A DNA stretch of 64,000 nucleotides, from the IMG/VR virus record IMGVR_UViG_3300032053_000012; one strand, 5' to 3'. Below the pieces are notes generated by a model that saw only the letters and a list, made by a program, of their open reading frames with translations, had not been told where the DNA came from and did not search any database. The translations under genes and the position numbers were made by a program. Shown one piece after another: positions 1-64,000 of the stretch. Source of the stretch: an uncultured virus (IMG/VR IMGVR_UViG_3300032053_000012) (lineage: Duplodnaviria > Heunggongvirae > Uroviricota > Caudoviricetes). Numbering within the stretch: position 1 is the stretch's first letter; every line of letters starts with the position of its first letter.

Positions 1-944
1 CTGCTGCCGGCGAGCAGGCAGAGCCGCGCCAGTTCCTCGGGCATCACCGCGAAGTGCTCGTGGCTCTCGTCGCGGTACCCCTGGCTCGTGATCGGCCACA
101 CCGACCGGCGGTTCCGCGTCGCGCCCGCGGCGGCGGTCTCGGCTCGCTGCTCGCCGCCGCGCCACTGCTCGGTCGCGCGGCCGTCCATCGCGCGCATGCC
201 CGGGCTGCCGTGAGGTCGTCGCGTGTCCTGCGTGATCGCGGGCTCGCAGATCGCGACCGCGTCGTAGTAGTACGAGGGCGACTTCGCGAGCAGGAAGACG
301 TACTCGTGCGCCTTGGTCGGACGGTCCTCCACGCTCTCCGGCATGACGTTGAGCTTGGACCACAGGATGTCCGCGCGCAGGTACCAGCCGTCGGCGCGCA
401 GCGCGAACGCCACCATCCACGGGATCCCGACCAGGTCCTTCTCCTTCAGACCTGCAGGGACCGGACCCCCGCGCGTTCGATCATTGTCCTCGAGTCCCGC
501 GCGACCCTCCGACCGCTTGGATCCCCAGCGCGCCGCGTAGCTGTCCCCGAGGTTCAGCCAGAGCGTGCCGTCGTCGCGCAGCACGCGCCGCACCTCGCGC
601 AGCACCGCGACCAGCTCGGCGACGTAGCCCTCCGGCGTCCGCTCGAGGCCGATCTGCGCGTCGACCCGCCGCGCGCCGCAGCGTCGGCACGCGCTCGCGT
701 CCGCGTCCGGGCGCTGCCCGGTCGTGATCGCTCCTGGCGCCTTCGAGTCCGACACCTGGTCACCCACGCGATGCTCGCACGCCGGGTCGCCGCCCTCCCA
801 CGACGCTGTTCCATAGTCCCTGAGACCCCAGTAAGGCGGACTCGTCACGCAGCAGTGGACGCTCCGGTCTGGTAGCTCGCGCAGCCGCGCGCGGCAGTCG
901 CCGACGAGCAGCCGGATCGACCCGTCGTCGAGGTCGTCGGTCAT
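1..944 (-). CDS. Site-specific DNA methyltransferase (N4-C/N6-A, beta-class order); 3' end runs off the window
   Basis: Not in the ORF track because there is no stop in the window. Read by hand from ATG 944: MTDDLDDGSIRLLVGDCRARLRELPDRSVHCCVTSPPYWGLRDYG...DGTLWLNLGDSY...KDLVGIPWMVAFALRADGWYLRADILWSK..MPESVEDRPTKAHEYVFLL...EHFAVMPEELARLCLLAG. SPPY catalytic motif near the N-terminus. Confidence 0.93.
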   Translation of the reverse strand, partial: MTDDLDDGSIRLLVGDCRARLRELPDRSVHCCVTSPPYWGLRDYGTASWEGGDPACEHRVGDQVSDSKAPGAITTGQRPDADASACRRCGARRVDAQIGLERTPEGYVAELVAVLREVRRVLRDDGTLWLNLGDSYAARWGSKRSEGRAGLEDNDRTRGGPVPAGLKEKDLVGIPWMVAFALRADGWYLRADILWSKLNVMPESVEDRPTKAHEYVFLLAKSPSYYYDAVAICEPAITQDTRRPHGSPGMRAMDGRATEQWRGGEQRAETAAAGATRNRRSVWPITSQGYRDESHEHFAVMPEELARLCLLAGS

Positions 945-1095
945 CGCGTCGGTCCCCCGCTCGCTCGTCGCTCCTCGGGACCGATGCACCCCACGGACGG
1001 GACCCCTCGCTCTTCCCCGATCGAGGGAACGTCAGGCGTGGGACCCCGTCCGTGGAGCGTATCCCCACGTCTTTCACGCGCGCGCGCGCGGACGC

Positions 1096-1530
1096 TCACG
1101 GCGTCCCCCGGCGCGCGCGCCAGAGCGTCGAGGCCGCGAGCCGCGCGAGCTCGCGGTCCGCCGTCGACCACCCCATGCACGACTCGGTCGCGTACGTCGC
1201 GTACGGCCCCGCGTAGTCGACCAGCCGCTGCTCGTCGACGCCCTCGCGGCCGAGCGCGTCGACCACCCAGTGGGGCAGGTCCTCCCACTCGTCGAGCAGG
1301 GCCGACGCCACCGCGGCCGCGCGCAGGTCTGCCGCCCGCACCGCGGCCGACAGCGCGCCGCGGTCGAGCGACCACAGTTCGTCGGCGACGCGCCGCGCGA
1401 GTACCGCGACCTCGCCCTCGTAGTCGAGGAGTGCGCGCTCGACGTCGCGCGGCAGCGTCCACGACGTCCTGCCCAGCGCGACGGACGCGCGGCTCGGCAC
1501 CGCGAGACCCACGCCTGCGCGCGCGCTCAC
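1096..1530 (-). CDS. hypothetical protein
   Basis: GTG start overlaps the upstream stop (GTGA); protein-like composition (ALLDYEGEVAVLARRVADELW). Confidence 0.6.
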   Translation of the reverse strand: MSARAGVGLAVPSRASVALGRTSWTLPRDVERALLDYEGEVAVLARRVADELWSLDRGALSAAVRAADLRAAAVASALLDEWEDLPHWVVDALGREGVDEQRLVDYAGPYATYATESCMGWSTADRELARLAASTLWRARRGTP

Positions 1531-1820
1531 GCGTCCACCGTCGAAGGCAGCAGCACGCCGCGCCAGCCGCACGCGCCGCACCGCTGGTGCAAGTGAACGC
1601 CCGGCTCGTCGCAGTAGACCCTCCTCGAGAAGACCCACCAGCCGCGCCGCCCCACCATCGCGCGGGCGTCGGGCGCGCAACAGACCGGCCTCGACGCATC
1701 GCAGAAGCGCATGGTGCGTCCAACGACGATCAGCAGGCTCGTGTCGCACGCGGGGCACCGCGTCAGCGGGCCGCGCGCGAGGGACTTCGACGTCGGCAGG
1801 CGGTAGACCGACGCGGTCAC
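1527..1820 (-). CDS. small Cys-rich (zinc-ribbon-like) protein
   Basis: CPAC...HQRCGACGW; coupled to both neighbours. Confidence 0.6.
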   Translation of the reverse strand: MTASVYRLPTSKSLARGPLTRCPACDTSLLIVVGRTMRFCDASRPVCCAPDARAMVGRRGWWVFSRRVYCDEPGVHLHQRCGACGWRGVLLPSTVDA

Positions 1821-2485
1821 GACGCGTCCTCCCTGCCGACGGGTCCGAGCGCACCCTCGCGCTCGGTCCTACCCTCGTTGTCGTCGACCTCCTCGACCTC
1901 CGCGTCTCCTTCCGTGCCTTCCGCGAGCGCGGAGGCCAGCGCCTCCTCCACGTCCCTCGGCAGCCCGAACAGCCCGAGCGCGCCACGGCACGCGACGAAC
2001 GGCACCGCGCGCACGTCGGCGAGCACCAGCGCGAACCCGCCCATGTACCAGGCCGACTGCCCCGGCGTGATCACCCCGTCGCGCACCGCGCGCGCGAGGT
2101 CGATCGGCCCGGACACCACGTCGACCACGCGCGCGCGCCCGACCACGCCGCCCCGGTGCTCGAGGATCAGCCGGTGGTTCGTTGGGTGCGGCAGCGAGTC
2201 GGTCGCCCTGGCCTTCCTCGCCATCCGGATCATCTCGTCGGCCGCGTCGAGGTACTCCGCGACGTCGGCGCGCTGGGGCGGCAGCCGCTCCGCGTCGCCG
2301 CGCGGCCAGTTCGCCGCGTGCAGCCAGATCGGCCCGCGGTACCGGCACGACCGCCACGCGGTGCGGTTCTCGAGCCGCTTGCCCGCGCGCAGGATCGCCC
2401 ACGCCCACGGCTGACGCAAGCTCAGAGTCGGGGTCGCCCCCGGCGTGAGCGCCCACGAGGGAAAACCGCTCGCGCCCGCGCTCAT
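1817..2485 (-). CDS. ASCH-domain protein
   Basis: LSLRQPWAWAILRAGKRLENRTAW..YRGPIWLHA and C-terminal PFVACRGALGLF match the ASCH signature; ATG 2485 overlaps the upstream stop. Confidence 0.85.
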   Translation of the reverse strand: MSAGASGFPSWALTPGATPTLSLRQPWAWAILRAGKRLENRTAWRSCRYRGPIWLHAANWPRGDAERLPPQRADVAEYLDAADEMIRMARKARATDSLPHPTNHRLILEHRGGVVGRARVVDVVSGPIDLARAVRDGVITPGQSAWYMGGFALVLADVRAVPFVACRGALGLFGLPRDVEEALASALAEGTEGDAEVEEVDDNEGRTEREGALGPVGREDAS

Positions 2486-2922
2486 CGCGCGCGACCGTTC
2501 GGCTTCGCGGTGTTCTCGATCCTCTTGCCCGCGTGCAGTCGTCTCTTCGCGTGCGCGTACGCGACCGCGTCGGCCAGCGCGACGGCGCGCCTCGTCCACT
2601 CGAGGCTCGCGTCGATCACCGCCACGGACGTGTGGTGGTGGCCGGACGCCAGGCCGTGAGACTGGCACGCGGCGGCGTCCTCCTCGCGCAGCCGCAGCGC
2701 GAGGTCGCGCGCGGACGCGTAGCGGGCTACCTCGGCCGGGTCGACCGCTGACGCGAGCGCGCGCGACCGCGCGAGCTCGGCGCGCAGGCGCGCGACCTCC
2801 TCGCGCAGGCGGCGGTCCTCGTCCTTCGCGCGCGCGAGGTCGGCCTCGAGCGAGACGTAGTCGCCGACGTCCGCGCTCCGCTTGGTCGGTCCCGAGTAGT
2901 CCCTCTCCCCGCTCGTGCTCAC
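2482..2922 (-). CDS. hypothetical protein (coiled-coil)
   Basis: Coupled ORF; LEADLARAKDEDRRLREEVARLRAEL. Confidence 0.6.
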   Translation of the reverse strand: MSTSGERDYSGPTKRSADVGDYVSLEADLARAKDEDRRLREEVARLRAELARSRALASAVDPAEVARYASARDLALRLREEDAAACQSHGLASGHHHTSVAVIDASLEWTRRAVALADAVAYAHAKRRLHAGKRIENTAKPNGRAR

Positions 2923-3197
2923 GAGAACGCCTCGCCCTCGTTAGATTCGTTGGACTCGTTGAACAGCACGCAGACGCGGATCAGCGCGACGGCGTAGTGC
3001 GCGCGGTGCTCCGCGCAGAGCGCGTTCTTGAAGGAGTCGAGGCCGAGCTGCCAGCCCATGAACGCGCCGCCGATCACCGCCTCGAAGAGCGACAGCCGCA
3101 TGAGGTCACACGCGGGGCACGGCCGCTGCGGCTTGGTCGTCTCCGTCGTCTCCGTCGTTCTCATCCCCAGCGGTCGCGATGGATCTTCGGTTGTCAC
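2919..3197 (-). CDS. hypothetical protein
   Basis: Coupled ORF, CPAC...CAEH; start uncertain. Confidence 0.5.
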   Translation of the reverse strand: MTTEDPSRPLGMRTTETTETTKPQRPCPACDLMRLSLFEAVIGGAFMGWQLGLDSFKNALCAEHRAHYAVALIRVCVLFNESNESNEGEAFS

Positions 3198-3430
3198 GGC
3201 CGCCTCCACGCCTCAAGCGGGATTTCCGCGAGGTCGAGGAGTACGAGTACGGTGTCCACGTCTGGCCTCGTCTCGTTCTTTTGAATCCGATCCGCAGTCT
3301 CCCACGAGCAGTCGAGTCGCCTCGCTATTTTGGCTGTGTCGAGCCCCTCGCGCTTGATCCACTTGTCGAGCATGTCGAGCGCGCGCGGTTTGTCGCTGGC
3401 CTTTGTCTTCGCGGTCGTCGTCGTCGCCAT
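3194..3430 (-). CDS. XRE/Cro-like helix-turn-helix regulator
   Basis: 78 aa; LDKWIKREGLDTAKIARRLDCSWETADRIQKNETRPDVDTVL; first gene of the leftward arm. Confidence 0.8.
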   Translation of the reverse strand: MATTTTAKTKASDKPRALDMLDKWIKREGLDTAKIARRLDCSWETADRIQKNETRPDVDTVLVLLDLAEIPLEAWRRP

Positions 3431-3480
3431 GACCAAGAAGTACCACCCGCGGTCTGTCACGGTCAAGGAAACCGTGTCAG
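3431..3480 (-). promoter_or_regulatory. Leftward sigma70-like promoter with an overlapping inverted repeat (putative operator)
   Basis: Minus strand TTGACC-N18-TACTTC-N6-ATG; inverted repeat ctgtcacggt-N7-accgtgtcag (3454-3480, 1 mismatch) straddles the -35. Confidence 0.55.
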
Positions 3481-3524
3481 ATCCCTGCGCGTCGCGCGTG
3501 AGGGTGGCCGTCTCGACAAACCGA

Positions 3525-3554
3525 TTGACTATTGAATTGGACTAGGTGTAGGGT
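3525..3554 (+). promoter_or_regulatory. Rightward sigma70-like promoter
   Basis: TTGACT-N18-TAGGGT in a locally AT-rich divergent intergenic region. Confidence 0.55.
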
Positions 3555-3564
3555 CGTCTCACTC

Positions 3565-3598
3565 GCGGGGATGTACCCCGCAGGGGATGTACCCCGCA
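3565..3598. repeat. Tandem 16-bp near-palindromic repeat (ggggatgtaccccgca x2)
   Basis: Exact copies at 3567-3582 and 3583-3598; gcgggg-N5-ccccgc dyad. Confidence 0.85.
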
Positions 3599-3611
3599 GG
3601 AGGATAGGACG

Positions 3612-4292
3612 ATGGGCGTCTGGGTTCTGTACGACGGCGACAGGGAGCGGGCGGTCCTCTACGACAGCGTGACCGAGACCCCGTTCGGTCCCGGGTTCGT
3701 CGGCGGCGACGCAAGGGAGGCGGCCGACTGCTTCCTGCGCTACCTCGACCTCTGCTGCGAGGCGGTGCCCTCTGCACTGCCCGGCCGCACGACCCACGAC
3801 GCGCGCGCCTACGGCGCGGTCGCGCTCGACGCACTGCACACGCGCTGGCTCAGTGCGACGCAGTGCCGCAGGTGCAGCACCGACCTCGACCACGCCGCGG
3901 TGATGATGCTCGGCGACGAGTCCTTCCGCGAGGCGATGGCGGGCGACCTCGTGCGCTGCGACCACTGCGTCGCCGACGGCTACCTCCGGGGCGCACGCGC
4001 GAGGTTGGCGCGCGAGGAGTACGCGTCGAAGTACGCGTCGAGCCGCGAGGACCCGTGGTGCTACGTGCGCGCGACCGACGAGGACGACGCGCGCGTGTTT
4101 TTCGGCGTGCGAAGGGACGCCGAGGTGCGCGACCTCGGACCGTGGCGCAGCGTCGTGCATGACAAGGAGGACGACGAGGAGGCCGAACGAGCATACGCGG
4201 AGGACGACGTGGCACCGCACGTGTACGCGGTCTGGATCCACAAGGACCCGGTCCACGTCGCGCCGGCCGCGACGCCGAGGTCGGCGTCGTGA
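3612..4292 (+). CDS. hypothetical phage protein
   Basis: AGGAGG RBS; first rightward gene; 226 aa with CxxC pairs. Confidence 0.75.
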   Translation: MGVWVLYDGDRERAVLYDSVTETPFGPGFVGGDAREAADCFLRYLDLCCEAVPSALPGRTTHDARAYGAVALDALHTRWLSATQCRRCSTDLDHAAVMMLGDESFREAMAGDLVRCDHCVADGYLRGARARLAREEYASKYASSREDPWCYVRATDEDDARVFFGVRRDAEVRDLGPWRSVVHDKEDDEEAERAYAEDDVAPHVYAVWIHKDPVHVAPAATPRSAS

Positions 4293-4501
4293 GCGCGCGC
4301 GGCCAGGCGCGCGGCCAGAGGAGCACGGCGGGCACGACGAGGAAGACCGGGTCGATCGTCCCCGTCGTCCGCGCGCGCTGCGTCCAGTGCGGCGGCGAGC
4401 GGGACGTGCGCCCCGGCGAGGTCGCCGCGGGCGACGTGCCCATGTGCCTCTCGTGCTTCGCGCCGATGGTGGCGGTCCAGGCGATCGGGGTCGGGTCGTG
4501 A
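4289..4501 (+). CDS. zinc-ribbon protein
   Basis: CVQCG...CLSC; coupled. Confidence 0.6.
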   Translation: MSARGQARGQRSTAGTTRKTGSIVPVVRARCVQCGGERDVRPGEVAAGDVPMCLSCFAPMVAVQAIGVGS

Positions 4502-5094
4502 GCGCGCCGGACTCTGACTCCGGCGCGTCCGGCGCGTCGGGTCTCGGCGAGAAGTGCCCGCGCTGCGGTCACTACGGCTTCACCTGCGAGCGCGACGGGC
4601 GGGACACGTGCGAGGCGCGCGGGCGCGTGCGCGCGCTCGGCGCCGACGTGCGCCGCCGCGTCGCGGGGCTGCGCGTCGAGGCGAGCGTCGGGCTGCTCGC
4701 GGCCCTGCGCGAGGTGCGTCGCGTGCGCGCCGCCTACGACGCAGCGACCGGGCTCGACCGGCGCGTCGCGCTCGACCGCGCGGTGCGCGTGCTCGCGTGC
4801 GACCTCCTGGGCGAGCTCGAGGACGTGCTCGACGCGCCCGACCACGAGCTGGACGACCTCGTCGGCGACGTGTGCATGCAGAAGGTCGACGGCCCGGCCG
4901 GCGAGGGTCGGGGCGTCTTCTACTGGCGGCCCCGACTGCGCCCCGGGCACTCCTACTGCGGCAGGTCGAAGGCGCCCGACGCCGAGGTCTGCGGCTACTG
5001 CGAGACGGAGCGCCGGCAGGGCGAGTCGGGCGACCTCGACCAGCCGGTGCCGTTCGCGCTCGCGGGCGCGGCGGACGGGACGGTGGCGCCGTGA
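4498..5094 (+). CDS. hypothetical protein with Cys motifs
   Basis: GTGA coupling; CPRCG...CGYC. Confidence 0.6.
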   Translation: MSAPDSDSGASGASGLGEKCPRCGHYGFTCERDGRDTCEARGRVRALGADVRRRVAGLRVEASVGLLAALREVRRVRAAYDAATGLDRRVALDRAVRVLACDLLGELEDVLDAPDHELDDLVGDVCMQKVDGPAGEGRGVFYWRPRLRPGHSYCGRSKAPDAEVCGYCETERRQGESGDLDQPVPFALAGAADGTVAP

Positions 5095-5384
5095 GCGACG
5101 TCGAGGCGGCAGAGAAGGTCGAGGAAGTCGAGGTCGTGGTGCTGCGCGACTTCGACGGCTACTTCGAGCACCTGACGCGGCGCATCCTCGCGCGCGCCGA
5201 CGCCCTCGGTCACGCGCTCAGGTACAAGGTGGTGCAGGTCGACGCCGCTCCCTACCGCGGCGACGGGCTGCGGGTCGTCGAGGTCGACCCCGACACCGTG
5301 CGGCTCGACTTCTACTCCGCGCTCCGCAAGGGGTTCGGGTCGCTCTCCGCGCAGGACCTCGACGACGCCGCGAGGCTGCTGTGA
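5091..5384 (+). CDS. hypothetical protein
   Basis: GTGA coupling; VVVLRDFDGYFEHLTRRIL. Confidence 0.6.
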   Translation: MSDVEAAEKVEEVEVVVLRDFDGYFEHLTRRILARADALGHALRYKVVQVDAAPYRGDGLRVVEVDPDTVRLDFYSALRKGFGSLSAQDLDDAARLL

Positions 5385-5665
5385 TGACTCTCGGCGAACT
5401 GAGCCGCAGGCTCCGCGTCATCGGCGCGTCGATCTCGATCGACGCGTCGGGCGGAGTCGCGCGGGTCGAGGTGCGCGTCGGGTCCCTCTACTACGGCGCG
5501 TCGGGGCCGCTCGGCGAGCTCGACGACGTGGTGGCGACCGCGCTCCTGCGCGTCGAGGAGCAGGCTCTCGAGTGCGTCCCCTCTGACCAAGTTTGGGAGG
5601 AGCAGGTCGTAGAGCAGGACGTCGTCTCCGAGCAGGCGAGCGACCGACCGAGCGACCGACCATGA
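5384..5665 (+). CDS. hypothetical protein
   Basis: Coupled ORF. Confidence 0.55.
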   Translation: MTLGELSRRLRVIGASISIDASGGVARVEVRVGSLYYGASGPLGELDDVVATALLRVEEQALECVPSDQVWEEQVVEQDVVSEQASDRPSDRP

Positions 5666-5916
5666 GCCGCTGGCGGGTCACGCTGCGCGGCAGGCCCGCG
5701 CGCGGCAGGTCGTCCGTGTTCGTCCTCGTGCTCGGCAGCCGCGGGCGCAGGTGCGCGGCGGTGAAGCTCGCGGAAAAGGCTCGGAGCGTCTGGCCGAGGG
5801 TCGACGTCCGGGTCGAGGAGGTCCGCGACGACGGGACCGTGGTGGTCGGTCGCGTCGGTCGCGTCGGTCGTGTCGGTCGCGTGAGCGACGAGAAGGCGGA
5901 GGCGCGGGCGCGATGA
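5662..5916 (+). CDS. hypothetical protein
   Basis: ATGA coupling; contains a VGR tandem repeat. Confidence 0.5.
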   Translation: MSRWRVTLRGRPARGRSSVFVLVLGSRGRRCAAVKLAEKARSVWPRVDVRVEEVRDDGTVVVGRVGRVGRVGRVSDEKAEARAR

Positions 5917-6254
5917 CGACGAGGATCCACACCGTCCGCGAACTCGTGGTCGCGCTGCAGGGCGAGGACCAGGACGCGCTCGTCGTCGCCACGTGGGAGG
6001 GGATCCTCCGCGCGATCACGGTCTACCACGCGAGGTCCTCGTGGACGCGGACTGCGGGGACTACCGATCCAACTTCGAGAACGACGCCGACGTGCCGCGC
6101 GATGCGCGGCGTGGTCGACCTCGCGTTCCTGATCATCGGCCTCGCGATCCTCGCCTACTGGTGCGTGCTCGTCTGGCAGGCCGTTGAACGATGGCGAAGC
6201 CGCGCGAGGGCGCTCGAGGTCGTCCGTCGGTGGCGAAGCAGAACGGAGGAGTGA
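5913..6254 (+). CDS. hypothetical protein, possibly frameshifted or two fused genes; C-terminal hydrophobic segment
   Basis: MTTRIHTVRELVVALQ...VYHA, then a low-quality stretch, then VVDLAFLIIGLAILAYWCVLVW. Confidence 0.4.
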   Translation: MTTRIHTVRELVVALQGEDQDALVVATWEGILRAITVYHARSSWTRTAGTTDPTSRTTPTCRAMRGVVDLAFLIIGLAILAYWCVLVWQAVERWRSRARALEVVRRWRSRTEE

Positions 6255-6392
6255 ATGGGCATGGTGAAGTTCGGAGCCGGTGAGAACAACTACTGTGGTG
6301 CCTGCGGCCGATCGAACTCGGACGGCTGCGAGTGCGCAACGAGCGAAGCAGTCGGCGGCCGAGCAGCAGGCGCAGGAAGACGAGGCAAAGGC

Positions 6393-7517
6393 ATGAGCGT
6401 GAGCACGACGAACGTGAGTACGACGACGACGGATGCGACGACGCAGAAGAACGCGCTGTCCCCGACGCGGGCCGCGGTCGCCGCGGTCGCTGCGGTCGCC
6501 GCCGCCGAGGCGCGCGCCGAGCCGGACGACCTCGCGGTCGACACGGTCGACCGGCGCGACGCGCCCGACCGGACGATGGTCTACGGGCCGGGCGGCGTCG
6601 GCAAGTCGACCTTCGCGTCGCAGTGCCCGGGCATCTATTTCCTCGGCGTCGAGGAGGGCGCGAACCAGATCCACGTCGCGAAGTACAAGCACGCGTTCAA
6701 GACGCTCAAGGTGTTCGACGACGCCATGTCGAAGCTGCGCCACAAGCGGCACCCCTACCGCGGCGTCTGCGTCGACGCGCTGGGCGCCCTCGAGGAGCTG
6801 TTCGTGGAAGCGATCGAGGAGCGGCTGCGGACCGCGGGCGGCAAGGGCGCGAAGTCGATCGCGGAGATGAACGACGACTACGGCGCCGGCTACGCCCTGA
6901 TCCGCGACGAGTGGCGGAGCGTGTTGCGGCGCCTCGACGACCTGCGCGAGGCGCGCGACATGCGCGTGATCCTCGTCGCGCACAGCAAGACCGAGACGGT
7001 CCACAACCTCGAGGGCAAGGACTACCAGCGCTACACGATCGACCTGCTCGGCAGCAAGTCTGTCAAGCTCGTCACGAACTGGTGCGACAACGTGCTGTTC
7101 GCGCGCCAGGACGTGCTGGTCGCCGCGATGGACAAGAAGAAGGTGCAGGCGCGCAACACGCTGCTGTCGCTCTACGCGCGCGGCAGCGGCTCGTGGGACG
7201 CCAAGACGCGCGGCGACGTGCCGTGGCCCGAGCGGCTGCCGCTCGACTGGGAGACGTTCGAGCGCGTGCGGCTGCTCGTCGCCGAGCACGGTCGCGACCT
7301 CGCCGACCGGCTTCGCGCGCGGTTTGCCGCGGTTGAGGCGGGGATCGCCGAGGACAGCCGGGCGCGCGCGCGCGCCGTGTTCGACGGCGCGGTCTCCGGG
7401 GGTCAGTGGCACATGGCCGACGCGGTGCTCGAGCAGGCCGAGGAGGAGGCGCGGGACGCGCTCACGGGCGGCGGCGGTGGCGGCTCTGCCGCGGTCGCGG
7501 GGGGCGAGGACCTGTGA
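6393..7517 (+). CDS. AAA_24-family phage ATPase (Sak4-like single-strand annealing protein)
   Basis: MVYGPGGVGKSTFASQ (Walker A), VEEG, VCVD (Walker B), YGAGY, VILVAHS, WCDNVLFA, WDAKTR. Confidence 0.88.
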   Translation: MSVSTTNVSTTTTDATTQKNALSPTRAAVAAVAAVAAAEARAEPDDLAVDTVDRRDAPDRTMVYGPGGVGKSTFASQCPGIYFLGVEEGANQIHVAKYKHAFKTLKVFDDAMSKLRHKRHPYRGVCVDALGALEELFVEAIEERLRTAGGKGAKSIAEMNDDYGAGYALIRDEWRSVLRRLDDLREARDMRVILVAHSKTETVHNLEGKDYQRYTIDLLGSKSVKLVTNWCDNVLFARQDVLVAAMDKKKVQARNTLLSLYARGSGSWDAKTRGDVPWPERLPLDWETFERVRLLVAEHGRDLADRLRARFAAVEAGIAEDSRARARAVFDGAVSGGQWHMADAVLEQAEEEARDALTGGGGGGSAAVAGGEDL

Positions 7518-8158
7518 GCGGTGCCTATCGACACTACCTGTCGAGGTCGGACGCAGCGTCGTCGGACGCGAGGCCGGACTGCGCCTGCGGTCACTCGGCC
7601 AAGGACCATCACCCGAGGACCGGCTACTTCGGCTCGACCACCCAGTGCGGTGCGGGCAACGGTCGGGGATTCTCGTGCGGCTGCATGGCGTACTCGCCGG
7701 TAGGTGTGTCTGAGAAACTCGCGCAGGCCAAGCCAGACGCCGCGGGCGAGTCGCTGATCGCGTCGTTCGTCGGCTCGCTCGCGGGCGGCTTCCTCGGCGC
7801 CGCGGTCGGCCGGGCGGGGGACCGCGAGCTCGACGCGCTGCGCGAGGTCGTCCGCGCCGCTCGCGTGCTGATCAAGAGGATGGACGCGCGCGCGAGGCGC
7901 GACAGCGGCGTCCCGAGGGCTTGGCTCGACCCGCTGCGGGTCGCCGTCGGCCGACTGACCGAGACGCCTGAGACGTCGACTGAGACGTCGACTGAGACGT
8001 CGTCGACTGAGACGGCCGACGCCGCCCGCGACGCCGTGCCGGTCGCGAGTGCAGCGAGCACCGCGAGCGCGACGAGTGCAGAGACTTCATCCGACCTGCG
8101 CGGGGATGGTCCCCGGCCGGTCACTCCACGGAGAGCAGTCGAAACGAAGAGACGGTGA
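7514..8158 (+). CDS. hypothetical protein
   Basis: GTGA coupling; CACGH..H..C..CGC N-terminal finger. Confidence 0.55.
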   Translation: MSGAYRHYLSRSDAASSDARPDCACGHSAKDHHPRTGYFGSTTQCGAGNGRGFSCGCMAYSPVGVSEKLAQAKPDAAGESLIASFVGSLAGGFLGAAVGRAGDRELDALREVVRAARVLIKRMDARARRDSGVPRAWLDPLRVAVGRLTETPETSTETSTETSSTETADAARDAVPVASAASTASATSAETSSDLRGDGPRPVTPRRAVETKRR

Positions 8159-8164
8159 GCGAAC

Positions 8165-8764
8165 ATGGCTGACATGAACGGTCGATACAAGGGCAAGATC
8201 GAAGTGGTCGAGTACCGCGTGAGCGCGAAGAAGGACACGCCGTGCCTGCACGCGACGTGTCTCGTGACCGAGGAGGGGCCGCACCTCGGCCGGCGCCTGC
8301 CCTGGGAGGGCTGGCTCACCGACACCGCGGTGAAGCGCACCTACGAGAGCCTCGCCTTCGGCGGGTGCACCTTCCCCGTGAAGCAGGGCGAGACGAAGCA
8401 AGAGGTGATCGCCGCGGGGGCAGACCCGCGGAACTTCGAGGGCTGCGACGAGAACGACGTCGAGCTCGTGGTCGAGACCGACGAGATCGAGCTCGAGGCG
8501 ACGGCCGAGTACCCGAACCCGCGCAAGGTGAAGTCGACGCGCGTCAGCTTCATCAACCGCCTCGGCGGCGAGGGTCGCACGACCAAGAAGATCGACGACG
8601 CGCAGCGCGACGTGCTCGCCATGTCGTTCCTCGGCGTGGTGGCGCAGGTGAAGGCCGAGCAGGAGGGTCGCGCGTCGAAGGGCGGCGACGCGAGCTTCGA
8701 CCCGAAGGCGATCGAGAAGGGCGCGCCCGCGGCGGCTGGCGCGAAGAAGAAGGGGATGTACTAG
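8165..8764 (+). CDS. putative phage single-stranded DNA-binding protein (DUF669-like)
   Basis: GRYKGKIEVVEY..SAKKDTPCL...WLTDTAVKRTYESL..G...VELVVE...RVSFIN; lies just downstream of the AAA_24 gene, a typical pairing. Confidence 0.65.
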   Translation: MADMNGRYKGKIEVVEYRVSAKKDTPCLHATCLVTEEGPHLGRRLPWEGWLTDTAVKRTYESLAFGGCTFPVKQGETKQEVIAAGADPRNFEGCDENDVELVVETDEIELEATAEYPNPRKVKSTRVSFINRLGGEGRTTKKIDDAQRDVLAMSFLGVVAQVKAEQEGRASKGGDASFDPKAIEKGAPAAAGAKKKGMY

Positions 8765-8781
8765 CGCTCCGTAGAGCGGGT

Positions 8782-8822
8782 GAGGGGGCGCGACCGGGCT
8801 CGGATCCGGTCGCCTCCCCCTC
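8782..8822 (+). terminator. Strong GC hairpin after the SSB-like gene (no U tail)
   Basis: gagggggcgcgaccgg-N8-ccggtcgcctccccctc. Confidence 0.45.
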
Positions 8823-8930
8823 GTCGCTCGAACGGCGCGCCGCGCGCGGCGCTCTGCTTGCACCAGCCCGTCGTCGCGCGGCCCGTCGTTCAAGCGTCCT
8901 GTTGAGTGAGGAAGAGAGGGGATCGAGGCG

Positions 8931-9881
8931 ATGGCGCAGCACGAGGTCCAGGTCGGCAGCAAGAAGAGCGGCTTCACGCTGGTCGTCGACGACGCGCCCG
9001 TCCCGTCACGCGGCGCGTCGCAGGAGACGCGCGCGCGGTGGGCGGTCGGCTACGTGCGGCGGATACGGAAGGGCGAGACGCTGTCCGTGAAGCTGCTCGA
9101 CCAGGCGATCAAGTGGATCGACGAGGTGGTCTGTGAGGCGTTCGGTCGGCAGCCCGGGTGCCGGACGTGTGCGGAGGTTCGGGTCAAAGACGCCGCGAAC
9201 GGGGCGACGACGAAGGCGAGGGCGAAGGCGACGAAGGCAAAGGCGGTGAAGGCGCTGACCAAGGAGCTCGGCGTCGAGGTGCACGACCCCCCGCCGCCGA
9301 GGACGAGGAAGCGCACGCGAGTCGCGTCGTCGTCGACTCGCGTCGAGGACGGGAGCACAGCGGCGACTCGTCGCTCCGTTCGAGCGACGGGCGCGACAGG
9401 CACGGAGGACCTGACGAAGGCCCAGGCGGCGATCCTGCGCGCGGCCGTCCAGCGGCACCCGAGGTCGAGCACCGACGCGCAGCTCGCCGTCCTGGGCGGC
9501 TACTCCGTCACGAGCTCTAGCTTCTCGAACGCGGTCAGCGCGCTCCGCTGCGCGGGGTACCTCTCCGGGGCGCCCACCTCGCGCCTCGCCACGAAGGACG
9601 GGGTCGAGCGAGCGGACCACGTCGAGAAGATGCCGCGCGGCCCGGCGCTCGTCGCCTTCTGGCAGGGCAAGATCCAGAAGGCCGAGGCCGTGATCCTCGG
9701 GACGATCGTCGACATGACGAGGAACACCGCGGGGGACGCGCCTCTCGACAAGCAGGTAATCGCCGACGAGAGCCGCTACTCGATCGCGAGTAGCAGTTTC
9801 TCCAACGCGCTCTCGAAGCTGCGCACGCTCCGGCTGATCGACCGCGCGACCCACCGCTGCGTCGAGGAACTACGACGATGA
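8931..9881 (+). CDS. protein with tandem C-terminal winged-helix-like repeats
   Basis: Duplicated motifs KAQAAIL...YSVTSSSFSNAVSALRCAGYL and KAEAVIL...YSIASSSFSNALSKLRTLRLI. Confidence 0.7.
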   Translation: MAQHEVQVGSKKSGFTLVVDDAPVPSRGASQETRARWAVGYVRRIRKGETLSVKLLDQAIKWIDEVVCEAFGRQPGCRTCAEVRVKDAANGATTKARAKATKAKAVKALTKELGVEVHDPPPPRTRKRTRVASSSTRVEDGSTAATRRSVRATGATGTEDLTKAQAAILRAAVQRHPRSSTDAQLAVLGGYSVTSSSFSNAVSALRCAGYLSGAPTSRLATKDGVERADHVEKMPRGPALVAFWQGKIQKAEAVILGTIVDMTRNTAGDAPLDKQVIADESRYSIASSSFSNALSKLRTLRLIDRATHRCVEELRR

Positions 9882-10117
9882 CTCACCCCTACCGCGACCC
9901 AGAGCACGACGCCGACCGACTCCCTCGACTCCGAGGCACGTTCGTCTGCGCGCACTGCACGCGGCGCGTCCCCATCGACGAGGGCGCGTCTGACTGCCAG
10001 CCGAGCGTCTGCGACGACTGCTGGTTCGTCCTCCACCAGCGGGGAGCCTGCGCCGCCTGCGCCGAGGACGAGGACGGCAGCGGCAGCCAGAGCAAGAGTG
10101 AGAGGATCACGCCATGA
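9878..10117 (+). CDS. small zinc-finger protein
   Basis: CAHC..CDDC..CAAC; coupled. Confidence 0.55.
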   Translation: MTHPYRDPEHDADRLPRLRGTFVCAHCTRRVPIDEGASDCQPSVCDDCWFVLHQRGACAACAEDEDGSGSQSKSERITP

Positions 10118-10662
10118 CATGGGAAGCAGAGGAGCGCGTCGACATGCGGAGGCGCGTCGAGGAGATCCGCGGCCAGCGCGACTACGCGAGGAATGTGGGC
10201 GGCGAGCCGATGCCGAGCGAGCTCGCGATCGACGACCTGCTCGCCGCGCTCGACGCGGCGGACCGCGACGCGGTCGAGGCGGACGACCGCGCTCGAGGGT
10301 TAGCGTTCGAGATCATGCAGATACACGACACGCTGGCGCAGGCGGGGAACGCGCTCGATCACGCCGTTGCGCTCGAATGGTGCACCACCATTGAGGCCGT
10401 CCTCGTCCGCGAGCGGGAGCGGACAAAGCTCGTCCCGCCGGCGGTCCTCCTCCGCTGCGAACTGGTCCTGCGCGCGTACGGCGACGCCATGCGCGCGGCC
10501 GACGAGGTCGCGGAGCGCGTCGGTGAGGGGCACGCGTCAGAGAAGTACGACGCCGACCTGGCCTTCGAGGTCGCGTTCGACGAGGTCGTCGACCTGTCGA
10601 AGAAACTCTCGGTCGCCGCTGCGGCAGGTACGCCCGTCCTCGTTCTCGAGGAGGAACCGTGA
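10114..10662 (+). CDS. hypothetical helical protein
   Basis: Coupled ORF, 182 aa. Confidence 0.65.
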   Translation: MTWEAEERVDMRRRVEEIRGQRDYARNVGGEPMPSELAIDDLLAALDAADRDAVEADDRARGLAFEIMQIHDTLAQAGNALDHAVALEWCTTIEAVLVRERERTKLVPPAVLLRCELVLRAYGDAMRAADEVAERVGEGHASEKYDADLAFEVAFDEVVDLSKKLSVAAAAGTPVLVLEEEP

Positions 10663-10922
10663 ACGCCGCGCCGGTCAAGCCGTCCTGGCCGTCCTGCGGT
10701 CGTCCAGACCGTCACGAGCCGCGCATGACGTGCGGCTATCCGCTGCCGTGCCCGCATCACACGGTGATCGTCGATGTCGACGCGCAGACGGTCTCCGTGC
10801 CCATGGGTCAGGGCGTCTCGGTCGTGGTGCCGCCCGAGAAGGCGGGTCGCGTCGGCGAGGTCGCGGCGGCGCTGGCCGGACGACGAGTGAAGCGAGACAG
10901 GAAGAAGCGAGGCAGACCATGA
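10659..10922 (+). CDS. hypothetical protein
   Basis: CGYPLPCPHH; coupled. Confidence 0.55.
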   Translation: MNAAPVKPSWPSCGRPDRHEPRMTCGYPLPCPHHTVIVDVDAQTVSVPMGQGVSVVVPPEKAGRVGEVAAALAGRRVKRDRKKRGRP

Positions 10923-11401
10923 CCAAGAGAAAGACCATGATGACGCTGGCACTTCTCGCACTTCTTCTCGCGTCCGCGTGCAACGCGGTGACGGGGATCG
11001 ACGACTACCACGTCGCGGTCGACGACCTCGACGGTCACGGCGCGGACTCGGCCGCGGACTCGGCTCGCGATGCCAGGCTCGACGAGGTCGCCGACGCGTT
11101 CGCGGTCCCGCTCGACTCGGCGTCCCCGCTCGACTCGGCGCCCGGCACCGACTCCGCGCCCCCGCCCCCGACCGACTCGGGCCGCCCGGTGTGGGACGGC
11201 GCCGCGGGGTCGTGCGCGCCGAGCGGCTACTACTGCGGGAAGCACGGAGACTGCTGCACGGGCGTCTGCGCCAAGAGCCTCGGCTGTCTGCCACCCATTC
11301 CTGCCGGCTGCTTCCTGCTCGGCGCCGCGTGCTCGGCGCCCTACGCGTGCTGCTCGTCGGTCTGCGGGAGCGTGTCGGGAAAGTGCGAGCCGGCCATATG
11401 A
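10919..11401 (+). CDS. Cys-rich lipoprotein
   Basis: MTKRKTMMTLALLALLLASA-C lipobox, DS(A/G) linker repeats, two C-x6-C-x5-CC-x3-C modules. Confidence 0.75.
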   Translation: MTKRKTMMTLALLALLLASACNAVTGIDDYHVAVDDLDGHGADSAADSARDARLDEVADAFAVPLDSASPLDSAPGTDSAPPPPTDSGRPVWDGAAGSCAPSGYYCGKHGDCCTGVCAKSLGCLPPIPAGCFLLGAACSAPYACCSSVCGSVSGKCEPAI

Positions 11402-11670
11402 CCACCACCACGCGCGGCGAGTCAGACGTGGACGGCGACGAGTTCGACGACGGCGACGCCTCGCTCACCTACCGGGCGCTCTCCGGTTATGCGAACTGGG
11501 TCGAGACGGGGGACTTCCTGCTCTCTGCAGAGGACGCCGCGAGGATGAAGCGGCCGTACAAGGCGCTCGCGGTCGAGCAGATGCGGATCATCGTCCGCCT
11601 GCGCGAGCTCGCCGCGGCCGCCCTGCGCCAACAGTACGTCGTCGTCGGTGAACCAGAGGAGGAGCGATGA
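11398..11670 (+). CDS. hypothetical protein
   Basis: Coupled; YANWVETGD. Confidence 0.6.
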   Translation: MTTTTRGESDVDGDEFDDGDASLTYRALSGYANWVETGDFLLSAEDAARMKRPYKALAVEQMRIIVRLRELAAAALRQQYVVVGEPEEER

Positions 11671-11975
11671 CCGCGAGGAAGCCGATACCGCTCGACCTCG
11701 TCGTGGCTCGCCTGCGCGTGCGGGACCTGCTCTCCCCGCGCGGGGGACCCCCGCGGCTGACCCGCGCCGAGCGCGCCGAGCTCGACCGCCTGCTCGCGGT
11801 CGCCGACGCGGCGCTCGCGCTCTACGACGGCGCGGGCGACGTCGACGCCGAGCAGGACGCGCTCGGCGCGCTCATGGTCGCGGTGCGCGGCAGGGCCTAC
11901 AGGCCGACGAAGCCGAGGACGAAGGCAAAGCCGAGGACGAAGGCGAAGGCGAAGCGTGGTCGGGGGACCCGATGA
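11667..11975 (+). CDS. hypothetical protein
   Basis: Coupled; basic tail. Confidence 0.55.
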   Translation: MTARKPIPLDLVVARLRVRDLLSPRGGPPRLTRAERAELDRLLAVADAALALYDGAGDVDAEQDALGALMVAVRGRAYRPTKPRTKAKPRTKAKAKRGRGTR

Positions 11976-12820
11976 CCGACGGACGGACGACGCCCCGCGA
12001 GGTTGTGACGGCGCTTGCGCGCCTGGAGTTGCCGGACCCGCCGCTCGACCGCGCGCTCGCGGCCATCGAGGAGCTGGTCGAGGCCGCGGTGCGCGGGAGG
12101 AGGCGCACGCGCTTCGCCGACGCCGCGCGGATCTGCGCGGTCGGCACGCAGCTCCTCTCCGCCACGGCCGAGGGCGTGCTCGACGATCCCTCGCTCAACT
12201 TCCAGTGCGGCGACGTCGACGGCGACGTCGCCGACGCCTACGGCATGCGCGCGCGGCGCGTCAACGTCAACAACCCGATCTACGGCGTCGCCCCGGTCGT
12301 CGCCCCGGTCTACCGCAACGACGCCCAGCAGCAGGTCGCCGACGTGATGCAGATCCTCGCCCCGCAGGCGCAGGCGCAGGCCGCGAGCAGTCGCGCCGCC
12401 GAGCTACGAGAGCTCGGGCGCTCGCTCGAGTCTGCCAAGGGCAGGACGCGTCGCGCGATCCGGGGCAGGATCACCCTGATCGTGGCGGAGATGGAGCGCG
12501 AGCAGGGGATCGACCCCGCGAGACCACGCGCGACGAACGCAGCGGCGAACGCAGCGGACGAAGCATACGGAGCAGAGAGAACGAACGCAGCGAAGGAGCG
12601 GGACCATGACGCACGAACGCACGAACGACGGAGCCGAGACGCTGGAGATCCCGAGGTGGTACATCCCGAGCCTGTACGGCGACGTGCGCCTGGAGGCGGA
12701 CCGCACGGGGACGGCGGACGGAGGGCCGGAGGCGACGATCCTCTACGCGCAGGACCTCTCGCCGACCGAGGAACTGGCGATGGAGGCGCTCCGCCGGCGC
12801 GCGCTCGCCGAGCCCACTAG
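11972..12820 (+). CDS. hypothetical protein
   Basis: ATGA coupling; last 215 bp overlap the next gene. Confidence 0.6.
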   Translation: MTDGRTTPREVVTALARLELPDPPLDRALAAIEELVEAAVRGRRRTRFADAARICAVGTQLLSATAEGVLDDPSLNFQCGDVDGDVADAYGMRARRVNVNNPIYGVAPVVAPVYRNDAQQQVADVMQILAPQAQAQAASSRAAELRELGRSLESAKGRTRRAIRGRITLIVAEMEREQGIDPARPRATNAAANAADEAYGAERTNAAKERDHDARTHERRSRDAGDPEVVHPEPVRRRAPGGGPHGDGGRRAGGDDPLRAGPLADRGTGDGGAPPARARRAH

Positions 12821-13559
12821 GATTGGATCACTGCGCATCGGCAGGGTGCCGTGGGCGAGCGCGGAGGACTTCCGTCCGATCGCCGACAAGTCGTACCGCG
12901 AGACGGAGGTCAGGGTGCGCCTACGCGCGCCGATCGGAGCCGTGCAGAAGGTACTCGCGAAGGCGATGAAGCCAGGCCGGCGCGTGGTCTCGGCGGTGAG
13001 GTTCACCGACGGCCGCGTCGAGGAGGTCCACGTCGCCCAGACGCACGCGACGACGACGGGGGTCACGACGACGACCACCGTGCTCGCGCTGCCGGCCGCG
13101 AGCAAGGGCGCGAAGAAGGACGCGCTCGCGAAGGTAGCGAAGGTCGTGGCGGCTGTCTCGGTCGCCGCGCCGACGATCGGCTGTCCCGCTCCAGACTTCG
13201 GCAGGAGCGAGGTGCGGGCGCGCCGCGTGCTGCTCGCCTTCCTCGACGAGCGGCAGCGCGCCGACCTGGTCGCCACGGGGCGGTTCGTCACGCGCGGCCA
13301 GGACACGGGGCGGCGCTACCTGCTGTCGCTCCGCGACGGCCCCGAGGGGCTGCTGCGGACCGGCGGCCGCGGCGTCTACGACCTCGACGCGGCGGAGAGT
13401 GCTCGGCGTGCTCGGCGCGGAGTCTGCTACGGCGGTCCGCTCTGCGTGCACGACTGGACGGTGCCGCCGTCCGAGGAGGCGCTCGCGATCCACCTGATGC
13501 TGAGCCTCCCGGGCCGCGAGCGGCTCATGCGCGCGCTGCCGGAGGTCGTCGGGCGATGA
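12606..13559 (+). CDS. hypothetical protein
   Basis: AAGGAG RBS; 317 aa; WYIPSLYGDVRL...LCVHDW. Confidence 0.7.
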   Translation: MTHERTNDGAETLEIPRWYIPSLYGDVRLEADRTGTADGGPEATILYAQDLSPTEELAMEALRRRALAEPTRIGSLRIGRVPWASAEDFRPIADKSYRETEVRVRLRAPIGAVQKVLAKAMKPGRRVVSAVRFTDGRVEEVHVAQTHATTTGVTTTTTVLALPAASKGAKKDALAKVAKVVAAVSVAAPTIGCPAPDFGRSEVRARRVLLAFLDERQRADLVATGRFVTRGQDTGRRYLLSLRDGPEGLLRTGGRGVYDLDAAESARRARRGVCYGGPLCVHDWTVPPSEEALAIHLMLSLPGRERLMRALPEVVGR

Positions 13560-13789
13560 GGTCGGTGGTCCTCACCGGCCCGCAGGGATGCGGCAAGACG
13601 CACCACGCGGAGGAGATCGCGAAAATCCTCGGCCTGTCGCGCGTCGTCGACGGCTGGGTTCCGGGTGACCCGGTCCCGGAGCACGACGCACTGCTCGTCA
13701 CGAACGAGTCGGCAGACGCGGTGGTCCTCTTCGGGCTCCGCGTCGTCCGGTTCGAGGACGTCGTACACAAGCTAGGTAGACCGAAGTGA
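13556..13789 (+). CDS. very small P-loop-containing protein
   Basis: MRSVVLTGPQGCGKT; only 77 aa. Confidence 0.65.
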   Translation: MRSVVLTGPQGCGKTHHAEEIAKILGLSRVVDGWVPGDPVPEHDALLVTNESADAVVLFGLRVVRFEDVVHKLGRPK

Positions 13790-14208
13790 CCGCCGCGAAG
13801 GTGGGCAAGCGCGTCGCGCGCGTCGCGGTCGTCGGCAGCCGCTACTTCCGCGACGAGGCGGCCGTGTGCCGCTGCGTCGCCGATCTCCCGCCCGGCGCGG
13901 TCGTCGTCACCGGCGGCGCGCGAGGCGTCGACTCGTGGGCCGAGGACGAGGCGCGGCGGCGCGGGGTCGCCTGCGTCGTCCACCGCGCCGACTGGTCGAC
14001 GCACGGCAGGTCCGCGGGGGTAATCCGCAACGGCGTGATCGTGGCCGACTGCGACCGCGTGGTCGCGTTCTGGGACGGCGCCTCGCGCGGGACGGCCGAC
14101 ACGATCACGAGGGCGAGGAAGGCGGGGAAATCAGTGTACGTGGTGCTCGAGGCCGTCGTGGAGGCCGATGGATCGGCGAGGGGGATCGGCGATGGCGAGC
14201 GACGCTAG
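13786..14208 (+). CDS. SLOG-superfamily (DUF2493/YspA-like) protein
   Basis: VAVVGSR...VVTGGARGVD...ADW..HGRSAG.IRN...VAFWDG.SRGT. Confidence 0.88.
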   Translation: MTAAKVGKRVARVAVVGSRYFRDEAAVCRCVADLPPGAVVVTGGARGVDSWAEDEARRRGVACVVHRADWSTHGRSAGVIRNGVIVADCDRVVAFWDGASRGTADTITRARKAGKSVYVVLEAVVEADGSARGIGDGERR

Positions 14209-14737
14209 ACGGTGCGGCGTCCCGGCGCGCTCGCTGCCGCCGTGCGACCTGGAGTGGGGCCACGACGGCGACCTGCACGGCAGCGCGGGCGACGGGTTCT
14301 ACGCGCGCGACTACGACGAGGAGCACCACTGGAGGCAGGGAGTGCTTCGCGAGTTTCGTGACGCGGACGAGGCGAGGGCAGACCGCGACGCCGCCCGGGC
14401 CGAGCTGACCGAGGCGCTATCGGCCGTCAAGCGCGAGATGCGCGAGCGCGAGGCGGTGCGCCGCGAGCGCGACGCGTGGCACTCGGCCCTGCAAGCGTGC
14501 CACTTCACGACACTGCCCGACGACCCGCAGGCCGCGACCGATGCGCACGCCGAGTACGTCGCTCGGCTCTGCACGAACGTTGTGACGCTGACGAGGGAGC
14601 GAGACGAACTCGACCGGCTGCGCGGCGTGCGACGCGCCGCGATCATCCTGCTCGACGCGAACGAGTGCGGACTGTCGCTCGACAGACCGTGGGCGGTCCT
14701 CCGTGAGGCAGTCGACCCGGCGGCGAAGGGAGGGTGA
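14192..14737 (+). CDS. hypothetical coiled-coil protein
   Basis: ORF with heptad repeats. Confidence 0.6.
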   Translation: MASDARRCGVPARSLPPCDLEWGHDGDLHGSAGDGFYARDYDEEHHWRQGVLREFRDADEARADRDAARAELTEALSAVKREMREREAVRRERDAWHSALQACHFTTLPDDPQAATDAHAEYVARLCTNVVTLTRERDELDRLRGVRRAAIILLDANECGLSLDRPWAVLREAVDPAAKGG

Positions 14738-14741
14738 GGCG

Positions 14742-14960
14742 TTGCGCAGCCGCGACTTCGCCGTGCACGTGCTCAACCGCGTCGAGGCGACCGGCGTCTG
14801 CCCGTTCTGCGACGACTACGAGCGCATGCCGTGGGAGGGCCACGATCCCGGCTGTCCCGTCGCCGAGTACCTGCGCACGGAGCACGCGCGCCGCGGCGAC
14901 AAGACGCAGAGCGAACGCGCGCGGACGAAGACGGGGACGAAGACGGGGACGGACGAGTGA
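14742..14960 (+). CDS. small Cys/His protein
   Basis: GGAGG then TTG; CPFC...H..GC. Confidence 0.5.
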   Translation: MRSRDFAVHVLNRVEATGVCPFCDDYERMPWEGHDPGCPVAEYLRTEHARRGDKTQSERARTKTGTKTGTDE

Positions 14961-15145
14961 GCAGGCGGCGAACGGAGGGCGACGCGCAGTGGATGCGCCG
15001 CGTGTTCCCCGACGAGCGCGCACGCGCCGCGACCGACGCGGCGATCGACGAACTCGACGTCTCGGAGTCGATGGCGACCTTCCTCGACGCGTGGGTCATG
15101 GCGTACGTCGGCGCGGGCGGGAAGACGCTGCTCGTCGTCGAGTAG
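14957..15145 (+). CDS. hypothetical protein
   Basis: GTGA coupling. Confidence 0.5.
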   Translation: MSRRRTEGDAQWMRRVFPDERARAATDAAIDELDVSESMATFLDAWVMAYVGAGGKTLLVVE

Positions 15146-15201
15146 TCGCAGTAGTCGTGGACCACGCGCTCGGCTACGGTAGCTGCGGTGAGGTCTGTGA
15201 C

Positions 15202-15486
15202 GTGACCAAGCGGGAGATCGTCGACAGGATTCGGCAGATCGACCGGCAGATCCACGCGGCCCTCGCGACGACGCACACGCTCGAGGAAGAGCGCGCGATG
15301 CTCCGCGAACTCCTGGCCGAGTGGCCCGACGGCGGCGACGCCCTCGCCGCGCTCGACCGCGAGGACCAGGAAGAACCGCCCGACACGGAGCCCGGAACGC
15401 CGCGCACGAAGTCGTCCCAGCGCATGGCCGCGGTCACGCTCCCGCCGCCCGACGACGAGGAACCACCGCCAAATGACTGCGAGTGA
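15202..15486 (+). CDS. hypothetical protein
   Basis: TKREIVDRIRQIDRQI; acidic/Pro tail. Confidence 0.55.
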   Translation: MTKREIVDRIRQIDRQIHAALATTHTLEEERAMLRELLAEWPDGGDALAALDREDQEEPPDTEPGTPRTKSSQRMAAVTLPPPDDEEPPPNDCE

Positions 15487-15532
15487 CTTGACTTGACGCA
15501 CGCGCGTGACAGGTGTCTACCCGACGCGCAAT

Positions 15533-15784
15533 ATGAGCAGCAGCAGCAGCACGAAGCGACGCCGACCCCGCAGCGGCAACGGCGGCACGACCACACAGGT
15601 CACGTTCCGCATCCCGACCGACTGGATCAAGCGGGCCGATGTGATCGCGCAGCGGCTCTCGGAGGGCGCGCCGCCCGCGAGCCGCACCGACGCGCTCCGC
15701 CTCGCGCTCGCGCGAGGGTTCAGTGACCTCGAGTCGCGGAACTCCAAGGTCAAGCCGTCGAGGACGAAGGTCGTCGCCCGATGA
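15533..15784 (+). CDS. ribbon-helix-helix DNA-binding protein
   Basis: TTQVTFRIPTDWIKRADVIA...SRTDALRLALARG; TTGACG and a gaca-gg-tgtc dyad just upstream. Confidence 0.75.
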   Translation: MSSSSSTKRRRPRSGNGGTTTQVTFRIPTDWIKRADVIAQRLSEGAPPASRTDALRLALARGFSDLESRNSKVKPSRTKVVAR

Positions 15785-16344
15785 TCAAGCAGGCGTCCGT
15801 CGCGCTCGCGATTCTTTTTTGTCGTCCGACCATGCCGGTCGCGACCGCGAACGCGCACGCCAAGACGATCGTCGAGCGCTCGGCCAAGCTGGGGATCGAC
15901 CCGCTGATGATCGTCGCGATCGACGACCACGAGAGCGGCTGGAACGAAAAGGCCGTCAGCAAGGACGGCGAGGACCACGGGCTCGGTCAGGTGCGCGCGC
16001 GCTACCGACCCGCCTGCGCGAAGGACAAGGACCCAGTGCACGCGCCGAGTGCCGCGTGCGCTGCGGAGAAGAAGCGGCTCCTCGACGGGGCGTACAACCT
16101 CGGCGCGGCGTTCGACGCGATCGAGGCGTGGATCACGATCTGCAAGCAGAAGACGGGTTCTGCGGGAGAAAACCAATGGCTGTGGTCATACGCGGGACTG
16201 AATCGACCGACGACGGGGAGATGGTGCGGAGTGCAGGTAACGGGCGGCAAGGCGACCACCCTACCGACCCCTTCGGTGGTGCGGGCGTTTCAAGCACGAC
16301 GTCGCGCGCTGCGGCTGCGGCTCGAGGCCCTGCCGCCGAGCTGA
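15781..16344 (+). CDS. lytic transglycosylase (SLT domain)
   Basis: GIDPLMIVAIDDHESGWNEKAVS...GLGQV...LLDGAYNL. Confidence 0.8.
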   Translation: MIKQASVALAILFCRPTMPVATANAHAKTIVERSAKLGIDPLMIVAIDDHESGWNEKAVSKDGEDHGLGQVRARYRPACAKDKDPVHAPSAACAAEKKRLLDGAYNLGAAFDAIEAWITICKQKTGSAGENQWLWSYAGLNRPTTGRWCGVQVTGGKATTLPTPSVVRAFQARRRALRLRLEALPPS

Positions 16345-16571
16345 CCCGCGCCTCGGCCTCGACCGACCCGCGGTCGTCGAGCCTCGGGCACAACGCGAAG
16401 GTCGGCCGACGCATCGTCGAGCAGGCGTGCGTCGAGCGACTGCACGCGACGCGCCCGGGGCACGTCCCGACGAACCTCGTCGACTTCCTGAACCGCGCGA
16501 CCGTGCACTTCCTCGACGCGGACAACCACGTGATCGACATCGACGCGGTGATGATCACTTGGGAGGAGTAG
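16341..16571 (+). CDS. hypothetical protein (start uncertain, possibly CTG)
   Basis: Protein-like C-terminus VHFLDADNHVIDIDAVMITWEE; no ATG or GTG near the expected start. Confidence 0.4.
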   Translation: MTRASASTDPRSSSLGHNAKVGRRIVEQACVERLHATRPGHVPTNLVDFLNRATVHFLDADNHVIDIDAVMITWEE

Positions 16572-16575
16572 CGCC

Positions 16576-17178
16576 ATGAACGGGAGCGGCGTTGAGCAGC
16601 ACGTGGGATGCCTGTGGGTCGCTGCCTTCATGGCGGTCGGGGTCTTTGTGGTCTGGAAGCTCGTCGTGCGCGTCGCCCGCGCGTGGGGCGTCCGCGTCCC
16701 GCGCGACATGGCGTCGTGGCAGGACGAGGTCGAGCGCACCGCGATCGAGGCGATCCGCGCCGACCTCTACGCCGCGCAGTGCCGCGCCGGGCTGGTCGAG
16801 CTCATCGGAAAGGTCCCGGCCGACTTCGACCCGACGCTCCTCCTCGGCTGCCAGGTCGCGGCGGGCGTCCACCGCGGCGCCGTCTACGAGGCCGAGCGGC
16901 AGGGGATCATCCGGACCGGCACGTACGAGCGCGTGTACGGCACCTCGATCGACGAGGTGGTCTTTGACGGGTCCTTCTCCGACACGCCGTACGTGGCGCC
17001 AGTGCCGGTCGTCGACGAGGTCCGCCGACGCCGGGAGGCGCGCGACCCCGAGCCGAGGCGCCAGGGCACCGCGCCGCATGGCACCGCGCCGCAGGGCGCG
17101 CCGAGGCGACCGAGCGTCCCCTGCGACTGGGTCGGCGGGAAGCTGGTGCCGATCGGACGCGGTCGGCGAGCGTCCTGA
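16576..17178 (+). CDS. membrane-anchored hypothetical protein
   Basis: GGAGGAG RBS; N-terminal hydrophobic helix. Confidence 0.65.
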   Translation: MNGSGVEQHVGCLWVAAFMAVGVFVVWKLVVRVARAWGVRVPRDMASWQDEVERTAIEAIRADLYAAQCRAGLVELIGKVPADFDPTLLLGCQVAAGVHRGAVYEAERQGIIRTGTYERVYGTSIDEVVFDGSFSDTPYVAPVPVVDEVRRRREARDPEPRRQGTAPHGTAPQGAPRRPSVPCDWVGGKLVPIGRGRRAS

Positions 17179-17204
17179 GGTCCTGAGGAGTCGCGAGCGT
17201 CATC

Positions 17205-17426
17205 ATGGCCGCTGCGACCTGCACGGGGGCGAGGGGTAACGTCCTGTTCGCCCCGCGCTGCGGCGCGCCCGCGGCGTGGTCGACGCCGTCCGGGCCGCGC
17301 TGCGACGCGTGCGCGGACCGGGAGCGGGACGCGATCCGCGCGGGCACGTGCCTGCTCGCGATCCTCTCCGACGCGCGCGGCGTCCCGCGCGCGCGGCTGC
17401 TCGGTCGCTACAGGAGGATCGAGTAG
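17205..17426 (+). CDS. small Cys-rich protein
   Basis: GAGGAG RBS; C..CG..CDAC. Confidence 0.5.
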   Translation: MAAATCTGARGNVLFAPRCGAPAAWSTPSGPRCDACADRERDAIRAGTCLLAILSDARGVPRARLLGRYRRIE

Positions 17427-17842
17427 GCGGCGCGCCGCGCGCGACGCGCGCGTTCGACGAGGCGCGGAAGCGTCGGACGACGTCGGCCGCACGCGCGGCG
17501 TCCCGACCCCGCGAGCCACCTGCCGGGCGTGCGGCACCGCATCCGGTGCACGAGGTGGTGGCGCGTCGTGGGTCGAGGGGAGAGCGCGCGGAGCGGCGGC
17601 GCGACCGGCGGCGGCGCGGGGAACAGCGGGAAGAAGCGCCCGCGCGCCCAGAGGCGGGTCTGCCGCCGAGCGCGAGGCCGCGCCCCGTAGGGCGTGATCG
17701 GGAGCGTGATCGTCGTCGCGACCGGGGCGTAGTACACGACGAACCAGTCGGTCGTCGCCGCCATCGTCGGTCCGCTGCCGTTCCCGATGCTTGTCGGCCA
17801 AGTGTTTGTCATCGACTGCGCGTTCGAGCCGTACATCATCAT
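17408..17842 (-). CDS. hypothetical basic protein
   Basis: ATG overlaps the stop of 17839..18024. Confidence 0.4.
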   Translation of the reverse strand: MMMYGSNAQSMTNTWPTSIGNGSGPTMAATTDWFVVYYAPVATTITLPITPYGARPRARRQTRLWARGRFFPLFPAPPPVAPPLRALSPRPTTRHHLVHRMRCRTPGRWLAGSGRRACGRRRPTLPRLVERARRARRAAYSILL

Positions 17843-18024
17843 ACCTGCGCGCGGTCCTCGCGCGCGTCCGTCAGGCCGGCGGCGAGCTGCTCGCGCGCGT
17901 CGATCTCGGCGCGCCTCGTCGCGGGCGCGTCGCGGACGACCGCCTTCTGTCCGTTCGCCTTCTGCGGCTTGCAGAGGAGGCAGCCCGCGCGTCGGTTCTT
18001 CGGGCGTCCGCGCTTGTGGTGCAT
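17839..18024 (-). CDS. small basic protein
   Basis: MHHKRGRPKNRRAGCLLCKPQK; divergent from the tmRNA gene. Confidence 0.6.
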   Translation of the reverse strand: MHHKRGRPKNRRAGCLLCKPQKANGQKAVVRDAPATRRAEIDAREQLAAGLTDAREDRAQV

Positions 18025-18079
18025 CGAGGAGCGAGACTAGCGCGCGTCGACGAGTCGATCTAGGATGACCTCTCTCTTT

Positions 18080-18418
18080 GGGGATGACAGGTTTCGACGG
18101 AGGAGGGAAGTCGGCGTCCGCGTGCAAGGGAGTCTGTCCCTCCAACAGGCCGTAAGAACCGCGAACGATAACGCGACCGCACCGCTCGCCCTCACGGGCT
18201 GACGTGCCGATCCCCGGCAAGGCGCCTCAGTAGCCGGACGATCGTCGACCACGGGGGCTGCGACCACCCCGGCGCGTCCTCGATGGGTGTGGCGAGACGC
18301 GCAGGGACGGACGGCTCGGAGAGACGAGCGAACCCCGTCCCGAGGGTCAGAGGTGACTACGCACGTAGACGACGCCGAGTGATCTCTTCCGGACCCGATT
18401 TCGATATCGGCATCTCCA
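18080..18418 (+). ncRNA. ssrA: tmRNA (one-piece), tag peptide ANDNATAPLALTG*
   Basis: 5' GGGGATGACAGGTTTCGACGG. The acceptor stem GGGGATG/CATCTCC has G3:U plus discriminator A. Helix 2 pairs cgtgc/gcacg, tcggcgtc/gacgccga and ggaggag/ctcttcc. T-arm ccgat-ttcgat-atcgg. Tag frame 18161-18202. TAGGAT -10-like box at 18061. CCA is not fully encoded. Confidence 0.93.
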
Positions 18419-18521
18419 CAATGCCCAGCGCGTACGCGTTGTCGGCCGGGGCCACCAGCGGCGGGCGATCTGGTGGCGGCGTGAGGCGCGGAGGTACAAG
18501 CGGCGCGCGAGGTACAGAGCG

Positions 18522-18731
18522 GTGACGACCGACGACCACGACTGCGTGCACCACGACCACCGGATGCGGTGCATCGGCTGTGGCCGGTGGATGCGCTATC
18601 ACCCGACGACCGCGTCGCCGGCCAGGCGCCGACCCCCGCCGAACGCGGCGCGCTGCGTCGACTGCGAACCGCTGCACCGCCTGCACCGCCTGAAATACCT
18701 TAGGTCAACACCGACCACGCGCGTCCCGTGA
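18522..18731 (+). CDS. small zinc-finger protein
   Basis: CIGCG...CVDC. Confidence 0.5.
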   Translation: MTTDDHDCVHHDHRMRCIGCGRWMRYHPTTASPARRRPPPNAARCVDCEPLHRLHRLKYLRSTPTTRVP

Positions 18732-19099
18732 CACCGGCGCGGGCTCGGCCTACGCTGTCGCTGATGCCCGAGTGCTTCCGCTGCGGGGACAGGACGACGT
18801 CGAGCGTCGACGCGATGCTCTGCTGCGTGCTCTCCCCCGCGCCGCGCCCGGACGGCGCCTGCGCGTGGTGCGGCGAGGATCTGCCGAGCAGTGCTCGCAC
18901 CCCTAAGCGCATCGCCAAGACGGTCCAGCGCCGCGTCTTCTGCGGCAAGCGATGCTCGCAGGAGTACCAGGACGACGTGAGCGACGGCGCGCTGTCGCCC
19001 TTCCAGGGGTCGAGCGGGGGCGAGGTGGTCCCCTCGACCCAGTACGACGGCCAGGGGTGGAACAACTCCATGTCGCACATGGCGTCGAGGTCGCTGTGA
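18728..19099 (+). CDS. zinc-finger protein
   Basis: CFRCG..CC; CAWCG...FCGKRC. Confidence 0.6.
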   Translation: MTPARARPTLSLMPECFRCGDRTTSSVDAMLCCVLSPAPRPDGACAWCGEDLPSSARTPKRIAKTVQRRVFCGKRCSQEYQDDVSDGALSPFQGSSGGEVVPSTQYDGQGWNNSMSHMASRSL

Positions 19100-19857
19100 A
19101 TCGCGCGAGCCGCGCGGGCCATGCGACTGCTGGTCGACGCCCACCGCTCGTGCTCGAGATGAACGCGTCCTCGCTTGAGGACTGGTACCCGGGCCAGCCG
19201 GCCGAGGCGTGGCGCGAGATCGAGGTGGTCGAGCGCTACTACTTCGACAACGTGCCGCGTCTGAGCGTTCGGATCCTGGAGGGACCGGAGAGGGGCCGCG
19301 TCGTCTCCGGCCTGAGCCCCGGGAACGTGCGGGAGAGAGCGACGAGGACAAGGGGGAGGCGAGCCGCAAACGCCGCCGCCGCGCTCGACTCCGCGGCCCG
19401 CGCGACGCGCGCGCCCGAGCTCGACGCCGCCGAGCTTCGCCGCTGCCTCGCGCGCGACGGGCTGCCGGCCGACGAGACCTTCCACGGTCGCGACCCCTAC
19501 GTGGGTGTGGTCGAGGTCGGCGACAGGAGCGGCAGCGGCGGCGGCGGCAGCGAGGCGGTCGGCGGTCGCTACTTCCCCGCGCGCAACGCCCTGCTCGTCT
19601 ACCGGCACGTCGACCCCGAGGTCACGCGCGCGACGGTCGTCCACGAGCTCGCCCACCACCGCTCCTACCAGGAGGAGTGCGGCGGGACCGAGCGGAGCAA
19701 CCGGACGCGCTGCCGATACCGCGGCGAGCACGACCCCGAGTTCTACGCGCGCCTCGAGCCGATGTACCGGGAGGCGCGCGTGCCCGTCTACGCCGCGCGC
19801 GCGGTGGAGGGGGACTACGACTACCCGGCGAGGTGGCGTAGGATCGAGCGATGGTGA
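19096..19857 (+). CDS. putative zincin metallopeptidase (HExxH)
   Basis: GGRYF...RATVVHELAHH...GEHDPEFY. Confidence 0.65.
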   Translation: MNRASRAGHATAGRRPPLVLEMNASSLEDWYPGQPAEAWREIEVVERYYFDNVPRLSVRILEGPERGRVVSGLSPGNVRERATRTRGRRAANAAAALDSAARATRAPELDAAELRRCLARDGLPADETFHGRDPYVGVVEVGDRSGSGGGGSEAVGGRYFPARNALLVYRHVDPEVTRATVVHELAHHRSYQEECGGTERSNRTRCRYRGEHDPEFYARLEPMYREARVPVYAARAVEGDYDYPARWRRIERW

Positions 19858-20867
19858 CGAGCGCGGCGAACGGGACGCGCGTCCTGCTCCTGCAGGTCGA
19901 CGGGAAGCTGCCGAACGTCGCGCTCATGCGGATCGCCGCGCACCACCGCGCGCTGGACGACTCGGTCGAGCTCAGGCGCACGCCGACCGTCGGATCGATC
20001 CACCGCGACCTCTTCGACCGGCACGACCGCGTCTACGCGTCGGCCATCTTCGAGCGCTCGCGACCCGTCGCGGATCGGATCCGCGAGGTCTACCCGGGCG
20101 CCGTGGTCGGCGGCACCGGCGTCGACCTCGCGACCACGCTCGAGGGGGTCGGGGTCACCACGCTCGACCAGGACTACTCGGTCTACCCTGGCTTCTCCGC
20201 GTCGATCGGCTTCACGCAGCGCGGCTGCCGCCTGCGCTGTCCGTTCTGCGTCGTGCCCGCGAAGGAGGGCGCGGTGCGCGAGGAGCAGACGATCGCGAGC
20301 CTCTGGCGCGGCGACCCGCACCCGCGGCACCTGCACCTGCTCGACAACGACTTCTTCGGCCAGCCGCGCTGGCGGGAGCGCGTCGCGGAGATCCGCGACG
20401 GAGGGTTCCGCGTGTGCTTCTCGCAGGGGATCAACGCGCGCGTGATCGACGAGGAGGTCGCCGCCGCGGTCGCGTCGGTCGACTACCGGGACGACTCCTT
20501 CAAGGTGCGGCGGGTCTACACCGCGTGGGACTCGGCGAGGGACGAGGCGCGGCTGTTCCGCGGCCTCGACCTGCTCGTGGCGGCCGGCGTGAAGCCGGAC
20601 CACGTCATGGTCTACATGCTGGTCGGCTACTGGGCGGGCGAGACCGCGACCGACCGCGAGCACCGGCGCGCGCGGCTGCGCGACTTCGGCGCGCGGCCCT
20701 ACCCGATGCCGTACAAGCGGTCGCCCGAGCTGCTGGCGTTCCAGCGCTGGGTCGTCGGCGCGTACGACAAGACGATCCCGTGGGCGCGGTGGATGAGCGC
20801 GCGGGGCCAGCCGCAGAACCTCACGTCCGCGAGACAGCTACCGCTGCTTCAAGAGGAGGCGTCGTGA
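19851..20867 (+). CDS. radical SAM protein (phage type)
   Basis: LLQVDGKLPNVALM...FTQRGCRLRCPFCVVPAKEG (CxxxCxxC)...LLDNDF...QGINAR...YMLVG..PYPMPY. Confidence 0.9.
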   Translation: MVTSAANGTRVLLLQVDGKLPNVALMRIAAHHRALDDSVELRRTPTVGSIHRDLFDRHDRVYASAIFERSRPVADRIREVYPGAVVGGTGVDLATTLEGVGVTTLDQDYSVYPGFSASIGFTQRGCRLRCPFCVVPAKEGAVREEQTIASLWRGDPHPRHLHLLDNDFFGQPRWRERVAEIRDGGFRVCFSQGINARVIDEEVAAAVASVDYRDDSFKVRRVYTAWDSARDEARLFRGLDLLVAAGVKPDHVMVYMLVGYWAGETATDREHRRARLRDFGARPYPMPYKRSPELLAFQRWVVGAYDKTIPWARWMSARGQPQNLTSARQLPLLQEEAS

Positions 20868-21640
20868 CGTCGAAGCACAAGTACACCGATGTGGAGACCC
20901 TGTTCCGGAGAGCCAGGGCGAGCGGCGTCAAGCCGACGCTCGCGGCCCTGCGCCGGGCGACGGGTCGAGCGTGGGAGCTCAACTCGTTCTCGGGCGTCGA
21001 GCGCGGCGGCGCCATCGGGATCGTCTTCAGCGAGAAGGAAGACCCCGCCACGCGCGGAGTCGGCGTGTCCGCGCACGTGACCGTCGCCCGCGACCAGGAC
21101 GAGAACGTCCACGGCGAGTGGCGGATCCAAGCCTGGGACGTCCGTGCCCAGGACTACAGGAACATCGCGCACGGGAGACTGCTCGGTCTGACAGAGGCCG
21201 ACTTCTCCAATTTTTCCCGGGTGCTACTCCCGATGGTGGACGCCGTCGAGAAGGTCGTGGGGAAGTCGCGCCGAGGGGTCGGCGTCACGTACGCCCTGAC
21301 GGCCCTCATGCCGTCCGTCCTCAAGTACCAGAGGTTCCTCGAGACCAAGACCGGGGTCGGCTGGAGGCACCCGGTGGACGGCGTCTACGCGCCGGAGGAG
21401 GACATGCGCACGATCCACTTCTTCCCGAGGCAGAAGAAGCCAGGGTGGGGGCCGATCGTCGTCTCCCTGACGTACGAACCGCGGCACGGCTACTCCTTCT
21501 CCTGGATCGTGACGCACGGCTCCGAGGTGGTCACGGATATGTTCCGCGGCATCGACCCGGACGACGCGGGCGACCCGAGCCGGTGGTTCGACAAGCTCAC
21601 GGCGAACCGCAACCGCGCGCGCTCCAGACGAGGTAGGTGA
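20864..21640 (+). CDS. hypothetical two-domain protein
   Basis: GAGGAGG RBS; ends NRNRARSRRGR. Confidence 0.7.
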   Translation: MTSKHKYTDVETLFRRARASGVKPTLAALRRATGRAWELNSFSGVERGGAIGIVFSEKEDPATRGVGVSAHVTVARDQDENVHGEWRIQAWDVRAQDYRNIAHGRLLGLTEADFSNFSRVLLPMVDAVEKVVGKSRRGVGVTYALTALMPSVLKYQRFLETKTGVGWRHPVDGVYAPEEDMRTIHFFPRQKKPGWGPIVVSLTYEPRHGYSFSWIVTHGSEVVTDMFRGIDPDDAGDPSRWFDKLTANRNRARSRRGR

Positions 21641-21643
21641 TCC

Positions 21644-22753
21644 GTGGACGAGAGCGGCGGCGGCGGCGCGAACGGCGCGAACGGTCACGCCCGGACCAGG
21701 CTCAGCGAGGCGGACTTCGCCTCGGCCGTCGAGGGCTACGCGCGCACGCGCGCGGGTGACGCTGGTGGTAACGTGATCCCGGGCGTGGGCGCGACAGACC
21801 CGACCGAGCGCGCCCCCGCGCCCGCGGCGCCGGCCGCCGCCCCGGTCGCCGCGCTCGACCTCCAGGCCGCGACGGTGCCGGAACCGCCTCCGCCCGTCGC
21901 GGTCCCGCGCGAGGCGTCGCGCCGCGTGAGGCTGCGCCTCGACCAGGTGCTCGTGCTGGCGAGGGACAACGTCTCGCGCGGCGGCATGGAGTGGGGCGGG
22001 CGGCACCGCGAGGTGCGCGAGCTCGCGGGCACGATCGCCGCGACCGGCCGACTCCTCGAGCCGCCCTGCGTGCGACCGCTCCCCGCGCCGCTGCCGAGGG
22101 CGCCAGAGGACGGCGGCGGGTTCTACACGCACCGGCTCGTCTTCGGCTTCAAGCGCGTGGCCGCGCTGTGGCTGCTCGGCTGGGAGGACTGCGACTTCGA
22201 GGAACGGGACCTCGACGACGAGGCGGCGTTCGAGGCGTGCCTGGCCGAGAACATCGTGCGGAGCGACCCGACCGACTACGAACTGGCCCTCGCGCTGGCC
22301 GAGGCAGAGGGGCGCTACGGCCTGCCCCTCGCTGAGCTCTCGCGCAAGACGGGTATCCGGGTCGACCGGGCCGAGTCGCTGCTGCGGATCGCGCGGCGCT
22401 GCCCGCAGGCGCTCCTCGAGATATGGCGGGCGAGCCCGACCCCGCGGGTGCGCGGCGACCTCGACCGGGTCTCGCAGGTGGTGGGGCGCGACGAGCGCGA
22501 GACGCACCGGAAGATGCTCGACGAGTGGGCGAGGCTGCGCGGCGACGACGGCGCCCGGCCGCCGCGATCGAAGAAGACGCGACCGCCTCGCACGTGCTAC
22601 GCGGACGTGCTGCGCGTCGACCTCGATCGGTCGGGCGAGTGGTACGACGCGACCTCGGAGACGTGGCGCCCGATCCCCGACGAGGCGCGCGAGTTCGCCC
22701 ACGCGCTGCTGCGGCACATGGCGTCGCCGAAGACCAGGAAGCCGATGCGATGA
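21644..22753 (+). CDS. ParB/Spo0J-like protein
   Basis: VRELAGTI...LLEP...RLVFGFKRVAALWLLGW...LAENIVRSD..DYELA followed by an HTH-like segment. Confidence 0.8.
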   Translation: MDESGGGGANGANGHARTRLSEADFASAVEGYARTRAGDAGGNVIPGVGATDPTERAPAPAAPAAAPVAALDLQAATVPEPPPPVAVPREASRRVRLRLDQVLVLARDNVSRGGMEWGGRHREVRELAGTIAATGRLLEPPCVRPLPAPLPRAPEDGGGFYTHRLVFGFKRVAALWLLGWEDCDFEERDLDDEAAFEACLAENIVRSDPTDYELALALAEAEGRYGLPLAELSRKTGIRVDRAESLLRIARRCPQALLEIWRASPTPRVRGDLDRVSQVVGRDERETHRKMLDEWARLRGDDGARPPRSKKTRPPRTCYADVLRVDLDRSGEWYDATSETWRPIPDEAREFAHALLRHMASPKTRKPMR

Positions 22754-22855
22754 CGGACGATGGGGTGACGGTGACGTGACCGCGGAGACGCGGTAGGATA
22801 CGACGGCGGCGGGGTCACGGCTGCCGAGGTCTCAACGAACGAAGGAGCGCGGTCC

Positions 22856-23869
22856 ATGCCGAAGGTCGACAGGAACAAGTCAGCCGCCTCCGCGTGGACC
22901 GACGTGAAACTCGCGGAGACCCGTGCGCGACGCGGAGGCAGGTTCGACGGGAGACGCGAGCTCGGGCTGGCACTGCTGCGGGGCGGCTTCGTCCGCGACC
23001 CGCGCGCGCGCGAGGCGTACAGCCTGCCCGGCCAGGAGGGCGACAAGCGCGTCGACCTCGGCGGCGACCGCAGCAAGAGCGCGCGGTTCGAGGAGAAGTT
23101 CCAGGACGCGTGGCGCGGTCGCTCCGACACGATCTACTTCGGCTACATACGGAGCGCGGCCGACGCGGAGGGCTGGGCGCGCCACCTCCACGGCCTCGCG
23201 ACGGGGCGGCACGTGCCGCACCCGCCCATCCCGAAGAAGGCACCGCCGAAGCCGGAGACGGTCGCGCGCAGGGCGGAGACGGCCGTGCGCAAGGAGAGCG
23301 CGCGCGAGAGCCAGCACGGGCGCGGCTTCTACGTCGTGAACTCGACGACGGCTGGGATTCGGATTCGCCCTTCGTCGTCGGTATCGCGATTGGAGCCGGG
23401 CGACCTCTACTCGCCGCTCGCGGCGAACCACGGGCCGTTCGCGACGCTCGACGAGGCGCTCCCGGTCGCGTGGCGGCAGTTCCAGGACTACCTGCAGCAG
23501 CGGTTCACGTACCTGCTGCCGGTGCAGGTGGTCGAGGCGAGGAGCCGCGAGGCGGCCGAGCGCGGCGAGGGGTACGTGTGGTGGACGGACGGCAAGGCGC
23601 GCGGCGCGCCCGTGCCGAAGGAACAGGCGAGCCTCGGGTTCGCGGGGCGGTCGCACCTGCTCCACACGTTCGGCGACCTCCCGGTCGGCGCGACCTTCTG
23701 GTTCGACGCGAAGCGTACGACCGTGCGCGGCGCGACGTACGGGCAGAGGCGCGGCCCCTACGTGAAGGTCGACGACCGCAGGTACCGCGACCTCGAGGAC
23801 GTCGCGGGGAGGTTCCTCTACGAGCAGACCCGGCGCGACGCGCGTGTGAGCGGCATGCCGCCGCCGTGA
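22856..23869 (+). CDS. modular hypothetical protein
   Basis: AAGGAG RBS; 337 aa; TAGGAT at 22794 upstream. Confidence 0.7.
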   Translation: MPKVDRNKSAASAWTDVKLAETRARRGGRFDGRRELGLALLRGGFVRDPRAREAYSLPGQEGDKRVDLGGDRSKSARFEEKFQDAWRGRSDTIYFGYIRSAADAEGWARHLHGLATGRHVPHPPIPKKAPPKPETVARRAETAVRKESARESQHGRGFYVVNSTTAGIRIRPSSSVSRLEPGDLYSPLAANHGPFATLDEALPVAWRQFQDYLQQRFTYLLPVQVVEARSREAAERGEGYVWWTDGKARGAPVPKEQASLGFAGRSHLLHTFGDLPVGATFWFDAKRTTVRGATYGQRRGPYVKVDDRRYRDLEDVAGRFLYEQTRRDARVSGMPPP

Positions 23870-23928
23870 CGAGGGCGACGGCGAGAACGACGACGAGCAC
23901 GACGACGAGCACCGCGAGGAGGACGTGA

Positions 23929-24534
23929 ATGGCGACGACGACGAGCAAGTTGAGCAAGCGGCAGGCTGGTGCGAGTGCTCGCTTGAGAACGTACAACCGG
24001 CTGCGGCGCGTCGAGGCGCGCATGGACGACGTCTTCTCGACGGCGCGACAGTTCATGCGACCGCACGAGTCGATCCTCGCCGAGCTGACGCGGCAGGTCT
24101 ACGACACGCCCGACTTCAAGAAGCTCCGCGGGATCGACCAGAGTTACCTGTCCGGCAAGTCGAAGGCGCTCATGGACGCCTTCTACCGGTACGAGCTCGA
24201 GTGGCGCGTCTCGCTCGAGGGGAGGCTCATGCCCGGCTCCGAGGTCCCGACCGGTCGCTGGTCCGAGGTCGAGGCCGAGGCGGGGAGGCACGTCTACAAG
24301 CGCGACCCGGCGAGGCACTTCGCTGGGAAGGGCAGGAGTGCGCGCGCGATCGACTTCCGCGTGGGCGACCACGTCGTCGTCATGGGCGGCCCTGGCAGGG
24401 GACTCCACGGGGTCGTCACCTACGTCGGCTCGGGGCCGCGCGGCGACATGGTCTCGGTCGACCTCGACCACCCGGTGCACCGCATGACGGGTCCCGCGAT
24501 CCTGCACCCGCGCGACCTGCGGAGGACGCCGTGA
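23929..24534 (+). CDS. hypothetical protein with a C-terminal SH3/KOW-like domain
   Basis: FRVGDHVVV.GGP..GLHGVVTYV...VSVDLD. Confidence 0.65.
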   Translation: MATTTSKLSKRQAGASARLRTYNRLRRVEARMDDVFSTARQFMRPHESILAELTRQVYDTPDFKKLRGIDQSYLSGKSKALMDAFYRYELEWRVSLEGRLMPGSEVPTGRWSEVEAEAGRHVYKRDPARHFAGKGRSARAIDFRVGDHVVVMGGPGRGLHGVVTYVGSGPRGDMVSVDLDHPVHRMTGPAILHPRDLRRTP

Positions 24535-25097
24535 GCGCTGCGGACGAGCCGCGCCGCGAGCCGCAGTCGACCGACCAGGACGTGATCGACGTCGAGGCCG
24601 TCGTGGTCGAGGACGCGACCGCGCCGGCTGTCCCACGTGCCCCGCGCGCGCAGGCCGCGCCCAGAGCGCCCGGCGCGCAGGCCGCGCCCGCCGCGCAGGC
24701 CGTCCCCCGCTACGGACGCGGCGAGACCGCGCGATCCTCGGTCGAGGGGACCTCGCCCGCCCCCGCCTCGCCCGCCTCGCCCACCTCGCCCGTCTCGTCC
24801 TCCCTCTCCGCGCTCACGGGCGCGGCGGCCGACGCCCTCGACGCCGCCGTCCCGCCCCTCGACCGCCTGGGCTCGCCCCGCGCGGCCGAGGTCGCGCGCA
24901 CCGTCGCGGCGGTAGCTCGCGCGGCCCCCGCCGCGGTCGAGGCCGTCCGGCGCGAGACCCTGCCGCTGCGCTCCGCGCTCCGGGACCTCGCGCGCGCGGC
25001 CGAGCGCGCGGGCGTCGCGCGGCTGCGCGAGCCGAGGGTCTTCGCGGGCGGGCGGCGCCCCGTGACGTTCGGCGGGAAGGGCGGCGGCGCCAAGTGA
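24531..25097 (+). CDS. Ala/Pro-rich hypothetical protein
   Basis: GTGA coupling. Confidence 0.55.
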   Translation: MSAADEPRREPQSTDQDVIDVEAVVVEDATAPAVPRAPRAQAAPRAPGAQAAPAAQAVPRYGRGETARSSVEGTSPAPASPASPTSPVSSSLSALTGAAADALDAAVPPLDRLGSPRAAEVARTVAAVARAAPAAVEAVRRETLPLRSALRDLARAAERAGVARLREPRVFAGGRRPVTFGGKGGGAK

Positions 25098-25429
25098 CCG
25101 CGAGCATGAGTCAAGATGACGGGTACGCGGCCGACCTGCCGCCTGGCACGCTCATCGGCCCGGACGGCCCGGACGCACGCGGATCCTTCCTGATCCTGCG
25201 CCCGCGCGTCGGCGTCGACGCCGACCTCGCCTCCTGGCTCGCCGAGGCCGACCTCGTCGGCCCGCGCGTCGCGCTCGAGGATCGCGCGGGCGAGCTCGAC
25301 CGCGACCCGCGCCTCGCCTCCACCATGCTCGAGCGGTCGCTCCGCGTCGCGCTGCGCCGGGTCGACCCGTTCGACCCCTGCGACTGGCTCGTCGTCGTCG
25401 GCGGCGAGCTCGTCGCGGGGCCGCGGTGA
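25094..25429 (+). CDS. hypothetical protein
   Basis: Coupled ORF. Confidence 0.55.
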   Translation: MTASMSQDDGYAADLPPGTLIGPDGPDARGSFLILRPRVGVDADLASWLAEADLVGPRVALEDRAGELDRDPRLASTMLERSLRVALRRVDPFDPCDWLVVVGGELVAGPR

Positions 25430-25998
25430 TCGACGTGTTCGGGGTCAGCGCCGCGGTCGAGGGCCTGGCCTTCCTCGACCGGCTCGCGAGCCGGCGCGGC
25501 ATGCACCTGCGCGCGCGCGAGCGCGCCAGGACGACGGGCAGGCCGCTCGTCGTGGTCGGCGCGCCGAGCGGCGGGTTCGTGCGCGGCCCCCTCGCGCAGT
25601 ACGCGTGCGGCGACCTGCCGTGCGTCGACCTCGGCGGCTGCGCGCTCTGCGGCGCCGCGCCGCGCGACCTCCGGCGCAGGGGCGCGATCCCCGTCAAGGA
25701 CGGCGGCGCGGTCGTGCTGGTCTCGCACGTGCTCGAGTACGTCGACGACCCGGAGGGCGCGCCCTACCAGGGCGCGGGGATCGACGCCGCGTGGCGCGAG
25801 GTGTCGCGCGCGTGCGGCTCGCCGTCGACCGACGCGTTCGTCGCGCACGTGCAGCCGTGGGCGCGCTGGGCGCGCGTGGTCTACCCGCAGCGGTGGGTGG
25901 TGCTCGAGGCGCCGCCCGCGGCCCCGACGCTGGTCTACCGGTCGGCCGGGCGGCCCCCGAGGGCGATGGCGGACGCGCGGGCAGAGGGAGTACGATAG
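25426..25998 (+). CDS. class I SAM-methyltransferase-like protein (divergent)
   Basis: LVVVGAP.GG...CVDL...IPVKDG.AVVLVSHVLEYVDD resembles the post-II 'SHVLEH' motif. Confidence 0.45.
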   Translation: MIDVFGVSAAVEGLAFLDRLASRRGMHLRARERARTTGRPLVVVGAPSGGFVRGPLAQYACGDLPCVDLGGCALCGAAPRDLRRRGAIPVKDGGAVVLVSHVLEYVDDPEGAPYQGAGIDAAWREVSRACGSPSTDAFVAHVQPWARWARVVYPQRWVVLEAPPAAPTLVYRSAGRPPRAMADARAEGVR

Positions 25999-26002
25999 GC
26001 GC

Positions 26003-26896
26003 ATGTTTACTACCAGGGCACCGGCCACGTTCAGTAGCGGGAGTAGCGACAATGCGCGGCGCGACTCTCGCTCTGCTCCGCGCGTCGCGGTAGGCGGCGT
26101 CGCCCCAGCGAGGCACGCCTGCGTCGCGTGCGGCGGCGCCATCCCCGACGCGCACGGCCGGTTCATCACGCTCGCGGGGGGTCACGTCCACCAGGGCTGC
26201 AAGGGCGTCCGCGTCGGGATCGAGACGCCGACCGTCGTGTCGAAGGTCGACCTGATGAAGTACCTCCGAGAACTCGAACCCTACGTCGAACGGATGAACG
26301 CGGACATCAAGGAGAAGACCTACAACCTCACCTCCGAGCCGATGGCGAAGCTGATCAGCAAACTGCGCAAGGACGGCGCGACGGAGGAGGAGATTCACCA
26401 GGAGACCATGCTGGTCCAGCGGTGGAAGGGTTGGGGCTTCCTCGGCGAGGACGGCGAGCCCGAGCATCCCGGCTACTACCGCACGTGGCTCAAGAACAAG
26501 GAGCAGATCGAGGAGGGCATCATCGACGCGGTCTACCCTTGGTACGCGCCGCTGTTCCTCCCTGCGGCTCCGATCATCTTCGGGGCGAGCGTGGTCGGCG
26601 CCGACCGCCGTAAGACCGAGTGGAACAACCTGCGCGACGGGCACAAGCAGCTCGACGAGATCCGCAGGCAGCTAGTGGACCTCGGCTACACGCCGTCGGA
26701 CAAAAAACTGCCCGACCTGCCGGGCACGGTCGGCGCGCTGGGGATCGGTCCGCTCGGCGACGACCCTGGGAAGGGGAAAGCAAAGTCTTGGTACGAGTCG
26801 CTGCCGATCGGCTGGATCGTGTTCGGCTTTGTGCTGATCGCGGGCGCGATGGCCCTCGGTCAGGTCCGCGGCCTCGCCGGCAAGGCGGCGGCGTGA
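26003..26896 (+). CDS. C-terminally membrane-anchored protein
   Basis: C-terminal IGWIVFGFVLIAGAMALG. Confidence 0.7.
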   Translation: MFTTRAPATFSSGSSDNARRDSRSAPRVAVGGVAPARHACVACGGAIPDAHGRFITLAGGHVHQGCKGVRVGIETPTVVSKVDLMKYLRELEPYVERMNADIKEKTYNLTSEPMAKLISKLRKDGATEEEIHQETMLVQRWKGWGFLGEDGEPEHPGYYRTWLKNKEQIEEGIIDAVYPWYAPLFLPAAPIIFGASVVGADRRKTEWNNLRDGHKQLDEIRRQLVDLGYTPSDKKLPDLPGTVGALGIGPLGDDPGKGKAKSWYESLPIGWIVFGFVLIAGAMALGQVRGLAGKAAA

Positions 26897-27111
26897 GCGC
26901 GCTCCTCTCGACCCGGGCGCCCAGGTCGCTCGCGGCAGTGCCTGCAGCACCGCGCCGCGCGGCGCCTCGCGTCTCGGTCAGCTCGGTCGGATCGGTCAGT
27001 CCGCGCGTCGGCGCAGCGGTCACCGTCACGAAGGAGCAGGTCGGCACGGGCGTCACGGTGCTCATCCTCGGCTCGGCCCTCGCCGTCATGCTGTTCGCCG
27101 GGGCGTTCTAG
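26893..27111 (+). CDS. small C-terminally membrane-anchored protein
   Basis: MSALLSTRAP...GVTVLILGSALAVMLFAGAF. Confidence 0.6.
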   Translation: MSALLSTRAPRSLAAVPAAPRRAAPRVSVSSVGSVSPRVGAAVTVTKEQVGTGVTVLILGSALAVMLFAGAF

Positions 27112-27115
27112 GCCG

Positions 27116-28462
27116 ATGGCGACCCGCGACGACGACGGCTACGGAGGAGGCGACGGCGGCGATGGCGGCGGCGGGCCGCCCCCGCGCGTGGAGGGCGACG
27201 GTCCCCCGCGCGACCGCGACCCGCGCGGCCCGGGCGGCTTCGGCGACCCGGGCGGCTTCGTCGGCGGCGGTCCCGGTGGCTCGGGCGGTCCCGGTGGGAG
27301 CGCGGCCTACGCGACGCGCCCGTCGCTCTCGATGGTGCGCGGCGGCCTCGCGGCGCGCCGCCGCCCCGCGCATTTTCCAGAGCTGCGCGCGTGCGTCGAG
27401 GCGTGGCACCTCGGCAAACCGTATCGCGTCGACGGCGAGGTGCGGCGCATGCAGTGGGTCGCGCTCGTCCTGATCGACATGGACCGGCAGTACGTGGTGC
27501 TGTCGCGCGAGGACCTGAGCCCGCAGGAGGACGACGACGAGCTCGCGCGCGAGGTCGAGCTGAAGATCGAGTCCTACGTGGGGGGCCTCGGCGACGGGAT
27601 GCCGCACCACTTCACGGTCGAGTGCTCGTTCGCCGACGGCGAGGGGCGCACGGGCGTCGAGGTGTGGACCGGCAACCTCACCCTGCCGACCTCGACCCCG
27701 ACCTACGGGCAGGGGCCGGCGTACTCGCCGGGCGGGATGGGGTACGGCGGGGCGCCGCAGCACCTCTCGCGGCCCGACAGCTTCCTCGCGACGGTGCACA
27801 AGGACCGGATCGACATCATGCAGATCGCGATGAACGCGATCCGCGAGACGAGCCAGTTCGCGATGGACATGATGCGCGAGCAGCGCGCGACGATCCAGCG
27901 CTACCAGGACCGCGAGGGCGCGTTCATCGTCATGTGGCAGGCCGAGGAGGACCGCAAGGCGAAGCTCGCGCGCGAGGCGCGGCTCGACGACTACAAGATC
28001 CGCGCGCTCGACATGCTGGTCGGGCGGCTCTCCGCGATCATCCCGGTGGTGGGCGTGGAGATCAGCCGGTGGATCAAGCGGCGCCGCGAGGGGGACAAGG
28101 CCGTGAGCCCGCGCGAGGACCGCGCGTACGCGGTGCTCAAGGGGATCGTCGAGGCGATGCAGCGGTCGGGCATGGCGCCGAACGCGGAGGCGCTGAAGAT
28201 GATGCTCCAGCAGATGGGGGTGTCGGGCGATCTCGAGCGCGACCTGATGGATCTGATCGAGGAGTTCGTGATCGAGGAGATGCGCAAGAAGGCCGAGGCC
28301 GACGGCAAGCAGGCGCGCGGCGTGCTGGGCGTGATGATCGGCGCGCCCGGCGGCGGCGGTGGCGGCGGAGCACTGGGAGACGGAAGCGCGCCGACGAGCC
28401 TGCTCGGCGAGCGCGCGGGATCGACGGACGCTGGATCGACGGACGCGGGGAAGAAGGAGTAG
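27116..28462 (+). CDS. hypothetical protein with Gly-rich ends and a helical Met-rich C-terminal half
   Basis: 448 aa; strong GC3 codon pattern. Confidence 0.75.
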   Translation: MATRDDDGYGGGDGGDGGGGPPPRVEGDGPPRDRDPRGPGGFGDPGGFVGGGPGGSGGPGGSAAYATRPSLSMVRGGLAARRRPAHFPELRACVEAWHLGKPYRVDGEVRRMQWVALVLIDMDRQYVVLSREDLSPQEDDDELAREVELKIESYVGGLGDGMPHHFTVECSFADGEGRTGVEVWTGNLTLPTSTPTYGQGPAYSPGGMGYGGAPQHLSRPDSFLATVHKDRIDIMQIAMNAIRETSQFAMDMMREQRATIQRYQDREGAFIVMWQAEEDRKAKLAREARLDDYKIRALDMLVGRLSAIIPVVGVEISRWIKRRREGDKAVSPREDRAYAVLKGIVEAMQRSGMAPNAEALKMMLQQMGVSGDLERDLMDLIEEFVIEEMRKKAEADGKQARGVLGVMIGAPGGGGGGGALGDGSAPTSLLGERAGSTDAGSTDAGKKE

Positions 28463-28466
28463 TCCC

Positions 28467-29345
28467 ATGACTGGCAGACGAGTCGAGAACGAGTACGGGC
28501 TCACGTTCGCCGAGTGGCTGGCCGCAGCGGGCGGTCGCGCGCACGTCGACGCGGTGATCCAGTCTGGCACGACCGCGCAAAAGGCGTGGCGAGGCGGGGA
28601 GGACCCGACCGAGTACCGCGCCGCGGACGCGACGAGGATCCGCGCGTCCAAGGCGAGGCGCCGGGGCAACAGCGCCAACGCCGCGGACGCGAGCGGCCCT
28701 GGCCTATCGTGCGACATGGAGCGCGACTGCACCGCGCCGGTGACGCACGCCGACGCCAAGGGCTACGTGTACTGCGAGAGGCACGCGACGCAGCGTAAGT
28801 CGTCGTACGGTGCCCCTCGCGTTCGCAAACTCAAGCCGCACGAGGTCTCACGACTCGGTCGAGGTGAGCGACTTCACGCCGCGGGCGCAGGCGCCACGAC
28901 GACGAAGAAGAGGATCGAGCCGGTGTTCGCATGCATGGAGTGCGGCCGAAAGTTCAGGACGGTCGGCGCCGCGCAGCGCGCGACGAACCAGGGGTGTCCT
29001 GGCTGCGGCGGCTCGGACATAGACCTCTACGTGCCGTCCGAGAAGAAGAGGAGCGAGAACATGACCAGCACGACCAGCAGCAACATGGCGAAGTCCAAGG
29101 CGCGCGTGCGCCTCGGCAAGAAGGCGCTCTCCGCGCCGACCCGGGTCGCGACGCTGGCCGAGCTCGGCCACCGCTACGACCCCGACGCGTTCTACAGCGT
29201 GAAGGCGGGAAAGCTGCACGTCCGGCACCGCAAGGTCGGGCGCGGCCTCGGCAAGGCGTCCGTGCTCGGCCCGGTGCCCGGGTTCAGGAAGGGCCTCTTC
29301 TACTACGTCGCGCGCGGTGTGGTCTACGCGCGCTCGCGCAAGTAG
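28467..29345 (+). CDS. modular protein of small domains (two Zn fingers, basic tail)
   Basis: AAGGAG RBS; CDM..DC...YCERH; CMECG...CPGCG; possible internal start at 29061. Confidence 0.7.
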   Translation: MTGRRVENEYGLTFAEWLAAAGGRAHVDAVIQSGTTAQKAWRGGEDPTEYRAADATRIRASKARRRGNSANAADASGPGLSCDMERDCTAPVTHADAKGYVYCERHATQRKSSYGAPRVRKLKPHEVSRLGRGERLHAAGAGATTTKKRIEPVFACMECGRKFRTVGAAQRATNQGCPGCGGSDIDLYVPSEKKRSENMTSTTSSNMAKSKARVRLGKKALSAPTRVATLAELGHRYDPDAFYSVKAGKLHVRHRKVGRGLGKASVLGPVPGFRKGLFYYVARGVVYARSRK

Positions 29346-29359
29346 GAGGGCGCGTCCCC

Positions 29360-29857
29360 GTGCCGCAGCCGCCGCGCTACGTGCTCCGCGACGCGAGCCA
29401 GGGCCTCGAGCGGGCGGTCCCCGTGCGATCGGGGTCGTCGCTGCGCGCGCTCGCGCGGTTCGGCCGGGTGGTCGCCGACGAGGAGATGCGACGGACGGTC
29501 GTGACCGACGAGCGCGACGGGTCGGTCGCGTGGGACTCCGCGCTCTGGACAGAGGAGCCGTCGTCTCGCGGAGGAGGCGCGCGCGCGGACGCGGACGCGG
29601 CGGTCCCGCACGCGCACCCGCACGTCGAGCTCTCGCCGGGCACGCGCGCGATCGCGCGCGTCTCGGGGCGCGACGTGGAGGTCGAGGTGGTCTACGCGCG
29701 GTCGGTCAGCAGGCGCGGGCGCGTGGTCGGCCGGCGCGTGGTGGTGCGGCGCCTCGACACGGGCGCGGTGCTGCCGCGCCCGAGGCGCGAGTCGGAACTG
29801 CGCGTGCGGCACCAGGCGCAGGCGGCGGCGGGACGGGCGGGACGGCCGCGCGGCTAG
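29360..29857 (+). CDS. hypothetical protein
   Basis: GGAGG RBS then GTG. Confidence 0.55.
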   Translation: MPQPPRYVLRDASQGLERAVPVRSGSSLRALARFGRVVADEEMRRTVVTDERDGSVAWDSALWTEEPSSRGGGARADADAAVPHAHPHVELSPGTRAIARVSGRDVEVEVVYARSVSRRGRVVGRRVVVRRLDTGAVLPRPRRESELRVRHQAQAAAGRAGRPRG

Positions 29858-29882
29858 CCGAGCGGTAGAGGAGAGGGCTACC

Positions 29883-31607
29883 ATGTCGGGCATGACCAGA
29901 GACGACGTCGAGCATGCCTTCCACGTCGGGATCGGCGACCAGGGCGTCGAACGCGAGGTACGCGGGACGGAGGAGGCTGGACGCCAGCTCGCCGAGTACG
30001 CCCGAGCGATCGAGCACGCGGGCGGCGGCTTCATCCGAGTGCTCCGTCGGTGGGGCGTCGACCCGACGTGGGAGAACGCGCTCGACACGTCCTACGACGG
30101 GCGCCGCTGGCACACCGATCCGTCGCGGAGCGTCGGCCGACCGCTCCGCGACGACGTGGTTCTGGGACCGTCGTCGGATCCCGCTCTGCCGCGCTTGGTA
30201 CGCCACTCCGTCCACCGCGAGCCCGCGCGCAGACCGACGGGCGGCGCAAGCGGCGACCGGTTCGGCGCGCGCGCGGTCGACCACCGCGGCGGCGTCGTCT
30301 GGGAGAAGACGGGGAGCAGCGTCAAGGGACTGATGGACGCCGCCGACCGCGAGGTTCCGAAGTCGAAGGCGCGGAGCGTCGTGATCCGAGAGGACTACAC
30401 GTCGGACGGCACCTACTGGGGTTCGGGTCACGGACGCGTCGTCGCGAGTCGCGAGGGCGGCGGCGGAAGGGGTCCGGGCGGGTGGATCGTCGAGGGATAC
30501 GACGTCCATCACGGCGCTGTGAACCGCGCGGGTCGTCCCCGCGGCTCGCGCGTCGTCGACGACCGCGTCGTCGTCGCGCCGCGCGCGTCCGTGGGCGACG
30601 ACTGGGTCGCGCGCGTCTCGGTCGGCGACTGGGTCGAGGTCGAGGACCGCGGCGGCACCATCGCGGGCGAGGTCGTCCACGTCGGTACCTCGTCGAGCTC
30701 GCTCGACCCGGCCGGGACCCGCTACGCGCGGATCCGCAGGAGCGCGGGCCGCAGCGCGAGCGAGGTCGACGTCGCGCCGCCCTGGCAGCGGCTCGTGCAC
30801 CACGAGCCGGGCTACCGCGCGCGGGCCGACGCGCTGCGGCGCGAAGGACGTAAGAAGCGTGGGGACCGTGCCGGGGTCGGCAGGTCCCGCGGCGGGCATG
30901 TGAGGGTCCACGACATGACCTTCGCCGAGTTCCAGGCGCAGGCGATCCAGGCCCGTCAGCCGAGGACGAGCCAGCAGACCGTAGTCGTCGACGTCCACGC
31001 CGGGAACCGCGCCAAGACGTTGACACGCAAGAGTCCCCTCGTCAGCACGAAGGACGTCGACTTCGGCGAGTACAAACTCGTCTACCTCGGCGACCCGGGC
31101 CGCGGCATGGCGAACAAGTACGATCCCGTCTGGGGCGTGGTGACCTACGGAGGCAAGGTCGTCCGAGGACCGAGGCCGCGCGACGAAGTGCGCCAGGTGA
31201 TCGAGCGGGCCACCGGGAAGTTCGAGGAGGACTTGCCCCACCCTAAGGACTGGATCCTCGGCAAGAACGAGGCGCGCGGCGCATCCTCCGCGCGCTTCGA
31301 CCCGTCGCCGCTCACGCGGGTCAAGGTCATCACGAGCCACGCCGGCAAGTCGCGCTTCCTGCGCGAGACCGACGACTTCCCGGGCGCGACGTGGGTCAAG
31401 GGCTACGTCCCGCGCCAGAAGCAGATCCCGTCGCCTTACGCGTACTCGCCGACCGACGCGGTCCACGCGTGGCAGGGCCGGCCGATCATCATTCGCGAGA
31501 CGGCCCACAAGCGCTACGAGGTCTTCGAACTCCCGCCCGACATGCCGGTCGAGCCGAACGAGGACGCGCTCGTCGCGAGGATGCAGCGCGAGGGGGCGTT
31601 CCGATGA
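29883..31607 (+). CDS. large modular (polyvalent-like) protein
   Basis: 574 aa; small domains separated by NRAG/DRAG/NRAK/NEARG linkers. Confidence 0.75.
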   Translation: MSGMTRDDVEHAFHVGIGDQGVEREVRGTEEAGRQLAEYARAIEHAGGGFIRVLRRWGVDPTWENALDTSYDGRRWHTDPSRSVGRPLRDDVVLGPSSDPALPRLVRHSVHREPARRPTGGASGDRFGARAVDHRGGVVWEKTGSSVKGLMDAADREVPKSKARSVVIREDYTSDGTYWGSGHGRVVASREGGGGRGPGGWIVEGYDVHHGAVNRAGRPRGSRVVDDRVVVAPRASVGDDWVARVSVGDWVEVEDRGGTIAGEVVHVGTSSSSLDPAGTRYARIRRSAGRSASEVDVAPPWQRLVHHEPGYRARADALRREGRKKRGDRAGVGRSRGGHVRVHDMTFAEFQAQAIQARQPRTSQQTVVVDVHAGNRAKTLTRKSPLVSTKDVDFGEYKLVYLGDPGRGMANKYDPVWGVVTYGGKVVRGPRPRDEVRQVIERATGKFEEDLPHPKDWILGKNEARGASSARFDPSPLTRVKVITSHAGKSRFLRETDDFPGATWVKGYVPRQKQIPSPYAYSPTDAVHAWQGRPIIIRETAHKRYEVFELPPDMPVEPNEDALVARMQREGAFR

Positions 31608-31716
31608 ACCGCGTGCTCTGGCTCCTCTACGAGGAGGCGCTCCACGTCGCGCTCGTCGCGGCCTCGGTCGCCCGCGCGCACCGGTCGCTGCTGTCTCACG
31701 GGCGGTGCCGGCCGTG

Positions 31717-32985
31717 ATGGTCCTCTCCCACGACGCCGAGGCGGGCACGACGCTGCGGGGCGACACGCGCCCCTACAAGGACGCGATCAAGCGGATCGGC
31801 ATGCGCTGGTACGCCGCGGGCGGCTTCTGGTACGTGCCGCGCACGCGCGGCCTGTCCGCGCCGCCGCGCCCGCTCGAGGTCTGGGCGAGCGAGCTTCGCG
31901 CGGCGGGCGCCGAGGTCGAGCTCGCGGGCGTGCTGGCGCCTACCACGCAGGCCCCCGCGATCCGCGTCGGCGACCCGGTCGAGCTCGCGGCCGAGCGCGC
32001 TGACCGGCTGCGCGAGCGCGCCCACGCGAAGGAGGCCGAGGCGCACGCCGCCTACGAGCGCTCGCACGCCATCTCCGACCGCATCCCGTTCGGTCAGCCG
32101 ATCCTCGTCGGCCACCACTCGGAGCGGCGGCACAGGAAGGACATCGAGCGGATCGACGCGTCCATGCGCCGGTCGGTCGACGCGTCCAAGGAGGCCGCGT
32201 CGCTCGAGCGGCGCGCGGAGTCGATCGAGCGGCGCGTCGAGGCGGCGTCCCCCGAGGCGCGTGCGCAGGCGCAGATCGGTCGCGCGACCCTCGAGCAGGT
32301 CGCCGAACTGGTCAGCGGGTCGCTCAAGCGCGACGTGGGCGCGCGCACCGTGAGAAAACAGAGCGGCGTCGACTGGGCGGGCTACTACGTCGGCTACGAC
32401 GAGCCCAGGGCGTCCTCCACGACCGCTCAGTTTGTCCCGCTGGCGATCCGACCGCAGAACGTGTGGATCCGCCGCGCGGGCCTCGGCCTCTCCGTCAGCG
32501 TCGGCGACGTCTCAGGCGCGGGGGCGCCGCTGCCGGTCGGCGACGCGCCGCCCGAGGAGGTCTACCGGATGATCGTCGCGGCATTGCCGAAGTCGCCGAC
32601 CGCGAAGCCGAGGGCCGCCGGCGAGCCCGCGGAGCGCAGGGCGCCGACGCCGGCCGCGGCGAAGAAGGCGGCGGAGAAGGCCGCCGCCGACGAGTTCAAC
32701 GAGGTGCTCCGCACAGGCATGCGGGTCGAGGCGCGCTGGACGAGCAACTTCCACAAGTCGAGGCGACCTGCGACGATCGTGAGCCTCGCGGGGTCGAGCC
32801 TGCGCGTCTCGATCGACACGAAGAGCGGCGAGTACGCGGAGATGGTGCTGCCGCGGTACGGCGGCGCGGGGTACTCGATCAACCACGGGGTGTTCCCGCC
32901 GCCGTCGAGCGGCGAGGGCGTCGGCGTCGCGAACGAGGCGCGCGGCCGTCGCGCCGCAGCAGGAGGTCGGTCATGGCTGCGGTGA
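31717..32985 (+). CDS. DUF3560-domain polyvalent-type protein
   Basis: ERADRL...YERSHAISDRIPFGQPILVGHHSERRHRKDIERI is the DUF3560 signature; N-terminal GDTRPYKDAIK..G.RW..WY. Confidence 0.85.
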   Translation: MVLSHDAEAGTTLRGDTRPYKDAIKRIGMRWYAAGGFWYVPRTRGLSAPPRPLEVWASELRAAGAEVELAGVLAPTTQAPAIRVGDPVELAAERADRLRERAHAKEAEAHAAYERSHAISDRIPFGQPILVGHHSERRHRKDIERIDASMRRSVDASKEAASLERRAESIERRVEAASPEARAQAQIGRATLEQVAELVSGSLKRDVGARTVRKQSGVDWAGYYVGYDEPRASSTTAQFVPLAIRPQNVWIRRAGLGLSVSVGDVSGAGAPLPVGDAPPEEVYRMIVAALPKSPTAKPRAAGEPAERRAPTPAAAKKAAEKAAADEFNEVLRTGMRVEARWTSNFHKSRRPATIVSLAGSSLRVSIDTKSGEYAEMVLPRYGGAGYSINHGVFPPPSSGEGVGVANEARGRRAAAGGRSWLR

Positions 32986-33503
32986 TGAGGTCGGGCGTGC
33001 TCGACGACCTGTGGATAGGGATCGAGTGGATGAGTCCGCACGGGAAACGCTGGGTAGCGCGCCGCGAGGGCGACCGCCTGTTCCTCGCGACCGAGGGATC
33101 GCCGTCATTCGAGATCGTCCGTGAGTCGGACATCGATCGGCAGATCCAAGTCGACGAGTCGCAGATGCGGCGTTGTCAGTCGGCGAGCGCGGAGGCCGAG
33201 GCGCAGGTAGCCAAGATCGAAGAGAAGCGCGGACTCCACGGATTCACTGCCTCGATGCCTGCCGTCAAGGCTCGGAAGATTGAGGAAACGCTCGACAGGC
33301 AGCAGGGCTTCTCTGGTCGCCTCATGCCCCGTCGCGTCTTCGCGGAGGGAGCGGTCGAGTCGGGCGCCGTCGTGGCGTTGAGTCCGAAGGGGGATCGTCG
33401 GCTCGTGTTCCCGGACGGGAGCTTCTTCGCAGAGCGAGACGTGACGAAGATTGTGCTCGACTACGTCGATTTCATGGTGAGGAGACTCGGTCATGGCCGC
33501 TAA
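32973..33503 (+). CDS. hypothetical protein
   Basis: AGGAGG RBS; lower GC3 than neighbours. Confidence 0.7.
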   Translation: MAAVMRSGVLDDLWIGIEWMSPHGKRWVARREGDRLFLATEGSPSFEIVRESDIDRQIQVDESQMRRCQSASAEAEAQVAKIEEKRGLHGFTASMPAVKARKIEETLDRQQGFSGRLMPRRVFAEGAVESGAVVALSPKGDRRLVFPDGSFFAERDVTKIVLDYVDFMVRRLGHGR

Positions 33504-33647
33504 AAAGCGTACCCGTCCCAGCAGGATTCCCGTCGACGCGCGCGACGTGCGCGCGCTCGAGGCGGACCACGCGACGCTGTGGGACGGCCAGCCGATGCAC
33601 GAGACCGGCTCGGGCTGGGGACACTGAACGAGGGAGAGAGGCCGACC

Positions 33648-34367
33648 ATGCGCTACGAGCTACAGTACGACGGGCGCGGCGAGGGCTACTTCCTGAGCAG
33701 GGAGGCGGCGCACGGCCACGCGCGCGAGCTCGCGGCGGTCGGCGGGCGCCGCCTCGAGCGCTTCCGCGTCGTGCCGGTGACGCACGGCCGGCTCAACCTC
33801 GCGAGGGCGGGCGTGGCTACGAGGGCCGCGCGCTACGGCGTCTACCGGCACGCTGACTGGGTCGAGGGCCGCGGCGCCGTGCCGACCGGGCGCGGCTACG
33901 TCGCCCGCGAGGTGACGGCCGCGGTGCCCTACTCGCGCATGGAGCCGCTGCGCGTCTTCCGACGGCGCGCCGACGCGGACAAGATGGCCGATCGCCTTAC
34001 GTTCGAGCCGTCTGGAGCAGGCGGCGGTCGCGACCGCGCGGGTCCCCTCGGCGAGCCCGAGGTCGACCCGCGCATCTACGGCGACCCGGCGGTGCCGTTC
34101 GCGGCGCAGCACTGGTACTCGGGGCAGGGCGACCCGCTCTACGCGCTCGCCTCGTCGGGCTGGCCGCAGCCGCTCTCGACCGCGGAGTGGGCGCTCGCGA
34201 ACGCGATGCGCGCGCGGAGGGACTTCGACGCGGCGATGCGGCAGAAGTACGGCAAGAAGCGGAGGCGGTGGTCGAGCGAGGACCACAACGCGGACAACCA
34301 GCTCCGCGAGCTCGAGGAGGGCCTCACGGAGTCGGTGCGCCGCCGGTCGGCGCAGGAGTGGTACTGA
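33648..34367 (+). CDS. modular hypothetical protein
   Basis: Three small domains with NLARAG and DRAG linkers; WYSGQGDPLYALASSG. Confidence 0.7.
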   Translation: MRYELQYDGRGEGYFLSREAAHGHARELAAVGGRRLERFRVVPVTHGRLNLARAGVATRAARYGVYRHADWVEGRGAVPTGRGYVAREVTAAVPYSRMEPLRVFRRRADADKMADRLTFEPSGAGGGRDRAGPLGEPEVDPRIYGDPAVPFAAQHWYSGQGDPLYALASSGWPQPLSTAEWALANAMRARRDFDAAMRQKYGKKRRRWSSEDHNADNQLRELEEGLTESVRRRSAQEWY

Positions 34368-34372
34368 TCACC

Positions 34373-35428
34373 ATGTCGAATCCCTTGTCGAAACTGATCT
34401 CGCTGCGCAGGCCCTCGCTCCTCGTCGACGCCCGGTCGCTCCCGACCCCGCGTCCGCGTCCGTACCTCGCGGCGGGCGTCGGCCAGACCGGCTCCGACAT
34501 CGAGACCGACCTCGCCGACGCCGTGAGCCGAGAGGACTACGACAACGTCTTCCGGCGCTACATGAAGAAGGGGTGGGTGCCAAACTACATCGCCAAGACG
34601 GGGTGGTGGGGCGGCAAGGTCACGATCAAGGAGGGCGGCCACGTGCTCGAGGTCCTGGTCGCGCCCGACTACGGCGCGGTCGGGACCGACGACGACCCGT
34701 TCCGGATCGGCAACGAGACGCAGACCCTCGCGCAGGAGTACGTCGACAAGTACGACTCGATCATGCCGAGCCAGAAACTGCTGCGCGCGATCGAGGCGGC
34801 CGCGTCGCCGAAGATCCCCTACATCACGGTGCAGCTGCCGAGCGGGGGCGAGGACGCCACGGCCGCGGGGCTCGTCCGCGCGAACAACCTCGCGAACGCC
34901 GCGTTCGAGAAGCACGGCGTCACCTCGACCGACGGACGCCTCAAGCTCGGTTATCGCAAAAGCTACGTTGTGCGGCCGAACCTCGACGGCTCTCATATCG
35001 CGATCTACGGCGGACGGTGGTCGGCGAGCGGAGGACTCGTGCAGCCGCCGAGCGGCAACGCGCACACCGCGGCGTACAGCGGGCCGAGCCACGGGATCGT
35101 GCTGGTGTCGCGCAAGGCGAAACTCGACGGCGACGCGGTGGACCTGCGCGACGACGTGTTCGGCAGCGACGACGCGTCGGTGCGCGCGCTGGTCAACGAC
35201 GAGGGTGTGAAGTTCGACCCGGTGTTCCCGAACGCGGGGTCGGGGTCGATCGCGAAGTTCTCGAGCGGCGGCGGCGGAGGCGGCGGTGGAGGAGGAGGCG
35301 GCGGCATCACGAGCCGTCCGCCGCGCGAGACGTACGACACGGGCGCGAGCGCCGGGGAGGCGGGCATGGGCGTGGGCACCCTCGCGCTCGCGTTCGGGAT
35401 CGGCCTCGTGGTCTGGGGGGTGTCCTGA
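34373..35428 (+). CDS. C-terminally anchored protein, possible cell-wall-acting enzyme
   Basis: PDYGAVGTDDDPFRI...AQ...MPS.KL...GYRKSYVV...IAIYG..G.VQP...H..YS..SHGIVLV, poly-Gly linker, C-terminal TM helix. Confidence 0.6.
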   Translation: MSNPLSKLISLRRPSLLVDARSLPTPRPRPYLAAGVGQTGSDIETDLADAVSREDYDNVFRRYMKKGWVPNYIAKTGWWGGKVTIKEGGHVLEVLVAPDYGAVGTDDDPFRIGNETQTLAQEYVDKYDSIMPSQKLLRAIEAAASPKIPYITVQLPSGGEDATAAGLVRANNLANAAFEKHGVTSTDGRLKLGYRKSYVVRPNLDGSHIAIYGGRWSASGGLVQPPSGNAHTAAYSGPSHGIVLVSRKAKLDGDAVDLRDDVFGSDDASVRALVNDEGVKFDPVFPNAGSGSIAKFSSGGGGGGGGGGGGGITSRPPRETYDTGASAGEAGMGVGTLALAFGIGLVVWGVS

Positions 35429-35649
35429 TGGCGACCAAGCCGACCCGATCGACCCGGTTCGACGTCCGGAACGTCTCCGACCAGGAGCGGGTCTTCGCCG
35501 CGTCCCTGGTGGGCGTGAGGGTCGGCGGTCGCTTCGTCGAGCAGCCGCTGGATGCCTCGTGCTCGCACGGGACGCCGGTCCTCGACTGCGGAGAATGCGG
35601 AGAATGCGCCGCGGAGTACGCCGCGGAGCACGGCGAGGTCGAGTCGTGA
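35428..35649 (+). CDS. hypothetical protein
   Basis: TGATG coupling; CSHG..CGECGEC. Confidence 0.55.
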   Translation: MATKPTRSTRFDVRNVSDQERVFAASLVGVRVGGRFVEQPLDASCSHGTPVLDCGECGECAAEYAAEHGEVES

Positions 35650-36119
35650 GCGCGCCCCCCGACCGCGACCGGTTCGACGAACAGAGTTTCGACGAACTGC
35701 TCGAGCGGTCCTCGCTCGGTACGCCCGGGGCGAGGGCCGTCAGGGCGCAGGCGGACCCGGCGACGGTCGCGAGGGTGCTCGAGCGCGTGGACGAGATCGA
35801 CGTCCAGGAGCGCGAGCGCGCGCTCGCGCAGCTCGACGCGCTGACGACCGAGCAGCGGCTCGCACTGCACACCTCGGCGACGAGGCGGTGCGACCTCGCG
35901 ACGCTCGACCTGCTCGACCGGTGGGCGCGTCGCGCGGAGCACTCGGTCGAGGGGTTCGTGATCGTCGACCTCTCGACCGGTCGGCGCTACATCGACCGCG
36001 TCTACGGTCGCGAGCGGGAGGCGGCGGCCGAGCTCGCGTCGCTGCTGCGCGGCTACCCGGAGGGCCACGAGTGGCGATGCAGGCTCGCGGTGCGTTCGCG
36101 GGACTGGAGGTCGTCGTGA
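35646..36119 (+). CDS. hypothetical protein
   Basis: GTGA coupling. Confidence 0.6.
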   Translation: MSAPPDRDRFDEQSFDELLERSSLGTPGARAVRAQADPATVARVLERVDEIDVQERERALAQLDALTTEQRLALHTSATRRCDLATLDLLDRWARRAEHSVEGFVIVDLSTGRRYIDRVYGREREAAAELASLLRGYPEGHEWRCRLAVRSRDWRSS

Positions 36120-36724
36120 GGACGAGGAAGAAGAAGACGAGCACTGAGACTGGGAGTAGCAACCGCGCGTGGAAGACGCGTGCGCAGCTCGTCAACGACG
36201 TCGAGGAGGCGCACCGCGCATGGCGACAGGTCGTGGACCGGGCCGACCTCGACGAGCTCGAGTACGCCGACCTCGAGCAGCGGCTCGGCCTGCGCTACCA
36301 GAGTGCTAGGGCGCGGCTCGACGCCTACGACGCCGAGGCCGAGCACTACCCGGGTCGCGCGCGGCGCGAGGGGCGCGACCAAGCCGGACCGCGCGTCGCG
36401 CGACCGACCGACACGAACCTCTACGTGCTGCAGGAGGTCGCGGACGCGGTCGAGCTCTACGGGGCGCCGGTTCGGCGCTTCTCGCCGACGAGCGCGCCGC
36501 ACCTGCGGCGGCTGATCGGGTTCGGCCTGCTCGAGCGAACAGAGACGAAGATCCTCGGAGACTCGCGCGCGCCCGGCTGGGCGCCCAGCGCGGCGGGCTA
36601 CGCCGCGCTCGAGGAGCGGCGCCGCGCGTACCCGGCCCTCGCGGCGGCGACCGGGCTGCGCGACCCCGACCCCGAGCGGCGCGAGCGCTACGTCCGCATG
36701 TTGAGACAGGAGATGCAGCCGTGA
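36116..36724 (+). CDS. modular hypothetical protein
   Basis: GGAGG RBS; NRAW and DQAG linkers. Confidence 0.65.
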   Translation: MRTRKKKTSTETGSSNRAWKTRAQLVNDVEEAHRAWRQVVDRADLDELEYADLEQRLGLRYQSARARLDAYDAEAEHYPGRARREGRDQAGPRVARPTDTNLYVLQEVADAVELYGAPVRRFSPTSAPHLRRLIGFGLLERTETKILGDSRAPGWAPSAAGYAALEERRRAYPALAAATGLRDPDPERRERYVRMLRQEMQP

Positions 36725-37686
36725 CCGTTCGATCGTCGTCGAGAGGCGGGTACGTCGCGCCGCGCAGGTACACGACCGAGGAACTGGCAGAAGCGCAGCG
36801 GCTCGACGACCTCGCGGACGCCGAGTGGGAGGCGCGCCGCCCCGAGCGCGAGGCGGCCGAGGCGGCCGAGCGCGCGCGCAGCGCGGCGTACTACGCGCGG
36901 GTCCCCGCGTACGTGCCGCCACCGCCCGTCGAGACCGTCGTCATGCTCCCCGGCCTCGGCGGGCTCGGCTACGAGCACCAGGGCGCGCTCTGGCGCTTCG
37001 TGGTCGAGGGAACGACCGTGGGGCCGCACTTCAAGACCAAGCGCGCGATGCTCGCGGCGGCGAGGGCGTATGCGGCCGACTACGGGCTGACCGTCGACGA
37101 CGACGCGGGCGCGACCGGCGCGGGGAACCGCGCGCGCGTGACGCTGTCGACCTCGGCCTCGGGCTGGCGCGGGCTGTCGCGCGGCCGGTCGCTCGCGGGC
37201 TTCGACCAGAAGGAACTGCGCCGGGGCACGGAGGTCGAGCGCGAGCACGTCGGCGGCGTCACGTCGCTCGCCCGGCGCATCGCCGCCGACCACCTCACGG
37301 AGGACCCGCGCTACTACGCGAAGCTCGCGAAGACGGAGGCGCACCGCGCCGGGCGCGACCGCGCGGTGCCGCGGTCCGCGCGCAGGTTCGCGCCGTCGCG
37401 CGAGTTCCTGGTCGTCGTCGGTACGGGGAGGGCGGCCGACACGGTCGCGGTGGTCGCGCGCGAGCCGTCGCTGTCGCGCGCGCGCGAGGTCGCGCGGCGC
37501 GAGGCCGACCGGTGGGGCATGCCGGCCGACGTGCTCGACGACGGCTGGCACCTCGTCGCGACGTACGCGCCCGGGTCGCACCGCGCGGGGGCGCCGAAGC
37601 GGCTCTCCCACGACCGATGCGCCAACCGATGCGGCTGCTCCACGAGCGGGGCGCGTCGCTCGACGCCGGTCGGGCGGCGCGGGTAA
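36721..37686 (+). CDS. modular protein containing a DUF5661-like domain
   Basis: FDQKELRRGTEVEREH...ARRIAADHLTEDPRYYAKL. Confidence 0.75.
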   Translation: MTVRSSSRGGYVAPRRYTTEELAEAQRLDDLADAEWEARRPEREAAEAAERARSAAYYARVPAYVPPPPVETVVMLPGLGGLGYEHQGALWRFVVEGTTVGPHFKTKRAMLAAARAYAADYGLTVDDDAGATGAGNRARVTLSTSASGWRGLSRGRSLAGFDQKELRRGTEVEREHVGGVTSLARRIAADHLTEDPRYYAKLAKTEAHRAGRDRAVPRSARRFAPSREFLVVVGTGRAADTVAVVAREPSLSRAREVARREADRWGMPADVLDDGWHLVATYAPGSHRAGAPKRLSHDRCANRCGCSTSGARRSTPVGRRG

Positions 37687-37715
37687 GATCACGGAAACGT
37701 AGAGGGAGACGAGCC

Positions 37716-38807
37716 ATGCCGCTTCGTACGGGCTACAGCAGGGCGACGATAAGCACTAACGTTCGTCGCCTCATGCGCGAGGGGTACAAGCAGCCCCAGG
37801 CGGTGGCGATCAGCCTCGAGACGGCGCGCAGGAGCGGCGGGGGCGCACGCGGCGTGGTGGGGCCGAACCCGAACCGCGCTGGGCGAGTCGGCGACGTTCA
37901 CGAATGGATCGGCCCCACCGGCGTTCACTTTCGTGACGTCCTATCGCCAAGCGGGACGTTCTACCACGACACCACGCCGCCGGAGATCGTCTCTGCACTG
38001 GATCACGCCATGAAGACGAAGTCGCGCGTGCGAGTCTTCTACGGCGACCGAGCGACCGGGCGCGACTGGCTCGAGGAGAACGACGTCACCGGCACCGTCG
38101 GACGGAGCACCGGTCAAGTGCCCATCGCGCTTCTGCTGCCGTCGTCTCGCAGCAGCGGCGGTGGCGCGATCCTGACCGACTCCGTTGTGCGCCTCGTCGT
38201 CGGTGGGCGAGAGGTCTATCGGCATCCCGCGTACCACCAGCCCTCGATCGAGGTCGCACGCGGCCAGGACGAGCGCTTGCCGTGGGCGGCGATGGTGGAC
38301 GGACAGGTCCACGCGCAGTTCAAAAGCGAGGCAGCCGCGACCCGCTGGGTAGCCTTCATCCGTGGGGAGAGGATGAACCGCGCGGAACCTCGGGTCGGTG
38401 CCGCGCCGTCGCGCGCGAGACGAGGAGAGCGCGGCTCGTGCCGCGTCTGCGGCGAGCGACTGCCGAGCGGAGAGGTGATCTGCCCGCGCCACGCGACGCA
38501 GCCGATGGACGAGCGATGGGCCGACGCGCCGAGCTGGAAGGACCTGCCGCGCAACCGCGCCGGCTCTGCCTCGCGGGGCGGCGGAGCGACTCACGGGCCG
38601 AGACCCGGCCAGGCGGTCGAGATGCGAGGCGAGCTCGCGACCTACTACGGCGTGGTGGTCGGCCACGAGGACGGCCACGCGATGGTGCAGTGGGCGAACG
38701 GACCGACGACCGGCGTCGCGCCGTCGAGGCTGCGCGTCGTCCCGGCCGAGTACGCCGGGATCGGCCCCGCGGAGTGGGCCGTCGTTCGCCGGCACCGGGT
38801 CCGCTGA
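37716..38807 (+). CDS. modular protein with an N-terminal 'MPL..G.S..TIS.N...QAVAI' phage motif
   Basis: MPLRTGYSRATISTNVRRLMREGYKQPQAVAISLETARR; three NRA linkers; central RVRVFYGD..TGRDWLEE.DV.G.VGRSTG domain. Confidence 0.75.
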   Translation: MPLRTGYSRATISTNVRRLMREGYKQPQAVAISLETARRSGGGARGVVGPNPNRAGRVGDVHEWIGPTGVHFRDVLSPSGTFYHDTTPPEIVSALDHAMKTKSRVRVFYGDRATGRDWLEENDVTGTVGRSTGQVPIALLLPSSRSSGGGAILTDSVVRLVVGGREVYRHPAYHQPSIEVARGQDERLPWAAMVDGQVHAQFKSEAAATRWVAFIRGERMNRAEPRVGAAPSRARRGERGSCRVCGERLPSGEVICPRHATQPMDERWADAPSWKDLPRNRAGSASRGGGATHGPRPGQAVEMRGELATYYGVVVGHEDGHAMVQWANGPTTGVAPSRLRVVPAEYAGIGPAEWAVVRRHRVR

Positions 38808-38809
38808 GC

Positions 38810-39883
38810 ATGACCGCGACCGCGCCCTCGACCGTCCACCGCTGCAGGCGCTGCGCGCGGCGCGTGGCCGCGTGGCTGTTCACGTGCCCGTCGTGCGGCG
38901 CGCGCAACGAGATGGTGCGCGACGACTCGGGCCTCGCACTCGTGCCGCGACCGCCCCCCCCGCCGTTCCCGCAGCGCTGGGGACCGCCGCGCGGCGGCGG
39001 CCTCGACGCGTTCGAGCTCGACCTCTCGCGCGCGCGCGAGGAGCGCGAGGGCGACGGTGACGACGACGACGGTCGCGGCGGCAGCAAGCCGCTGTGCACC
39101 GTCCAGCGCCGCGACCCCGAGCGGATCCTGACCGGCATCGCGCACCTCGACCGCGCGCTGGGCAAGCCCGGGCGCCTCGGGCGCCGCCCCGACCGGCTCG
39201 GCCTCGCGATGACGAGCTCCAACGTGCTCGCGGGGGTCAAGGGCGTCGGCAAGTCGCGGCTCGGCCTCGAGGCCCTGGCGCGGATCGCCGCGGGTGACGC
39301 GGGTGCGGTTAGACGCTGCGGCGTCGCGTCGGGCGAGATGCCAGAGGAACTGTTCGCCGACTACGCCGACGACATGCGGCTCTTCGAGCGCTTCCCCGCC
39401 GCGCGACCGAACCTCCTCGTCCACGAGCTCGACGACTTCGACGACGTCGTCGCGTGGATCGACGAGGAGGAGATCGACGTCGTGCTGGTCGACTCCGTGC
39501 AGCGCATGCGGAGCCGGCTCGTCGAGCCGTACCGGTTCGGCGCCGACGCGCAGGTCGCCTACGGGAGCAAGCTGATCGCCGACCGCTGCAACCTGCGCGG
39601 GCCGCACAAGGGGAAGCGGCCGTGCGCGGCGATCTGCATCTCGCACGCGAACGCGAAGGGCGACGTCGCGGGCAAGCAGGGGCCGCAGCACGACGGCGAC
39701 GGCGTGTTCAACATGGAGCACTACGACCCAGAGACGGGCAAGACGCTCACGCCGAAGCACCGCAAGGGTTTTGTGCGCTTCCTCACGGAGAAGAACCGCT
39801 ACGGCGCCGAGCCGACGGTCGCGCACTTCCGGCTGTGCGACGACGGGTTCGAGTGCGTGGACCCCCCGGAAGGCGAGGAGTAG
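38810..39883 (+). CDS. radA: RadA/Sms-like ATPase lacking the Lon-like C-terminal domain
   Basis: CRRC..W...CPSC Zn finger, TGIAHLDRALG, GVKGVGKS, SGE, VVLVDSVQ, H..K.G..AG....H..D, KNRYG. Confidence 0.85.
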   Translation: MTATAPSTVHRCRRCARRVAAWLFTCPSCGARNEMVRDDSGLALVPRPPPPPFPQRWGPPRGGGLDAFELDLSRAREEREGDGDDDDGRGGSKPLCTVQRRDPERILTGIAHLDRALGKPGRLGRRPDRLGLAMTSSNVLAGVKGVGKSRLGLEALARIAAGDAGAVRRCGVASGEMPEELFADYADDMRLFERFPAARPNLLVHELDDFDDVVAWIDEEEIDVVLVDSVQRMRSRLVEPYRFGADAQVAYGSKLIADRCNLRGPHKGKRPCAAICISHANAKGDVAGKQGPQHDGDGVFNMEHYDPETGKTLTPKHRKGFVRFLTEKNRYGAEPTVAHFRLCDDGFECVDPPEGEE

Positions 39884-39949
39884 GATGACGATGCGCATGC
39901 GCATGCCAGAGACGCTGGCGCCGGAGACGGCGCCGAAGAGGATGGTGCG

Positions 39950-40465
39950 ATGGCCGACGTGATCCTACAGGCCGAGGTCATAAAGGACTCGCAGGACTAC
40001 AAGCACCTGACCGCGGTCGACATCCCGGCGGGGCGCGCACTGCTCATCTCGGGGACCCTCGTCTTCGTCCCCGCCCCGGTGTCCCCCGCGGTCCTGGTCT
40101 ACTCGACCCCGGACGCGGCTGGCGGCGGGACGGGGTTCGAGCACGACAGCGTGATCCCCGCGGGCGCGATCCCCAACGCGCTCGCGAGCGTCTACGCGAC
40201 GCTCGCGAACGCGACCGAGCCGCCGATCAATCCTGCGAGTTACTGGATCCAGATCCACCTCGGCGTCGGTCCGCTCGCGGGCGGCGAGATCCCGCTGCTC
40301 GTCGGCGACTCGCTGGTGATGCCGGGGGGAAACCAGCAATTCATCCCGCCAGACGAGATTGACCGGACGCTCGGCTTCGTGGTCGCTCCGAGCACCACAC
40401 AGATGACGTACACCGACCCGGGCGCGGGCGTGCTGGTGATCCGCACGCGGGCGTGGGGGAGGTAG
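39950..40465 (+). CDS. putative virion structural protein
   Basis: Beta-rich, Arg-poor composition; first gene of the structural-type cluster. Confidence 0.6.
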   Translation: MADVILQAEVIKDSQDYKHLTAVDIPAGRALLISGTLVFVPAPVSPAVLVYSTPDAAGGGTGFEHDSVIPAGAIPNALASVYATLANATEPPINPASYWIQIHLGVGPLAGGEIPLLVGDSLVMPGGNQQFIPPDEIDRTLGFVVAPSTTQMTYTDPGAGVLVIRTRAWGR

Positions 40466-40468
40466 CCG

Positions 40469-40912
40469 GTGGCGAGCCTCGGCCTGCGGGGACCGAGCCT
40501 CACCGTGCAGCCGCAGCCGAGCGGCGGCGGAGGCGGCGGCGTGGTGCTCCCGTTCTCCGGGGCGATGACGGGACGCGCCGCGGCCGTGCTGAGAGCGCGC
40601 TTCCTGGGCGACGCGCCCAACTCGTCCTTCGTCGCGGCGGTCAACTTCCCGGCGACGGGGCCGAGCGCCAGTGCGACCCTGCGCGTGAGGCCCACCGCGA
40701 ACACGATGCTGACCGCGACGAACTTTCGGGTCTTCGTCAACAACGTCGCCTCGGGCCTCGTGGTCGTCGTCCCGGCGGGGAGCACCGTGATCGCCACCTC
40801 GACGATCCCGCTCGCGATCGTCGCGGGCGACCTCGTCGACCTGCGCGTGGACTCGACCGCGGGCGGCGCGGGCAGGTCGATCCGAGCCGGAGTCACGGTC
40901 GTCTTCTCCTAG
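40469..40912 (+). CDS. putative virion structural protein (beta-sandwich)
   Basis: RVRPTANT...FRVFVNNV...IVAGDLVDLRV; similar to the C-terminus of 46051..48018. Confidence 0.6.
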   Translation: MASLGLRGPSLTVQPQPSGGGGGGVVLPFSGAMTGRAAAVLRARFLGDAPNSSFVAAVNFPATGPSASATLRVRPTANTMLTATNFRVFVNNVASGLVVVVPAGSTVIATSTIPLAIVAGDLVDLRVDSTAGGAGRSIRAGVTVVFS

Positions 40913-40928
40913 CAGACGGGAGCAGGTC

Positions 40929-41207
40929 ATGGCGGTAGAGAGCGAGATCGTAGGGACGATAGAGATCGACGGCGACATTCTGCCTTCGATCGAACCGGGC
41001 GATCCGCCGGCCGGCTTCATCGGCACGCAGCTACAGCAGTTCGCCGAGGTCCACGCGGGGATGGTCGTGGGGGGCGACATCCACCTGCGTGACGACGATC
41101 GGAACGCGCACTGGGTGCTGCGCGAGGAGACGGATCGAATCGTCGCAATCAACAAGATCACCGGCAAGCGCTACGCCATAGTGCTTACCTCAATCGAAGA
41201 CGAGTAG
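40929..41207 (+). CDS. small fibre-associated protein
   Basis: GDIHLR...HWVLREE.DRIVAINKITGKRY resembles C-terminal modules of phage fibre proteins. Confidence 0.55.
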   Translation: MAVESEIVGTIEIDGDILPSIEPGDPPAGFIGTQLQQFAEVHAGMVVGGDIHLRDDDRNAHWVLREETDRIVAINKITGKRYAIVLTSIEDE

Positions 41208-41234
41208 AAGGTTTCAAGAAAAGAGGAGCATCTG

Positions 41235-42986
41235 ATGTCCATCATCCTAACGACCGTCGAGGAACTTCAAGAAGTAGCTGTCGATCCGGCGGCCGTAGCG
41301 AACAGCGGCTTTCTCTACACGAAGGACGCTCTCACGATCACGGAGCTTTTCTACCGCGCCAGCGACGGCACGATCACGCAACTGACGCCTCCGGGTGGTG
41401 CAGGCACTACGCCGTGGCAGCGTACCGGAACCACCGTCGCGCTCGATCAAGTGGGAGACACTGAGGTCATCCCGTTCACCGACGACGCGACCTCGCTCGG
41501 GACTAGTGCAATTCGCTGGCAAGACGTAAACATTGCCGGCGCGTTCGGTATCTGGGGACCGCTCGGGCCGGTGAACCCGCGAGTCCTACTGTCCACGAAC
41601 GGCGGCGGCGGAAGAGGAGCGCTGGATTTCGGTAATGGCGGCGGGACTCCTGTAGACGCCAGGATGCGCTACGCCGGCACCGGGCTCTTCGATTTCTCGA
41701 ATCCGAATGCTGTAAGCACGTCGGCGGGACTCATCCCTCGATTCGACGGCGAGGGCGGCGGAGTCATCGGTAACGCCACCCATCGCTGGGCGCAGTTCGT
41801 ATGCTCCGGTACGTATCTGATCAACAGTACATCCGGGGCCGCAAACCCCCGCGCGCAGCTTCAGCTAGACGCACTGAAGTTCGGCGATGGGGTTCTGGTG
41901 GTAGACGTGGGGATCGGGAGAGCCGGGACTACCGCCAACACGCTCGAAGTCTCGGACGGTGGGATTCTCTCCGGCAACCTCCAGCCGCTCGTCACCGCCA
42001 CCGGCAAGCTCGGCACGACTGGCGTCGCGTCTTCCAAGGCGTGGCAGAGCGTCGCCGTCACGAGCAACTACGCCGTCTACACGGCGGCGGCGGACGCGAA
42101 CCCGACCGCGAGACTGAATGCTACTGCGGTCGAGTTTGGTCCTGGAGCAGCAGTCGCGGTCGACGTGGGCCTCGCGCGAAGCGCGACGGGCGCGAACACG
42201 ATCGAACTGACGAACGGCGGCGCCGGCTCCGGCAATTTCCAGCCGCTTGTCGCGGCTACTGGAAAACTCGGCACCACTGGAACCGCCATATCAAAGGCAT
42301 TTCAGAGTGCAGCCGTCACCACCGATTTCCTCGTCGTCACGGCTTCGACCGACGCGAATCCTACTGCTCGGGTTGCTGGCGCCTCGCTGCAAATGGGAGC
42401 GGGCGGAGCCGTCGCGGTGGACGTGGAGATCAAGCGCGTTGCCGCAAACATCCTCGCGCTCAGCAACGCAGGTGCTGGCACTGGTAGCTTGGTACCAAAC
42501 ACGGACACGCAGGGTTCGCTCGGTACGAACGGCGCGGGCGGCAAGACGTGGGCGAGCATGTCTGCTACCAGCCTTGCGGCCTACGCAGCCGGCACCGACA
42601 CGCAACCGAAGATCGAGATACGAACGGCTGCCGCGGGCGGAGAGGTTCGCATGGGTGCGGGCGTCGCTGCCGCTCCTGACGTGTACCTCTCACGCACCGG
42701 AGCGGGCACACTCACGGCAGACGACGGTGGCGGAAACGGAATCACGATCGTACCGTTGGGGGACGGGACGGGAAACGTCGGCACGGCGGCCAAGCGCTTC
42801 TCGCTCGTGCGCGCAGTCACCATCACGTCAGGTGACGTGTGCTTCGATGACCAGACGTGCCAGGTGTGCGGTCAGCCCTTCGCGGAGGGAGATGATCTCG
42901 TGCTCCGCGTGATCCGGATCGAGCCGGACGGCGACACGGGTCGGCGCCTCACGCGCACGGTGCCCGCGCACCACGGCTGCAAGTAG
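41235..42986 (+). CDS. fibre/spike-like protein with ~85-aa repeats and a C-terminal CxxC...HxxC domain
   Basis: G/A/T-rich, 583 aa; repeats (V)DV...R....L...G.L.P....G.LGT....W. Confidence 0.75.
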   Translation: MSIILTTVEELQEVAVDPAAVANSGFLYTKDALTITELFYRASDGTITQLTPPGGAGTTPWQRTGTTVALDQVGDTEVIPFTDDATSLGTSAIRWQDVNIAGAFGIWGPLGPVNPRVLLSTNGGGGRGALDFGNGGGTPVDARMRYAGTGLFDFSNPNAVSTSAGLIPRFDGEGGGVIGNATHRWAQFVCSGTYLINSTSGAANPRAQLQLDALKFGDGVLVVDVGIGRAGTTANTLEVSDGGILSGNLQPLVTATGKLGTTGVASSKAWQSVAVTSNYAVYTAAADANPTARLNATAVEFGPGAAVAVDVGLARSATGANTIELTNGGAGSGNFQPLVAATGKLGTTGTAISKAFQSAAVTTDFLVVTASTDANPTARVAGASLQMGAGGAVAVDVEIKRVAANILALSNAGAGTGSLVPNTDTQGSLGTNGAGGKTWASMSATSLAAYAAGTDTQPKIEIRTAAAGGEVRMGAGVAAAPDVYLSRTGAGTLTADDGGGNGITIVPLGDGTGNVGTAAKRFSLVRAVTITSGDVCFDDQTCQVCGQPFAEGDDLVLRVIRIEPDGDTGRRLTRTVPAHHGCK

Positions 42987-42997
42987 CTCGCGACGAT

Positions 42998-43033
42998 GCA
43001 CCCGTCTAGACCGAAGAGAGTCTAGACGGGTGC
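42998..43033. repeat. Perfect 14-bp inverted repeat (terminator or RNA-processing hairpin)
   Basis: gcacccgtctagac-cgaagaga-gtctagacgggtgc directly after the fibre gene stop. Confidence 0.8.
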
Positions 43034-43068
43034 GGCCGTAGACGAAGAAAAGACGAGGAGGAGCGAGG

Positions 43069-43419
43069 ATGTCCGGCATCACCATCGACGGCGCTTTCGC
43101 GACGCACGCGACCTCGCCGGCCGGCATGGCTGCTACCGAGAACGACTACGCGGGGGCCGCTGGATCGTTCGCGCGCCTGACACCCAACGCAGCCGGCACC
43201 GCGATCACCGGGTTCGCGGGCGGCGTGGACGGTCGCGCGCTCACGATCGTGAACCTCGGTAACGCGAACCTAACGCTACTGCACGAGGACGGAGGGTCGG
43301 CGGCAGGGAACAGGATCCTGACCAAGGGAGGAGGAGCGATCGTGATGCCAGCGGACGGGATCCTGTCCCTCATCTACGACGCCACCACCGCAAGGTGGAG
43401 GCAATCGACGGCACTCTGA
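43069..43419 (+). CDS. stand-alone fibre-type domain protein
   Basis: NDY...ITG..GGVDGR.L.I.N.G...TL.HED..S.AGNRI...YD.TTARWR, the same domain found twice in 43967..45673. Confidence 0.75.
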   Translation: MSGITIDGAFATHATSPAGMAATENDYAGAAGSFARLTPNAAGTAITGFAGGVDGRALTIVNLGNANLTLLHEDGGSAAGNRILTKGGGAIVMPADGILSLIYDATTARWRQSTAL

Positions 43420-43967
43420 TGACGATCACCGACACCACCTTCAGCGAGTACGACGGCATCGCGGCGCCGGCCGTGTCGGCCGCGGGGAAGGGTCGCGTCT
43501 ACTTCGACTCCGGCGACAACACCTTCAAGTGGTCGCAGAACGCGGGGCCGTACTACAAGTTCGGACCCGTGCTCCAGACGGTCACGTCCGTCATCTCGGC
43601 GAACACCACGACGACTTCGGCGACGTTCGTGACGCTGCTCACGGTCGCCATCACGACGCAGGCGAGCACGAAGCTCGACATAAAATTCGCTGGCGCGGCG
43701 TCGTCCAGCAACAACAGCGCGGATCAGGTTTTCTTCCGCCTCACCGTGGATGGCGTCGCGCAGTCCGCGGTCGGCATCACGACCAACTCATCCGGCGCGA
43801 ACCTGGCGGAGTCTATGGCGCTTACGCGGGTCGTCACCGGACTCGCGGCCGGAGCCCACACGGTTCTGATCCAATGGCGACGCAGCGCGAACACCGCGCA
43901 GATCCGCCCCGTCGCGGCGCCTGACGCGGAGTCGGCGACGCTCACTGTGCAGGAGATTCTGAACTGA
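43419..43967 (+). CDS. putative virion structural protein
   Basis: TGATG coupling; GRVYFDS...TTTSATFV...GLAAGAHTV.IQWR. Confidence 0.7.
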   Translation: MTITDTTFSEYDGIAAPAVSAAGKGRVYFDSGDNTFKWSQNAGPYYKFGPVLQTVTSVISANTTTTSATFVTLLTVAITTQASTKLDIKFAGAASSSNNSADQVFFRLTVDGVAQSAVGITTNSSGANLAESMALTRVVTGLAAGAHTVLIQWRRSANTAQIRPVAAPDAESATLTVQEILN

Positions 43968-45673
43968 TGGCCGCCACGAAGTACACGTACTCGATCTCAG
44001 TCGACTTTCCGAACGGCGTGGAGAACTCGGATCGACTCACCTTGGAGATCCAAGCCGACGCGGCGATCACCATTGCGCTCGACCACATCGACACCTCCGG
44101 CGATGCCTGCGACGTGTGGTTCGTCAACCCGCTGCCGGCGCTCGACAAGACCGCGCTCGACGCCGTGGTCGCTGCGTCTTCTGGCGCGCCGCTTCCGCCC
44201 TCCGCGTTCGTCTCTCCCGTGGCGTTCACGCTCACGGGGAAGATCACGCCCGCGGCGCTCGCGGCGAACACGAACAACTACGCGCCGGCCGGGCTCGACG
44301 TGTCGAGCGTCGTGCGACTCTCCTCGGCTATCGGCGGCGTGAACCTCACCGGGATCACAGGCGGGACCGACGGACGCCTCCTCATGCTCCAGAACGTCGG
44401 GGCGAACACCGTCACCATCACGCACGAGGACGCGCTCTCGACGGCGGCCAACAGGTTCTCGCTGCGCGGCGCGGCGAGCATGGTATTGACCGCGAGCAAA
44501 TCCGTCACGATCCAGTACGACGGCACGGCGGCGCGGTGGAGGATGCTGGCCGGGAGCGATCCGTACGGAACGACGGCCAACACTGCATGCCAGGGAGCCG
44601 ACGCGAGGCTCTCTGACGCTCGCGCCCCGACCGCTCACGCCGCCACGCATAACGCGGGTGGTAACGACGCCTTGGCGATCGACGCGGCGGCGGCGACGGC
44701 GTCGCTCCGTACTCTAGGCGCCGGCGCGACCTCGGCGTGCGCAGGCAACGACGCGCGCCTCTCGGACGCTCGCGCCCCGACGGGCGCGGCCGGCGGGGAC
44801 CTGATCAACACCTACCCGAACCCAGGCGTGGCGCAGGCGTCGGCGGCGTTCTCGCTCGCGGGCGTCGTCTCGCCCGCGTCGATCGGTGCGAACCAGAACG
44901 ACTACAACCCGGCGAACCTCGCGGTGGCGAGCGTCCTCCGCCTCACGTCCTCTGCCTCCTTTAGCGTCACGGGTATTGCGGGGGGGGCGTCTGGCAGGAT
45001 GCTGATCCTCCACAACGTGGGTGCCAACAACCTCGTCCTGACGCACGAGGACGCGGCTAGCACGGCGGGGAACCGGATCAGCATTCAAAACGGGTTCCCG
45101 TTCCTGCTGGCGCCGAACGGCTCCGTCTTGGTCACGTACGACTCCACGACCGCGCGCTGGAGGATCGCGGTGTTCCCCGGGTTCGAGTTCCTCGGGAGCA
45201 CGCAGCTCGCGGCGCAGGCGGTCAGCACGGCGACGATCACCATCCCGGCCCGGGACACGCTTCTGATCTCGGTACGCATCACCGGCTACACGGGCGGTGA
45301 CATCGGGTCCCTCCAGTTCAACGGAGACACGGGAACGAACTACTGGTGGCGCCACATCACGGCCGCCTCGAACAGCACGACGTGGACGAACACGGAGGGG
45401 GCGAGCGCGACGAGCATCCGGCTCGGCCGCGTCGGGATCACGCGAGGGAGATCCGTCCTCGTCCACGTGACCAACCTCCTCGGCGCGCAGAAGGTCGCGC
45501 AGATAAGCACCCTGGATGAGACCGCGGGCGCCGCCAACACCGGCGCGATCGGTACGGGCGGCGGCATGTGGGCCAACACGGCGGCCCAGATCACCTCGCT
45601 TCGTCTCACGAATCCGGGTGCGAATAACTTTTTTGTCGGCACCGGGTTCGCGGTCTACGGGAGGAACCTCTGA
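43967..45673 (+). CDS. fibre/spike-like protein
   Basis: 568 aa; duplicated domain and duplicated AC.G.DARLSDARAPT motif. Confidence 0.78.
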   Translation: MAATKYTYSISVDFPNGVENSDRLTLEIQADAAITIALDHIDTSGDACDVWFVNPLPALDKTALDAVVAASSGAPLPPSAFVSPVAFTLTGKITPAALAANTNNYAPAGLDVSSVVRLSSAIGGVNLTGITGGTDGRLLMLQNVGANTVTITHEDALSTAANRFSLRGAASMVLTASKSVTIQYDGTAARWRMLAGSDPYGTTANTACQGADARLSDARAPTAHAATHNAGGNDALAIDAAAATASLRTLGAGATSACAGNDARLSDARAPTGAAGGDLINTYPNPGVAQASAAFSLAGVVSPASIGANQNDYNPANLAVASVLRLTSSASFSVTGIAGGASGRMLILHNVGANNLVLTHEDAASTAGNRISIQNGFPFLLAPNGSVLVTYDSTTARWRIAVFPGFEFLGSTQLAAQAVSTATITIPARDTLLISVRITGYTGGDIGSLQFNGDTGTNYWWRHITAASNSTTWTNTEGASATSIRLGRVGITRGRSVLVHVTNLLGAQKVAQISTLDETAGAANTGAIGTGGGMWANTAAQITSLRLTNPGANNFFVGTGFAVYGRNL

Positions 45674-46026
45674 TGCCCGCCTTCAAAAACGATCCAGTCG
45701 TTCTCCACGGAGACTCCGCCGCGATCACCGCCTTCGTGGTCGGGTTGTATCCAGGCGAGGAGATCATCACCGACGCGGCCGATGGCGTCCTCATGTATCT
45801 GGAAATGCCGAGTTTGAAGCAGCCCGAGTTCGACGCGCTCATCGCGGCCCTGGTAAAGCAGTTCGTTCGGACGCTGCCTTACAGAGTGTCCGGCATTGGA
45901 GCACCTAACGGCGTGGTGCTAGGATCGCCCGGCGATATGTACGTCGATACGAAAGGCGGAGCGAACGCGACGCTGTGGGTCAAGGAGTCCGAGGTTGACA
46001 CCACTTTCGGATGGGTCGCGAAGTAA
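45673..46026 (+). CDS. fibre-associated protein
   Basis: GIGAPNGVVLGSPGDMYVDTKGGANATLWVKES...GWVAK, a recognisable fibre C-terminal motif. Confidence 0.65.
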   Translation: MPAFKNDPVVLHGDSAAITAFVVGLYPGEEIITDAADGVLMYLEMPSLKQPEFDALIAALVKQFVRTLPYRVSGIGAPNGVVLGSPGDMYVDTKGGANATLWVKESEVDTTFGWVAK

Positions 46027-46050
46027 GAGAAAAGAAGGAGTCGTAACGCA

Positions 46051-48018
46051 ATGCCCACGTCGATCGCGATCCTGCCTGCACCCCCCATCGCAGTACCCGG
46101 CGTCGGGCCGGGGGGCGACCTGTTCATCTTCCGACCGTTGGAACCTGCTCCTACAGGCAACGTCTTCGCCTCGTGGATCGCGCTGGTCGCTGCGGCGTCA
46201 GTCGTGGTCGGGTCGAAGCGAGTCTACTTCGACGACTCGCTCGCCCCGTGCGTGATACCAGCGGGGATCTGGGACTTCGCGAGTCCTACTGACTTCTTTG
46301 GCGACGACGGTCAACCACTGGTCACGCCCACGCCTCTCGCGATCGACGACGGCGCGGTGCTGCGCAACGTCTTCGGCTTTCGCTCGCTTGCTATCACCTC
46401 TGCCACGACAACCGCTGTAATCTCCGCACCGCTCGGCGGCGCGGACTACTACTTCTCTGGAAGCTGCAGGGTCACGCAGGCGAATCCAGCCGGAAACTTC
46501 CTGCTCGCGGCGGTCGGGTTCGTCTTCTCCCCGGTCACGGTCACGCTGCTTGAGTATGCAGAGTTCGTGACGGGTGCCGCCGGCCCGGCAAGCGGCCAGG
46601 TCGTCATGGTCGGAGGCGTCGGATCGCAGGCGTCCGTCGTTGCGCTCGATCATAGCAACGTGCAGACGAACACGATCGGGTCCCTCGGCGGTTCTGCCGT
46701 CGGGTCGACCGTGGACTCCGCGTCCATCGCGACGGCGCAGGTCGGTATGGCCCCGATCCCGGTCGGCGTACTCACGGTCACGCTCCTGAGCGCGGCCGTG
46801 AGGGAGTTCTACGACGACGCGCTCGTCCCACCGCTCCTCGGCGTTGCGGACGTGCAAGCCGCGATCGACGCGCTCAAGGGCACGATCGTGACCGGCACTC
46901 CGTTCGAGTACGTCTTCCGCCCGGGAGGTGTCGCGAGCGGCAACGTCTTCACTTCATGGCTCGCGCTCGTCGCGGCAGCAGCGACGTTCCCCGGTCAGAA
47001 GCTCGTCTACTTCGACGACACGCTCGGCCCATGCATCATCCCGGCAGGCGTTCATAATTTCGGTACAGGCCCCGCGGCGTTCACGGGAAAGCCTGGCGCC
47101 GGAAGCCTCACGACGCCGCTACAGATCGTAGACGGGGCGTTCCTCCTCGGCGTGGTCGAGTTCTCATGGCTCCTGATCGATAGCCAGACGACCACGTTCT
47201 GCATCGACGCGCCGGCAGGCGTCACCACGATCTACATCGCCGACCACGTCACGATGATCACGCAGAGTGGCGTCGGAGGAGTGTTCATCCGTTCGACCGG
47301 CGCAGGCACGGGCGCGGTATTGTCCCTGCTGCAAGGGTCGAACCTCGTGAGCGGGATCGCCCTAAGCGCGCTCGCTGCCGCATCGATCACCGTCGCGGTC
47401 GTAGACGGATCGGCCGTCGCCGCGAACACGCTCTCGGCCGCGCTCGGCACCACCGCGCTTGGGATCATCGTAGACGCGACCGGCACGATCAGTACGGTGC
47501 AACCCGCCGTGCTGGTGCCGTTCTCGATCCTGCTCGTAGCCCAGGCGGCCAAGACGTTCTACGACGACGCGCTCGTCCTGCCTCCGCTCGGAGCGGTCGA
47601 GGTGCAGGGTGCGATCGACGCGCTCAAGGGCCGCTCGCTCGCCTCGCGGTCTTTCTCGGGCACCCTTCTCAGCGACGCGATCCTGCTGCCGGTGACGAGT
47701 TACTTCGGCGACGTTCCCAACGCGGAGTTCCAGTCGACCGTCGGATACCCGGCGGACGCGACCAGCCAGAACGTCACCCTGGTCGTCAACGTGACGGCGA
47801 ACAACGTGCTGACGACCACGCGGTTTGAAGTCTACAAGAACAACGTGCCGACCGGCGTCTTCCTCGACTACCTGACCACGGTGACGGGGATCACGTCGAT
47901 CACCGCGGCACTCGTCCTCACGGCCGGCGTGGACGCGGTAGACCTCGTCGCGACGAACACGACGGGCGGCGCGGGGAACCAGATCGCCGCCTCCGCTTCG
48001 ATCCGATACGACGCCTAG
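46051..48018 (+). CDS. large structural (spike/fibre) protein with an internal duplication
   Basis: Two copies of FRP...GNVF.SW.ALVAAA....K.VYFDD.L.PC.IPAG and of FYDDALV.P.LG...VQ.AIDALKG. Confidence 0.75.
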   Translation: MPTSIAILPAPPIAVPGVGPGGDLFIFRPLEPAPTGNVFASWIALVAAASVVVGSKRVYFDDSLAPCVIPAGIWDFASPTDFFGDDGQPLVTPTPLAIDDGAVLRNVFGFRSLAITSATTTAVISAPLGGADYYFSGSCRVTQANPAGNFLLAAVGFVFSPVTVTLLEYAEFVTGAAGPASGQVVMVGGVGSQASVVALDHSNVQTNTIGSLGGSAVGSTVDSASIATAQVGMAPIPVGVLTVTLLSAAVREFYDDALVPPLLGVADVQAAIDALKGTIVTGTPFEYVFRPGGVASGNVFTSWLALVAAAATFPGQKLVYFDDTLGPCIIPAGVHNFGTGPAAFTGKPGAGSLTTPLQIVDGAFLLGVVEFSWLLIDSQTTTFCIDAPAGVTTIYIADHVTMITQSGVGGVFIRSTGAGTGAVLSLLQGSNLVSGIALSALAAASITVAVVDGSAVAANTLSAALGTTALGIIVDATGTISTVQPAVLVPFSILLVAQAAKTFYDDALVLPPLGAVEVQGAIDALKGRSLASRSFSGTLLSDAILLPVTSYFGDVPNAEFQSTVGYPADATSQNVTLVVNVTANNVLTTTRFEVYKNNVPTGVFLDYLTTVTGITSITAALVLTAGVDAVDLVATNTTGGAGNQIAASASIRYDA

Positions 48019-48108
48019 CTAGGTGGGTCGCTCAGTCGCTCAGCGAGTGGGTGCGGTGGCTCGCGCCTGAAGGCGACGAAGCGGGCAGACGCGGACGGCC
48101 ACGTCCTC

Positions 48109-48546
48109 CTACTCTACAGACTGAGCGAGGGCGCGGAGCCAGTCGACGCCGACTACGAAGTCAGAGCCGACCGCGTCGGGCAGCGGCGTCTCGTACGCCA
48201 CGGCGGCGACGCGCGCGAGCTGCGCCTCGTCGTCGTCGAGCATGCGGAGCGCGCGCGCCGCGACCGCGAGCGGGATCGGGACGCCCGCGCGCACGAGTCG
48301 CCCGAGGCAGGCGAGGAGCAGGACCTCGCCGCCGTCCCCCGCGAAGGGCGCGAGCTCAGGGCGGATCGGGACCGCCTCGCAGGCGTCGGCGAACCGCGCG
48401 AGGATCGCGGGAGCCTCGACGCGCAGCCGCGCGACCTCGGCGGCGTCGAGCGGGCGAACGAAGGGCGCGACGGGCGTAGAGGAGACGGAGGGGACCGAGG
48501 AGACGAGTCGGAGGTGACCGGGACGGGCGGGCGGGTCGTGCTTCAT
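48109..48546 (-). CDS. hypothetical protein
   Basis: 145 aa; divergent from 48644. Confidence 0.6.
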   Translation of the reverse strand: MKHDPPARPGHLRLVSSVPSVSSTPVAPFVRPLDAAEVARLRVEAPAILARFADACEAVPIRPELAPFAGDGGEVLLLACLGRLVRAGVPIPLAVAARALRMLDDDEAQLARVAAVAYETPLPDAVGSDFVVGVDWLRALAQSVE

Positions 48547-48607
48547 GTCGAGGAGACGCGCCGGGCGGGCCGTATCTGACAGTATTTCTTACAGCCTACT
48601 ACGGTGC

Positions 48608-48637
48608 TTGACGGGCAGTGACGGCGGGTCGTAGGAT
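48608..48637 (+). promoter_or_regulatory. sigma70-like promoter, probably leaderless transcript
   Basis: TTGACG-N18-TAGGAT-N6-ATG(48644). Confidence 0.65.
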
Positions 48638-48643
48638 CCCTGC

Positions 48644-48922
48644 ATGGCGAAGAAGAACGCGGCGGCGGCAGCGACGGCGGCCTACCAGGACGAGGACGAG
48701 TGGGTGGTTTACCTGCGGCTGCCCGCGGACTACCAGGCGCGGGTCGACGCGCACGCGGCGCGGCTGCGCGCGGAGACGGGGCTGCGGGTGAACCAGGCGG
48801 ACGCGCTGCGGTCGATCGTTCGGCTCGGGGTCGGGGTCGCGGGCGACGACCGGCTCCGCCGCGAGGCCGAGGCGAGCCTGGCGGTGATGGCGGTGAGCAC
48901 GACGAAGAGGACGAGGCCGTGA
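48644..48922 (+). CDS. ribbon-helix-helix-like regulator
   Basis: VVYLRLPADYQARVDAHAARL...NQADALRSIVRLG. Confidence 0.65.
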   Translation: MAKKNAAAAATAAYQDEDEWVVYLRLPADYQARVDAHAARLRAETGLRVNQADALRSIVRLGVGVAGDDRLRREAEASLAVMAVSTTKRTRP

Positions 48923-48923
48923 G

Positions 48924-49265
48924 GTGGGGAAGCGCAGGAGGGCTGGGGCGGGCGACTACGTCCGGCGCGTCGACAAACTCGACCGCGTCTACTACGCGGA
49001 GCGCGCCACGGGGCGCCGGGCGCCGAAGCGGCAGTGGGAGCTCGAGCGCGACCAGGTCGCCTTCGAGCGCGCGCGGGCGCGCGCCGCCGCGCTGGCGCAG
49101 GCCGAGGAGGAGCGCGGGCGCAGGCCGTTCCCGCCCGGGGTCGAGGTGCCCGGCAAGCCCGAGGGCGCGCGGCCGGGCCGCGTGCCGGGGACCGAGGTGT
49201 TCGTGGACGAGGACGGGGTTGAGTGGGACCTGCTCGCCGTCACGGGCGAGGACGAGACGGGCTGA
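48924..49265 (+). CDS. hypothetical protein
   Basis: 113 aa ORF. Confidence 0.55.
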   Translation: MGKRRRAGAGDYVRRVDKLDRVYYAERATGRRAPKRQWELERDQVAFERARARAAALAQAEEERGRRPFPPGVEVPGKPEGARPGRVPGTEVFVDEDGVEWDLLAVTGEDETG

Positions 49266-49277
49266 GCGAGGCGGAAC

Positions 49278-49520
49278 ATGAAGCTGAAGAAACCAGTGAA
49301 GTCGAAGCCGACGGAGTCGAAGCGCACGAAGCGCACGAGGCGTGAGCCGGTGATGCTCGTACCCCCGAGGGAGTGGTCGACGAGCGGCACGTCGGTGGAC
49401 GCGCGCGTCTTCCGCGCGTTCGCGGACGTGCTGCGCGCGCTCGCGCCGCTCGACGACGCGGAGAAGACGCGCGTGCTCGCCGCGGCGGCCGCGCTGCTGG
49501 CGGACGAGGACTCGCCGTGA
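49278..49520 (+). CDS. hypothetical protein
   Basis: GAGG RBS; coupled to the MTase. Confidence 0.6.
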   Translation: MKLKKPVKSKPTESKRTKRTRREPVMLVPPREWSTSGTSVDARVFRAFADVLRALAPLDDAEKTRVLAAAAALLADEDSP

Positions 49521-51853
49521 GGATCGGGTCCCTCTTCTCGGGAGTCGGCGGCCTCGACCAGGGCCTCGAGCGCGCGGGCGTCGGGCGGTCCGTGTGGTTC
49601 GTCGAGGCCGACCCGTTCTGCCGCGCGGTGCTCGCCGCGCGCTTCCCGGGCGTGCCCTGCTACGAGGACGTGAGGGCCGTTGACTACTCGCGGGTCGAGC
49701 GGGTCGACGTCCTCTGCGGCGGGCCGCCATGCCAGCCGGCGTCCGTGTCGGGGAAGCGAAGAGGAGGATCCGATGACCGATGGCTCTGGCCCGAGTTCGC
49801 GCGCGCCGTTCGCGCGCTACGACCGCGACTCGTCCTCATGGAAAATGTGTCAGGTCTCTTTTCCGTGGACGACGGAGAGCGACCCCGCGGACCCGACGAG
49901 TTCCCGCGACCCTTCGGCGCCGTCCTCGCCGACGCCGACGGCTCGTCTGCTGCCGAAATGGCCGAAGCAGGGTATCGCGTGCGGTGGGCGTGCGTACGAG
50001 CTTCCGACGCGGGAGCACCCCATCGCAGGGAGCGCGTCTTCCTCGTCGGCGTCCGGGTCGACGACGTCGTCCGCCGAGCCGGTCGCGCAGCGCGGCGGCG
50101 AGGAGCAGACCTGGCCGACGCCGACCTCCTCGATGGACACGATGGGCGACGTGGTGCAGGCGATGTACGCGGGGAGCGACCCGCGGCGACCGGCGTACCA
50201 GGACGCGAACTGGCCGACGCCGACGACGCAGGACTCGGAGAACGACGGGCAGGAGTCGCAGCGGCGGCGGCGCAGCCCGCCGCTGAACGCGAGGGTGGCG
50301 ATGGCGGCCGAGGAGGAGAAGGCGACGGCGCTCTGGCCGACGCCGACGGTCGAGGACGCGGGGAGGTCGGGGAGCCAGGAGATGGCCGACCGGTGGGCGG
50401 CGGGCGAGCGGGTGCCGGACACCCACCAGCGACTCAGGACGGCGGTGCTCGCGCTCTGGCCGACACCGAAGGCGCAGGACGCGGAGAACGCGATGCGCGG
50501 GGCGCGCGCGCAGGGCGGCCCCTCGCTCGGGGAGCAGGTACGGGAGCAGACAGAGCAGGACGCGCTCTGGCCGACGCCGACGGCGAGCGACCAGAACGGC
50601 GCGGGGCACGGCCTGCGCGGCGCGGGGAAGGGACCGGCGCTGACGACGGCGGTGGCGCTCTGGCCGACGCCGGTCGCGAGCGACTGCAAGCGGGGCGAGG
50701 TCGCGACGCCGGAGAAGCCTGGGCAGACGCGGAGCCTGGGCCACGCGGTGGTCGAGGAGCGAGTCGAGGAGCAGCGAGCGCCGACGACCGCGCTCTGGCC
50801 GACGCCGGTGACGACGGACGCGAAGGGGTCGCGCCGGTCGACGGCGCGGACCGACGAGTGGGAGAGCCACGAGGGGACGACGCTGCTCGACGCGGTGCTC
50901 GAGGCCGAGGGGAGGGCCGACGAGCCACGAGATGCGCGACCTGCGGCGCGCCTTCGCCGCGGCACCGCGGCGACTGCCCCTGGGCCGGGCGAGGCGTCGA
51001 GCGCGTCGGCGTCGGAGCCGACGCCTACCTCGCCTGCGGCTGCTGCGGCTTCGCCGACGGCGCCCACGACGCCGGCTGCGGGGCCGGTGGTGCCGACGCA
51101 GACGAGCATGTGGGGAACGACGACGACGGCGCAGCCGAGCACGAGCGAGAGGTGGCCGACGCCGACGGCGGCGACGTACGGTTCTTCGCAGAACGGGATC
51201 AACGGGGTCCACGGGGAGAACCGGCGGCCGAGCGCGGGGACGCCGAGCCTCGAGACGCGCGCGAAGATGGAGGGCGGCGCGCTCAACCCCGACTGGGTCG
51301 AGGCGCTCATGGGGTTTCCGGCGGGGTGGACGGACGTGCCGCTGCCGCACAAGCCGAGGAGGCCGAAGAAGCCGAGGGAGCCGGCCGAGCCCGAGCCGCC
51401 GCGCGGGAAACCGAGGGCGCCGAGGAAGCCGCGCAGGCCGCGGGACCCGACGCAGACCTCGACGACCTCGACCTCGACCTCGACCTCGACGACGAGGTCG
51501 ACGAGGGGGCCGACCTCCACGTGATGGGGAAGGCGGGCGTGGTCTGCGGCGTCGAGCTCGACGAGGAGGACGACCCGGTGGTCCTGACCGTCCCCTTCCT
51601 GGCCGTACCCGACGAGCCGACGCGCGCGCGCGCGATCTCCGCGTGGTGCGGCTGGCCGGCGCCGCCGGGGCAGCCGCAGCGTCCAGGCGAGCCGCCGAGG
51701 ACGACGGCGCGGTTCCCGACGAACGCGCGGCAGCGGAACCGCAGAGAACGACTGCGCGTGCTCGGCAACGCGGTGGTGCCCGCGGTCGGCGAGGTCGTCG
51801 GCCGCTGGGCGATGCGCCTGCTGCGCGAGGATCTGCCGGGAGGCGGCACGTGA
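49517..51853 (+). CDS. dcm: DNA (cytosine-5)-methyltransferase, alpha chain (motifs I-VIII and X)
   Basis: MRIGSLFSGVGG (I), GGPPCQ (IV), MENV (VI), GAPHRRERVF (VIII), RLRVLGNAVVP (X); long low-complexity middle; no motif IX in this frame. Confidence 0.9.
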   Translation: MRIGSLFSGVGGLDQGLERAGVGRSVWFVEADPFCRAVLAARFPGVPCYEDVRAVDYSRVERVDVLCGGPPCQPASVSGKRRGGSDDRWLWPEFARAVRALRPRLVLMENVSGLFSVDDGERPRGPDEFPRPFGAVLADADGSSAAEMAEAGYRVRWACVRASDAGAPHRRERVFLVGVRVDDVVRRAGRAARRRGADLADADLLDGHDGRRGAGDVRGERPAATGVPGRELADADDAGLGERRAGVAAAAAQPAAEREGGDGGRGGEGDGALADADGRGRGEVGEPGDGRPVGGGRAGAGHPPATQDGGARALADTEGAGRGERDARGARAGRPLARGAGTGADRAGRALADADGERPERRGARPARRGEGTGADDGGGALADAGRERLQAGRGRDAGEAWADAEPGPRGGRGASRGAASADDRALADAGDDGREGVAPVDGADRRVGEPRGDDAARRGARGRGEGRRATRCATCGAPSPRHRGDCPWAGRGVERVGVGADAYLACGCCGFADGAHDAGCGAGGADADEHVGNDDDGAAEHEREVADADGGDVRFFAERDQRGPRGEPAAERGDAEPRDAREDGGRRAQPRLGRGAHGVSGGVDGRAAAAQAEEAEEAEGAGRARAAARETEGAEEAAQAAGPDADLDDLDLDLDLDDEVDEGADLHVMGKAGVVCGVELDEEDDPVVLTVPFLAVPDEPTRARAISAWCGWPAPPGQPQRPGEPPRTTARFPTNARQRNRRERLRVLGNAVVPAVGEVVGRWAMRLLREDLPGGGT
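49773..51524 (+). CDS. Overprinted MTase beta chain with 8 WPTP cassettes and a motif IX-like segment
   Basis: GAGGAGG RBS (49761) and ATG 49773 in the +1 frame, entirely inside dcm; LNPDWVEALMGFPAGWTD at ~51282. Confidence 0.8.
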   Translation: MTDGSGPSSRAPFARYDRDSSSWKMCQVSFPWTTESDPADPTSSRDPSAPSSPTPTARLLPKWPKQGIACGGRAYELPTREHPIAGSASSSSASGSTTSSAEPVAQRGGEEQTWPTPTSSMDTMGDVVQAMYAGSDPRRPAYQDANWPTPTTQDSENDGQESQRRRRSPPLNARVAMAAEEEKATALWPTPTVEDAGRSGSQEMADRWAAGERVPDTHQRLRTAVLALWPTPKAQDAENAMRGARAQGGPSLGEQVREQTEQDALWPTPTASDQNGAGHGLRGAGKGPALTTAVALWPTPVASDCKRGEVATPEKPGQTRSLGHAVVEERVEEQRAPTTALWPTPVTTDAKGSRRSTARTDEWESHEGTTLLDAVLEAEGRADEPRDARPAARLRRGTAATAPGPGEASSASASEPTPTSPAAAAASPTAPTTPAAGPVVPTQTSMWGTTTTAQPSTSERWPTPTAATYGSSQNGINGVHGENRRPSAGTPSLETRAKMEGGALNPDWVEALMGFPAGWTDVPLPHKPRRPKKPREPAEPEPPRGKPRAPRKPRRPRDPTQTSTTSTSTSTSTTRSTRGPTST

Positions 51854-52335
51854 GCGCGACGAACGACCGCGACCGAGACGACCGCGACGCTCGCGAGGGC
51901 GGCGGCACGGGGTCCGTCGCGCTCGACCGGCTCCTCGTCGAGGCGACCGACGCGGTGCTGACGGCCGAGCGCGCGGACCGCGCGGCTTCCATCGGTCAGC
52001 CTGTAGTCGTGCTTCTGCTTCGGACCGAGCGCGACGCCGTGGGCGTGCCGGGGATCCGCCACCCGACGCTGCACCGCGGGCGCGCGCTCGCCGGGTGCGT
52101 GGTCGACGCGTGGCTGCGGGTCGCGGCGGCGGAGGCGGCGATCCTCGCGTTCCTCTCGTCGCCGTCGTCAGAGGCGCGCGCGGTGACCGACCCGGCGAAC
52201 CTCGTCGAGGTGCTGCGCCTGGTCTCGTCGCGCGGCGTCGACCACGCGGTTCGCAGGGTCCGGGACGCGGTCGACGCTGAGCGGGCGGCGACCGACGCGG
52301 AGCGGGCGTGGGAGGCGTCGCCCCATGCCTGCTAG
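51850..52335 (+). CDS. hypothetical protein
   Basis: GTGA coupling. Confidence 0.55.
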   Translation: MSATNDRDRDDRDAREGGGTGSVALDRLLVEATDAVLTAERADRAASIGQPVVVLLLRTERDAVGVPGIRHPTLHRGRALAGCVVDAWLRVAAAEAAILAFLSSPSSEARAVTDPANLVEVLRLVSSRGVDHAVRRVRDAVDAERAATDAERAWEASPHAC

Positions 52336-52684
52336 CAAGCTCCGCGTGATCTGGAGCCACAAGATCATCCTCGGCGGCCCGGCGCACCTCGAGCAGTCGG
52401 CGCGCGCGCGGCTCGCGCGGGTGCTCTACGAGGGCGTCGCGGAGGGCTACGAGGGGGAAGGGTGGGACGGGCTGTCGGAGTGCTACTACCTCGACGACTC
52501 GGGGCGCGCGGCGCACTACGCCGACGAGATCGCGGCGGAGGTGCCCTACCAGGTGCGGGGGCGACGGATCGTGGTGCGCGTGGTCGAGCTCGACGTGACG
52601 TACAAGAACCCGCCGGGGCCGATGAAGTGGTGGGCGCGGATCCGCGACGGCGTGCAGACGGTCGAGGCGGGGGACGAGGTCTGA
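52325..52684 (+). CDS. hypothetical protein
   Basis: GGAGG RBS; 119 aa. Confidence 0.65.
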   Translation: MPASKLRVIWSHKIILGGPAHLEQSARARLARVLYEGVAEGYEGEGWDGLSECYYLDDSGRAAHYADEIAAEVPYQVRGRRIVVRVVELDVTYKNPPGPMKWWARIRDGVQTVEAGDEV

Positions 52685-52706
52685 CGTGAAAGGGAAGAGG
52701 AAGCGC

Positions 52707-52979
52707 ATGACGAGCAAGGCGAGCGACGAGCAACGACCACCGACTTCCTGCCGGATCTGCAGCGAGGTGTGCAGTTCCGAGCCGCACTACACGGGCCTGT
52801 GCAAGCGGTGCGGCAGCAAGCGGGAGGAGTACGCGAAGGTGCTGCTGTCGGCCGTCGCGCTGGGCGAACTGCGGGCGGCCAGTGGACCGGCGACGTGGAC
52901 CGAGCGCGTGCGGCAGAGGCTCGACGACGTGTTCGCGCTCGCCGACGAGGCCGTGCGCCGCGACGAGAGGGCGGACTGA
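52707..52979 (+). CDS. small zinc-finger protein
   Basis: CRIC...CKRC. Confidence 0.55.
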   Translation: MTSKASDEQRPPTSCRICSEVCSSEPHYTGLCKRCGSKREEYAKVLLSAVALGELRAASGPATWTERVRQRLDDVFALADEAVRRDERAD

Positions 52980-52980
52980 G

Positions 52981-54192
52981 ATGACGACCGACGCCTACGA
53001 TGCCGCGATCGACGCACTGCTAACGACGAAGAATGGCGTCCTCGATCTCGTGCGCGATTTCGTGCGCATGAACCCGTCCCTCGTCCCAGACGTCGCCCAC
53101 GACGACGCCACGCACGCGCTCGACGTTCTTCTGAGGATGGCGCGCGACGCCGGCTTCAAGGCAGCGACGGAACAGACCAAGGGGAAGGGCATCCTCGAAC
53201 TGCTGCGCGAGGCGGGCGACGACGCGGTCCTCATAACGAGGCAGAAGATGAAGGAGGAGATCGACGCCGAGGTCGCGGCGGCCTACCAAGCCGCGGCGGC
53301 CGTCTGCTACTTGGAGTCCGGCGGCGACGCCGCCCTCGTAGACCTGGGCCTGCACGTACACCTCACGAGAGCCGCGCGGTCGCTGGGCGACCGGATCCTC
53401 GCGCTGACCCCGGCGTCTGCGCGGGCGGCGCTCCACGCGCGGCTCGAGGACGCGAGGGACCGCGCCGTCGGCGACGCGCGGGCGGCGTTCGACGCGGTGA
53501 GGGCGACCATCCGGGCGGAAGCCCGCGAGGAGGGTCGGGTCGAGGAGTCGCACACGCTCGACAAGCACCACGCGTACGTGGACAGGATCAAGGCGGAAGC
53601 GAGAGCGGAGGGGGCGGCCGAGGCCGAGCGTGGGATCCGTGCCGCGCTCGTCGACTGGTGCGACGACGACGAAGACGTCTTCGACGCGATCGATCACGTG
53701 AGCGAGGCGGCAGACGCGGGCGACGAGGCGGTCGCGAAGCTCGCCAGGACGACCGCGCCGTTCCGCGGGTCGACGACCGAGTTCCTGCGCCGCGAGCTCG
53801 GGGCGGAGGCGTTCGACGCGCTGTGGGGGCCGCACCTCGAGCGCGTGGGCGACGCGATCGACCTGCTGCGCGCGCGGGCGCACGCGGACGGGTTCGAGGA
53901 GGCGAGGCGTGCCGCGCGGAGGGAGTCGTGCGACCGCGCGCGGGGAGGGGCGCCGCCCATGCCGTCGCTGCCGGGGGTCGCCCCGCGGTGGGTCGTGCGC
54001 GGGCTGTTCCGGTGCGCTGAGTCGAGGGAGCAGGACGAGGGCGCGGCCGGCGGCTCCGGCCTGTGGGACGACGAGTCGCGCCGCGCGGTCGAGTGGATGC
54101 GCGCGAACGTCGCCGACCACGCGGGGAACATGCCCGCGTCCGACGCGCCAGGCACGCCAGCCGAGCCAGCCGAGAAGGAGCCGTCGCGATGA
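52981..54192 (+). CDS. hypothetical helical protein
   Basis: About 403 aa, Ala/Glu-rich. Confidence 0.65.
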   Translation: MTTDAYDAAIDALLTTKNGVLDLVRDFVRMNPSLVPDVAHDDATHALDVLLRMARDAGFKAATEQTKGKGILELLREAGDDAVLITRQKMKEEIDAEVAAAYQAAAAVCYLESGGDAALVDLGLHVHLTRAARSLGDRILALTPASARAALHARLEDARDRAVGDARAAFDAVRATIRAEAREEGRVEESHTLDKHHAYVDRIKAEARAEGAAEAERGIRAALVDWCDDDEDVFDAIDHVSEAADAGDEAVAKLARTTAPFRGSTTEFLRRELGAEAFDALWGPHLERVGDAIDLLRARAHADGFEEARRAARRESCDRARGGAPPMPSLPGVAPRWVVRGLFRCAESREQDEGAAGGSGLWDDESRRAVEWMRANVADHAGNMPASDAPGTPAEPAEKEPSR

Positions 54193-54704
54193 CGACCACG
54201 ACGACTGAGACCACGACCACGACCGCGACGAGGTCGACGAGCCCGTCGACGGAGCACCCGTCGTTCCCGCACGCGTTCAAGTCGCGCTACTACGTCGAGC
54301 GGGGCGACGGCTGGGACGCGACGGTGAAGGTCGACTACGACGGGCGGAATCCGCTCTCGATCCGGAAGATCATGTCAGCGAAAAAGATGATCGATCGACT
54401 GAGGCTTGTCGCCACGCGAGCTGAAGTCTCGCGAACGAAGAAAGGCCATCACCTACGCGTGTGGCTCCGTTCGCCTCATGGGCGACCTGTCCCGGCACGT
54501 ACGATCCTGCGTCTTCAAGCCGTCTTCGGCGATGATCCAATGCGACAGAAGTTCAACACAGCTCGCGTGCGTCGTGATGAGCCAGGTTGGAACGTGCTAT
54601 TTACATGCAAATACAGAAATGGCATCCTGCTCTACCGTGAAGAAGCAGACGCTGAGAAGACGATCGAGGTCTGTAAGACTCTCAACTTATGCAAGGTGGA
54701 CTAG
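54189..54704 (+). CDS. minimal archaeo-eukaryotic-primase-like protein (tentative)
   Basis: VKVDYD...SRTKKGHHLRV...LQAVFGDDPMR...WNVLF..K. Confidence 0.5.
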   Translation: MTTTTTETTTTTATRSTSPSTEHPSFPHAFKSRYYVERGDGWDATVKVDYDGRNPLSIRKIMSAKKMIDRLRLVATRAEVSRTKKGHHLRVWLRSPHGRPVPARTILRLQAVFGDDPMRQKFNTARVRRDEPGWNVLFTCKYRNGILLYREEADAEKTIEVCKTLNLCKVD

Positions 54705-55200
54705 ACCACTCATCGACCGAAGGGGATGGCGAAGGAAACCGGCAGTTGAAAGGTTCAACGCGAAGGTAGACCGCAGCAAAGGTCGGGAAGCGTGTTGGCC
54801 GTGGCTCGGGTTCAGATCACGTAAGGGGTACGGTAGTTTTGGAGTCGATGGAAAACTGTGGATTGCCTCACGCGTGGCTTGGATCCTCGCGCACAAGCGA
54901 GACATTCCAAAAGGAAAACAGGTTCTTCACAAGTGCGACAATCCGCCGTGCATGAATCCTGCGCATATCTATCTCGGGACACCGAAGGACAACATGGACG
55001 ACAAGAAAAGGCGCGGCCGAGATAACCGACCGAATGGTGAGGACTTCAAGAGTGCGAAACTCACCGAACGACTCGTCGTTGACGTACGAAAGAGATTTGC
55101 CGCAGGCGAGAGCATGCGGAGTCTCGCTCGAGAGATCGGATGCAGTCATACGACGATCAAGGGCGCGATCAGGCGAGTAACATGGAAACACGTATCGTGA
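54619..55200 (+). CDS. HNH homing endonuclease (HNH_3 type); start uncertain
   Basis: CWPWLG...GYG...SRVAW...VLHKCDNPPCMNPAHIYLGTPKDNMDD...AKLTE, C-terminal HTH; markedly lower GC. Confidence 0.9.
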   Translation: MASCSTVKKQTLRRRSRSVRLSTYARWTRPLIDRRGWRRKPAVERFNAKVDRSKGREACWPWLGFRSRKGYGSFGVDGKLWIASRVAWILAHKRDIPKGKQVLHKCDNPPCMNPAHIYLGTPKDNMDDKKRRGRDNRPNGEDFKSAKLTERLVVDVRKRFAAGESMRSLAREIGCSHTTIKGAIRRVTWKHVS

Positions 55201-56027
55201 CCGCAGGGCACGAGGAGGGGGATAGGCGGCGCTCGCTCTCGCCGAACGTGACGTGTCGGATCTGTGGGACAGACGTCGGAGTCGACCCGCGCCACGCCGA
55301 GCTTGGTCACAGCTACTACTGCTCGATAAGCTGCTACGAGGGCGGGACGGACGCGATCGCCGGCACGCGGTCGACGATCGGCGTGCGGTCGATGGTCACC
55401 GCGGCGATCCCCGCACTGATGGCGGCCACGCCGGAGATGCTGGCGATCCACGGGAGCGAGGAGCGGGTCGCTGCGATCCGCCGCGGCGACCCCGAGGCGA
55501 TCCGGGCGTGGACGGAGGACGTCGACGTCTGCCACTCCGAGCTCGGGCGCGCGGCGCTGCGCGGGCTGATCGCCGTCATCGACGAGCAGGAAATGGTCAC
55601 CGGAAGATACGCGCTCGACCGCGCCGAGGCGAGGGCGCGATCACGCGACCGTCGACAGGCCGAGGTCGCGGCGTGGGTCGAGCGCGTGTTCGGCGCCGAG
55701 TCGCTGGCGACGGAGGAGCGCGCGCTTCGCTTCGTCGAGGAGGCAGTCGAGCTCGCGCAGGCGACCGGGCTGCCGGCGCAGAGGGTGCGCGCGGTCGCCG
55801 AGCACGTCTACGCGCGGCCCGCGGGGGAGGTCGCGCGGGAGGTCGGCGGGGTCGGCGTGACGCTGGTCGCCCTGTGCGCGGTCCTGGGCGTCTCGGCGGA
55901 GGACGAGGAGGCTGCGGAGGTCGCGCGCGTGTTCGCGGTCGACCCGGAGCACATGCGCGAGCGACACGAGCGGAAGGTCGCGGTCGGGATCGCGGTCGCG
56001 GCGCGGCGCGGCGGTGGTGGAACGTGA
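55197..56027 (+). CDS. protein with a C-terminal MazG-like (all-alpha NTP pyrophosphatase) domain
   Basis: VAAWVERVFG...ERALRFVEEAVELAQA...HVYARPAGEVAREVGGV.VTL. Confidence 0.65.
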   Translation: MTAGHEEGDRRRSLSPNVTCRICGTDVGVDPRHAELGHSYYCSISCYEGGTDAIAGTRSTIGVRSMVTAAIPALMAATPEMLAIHGSEERVAAIRRGDPEAIRAWTEDVDVCHSELGRAALRGLIAVIDEQEMVTGRYALDRAEARARSRDRRQAEVAAWVERVFGAESLATEERALRFVEEAVELAQATGLPAQRVRAVAEHVYARPAGEVAREVGGVGVTLVALCAVLGVSAEDEEAAEVARVFAVDPEHMRERHERKVAVGIAVAARRGGGGT

Positions 56028-56767
56028 GCGACATCGACCCGCTGCATGGATGGCAACGACCAGACGAGTCGAGCGAGTCCGACGCGCTGCGGGCGTGGCG
56101 GTGGCTGCGACCGAGGCTCGACGACGCGTGCGCGCGCGCGGTCTGCCTCGGTCCGTCGGCCGTCGTGGAGATCGCCGCGGTCGAGGCCGCGCTCGAGCGC
56201 GAGTCCGCGACGCGTACCGGCCTGCTCGCGGTGCTCTACCGGCACACCGGGTCCGACGTGCCGGAGCAGGACACGCTCGTGGAAAAGATCGACGCGGTGA
56301 TGGTCGAGCGCGCGGCGAAGCTCTACGCGGCGGAGGGCGGCAAGCTGATGGTAGAGGCCCAGCGCGACGAGGCGTGGCGCGGCCTCGCCGAGACGAAGGC
56401 TCGCCTCAACGACATGCACCGCCGCGCCCAGCTCGCCGAGTCGGTCGCCCAGCCGCTGATCGACGGGCGACCGCAGGGACCGGCCGGTCGATCGCTGGGC
56501 CGCGCCCTCGCGAACCTCGGGGCCGCGCAGCAGCGGGATCGGGCCGACGCTGCGTGCGTCGAGGTCGCGCGGCTGCGCGCGGCGCTCGCCGACGCGGTCG
56601 AGGGCATGGAGGAGATGCGCGGCTCTAGGGCACATGGTCGCGTCTCGGAAGCGCACGTGCCGTCCTTCTTCGCGCAGAAGTGGGACCACGCCGGCTACGT
56701 CGAGCGCGCGCGCGCCGCGCTCCGCGAGGTCGACGAGACGGACGAAACGGAGGAAGAGAAGCCATGA
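56024..56767 (+). CDS. hypothetical coiled-coil protein
   Basis: GTGA coupling; MHRRAQ.AES. Confidence 0.6.
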   Translation: MSDIDPLHGWQRPDESSESDALRAWRWLRPRLDDACARAVCLGPSAVVEIAAVEAALERESATRTGLLAVLYRHTGSDVPEQDTLVEKIDAVMVERAAKLYAAEGGKLMVEAQRDEAWRGLAETKARLNDMHRRAQLAESVAQPLIDGRPQGPAGRSLGRALANLGAAQQRDRADAACVEVARLRAALADAVEGMEEMRGSRAHGRVSEAHVPSFFAQKWDHAGYVERARAALREVDETDETEEEKP

Positions 56768-56991
56768 ACAGAGACGGCGACGACGGGCGAGGGTGGCGCG
56801 AGTACCTGCACGTCCGACCGGCGAAGGAGGCGCGCTGCGAGGTGCACGACTGGCCGACGGCGGGCATGCCGCGGCGGCTGGTCGAGGCGATGCGCGCGCG
56901 CCACTGGAGCGGCGGGATCGACGTCTGCGGCGACTGCGTCGAGCGCGCGAAGAACGAGGCCGACCGCGAGCGCCAGGCGGTGACGCCGTGA
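56764..56991 (+). CDS. hypothetical protein
   Basis: CEVH...CGDC. Confidence 0.55.
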   Translation: MNRDGDDGRGWREYLHVRPAKEARCEVHDWPTAGMPRRLVEAMRARHWSGGIDVCGDCVERAKNEADRERQAVTP

Positions 56992-57521
56992 TCAACCTCG
57001 CCGGGCGGAGCGACTGCGACGAGTACATCGCGCGCGAACTGCGGCACGCGCGGATCACTCCTGAGCGATGCGAGCCGTCGGGACGAGAGGTCAACGCATC
57101 GATCGTCGGTCGCCTACCCGGCTTCCTCTTCAAGCGCGCCTGGTACTACTACGTGGTCGAGGGGCGTGTGCCGCTCGCGGTCGCGCACGCGCTCTACGAG
57201 GATCCGCTCGGGCGCGACGACGTGCGCGTGTCTGGGCACTGCGGCTGCCCGCCGCCCGCGGACCCGTGGCTGAAGTACGTCGACGCGGACGGCAAGGAAC
57301 TGCTGACGCTCGGCGACCCGAGGCACGACGTGATGCATGGCGACTCCGAGATCGTGCTTCGCGTGAATGCGGAGATGCGGGCGATGTACCGGTGGGTCGA
57401 GGACCGCGCCGCCGCGGCCTCCGAGGTCTTCGTCGACCTCTACCATATCGACAGCGAGGCTGGGCTGCGGCTGTTCGCCGACGCCGTGCGGGACACCACG
57501 ACCACCAGGAGGACGCCGTGA
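56988..57521 (+). CDS. hypothetical phage protein
   Basis: INLAG...FKRAWYYYVV.G.VPL...VRVSGHCGCPPP...YHIDSEAGL. Confidence 0.7.
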   Translation: MINLAGRSDCDEYIARELRHARITPERCEPSGREVNASIVGRLPGFLFKRAWYYYVVEGRVPLAVAHALYEDPLGRDDVRVSGHCGCPPPADPWLKYVDADGKELLTLGDPRHDVMHGDSEIVLRVNAEMRAMYRWVEDRAAAASEVFVDLYHIDSEAGLRLFADAVRDTTTTRRTP

Positions 57522-57820
57522 GCACTAACAAAGCAGACGACCGAGACGACCCGGCGCGCCACGTCGCGCGCGCGGTCGAGTCGGCGGAGCGGCTGCGCGA
57601 CGCCTGCCAGCAGGCGATCCTCGACCTCGGCGAGGCGATCGTAGCCAGGGACGACAGCGAGGCGCGGCTCGAGGCCGGGAGCGAGAGGGAGCGGGTCGAG
57701 GGGTCGACGCTGCGCAACCTCGCCGCGCTCAACCACACGCGCGTGCGGATCTGCCTCGAGCGGTGCGTCGAGCTCGGGCGTGGCCTCGGGCGGCTCGGGA
57801 TCACGGGGAGGTCGCGGTGA
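57518..57820 (+). CDS. hypothetical protein
   Basis: AGGAGG RBS; coupled. Confidence 0.55.
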   Translation: MSTNKADDRDDPARHVARAVESAERLRDACQQAILDLGEAIVARDDSEARLEAGSERERVEGSTLRNLAALNHTRVRICLERCVELGRGLGRLGITGRSR

Positions 57821-58749
57821 TCCACGACCGCCCCACCTACACCGCCACTGACCGCGTCCCCACCCGCGCGGAGGCCGAGGCTGCGGCGGCCGACGTGCTC
57901 GCCCACGCGACGCGCACCTATGTCGGCGCGGCCGTGGATTTCGCCGTCTTCGTGCGCGCGGAGGCGGCCGAGCGCGCGGACCTGGCCGGGTACGTCCGCA
58001 TGCGGGCCGGGAACTGCCGCAGGACGGAGGCGGCGGCGATCGCGGTCGGCGACGTGCTCGCGGCCGCGACGCCCGAGGTCGCCCTCCTCCCGCCCGAATC
58101 GCGCGCACTGCTCCTTCGTCGCCCACTCGTCCCAGATCGTGCAGCCGTCCGCGCTTGGCGCCACTTCGGCGGCGACTACGGGTTCCTCACGAAGTATCCG
58201 CAGGCGCGATTCGCGGCGTCGATCGAAAACGGCTTCGACCAGATCAAGTGGCTCGTCGCCGAGATCAAGAAGAACCCGAGCAGCCGGCGGCTCGTGGTCT
58301 CGGCGTGGCACCCGGTCGACGCGGGCGTCGTGGCACTGCCGCCGTGTCACACGTTGTTCCAGTGCTGCGTGCAGGGGCCGAGGGACGGCAGCACTGCTAC
58401 CAGGAAGCGCCTGTCGCTCCACCTCTACATGCGCAGCGCCGACTACTTCCTCGGCGTGCCGTTCAACATCGCGAGTTACGCGCTGCTGACGCACCTGCTG
58501 GCGCGCGAGGCGGACCTCGACGCGGGGACGCTCACCGTGTCGTTCGGGGACGTGCACCTCTACCGGAACCACCTCGACCAGGCGCGCGAGCAGCTGTCGC
58601 GCGAGCCGAGGTTGCTCCCTAAGGTCCTGTTCCAGGGAGACCACACGGAGGTCCCGACCTCGATCCTCGACCCCGGGTGGAGAAAGGAGCACGTCTCGAT
58701 CGTCGGCTACGACCCGCACCCCGCGATCAAGGCGGCGGTGTCGGTGTGA
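57817..58749 (+). CDS. thyA: Thymidylate synthase, rearranged: C-terminal two-thirds intact, N-terminus non-homologous
   Basis: From 58156: WRHFG...DQIKW..EIKKNPSSRRLVVSAW..ALPPCHTLFQ...YMRSADYFLGVPFNIASYALLT...GDVHLY.NH...YDPHPAIKA; the IWDEWA segment is on the opposite strand. Confidence 0.85.
   Translation: MIHDRPTYTATDRVPTRAEAEAAAADVLAHATRTYVGAAVDFAVFVRAEAAERADLAGYVRMRAGNCRRTEAAAIAVGDVLAAATPEVALLPPESRALLLRRPLVPDRAAVRAWRHFGGDYGFLTKYPQARFAASIENGFDQIKWLVAEIKKNPSSRRLVVSAWHPVDAGVVALPPCHTLFQCCVQGPRDGSTATRKRLSLHLYMRSADYFLGVPFNIASYALLTHLLAREADLDAGTLTVSFGDVHLYRNHLDQAREQLSREPRLLPKVLFQGDHTEVPTSILDPGWRKEHVSIVGYDPHPAIKAAVSV
58072..58152 (-). pseudogene. thyA: Inverted internal thyA fragment
   Basis: Minus strand reads ADGCTIWDEWATKEQCARFGREEGDLG. 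Confidence 0.85.
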
Positions 58750-59009
58750 GCGTCGTGAGCGTCGCGGAGACGAGGACCAACGCTGACTACAGGGACGTCC
58801 TCCTCGACGGCGAGACGGGGCGCACGCTGCGCGTCTACCCGGCGGCGCAGGGCGCGATCGTAATGCGCGTGTTCTACGCCGCGGAGGGCGTGCTCGACCA
58901 CTACGGCTACGGCGAGCTCGTGGTCGACCTCGACGCCGCGGACGCCGTGGTCGAGGCGGTCGCGGCGACGGCGCGGGACGCGCGCGCGCGCGAGGGAGCC
59001 GGGCGATGA
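58746..59009 (+). CDS. hypothetical protein
   Basis: GTGA coupling. Confidence 0.55.
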   Translation: MSVVSVAETRTNADYRDVLLDGETGRTLRVYPAAQGAIVMRVFYAAEGVLDHYGYGELVVDLDAADAVVEAVAATARDARAREGAGR

Positions 59010-59455
59010 TGAAGCGAGCGACGCAGCTCGGGCGCTACCTCGCGCGCGCGGCCCACGCGCGGATCGGCAGCACGTCGGACGGCGTGTGCTACGTCGAGAT
59101 CGACTTCGCGGTCGAGCGCATGGTCTTCGCCCCGCCGCAGGCCGTGCGCGGCGTGCCGATCGAGGGGCCGGTCTCGGGCGAGCACCTGCGCTGGCGGGGC
59201 TGGTACACGCGCGGTGGGGTTCACAGGGCGTGCAGCGTGGTCGCGACGACGGGCGGGACGCTCGAGCGCACGGACGGCAACGGGGTCGTGGTGGAGGACC
59301 CGACGAGCCTCGACGGGGTGGGGTCGCGGGCGTGCGTGGTGGACGTGGTGCGGGTCGAGTGCGACGACGCGGAGGCGGCGGGTGCGCACAGGATGTTCGT
59401 GACGGCCGTGGAACCGGTCGACGGGATCGAGAGACAGGAGGAAGCGCGGCGATGA
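59006..59455 (+). CDS. hypothetical protein
   Basis: Coupled ORF. Confidence 0.55.
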   Translation: MMKRATQLGRYLARAAHARIGSTSDGVCYVEIDFAVERMVFAPPQAVRGVPIEGPVSGEHLRWRGWYTRGGVHRACSVVATTGGTLERTDGNGVVVEDPTSLDGVGSRACVVDVVRVECDDAEAAGAHRMFVTAVEPVDGIERQEEARR

Positions 59456-59724
59456 CCACGACGACGAAGACGAGGACGGCGGCGGACGCGACGACGCGGG
59501 AGGTCGTGGCGGCGTCGCTGCTGCGCGCGTACTACGACGGCAGGCGCGACGCGGCGCTGTCCCGGCTCGGGCGTCCGCCGCAGGGGCTCGACGACCCCCC
59601 GGACGACGAGGACCTAGTCCGGCTCCTCTGGGAGAGGGACGACGCGGAGATGGAGGAGATGCGGCGCCGGGCGACGGAGGTCGCGGACGCGGTGCTCCTC
59701 GCGATCGAGGAGGCGCCGCGATGA
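59452..59724 (+). CDS. hypothetical protein
   Basis: AGGAGG RBS; coupled. Confidence 0.6.
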   Translation: MTTTTKTRTAADATTREVVAASLLRAYYDGRRDAALSRLGRPPQGLDDPPDDEDLVRLLWERDDAEMEEMRRRATEVADAVLLAIEEAPR

Positions 59725-60212
59725 GAAGCGAAGAGGTCGACTTCGTGCGGTGGCTCTGCGTCTCGGTACCGACCCAGCGGTACCGCGCCGCCTTCCGCGA
59801 GTCGCGCGACGTGGGCGAGAAGGTGGTCACGCTCTGCGAGATCCTGAACGAGACGTGGTTCGGGTCGGCCTGGCGCGCGCGGATCCCCGACCGCGAGCGC
59901 ATGGAAGCCAAGAGGCGCAGAACTGCGCGCGGCGTGCGCCTGCTCGTGCACATGGTCGCGCGCGACTCGACGGTGAACCTCACTCCGCCCTTCGAGAGCT
60001 CGCGCGACCGCATGTCCCTCGCCGAGGCAGCCGCGTGGTGCGACGAGGAGTACCGGCGCTACGCCGCGCGTCCGTACCGAGGAGAGTCCGCGGCCGAGTA
60101 CCAGGACGCCGGGTACCGCGCCGCGCTCGCCGAGGTCGCGGCGATGTGCCGGAGCGGGCGACCGGCGCGACACGTAGGGATCGTGGGCGTGGCAGGCGGG
60201 CGACTGCCGTGA
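59721..60212 (+). CDS. hypothetical protein
   Basis: GAGGAGG RBS; coupled. Confidence 0.6.
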   Translation: MRSEEVDFVRWLCVSVPTQRYRAAFRESRDVGEKVVTLCEILNETWFGSAWRARIPDRERMEAKRRRTARGVRLLVHMVARDSTVNLTPPFESSRDRMSLAEAAAWCDEEYRRYAARPYRGESAAEYQDAGYRAALAEVAAMCRSGRPARHVGIVGVAGGRLP

Positions 60213-60412
60213 GCGCGAACGCGAGCACGACGGCCGAGATGCGGCGCCACCTGCGCGAGCTCGCGCGGGCGGTGATCAGGCTGCAGACGTGCGCGGCGCG
60301 GCCAGACGGCGGGTGCATGCTGCTGAGCCCGGACGGCCACCTCGACGCGGCCTACCGGCGCGCGGAGCAAGCCGAGGCGTTCCTGCGCGGGATCGAGCGG
60401 GCGCCGTCGTGA
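60209..60412 (+). CDS. hypothetical protein
   Basis: GTGA coupling. Confidence 0.5.
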   Translation: MSANASTTAEMRRHLRELARAVIRLQTCAARPDGGCMLLSPDGHLDAAYRRAEQAEAFLRGIERAPS

Positions 60413-60885
60413 CTGACCGAGACACCGGGTACGTCGACCTCGACGACGAGCGGCGCCGACGGAGGCGGCGTGCGCTCGACGAGATCGGTCGCAGGGCGCG
60501 CGCGCAGGGGGCGATGCTCGCCCAGCTCGCCGCCGCGGTCTCGCGCCTGGTCGAGGTCGACCGGGAGATCCTGCGCGCGGCGTTCGACCACCCGGTGCCG
60601 CCGATCTACGAGTCCGGCGTGCGCTACTGGCTCCGGCACGACGACGAGTGGTGCGACCTGCGCGTGGTGCTCGAGCAGGGACACGGCGACGTGGTCGACC
60701 TCGCGGCGTGGCGCGCGGCCGAACTGCTGGAGGCCGGCGTCGAGGCGCGGGTCCGGTTCGTGCAGAAGTTCATCGGCAGGATGGATCTGCGAGGCGGCGG
60801 GTGCGGGTTCGGCGGCGGGTTCGTCGTGGTCGCCGAGGTGCTGGCGGGAGGCCGCGTCGAGCGACCCTACGAGGTGCTGCGGTGA
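60409..60885 (+). CDS. transglutaminase-like fold protein, catalytic Cys apparently lost (tentative)
   Basis: PPIYESGVRY...EW.DL..VL..G.GDVVDLAAWRAAEL (compare GDCEDLA.WR.AEL). Confidence 0.5.
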   Translation: MTDRDTGYVDLDDERRRRRRRALDEIGRRARAQGAMLAQLAAAVSRLVEVDREILRAAFDHPVPPIYESGVRYWLRHDDEWCDLRVVLEQGHGDVVDLAAWRAAELLEAGVEARVRFVQKFIGRMDLRGGGCGFGGGFVVVAEVLAGGRVERPYEVLR

Positions 60886-61003
60886 GCACGTCGAATTTCA
60901 TCCAAGTCGACCGCGAGAGGATCGAGGTGCGTCAGCAAAACGCCGAGCCGCCCGCGCTGTGCGTCGCGGCACTCGAAGTCTGTTTGCGACGATGGAGGAA
61001 GCG

Positions 61004-61195
61004 ATGACCAAAAAGGACCAACTCAAGCGGATCGAAAACGAACGCGACGACGCCTATCTTGCCGGTCGCGCCGGCATGGTCCCCGCTGCGTGGAAGGAGC
61101 TTGCGTTGGCGCTGTGGACTGATCGCAAGCGCAGCCAGGCCCGCGTGGACGCCGCGATCGCGGCGCTCCGACGCTTGGGCGAGGAGCTACCGTGA
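61004..61195 (+). CDS. hypothetical protein
   Basis: GGAGG RBS; 63 aa. Confidence 0.5.
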   Translation: MTKKDQLKRIENERDDAYLAGRAGMVPAAWKELALALWTDRKRSQARVDAAIAALRRLGEELP

Positions 61196-61305
61196 GCAGC
61201 GCCGACGCCGACGCCGACGACGTGATGGTGTGGTGCGCCACGTTCAGCGAGCGCGTGCGGCACGCGCACGAGCCGCCGTCGGCCGTACGACTCCGAGGAG
61301 AAGCC

Positions 61306-62049
61306 ATGACGAGCACGACAATGTTCAAGTACGAGCTACCGAAGACGCTCTCGGACGCCGCGGTGGTCCTGCTCTCGGGCGGGATGGACAGCGCGGCGTG
61401 CCTCGCGCTCGCGCACCGGTGCTACCCGGCGGGGCGGGTGCGCGCGCTCGTGGTCGACTACGGCCAGCCGCACCGCGACCGGGAGACGACGGCCGCGGGG
61501 TTGATCGCCGGGCACGTCGGCGTCCCGAGCGAGCGGATCTGCGTCGCCGACGCGATGGCGGCGATGCGGCCGAGGCGCATGGCGAGGGCGGTGCACGAGC
61601 CGGCAGCGGGCGGCGCGCAGAGGCCGCACCCAGCGGAAGTACCGCAGCGGAACACGGTGCTGCTGTCGCTCGCGGCGGGGCACGGCATGGCGTGGTGGCC
61701 GGACGCGTCGCTCGACCTGTGGATCGGGGCGACCTCGGACGACGCGGCGGGGTTCGCGGACTGCCGGCCCGAGTTCATGGCGGCGGCGTCGCACTGCTTC
61801 TCGACCGCGAGCCCGCGGACCGTGCGCGTGGTTGCGCCGCTGGTCTCGACGAGCAAGCGCGAGCTCGTGGCGAGCGCGAGCCGGGACGTGCTCTGGCTGC
61901 TACGGAGGTCGTGGTCGTGCTACCGGGGCGGGGAGCGACCGTGCGGCGAGTGCACGCCGTGCGTGCTGCGGGCCGACGCGTTCGAGGCGGCCGGGATCCT
62001 CGCGTGCGTCGACCCCGACCCCTCTCCGAGCCAGGGAGACCGGACGTGA
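61306..62049 (+). CDS. queC: 7-cyano-7-deazaguanine synthase QueC-like
   Basis: VVLLSGGMDS (PP-loop), DYGQ.H..E, VPQRN, DCRPEF, APL...K, SWSCY...PCGECTPC..R. Confidence 0.9.
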   Translation: MTSTTMFKYELPKTLSDAAVVLLSGGMDSAACLALAHRCYPAGRVRALVVDYGQPHRDRETTAAGLIAGHVGVPSERICVADAMAAMRPRRMARAVHEPAAGGAQRPHPAEVPQRNTVLLSLAAGHGMAWWPDASLDLWIGATSDDAAGFADCRPEFMAAASHCFSTASPRTVRVVAPLVSTSKRELVASASRDVLWLLRRSWSCYRGGERPCGECTPCVLRADAFEAAGILACVDPDPSPSQGDRT

Positions 62050-62564
62050 CGTGGTGCTACAACGCGACGCCACGCCCGCCGGTCGCCCTCGGCGTGAGGG
62101 CCTGCTGCCCGGCGAAGCGCGCCAGGAAGTCGCCCGTCACGCTGCGGATCACGCCGATCGAGGCCGCGGTCCTCCGCGACATCGTCCTGCCGTCGCGCTA
62201 CCAGTGGAACGTGCAAGTCGAGTCGATCGTGGTCGGTCGCGACGAGCTCGTCGAGCACGGGTTCGTGCTGGCGGCCGGGATGTTCTCGGCCGAGTCGGTC
62301 GGCGCCGGGATCGCCTCCGGGAGGACGATCTACCCGACCCTCGGCCTCTCCGTCTCGCTCCGGCGCCTGTCCTCGCCGACCCGCGCGGTCGTCCGGGCCG
62401 TGCGCGTGCGCAGGACGAGGGGCGGGTCGATCCACGTCGCGCGCGTGTGGCCGCCCGCGGGAGTGTCCAGGCGCGAGCGACTGAGCCTCGTGGTCGTCGT
62501 CGACCTCCTCCCAGATCCCCACTACGCCCCTACGTCCCCCCACGCCCGACACGCCAGCGAATGA
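62046..62564 (+). CDS. hypothetical protein
   Basis: Coupled on both sides. Confidence 0.5.
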   Translation: MTWCYNATPRPPVALGVRACCPAKRARKSPVTLRITPIEAAVLRDIVLPSRYQWNVQVESIVVGRDELVEHGFVLAAGMFSAESVGAGIASGRTIYPTLGLSVSLRRLSSPTRAVVRAVRVRRTRGGSIHVARVWPPAGVSRRERLSLVVVVDLLPDPHYAPTSPHARHASE

Positions 62565-63232
62565 TCGTCTACGTCGGCGACACGCGGTCGAGGAAGCTGC
62601 TCGCGGCCCTGCGAGCCGAGGGCATCGGCCAGGTGGCGGTGCGCGGCCGGCTGTCGGGCCGCAGGCTCGACCCGTGGTTCTACGACAACGGCGCCTTCGA
62701 GGACTACCGCGCGGGCGTGCCGTTCGACGAGGCGGCGTTCCGCGCCGACCTCGCGGTGCTCGACGCGCAGTCGGAGCCGCCCGCGTTCGCGGTGCTGCCC
62801 GACGTGGTCATGGGCGGCGCCGAGTCCTTGAAGCTCTCGATGCGGTGGTTCGAGGACGTGCCGCGCCGGGACTGGTACCTCGCGGTGCAGAACGGGGTCG
62901 AGGTCGGCGACGTCCCGTGGCGGAGCGGGATCGCGGGGGTGTTCGTGGGCGGCGACCTCGGGTGGAAGCGGGCGACGGGCGCGCGCTGGGTCGAGGCGGC
63001 GCACGCGCGCGGGCTGCGATGCCACGTGGGGCGCGTGGGGACGGTGCCGCGGATCGCGTGGGCGCGCGACGCGGGGGCCGACTCGATCGACTCGAGCCTG
63101 CCGCTGTGGAGCAACAAGAACATGCGTCGGTTCATGCAGGCGCTTCGGCAGTCGCACTTCTGGGCGCCCGACTACCGCCGTCCCGAGGAAGCGACGACGG
63201 AGAAGACGGAGAAGGCGAAGGCGAACCGGTGA
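62561..63232 (+). CDS. DpdA/TGT-fold DNA base-exchange enzyme-like protein
   Basis: WFYDNGAF...PDVV...LAVQNG...VFVGG..WK...HVGRV...GADSIDS parallels the TGT/DpdA motifs (DSG.F, PD, Q.G, GG, H..G, DS.D). Confidence 0.7.
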   Translation: MIVYVGDTRSRKLLAALRAEGIGQVAVRGRLSGRRLDPWFYDNGAFEDYRAGVPFDEAAFRADLAVLDAQSEPPAFAVLPDVVMGGAESLKLSMRWFEDVPRRDWYLAVQNGVEVGDVPWRSGIAGVFVGGDLGWKRATGARWVEAAHARGLRCHVGRVGTVPRIAWARDAGADSIDSSLPLWSNKNMRRFMQALRQSHFWAPDYRRPEEATTEKTEKAKANR

Positions 63233-63792
63233 CGACGCGCTGGGTCGTCTCCTACCGCGCGGACCCCTACGCGCGGCGGCTCGCGGACGGGCACTACTCG
63301 CGGCGCGCGGTGGGCGCCAAGCAGTTCGTGCCGCCCGGGCGGTGCGTGGTGCTGCGCACGATCGCGGGGGACGCCTACTGGGTCACGTCCTGGCAGGAGT
63401 ACGTCGACCACCGCTGGCCGGGGGCGTGGATGTGCTCGGCGTTTCGGAACCTGTCGCCGCACCGGTCGAGCGAGCTCGTGGTCGAGGCGATGGCGGCGAC
63501 GCGCGCGGTGTGGCCCGAGCCGCCGCGGGTGCCGGCGTGGGTCGTGGTCGGCAGGGAGCCTCACCGGACGATCCTCGAGCGCGATGACATCGCGTGCGTG
63601 ACGTTCGTCGACGAGGACGCGGTGCGGAGGAAGCGCGACCCCGGGCGGTGCTTCCTGCGCGCCGGGTTCGAGGTGGTCGGGCGCACGCGGGGCGGGCTGG
63701 TCGCGCTCGGGATGAGGGCCTCGCGGCTCCCGGCGCCGGATCCCGCGATGGTCGAGCAAATCGGCCTGTTCCCCGAGACTCGGCTACACTGA
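63229..63792 (+). CDS. Mom-like GNAT-fold DNA modification protein (tentative)
   Basis: LADGHYSR..G..QFVPPGR.VVL...W.CSAFRN....SSELV..A...W...VTFVD...PGRCFLRAGF..VG.T. Confidence 0.6.
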   Translation: MTTRWVVSYRADPYARRLADGHYSRRAVGAKQFVPPGRCVVLRTIAGDAYWVTSWQEYVDHRWPGAWMCSAFRNLSPHRSSELVVEAMAATRAVWPEPPRVPAWVVVGREPHRTILERDDIACVTFVDEDAVRRKRDPGRCFLRAGFEVVGRTRGGLVALGMRASRLPAPDPAMVEQIGLFPETRLH

Positions 63793-63807
63793 CTCGGCTA
63801 CACTGAC
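63777..63807. repeat. 14-bp tandem duplication at a stop codon
   Basis: gactcggctacact x2 followed by gac. Confidence 0.85.
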
Positions 63808-63813
63808 GGGGCG

Positions 63814-64000
63814 ATGGAGGACGAGCGGTTCCAGAGCGAGGGCTACGTGGGCGCGGGAGGCCGTCGCTACCACGTCACGGTGACGCTCGCGGGCGCGCCG
63901 AGGTCTTCGTCTCCGATGTCTTCGTGGGTCCTGCCGCGCAGGCCGATCGAGGAGACGGCGGCCGAGGTCGTCCGGTCGGGGTCGTCGCCCGAAGTCGTCG
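63814..64000 (+). CDS. hypothetical protein, partial
   Basis: MEDERFQSEGYVGAGGRRYHVTVTL..., open to the window end. Confidence 0.45.
   Translation, partial: MEDERFQSEGYVGAGGRRYHVTVTLAGAPRSSSPMSSWVLPRRPIEETAAEVVRSGSSPEVV

Follow-up and report, generated by a model that had tools for sequence, protein, structure and literature searches.

One 2.3-kb phage gene, written in two overlapping frames, most likely encodes the catalytic and the DNA-recognition chain of a single cytosine methyltransferase. It lies in a stretch of 64,000 nucleotides, called the window here. The explanation that we consider probable is that this high-GC phage makes a DNA (cytosine-5) methyltransferase of two chains, encoded in two overlapping frames of the same strand, with the beta chain carrying a set of cassettes together with motif IX. 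Alpha would give the large catalytic domain, with motifs I–VIII in its N-terminal and motif X in its C-terminal part, and its linker of ~480 aa would be a mere off-frame reading of beta that is kept free of stops. Beta would start from its own Shine-Dalgarno (SD) sequence and ATG, built from alpha codons just past motif IV, and would give the small domain. Its N-terminal module (N-module), overprinted on alpha motifs VI–VIII, would dock on alpha; eight different PTP-anchored cassettes would follow, and then motif IX, packing against alpha motif X. Judged by its phage context, the enzyme presumably shields the phage DNA from host restriction, and several target specificities are possible for this putative methyltransferase.

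Layout of the locus and motif content

Re-reading of the sequence reproduced exactly what the earlier note had described, namely an SD sequence and an ATG at 49773 that open a 1752-nt ORF in the +1 frame inside a dcm ORF at 49517–51853. The locus is made up of the following features:

49517..51853, + strand: alpha ORF, frame A; 778 aa from GTG 49517, with motifs I–VIII, a low-complexity linker of ~480 aa and then motif X
49517..50065, + strand: N-terminal catalytic part of alpha; motifs I, IV (PPCQ), VI (ENV) and VIII, with PF00145 and PHROG matches
49761..49767, + strand: Shine-Dalgarno sequence GAGGAGG for beta, 5 nt before ATG 49773
49773..51524, + strand: beta ORF, frame B (A+1); 1752 nt, 583 aa, wholly nested within alpha, TGA at 51522–51524
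49773..50065, + strand: doubly constrained overlap; N-terminal module of beta (SSSWKM..., WPKQG...ELPTREHP) over alpha motifs VI–VIII
50112..50210, + strand: cassette 1, coarse class F (WPTP site and class comparison)
50211..50333, + strand: cassette 2, class A (WPTP site and class comparison); the sole cassette at the predicted interface
50334..50456, + strand: cassette 3 (WPTP site)
50457..50567, + strand: cassette 4 (WPTP site)
50568..50660, + strand: cassette 5 (WPTP site)
50661..50795, + strand: cassette 6, class E (WPTP site and class comparison)
50796..50915, + strand: cassette 7, class D (WPTP site and class comparison)
50916..51152, + strand: Pro/Ala/Ser/Thr-rich spacer in beta, where third-position GC leaves the coding frame ambiguous
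51153..51281, + strand: cassette 8, class C (WPTP site and class comparison)
51282..51332, + strand: motif IX (LNPDWVEALMGFPAGWT) in beta, nearly invariant in the alignment of homologs
51333..51524, + strand: beta tail up to the TGA; basic, Pro- and Thr/Ser-rich
51653..51853, + strand: C-terminal part of alpha; a WPAPPG...EPPR element, then motif X (LGNAVVP, 51761–51781), placed by C-terminal alignment and the return of GC to frame A

As an ORF, frame A is open from 49373 and ended by the TGA at 51851–51853. The GTG at 49517, which shares GTGA with the stop of the upstream ORF, is the likely start of alpha, and the alpha stop shares nucleotides with the GTG at 51850 that belongs to the downstream ORF. 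The ATG position of beta is common to only 15 of 36 loci, 12 of which have an SD-like run upstream. For the window this bears out the beta start proposed from the sequence, with GAGGAGG 5 nt ahead of the ATG and SD-like runs also in relatives. In frame A, the SD is made of six A/T-ending codons in a row (cga aga gga gga tcc gat); elsewhere the third-position GC of this gene is ~0.9.

Alpha carries the C5 methyltransferase motifs I (FxGxGG), IV (PCQ), VI (ENV) and VIII (xRxR) in a single chain. PF00145 matches residues 1–183 of frame A over profile positions 1–165 of 324 (E 1.3e-39, 137 bits versus a cut-off of 22), and the N-terminal part matches phrog_116 and phrog_363 with E-values of 1e-56 to 1e-58; at the C-terminus these two gave weak matches only, around motif X. 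Frame B matches phrog_1008, 'DNA methyltransferase' (E 9e-28). Pfam gave no match anywhere in beta, and the sole match of a beta profile among PDB sequences was a weak one to motif IX of the plant DRM 4onj (E 0.26). Motifs IX and X are not both found in the chain of motifs I–VIII: X is in frame A, IX in frame B only. Thus the Pfam and PHROG matches, together with the alignments, agree with the earlier assignment of motifs I–VIII and X to the dcm frame and of motif IX to beta. At the WPTP sites, the reading in frame A is LADAD-like. To carry ~480 aa of junk linker would be costly for alpha.

Selection on both frames and conservation of the layout

On its opposite strand the same region also holds open frames of 955 and 718 aa, and since the DNA has 75% GC, openness as such is here no better than chance. 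Such long chance ORFs on both strands would suit an artefact or a broken gene, that is, a single-frame methyltransferase with two compensating indels or assembly errors, its ORFs arising from the 75% GC. However, dozens of independent contigs share the layout, as do genomes of cultured phages and low-GC loci, and contigs from four further sediment runs match the window's gene apart from minor differences that keep the frame (+3, −3 and a 21-nt insertion also present in L012). The chance that the locus is such an artefact appears negligible to us.

Third-position GC switches from frame A to frame B and back along the locus. It is high in frame A at 49500–49770, amounts to 0.94–1.00 in frame B versus 0.56–0.66 in frame A over 50050–51500, and is high again in frame A from about 51420. 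The +1 frame was open for at least 178 aa in 31 of the 33 non-redundant loci with dcm motifs IV–VI, the exceptions being L020 and L048, and a strict pattern placed motif IX in this frame in 25 of the 33. The same 0/+1/0 layout occurs in cultured phages. In loci at 45–52% GC both frames are open over 187–462 aa, compared with 2–104 aa for the +2 frame. The family comprises 5212 cluster representatives at E 1e-3 or better; a scan of genome contigs yielded 5 distant loci only, in four phyla. Its annotation is poor, with alpha only (as in phage HB10c2), beta labelled 'hypothetical', or fragments. In the literature covered, chiefly that outside subscription journals, we found no account of such cassettes as a family, nor of two-frame methyltransferases as a family spread among phages.

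The stop-free state of frame A was assessed by synonymous shuffling of frame B. All 26 rows in which frame A runs on are free of frame A stops between motifs VIII and IX, with mean expectations of up to 6 and P(0) ≤0.01 in 7 loci. For the window alone 2.28 stops are expected (P(0) 0.076), so that, for this sequence taken by itself, a stop-free frame A would be only weakly unlikely by chance. Controls in which A ends early had 13 stops versus 11.2 expected (L002) and 7 versus 9.4 (L009). Over motifs IV–VIII, frame B is free of stops in 27 of 28 rows, and the +2 frame has stops in 26 of the 28.

Substitutions were counted by phase in 5 locus pairs at codon positions A1/A2/A3, where A1 equals B3. 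The counts are 45/32/108 over motifs I–IV, 30/17/53 in the overlap (with a divergence below that of the A-only part in 4 of the 5 pairs), 56/31/30 in the middle, 13/1/1 at motif IX, where the third codon position of frame B thus takes 13 of 15 changes, and 21/9/39 downstream of motif IX. In the overlap the third position of alpha still changes most (53 of 100), therefore the beta N-module is less constrained than alpha, and its conservation is, by this measure, partly a by-product of that of alpha. In L011 and L012 (98% and 95% identity to the window) both frames are open and all indels are multiples of 3; with 0–1 substitutions in the overlap they are too alike to the window for dN/dS there. 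The substitution phases indicate constraint on both frames. Together with the GC switch, the layout in homologs and the shuffle test they uphold the earlier claim of two real overlapping frames and show, at the level of sequence comparison, that both are under selection and that the layout is conserved across the family.

Alternatively, three products could be made: an N-terminal part of alpha, beta, and a separate piece with motif X from ATG 51524, the middle of frame A being open by chance at high GC. This ATG overlaps the TGA of beta (TGATG), and the P(0) for the window, just 0.076, would be in line with such chance. But frame A has no stop, therefore the N-terminal part cannot end before 51853, and low-GC relatives keep frame A open by selection. 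In other loci (e.g. L010, L013, L017, L024, L047, L057, L060) beta stops inside or after alpha motif X, so that a piece started at the beta stop cannot supply this motif there. In addition, the SD-like GAGGGGG lies ~17 nt upstream of ATG 51524, which is far. We regard three products as very unlikely; a third product from ATG 51524 is disfavoured by the beta stop positions in other loci.

The return to frame A varies by lineage. It takes place before motif IX in phage ReT1v-2, after it in the window and never in L002 and L009; in these two as well as in L001 and L007, frame A stops past motif VIII, leaving the cassettes, motif IX and motif X to frame B. There are also natural single-frame relatives (L020, P0007, P0017), so the two-frame form is not obligatory. 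A 0/+1/0 reading would yield the motif order of these single-frame proteins, as expected if two programmed ribosomal frameshifts (+1 past motif VIII, −1 past motif IX) produced one polypeptide and so rebuilt the canonical order I–VIII, TRD, IX, X; where A ends early, its stop indeed comes after motif VIII. Yet frame B is open for 70–90 codons upstream of the needed shift in 27 of 28 rows, beta has its own conserved ATG in the 15 loci mentioned above, and frame A has no stops in its middle part, something that a frameshifted product could do without. Moreover, the point of return differs between ReT1v-2, the window and L002/L009, and M.EcoHK31I makes two polypeptides, according to its published description (PMC2836561, PMC3404938). 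Double frameshifting is therefore highly improbable in our view, and we keep to two separate chains.

The cassette array and the predicted complex

WPTP is found in frame B at 50112, 50211, 50334, 50457, 50568, 50661, 50796 and 51153, with the spacings of 99, 123, 123, 111, 93, 135 and 357 that had been given before; the other five frames of the window contain one WPTP in total. The DNA core TGGCCGAC(A/G)CCG, likewise noticed earlier as common to the cassettes, is present at all 8 sites and nowhere else in the 64 kb. As to the proposed cassette pattern, WPTPxxxD fits 6 of 8 and LxxxV also 6 of 8. The eight cassettes are mutually unlike (local scores of 13–33), whereas cassette classes, of which at least 19 are recurrent, are met again in very distant proteins with local scores of 52–199. 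Each window cassette has counterparts at other positions in other proteins. Cassette number in homologs ranges from 1 to 13, hence the array is not peculiar to the window, and the order differs between relatives. The relative P0002 (90% identical) has an extra cassette at the spacer 50916..51152. Since adjacent cassettes of the same class are not enriched (34 pairs versus 27.4 expected), the arrays are not simple repeat expansions. These comparisons show the cassettes to be modular in sequence.

The earlier note had suggested that cassettes are exchanged through the shared DNA core. Gain, loss and reordering between relatives were indeed found, but the route via the core of 12–18 nt fits one indel junction only. 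Among the contigs of the sediment runs, one of 136 nt swaps 239 nt (50317–50557, cassettes 3–4) for 20 other letters; this short contig contains 7 mismatches, and its source may be another phage. Of the remaining joints in these runs, most have sides of ~21 nt and are likely repeat noise; neither the contig nor the joints were counted as cassette switching.

The complex was modelled from alpha N (191 aa), alpha C (109 aa) and beta (583 aa) in three runs with 3 controls, on self-built alignments. It scored 0.83 in all three runs versus 0.13 for the best control; the mark used for this score is reached by 116 of 157 solved complexes and by 2 of 215 mismatched pairs. The runs share at least 66% of contacts, and the pLDDT of beta is about 42. 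The predicted interface with alpha includes beta residues 14–28 and 58–77 of the N-module, a single cassette, cassette 2 (residues 143–155), and motif IX, which meets alpha motif X. The model supports binding of alpha to beta, in favour of the heterodimer proposed earlier, although the score may have been passed through likeness to solved single-chain C5 methyltransferases. With AlphaFold2 the single-chain relative P0017 (19 sequences) gave a confident catalytic domain, a moderately confident N-module, and cassettes with a pLDDT of 29–43.

We infer that the cassettes are DNA-recognition modules. That they are TRDs of a multispecific enzyme, as had been proposed, is no more than possible; there is no detectable likeness to the phi3T enzyme, and the cassettes were modelled at low confidence. 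A somewhat unlikely alternative, which concerns the cassette role only, is that they are not independent TRDs: class A cassette 2, the N-module and motif IX would together make up the small domain, with accessory roles for the remaining seven (as tethers, flexible spacers or elements that bind DNA non-specifically), and specificity would be single or relaxed. This would agree with the position of cassette 2, alone at the predicted interface, with class A being the class most often last before motif IX in homologs (72 of 129), with the low confidence at which the other cassettes were modelled, with the lack of similarity to phi3T (BLASTP E 2.6, hhalign E 0.87) and with the existence of short relatives with 1–2 cassettes. 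On the other side, conservation of classes in distant proteins, well above the likeness among the window's own cassettes, fits specific functions better than spacers, and neighbours of the same class are not enriched.

Going beyond recognition modules in general, one may speculate that each cassette class is by itself a small domain recognising a single DNA target, and that the enzyme would methylate up to eight different motifs. Beta would then be a plug-in specificity subunit, and the family would re-equip itself by cassette exchange between phages while keeping the alpha linker stop-free. Overprinting on dcm motif VIII would have given rise to the N-module, which would be shared with M.EcoHK31I, and single-frame relatives would later have released it from the overlap. 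This picture as a whole we consider doubtful.

Split methyltransferases already serve as tools for targeted methylation, according to PMC2836561. If the cassettes set specificity, their classes would allow predicting, perhaps re-programming, 5mC targets, and would account for the ability of phages to keep up with the restriction systems of their hosts. A same-strand overlap of 1.75 kb selected in both frames would rank among the longest in dsDNA phages.

Comparison with known methyltransferases

M.EcoHK31I from E. coli HK31 (YGGCCR) is reportedly an alpha/beta C5 methyltransferase, described by Lee, Kam and Shaw in 1995; our results extend this single curiosity to a widespread design with catalytic and recognition parts as separate chains. 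In the published accounts, its beta is nested in alpha, on the same strand but in a different frame, the two polypeptides are both needed, the N-terminal part of beta matters for association, and the TRD is placed in alpha, not in beta (PMC2836561, PMC3404938). Read one base earlier, the beta-deletion primers (PMC2836561 Tables S1 and S3) give F-G-Y ... P-Q-R-R-R-R-V-Y-I-V, motif VIII of a dcm; by this reading of our own, the W-S-N-S-G-M part of beta lies over alpha motif VIII, in frame +1. The analogy drawn in the earlier note thus holds for nesting on the same strand, for motifs I–VIII and X in alpha and IX in beta, and for the +1 overlap with motif VIII, over which the N-terminal part of the window's nested beta also lies. 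A module W-x-x-S/x-G ... E-H-P appears common to both beta chains, as judged by eye from only ~40 primer-derived residues. The two chains presumably assemble as in M.EcoHK31I. The window's beta differs by its 583 aa, eight PTP-anchored cassettes and 1752-nt overlap, whereas the N-module of M.EcoHK31I beta is followed by a different, cassette-free segment (primer-derived residues 55–75). Also unlike M.EcoHK31I, the window's enzyme belongs to a phage, with no restriction gene recognised near the methyltransferase locus.

M.AquI (CYCGRG) is, according to PMC3404938, a two-subunit C5 methyltransferase; set beside the window by description only, its motif division is that of L001, L002, L007 and L009. 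Since motif X returns to frame A in the window, the split is EcoHK31I-like rather than M.AquI-like here.

The C5 methyltransferases of the Bacillus phages SPR, phi3T, rho11s and H2 were reportedly measured to be multispecific by Trautner and co-workers. They are said to be single polypeptides in one frame, and in the SPR/phi3T type several short recognition modules, arranged in tandem, would separate motif VIII from motif IX. The eight distinct cassettes of the window precede motif IX, and S-P-T-L-T-T in the variable region of phi3T resembles the W-P-T-P-T-A anchor, a likeness at the motif level only. Between beta and the 444-aa phi3T enzyme (KY030782) neither search gave significant similarity, the BLASTP value above being the best, and 0 of 3 phage records matched by beta were from Bacillus phages.

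For the Paenibacillus phage Diva (KP296791; DIVA_49, DIVA_50), the annotation lists a methyltransferase of 350 aa and, nested in the +1 frame, a 'g49 internal gene' of 234 aa. In their accessible parts, the papers on P. larvae phages list such genes without discussing the nesting (PMC6070908, PMC5056774). These enzymes differ from that of the window by their small size (350 and 234 aa) and their low-GC phages. The beta of Diva-type P. larvae phages starts with MT(V/D)xSG and has three cassettes followed by motif IX, in the same two-frame layout as in the window.

Reading frames at the methyltransferase locus

The window is phage-like, encoding Sak4-like annealing, ParB-like, tail, thymidylate-synthase-like and QueC-like proteins, and has a GC content of about 72–76%. 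Its methyltransferase locus consists of two overlapping frames:

49373 to 51851-51853 (TGA), + strand: frame A (alpha chain), open throughout, 778 aa from the likely start GTG 49517
49773 (ATG) to 51522-51524 (TGA), + strand: frame B, i.e. A+1 (beta chain, 583 aa), preceded by GAGGAGG at 49761-49767

At its start, the GTG of alpha shares bases with the stop codon of the preceding ORF, and at its end the alpha stop does so with the GTG of the following ORF. The flanking genes (49278-49520 and 51850-52335) are joined to alpha by these GTGA start/stop overlaps on both sides, which suggests that alpha and the flanking small proteins, which belong to no known families, form one translationally coupled operon. 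A few kb downstream lie the thymidylate-synthase-like ORF (57763-58749; phrog_160, E 5e-59) and the QueC-like ORF (61192-62049; phrog_1550, E 1e-44); a radical-SAM ORF is found at 19851-20867. Besides 5mC, the phage may have other pathways of DNA modification.

The opposite strand is also open over this region, with ORFs of 955 and 718 aa; therefore openness is no proof of coding at the GC content of the window. Third-position GC is more informative about which frame codes where. Frame A has high values at 49500-49770, both frames have intermediate ones at 49740-50050; at 50050-51500 the value is 0.94–1.00 in frame B versus 0.56–0.66 in A, and from about 51420 it is high in A again. The database matches are divided between the frames: PF00145 matches frame A over motifs I–VIII only (E 1.3e-39) and the C-terminus of A gives weak matches to phage methyltransferase PHROGs at their motif X end, while frame B matches phrog_1008, a 'DNA methyltransferase' (E 9e-28). 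Motif IX (LNPDWVEALMGFPAGWT) is read in frame B, as the earlier note had proposed; in the PDB it matched only motif IX of plant DRM, and weakly (E 0.26). Between cassettes 7 and 8 the spacer (50916-51152) has a third-position GC of 0.92 in frame A versus 0.80, reads there as a Cys-rich string with several CxxC-like pairs, and differs by indels among close relatives (21 nt in the related locus L012 and in one sequencing run).

The ATG of beta is formed from alpha Asp codons (GAT GAx) directly after motif IV and its SD from AGKRxG codons, for which the window uses six consecutive A/T-ending codons. An ATG occurs at the homologous position in 15 of 36 loci, 12 of these 15 with an SD-like run upstream; the remaining loci have different candidate starts.

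Conservation of the layout and selection on both frames

Pieces of both frames were compared by tblastn with 60 loci on contigs of viral and metagenomic origin. Recurrently, one frame held motifs I–VIII, the +1 frame the cassettes together with motif IX, and the first frame again motif X. Of 33 non-redundant loci, 31 have a +1 frame open over at least 178 aa, the exceptions being L020, a true single-frame enzyme, and L048, and a strict pattern located motif IX in the +1 frame of 25. In loci of 45–52% GC both frames are open for 187–462 aa, versus 2–104 aa for the +2 frame. The claim that both frames stay open held among close relatives as well: L011 (98% identity) and L012 (95%) keep both, and every indel is a multiple of three. 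Judged from these comparisons, the two-frame layout is a family trait and no accident. The family comprises at least 5212 cluster representatives. The metagenome contig L048 carries a large insertion between alpha motifs VI and VIII (about 150-700 of the locus), the +1 frame of which is LAGLIDADG-type homing-endonuclease-like; frame A is open throughout it.

Three variants can be distinguished. In the first (L001, L002, L007, L009), A ends after motif VIII and B carries the cassettes and motifs IX and X, a split which resembles that of M.AquI. In the second, to which the window belongs, A continues to motif X and the nested B contributes motif IX, as in M.EcoHK31I. In the third, represented by Rhodococcus phage ReT1v-2, A holds motifs IX and X, and B only four cassettes and the N-module, the N-terminal module of beta lying over alpha motifs VI–VIII. 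The layout also exists in cultured phages: a query with a low-GC beta matched 67 phage records, 54 from Paenibacillus phages. The nested ORF is labelled 'g49 internal gene' in the record of phage Diva (gp49/gp50), a small example with three cassettes, and only alpha is annotated in that of HB10c2. In the ReT1v-2 record (LC859274) a 400-aa dcm ORF at 2203-3405 is without annotation; of this locus the record lists only the nested +1 ORF (beta), as 'hypothetical protein', and a fragment of 51 aa, as 'DNA methyltransferase'.

The N-module occurs either overprinted on motifs VI–VIII or free-standing after motif VIII, the latter in the single-frame P0007, P0017 and L020. Five single-chain proteins (P0009, P0011, P0012, P0047, P0068) have the order motifs I–VIII, X, N-module, cassettes and, at the extreme C-terminus, motif IX, as if the small domain had been circularly permuted in nature.

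When synonymous codons of frame B were shuffled between motifs VIII and IX, the mean number of stops in frame A rose to up to 6, versus none observed in 26 out of 26 rows where A runs on. The probability of zero stops was at most 0.01 in seven loci, three of which are mutually related; for the window alone 2.28 stops were expected (P 0.076). Two loci with an early-ending A have 13 and 7 stops in this frame, as is expected in the absence of selection. Conversely, frame B is stop-free over alpha motifs IV–VIII in 27 of 28 rows, and 26 of the 28 contain stops in the +2 frame.

Substitution phase, measured on five moderately diverged locus pairs, shows the same frame switch as third-position GC. 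Third positions of frame A lead in motifs I–IV (108/185 substitutions) and after motif IX (39/69), those of frame B in the middle region (56/117) and in motif IX (13/15). In the overlap frame A third positions lead (53/100); therefore alpha dominates there and conservation of the N-module is partly owed to it. The overlap diverges less than the A-only part in four of the five pairs.

Modularity of the cassettes

All eight WPTP sites were recovered exactly as claimed, with the same spacings and DNA core, and the core is absent from the rest of the 64 kb. Beyond the anchor (WPTPTA) the eight cassettes do not resemble one another (local scores 13–33 versus 137–270 with themselves), and other proteins contain counterparts of each, scoring 52–199 and placed elsewhere in the order. 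Homologues contain 1–13 cassettes. When 1020 cassettes of 245 proteins were clustered, 160 communities resulted, 19 with at least eight members and 94 singletons. In coarse classes the window reads F-A-B-B-B-E-D-C, and many different orders exist in other proteins. Neighbours of the same class were not enriched (34 adjacent pairs versus 27.4 expected). In 72 of 129 cases the last cassette, directly preceding motif IX, is of class A.

The protein P0002, 90% identical, has one extra cassette, which sits ahead of cassette 8 and is inserted at a WPTPT junction. Mosaicism is seen among close relatives: the cassette regions of L005 and L023 diverge by 30% and their other parts by 0–10%, and L005 and L006 show the reverse. 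Therefore, gain, loss and exchange of cassettes, as postulated by the earlier note, are borne out by the extra cassette, the mosaics and the varied orders. Exchange via the short DNA core, the postulated route, remains a suggestion, with which a single indel junction agrees.

Pfam and PDB searches returned no match for the cassettes, which were modelled at pLDDT 29–43. Sequence comparison with the multispecific phi3T enzyme found no similarity, but its variable region has an SPTLTT string reminiscent of the anchor. That the window enzyme is multispecific remains hypothetical.

Probable association of the two chains and relation to M.EcoHK31I

The complex was modelled from alpha N (191 aa), alpha C (109 aa) and beta (583 aa) with a separate alignment for each. 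It scored 0.83 in three runs versus 0.13 for the best of three controls, passing a mark attained by 116 of 157 solved complexes versus 2 of 215 mismatched pairs. The runs share at least 66% of contacts, with a partner pLDDT of about 42. The confident interface of beta comprises residues 14–28 and 58–77 of the N-module, 143–155 at the start of cassette 2, and 501–525, where motif IX lies against alpha motif X; class A is the only cassette class at this predicted interface. The modelling, proposed earlier as a check, supports binding of the two chains, though it is no demonstration of it. The pass may reflect likeness to solved single-chain enzymes, in which motif IX likewise packs on motif X. 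Altogether, the two-frame, two-chain reading is well supported.

According to two publications (PMC2836561, PMC3404938), beta of M.EcoHK31I lies wholly inside alpha in another frame, alpha holds motifs I–VIII, X and the predicted TRD, beta holds motif IX, and N-terminal deletions of beta weaken the association. The deletion primers (PMC2836561 supplement) yield M.EcoHK31I beta residues 35–75. In our own reading, the same primer DNA gives one base earlier a dcm motif VIII, FGY ... PQRRRRVYIV; therefore in M.EcoHK31I, too, beta lies over alpha motif VIII in the +1 frame. Compared by eye, its WSNSGM ... EHP resembles the WP(K/R)xG ... EHP module of the window's family. The window enzyme belongs to the M.EcoHK31I kind, as a large variant rich in cassettes.
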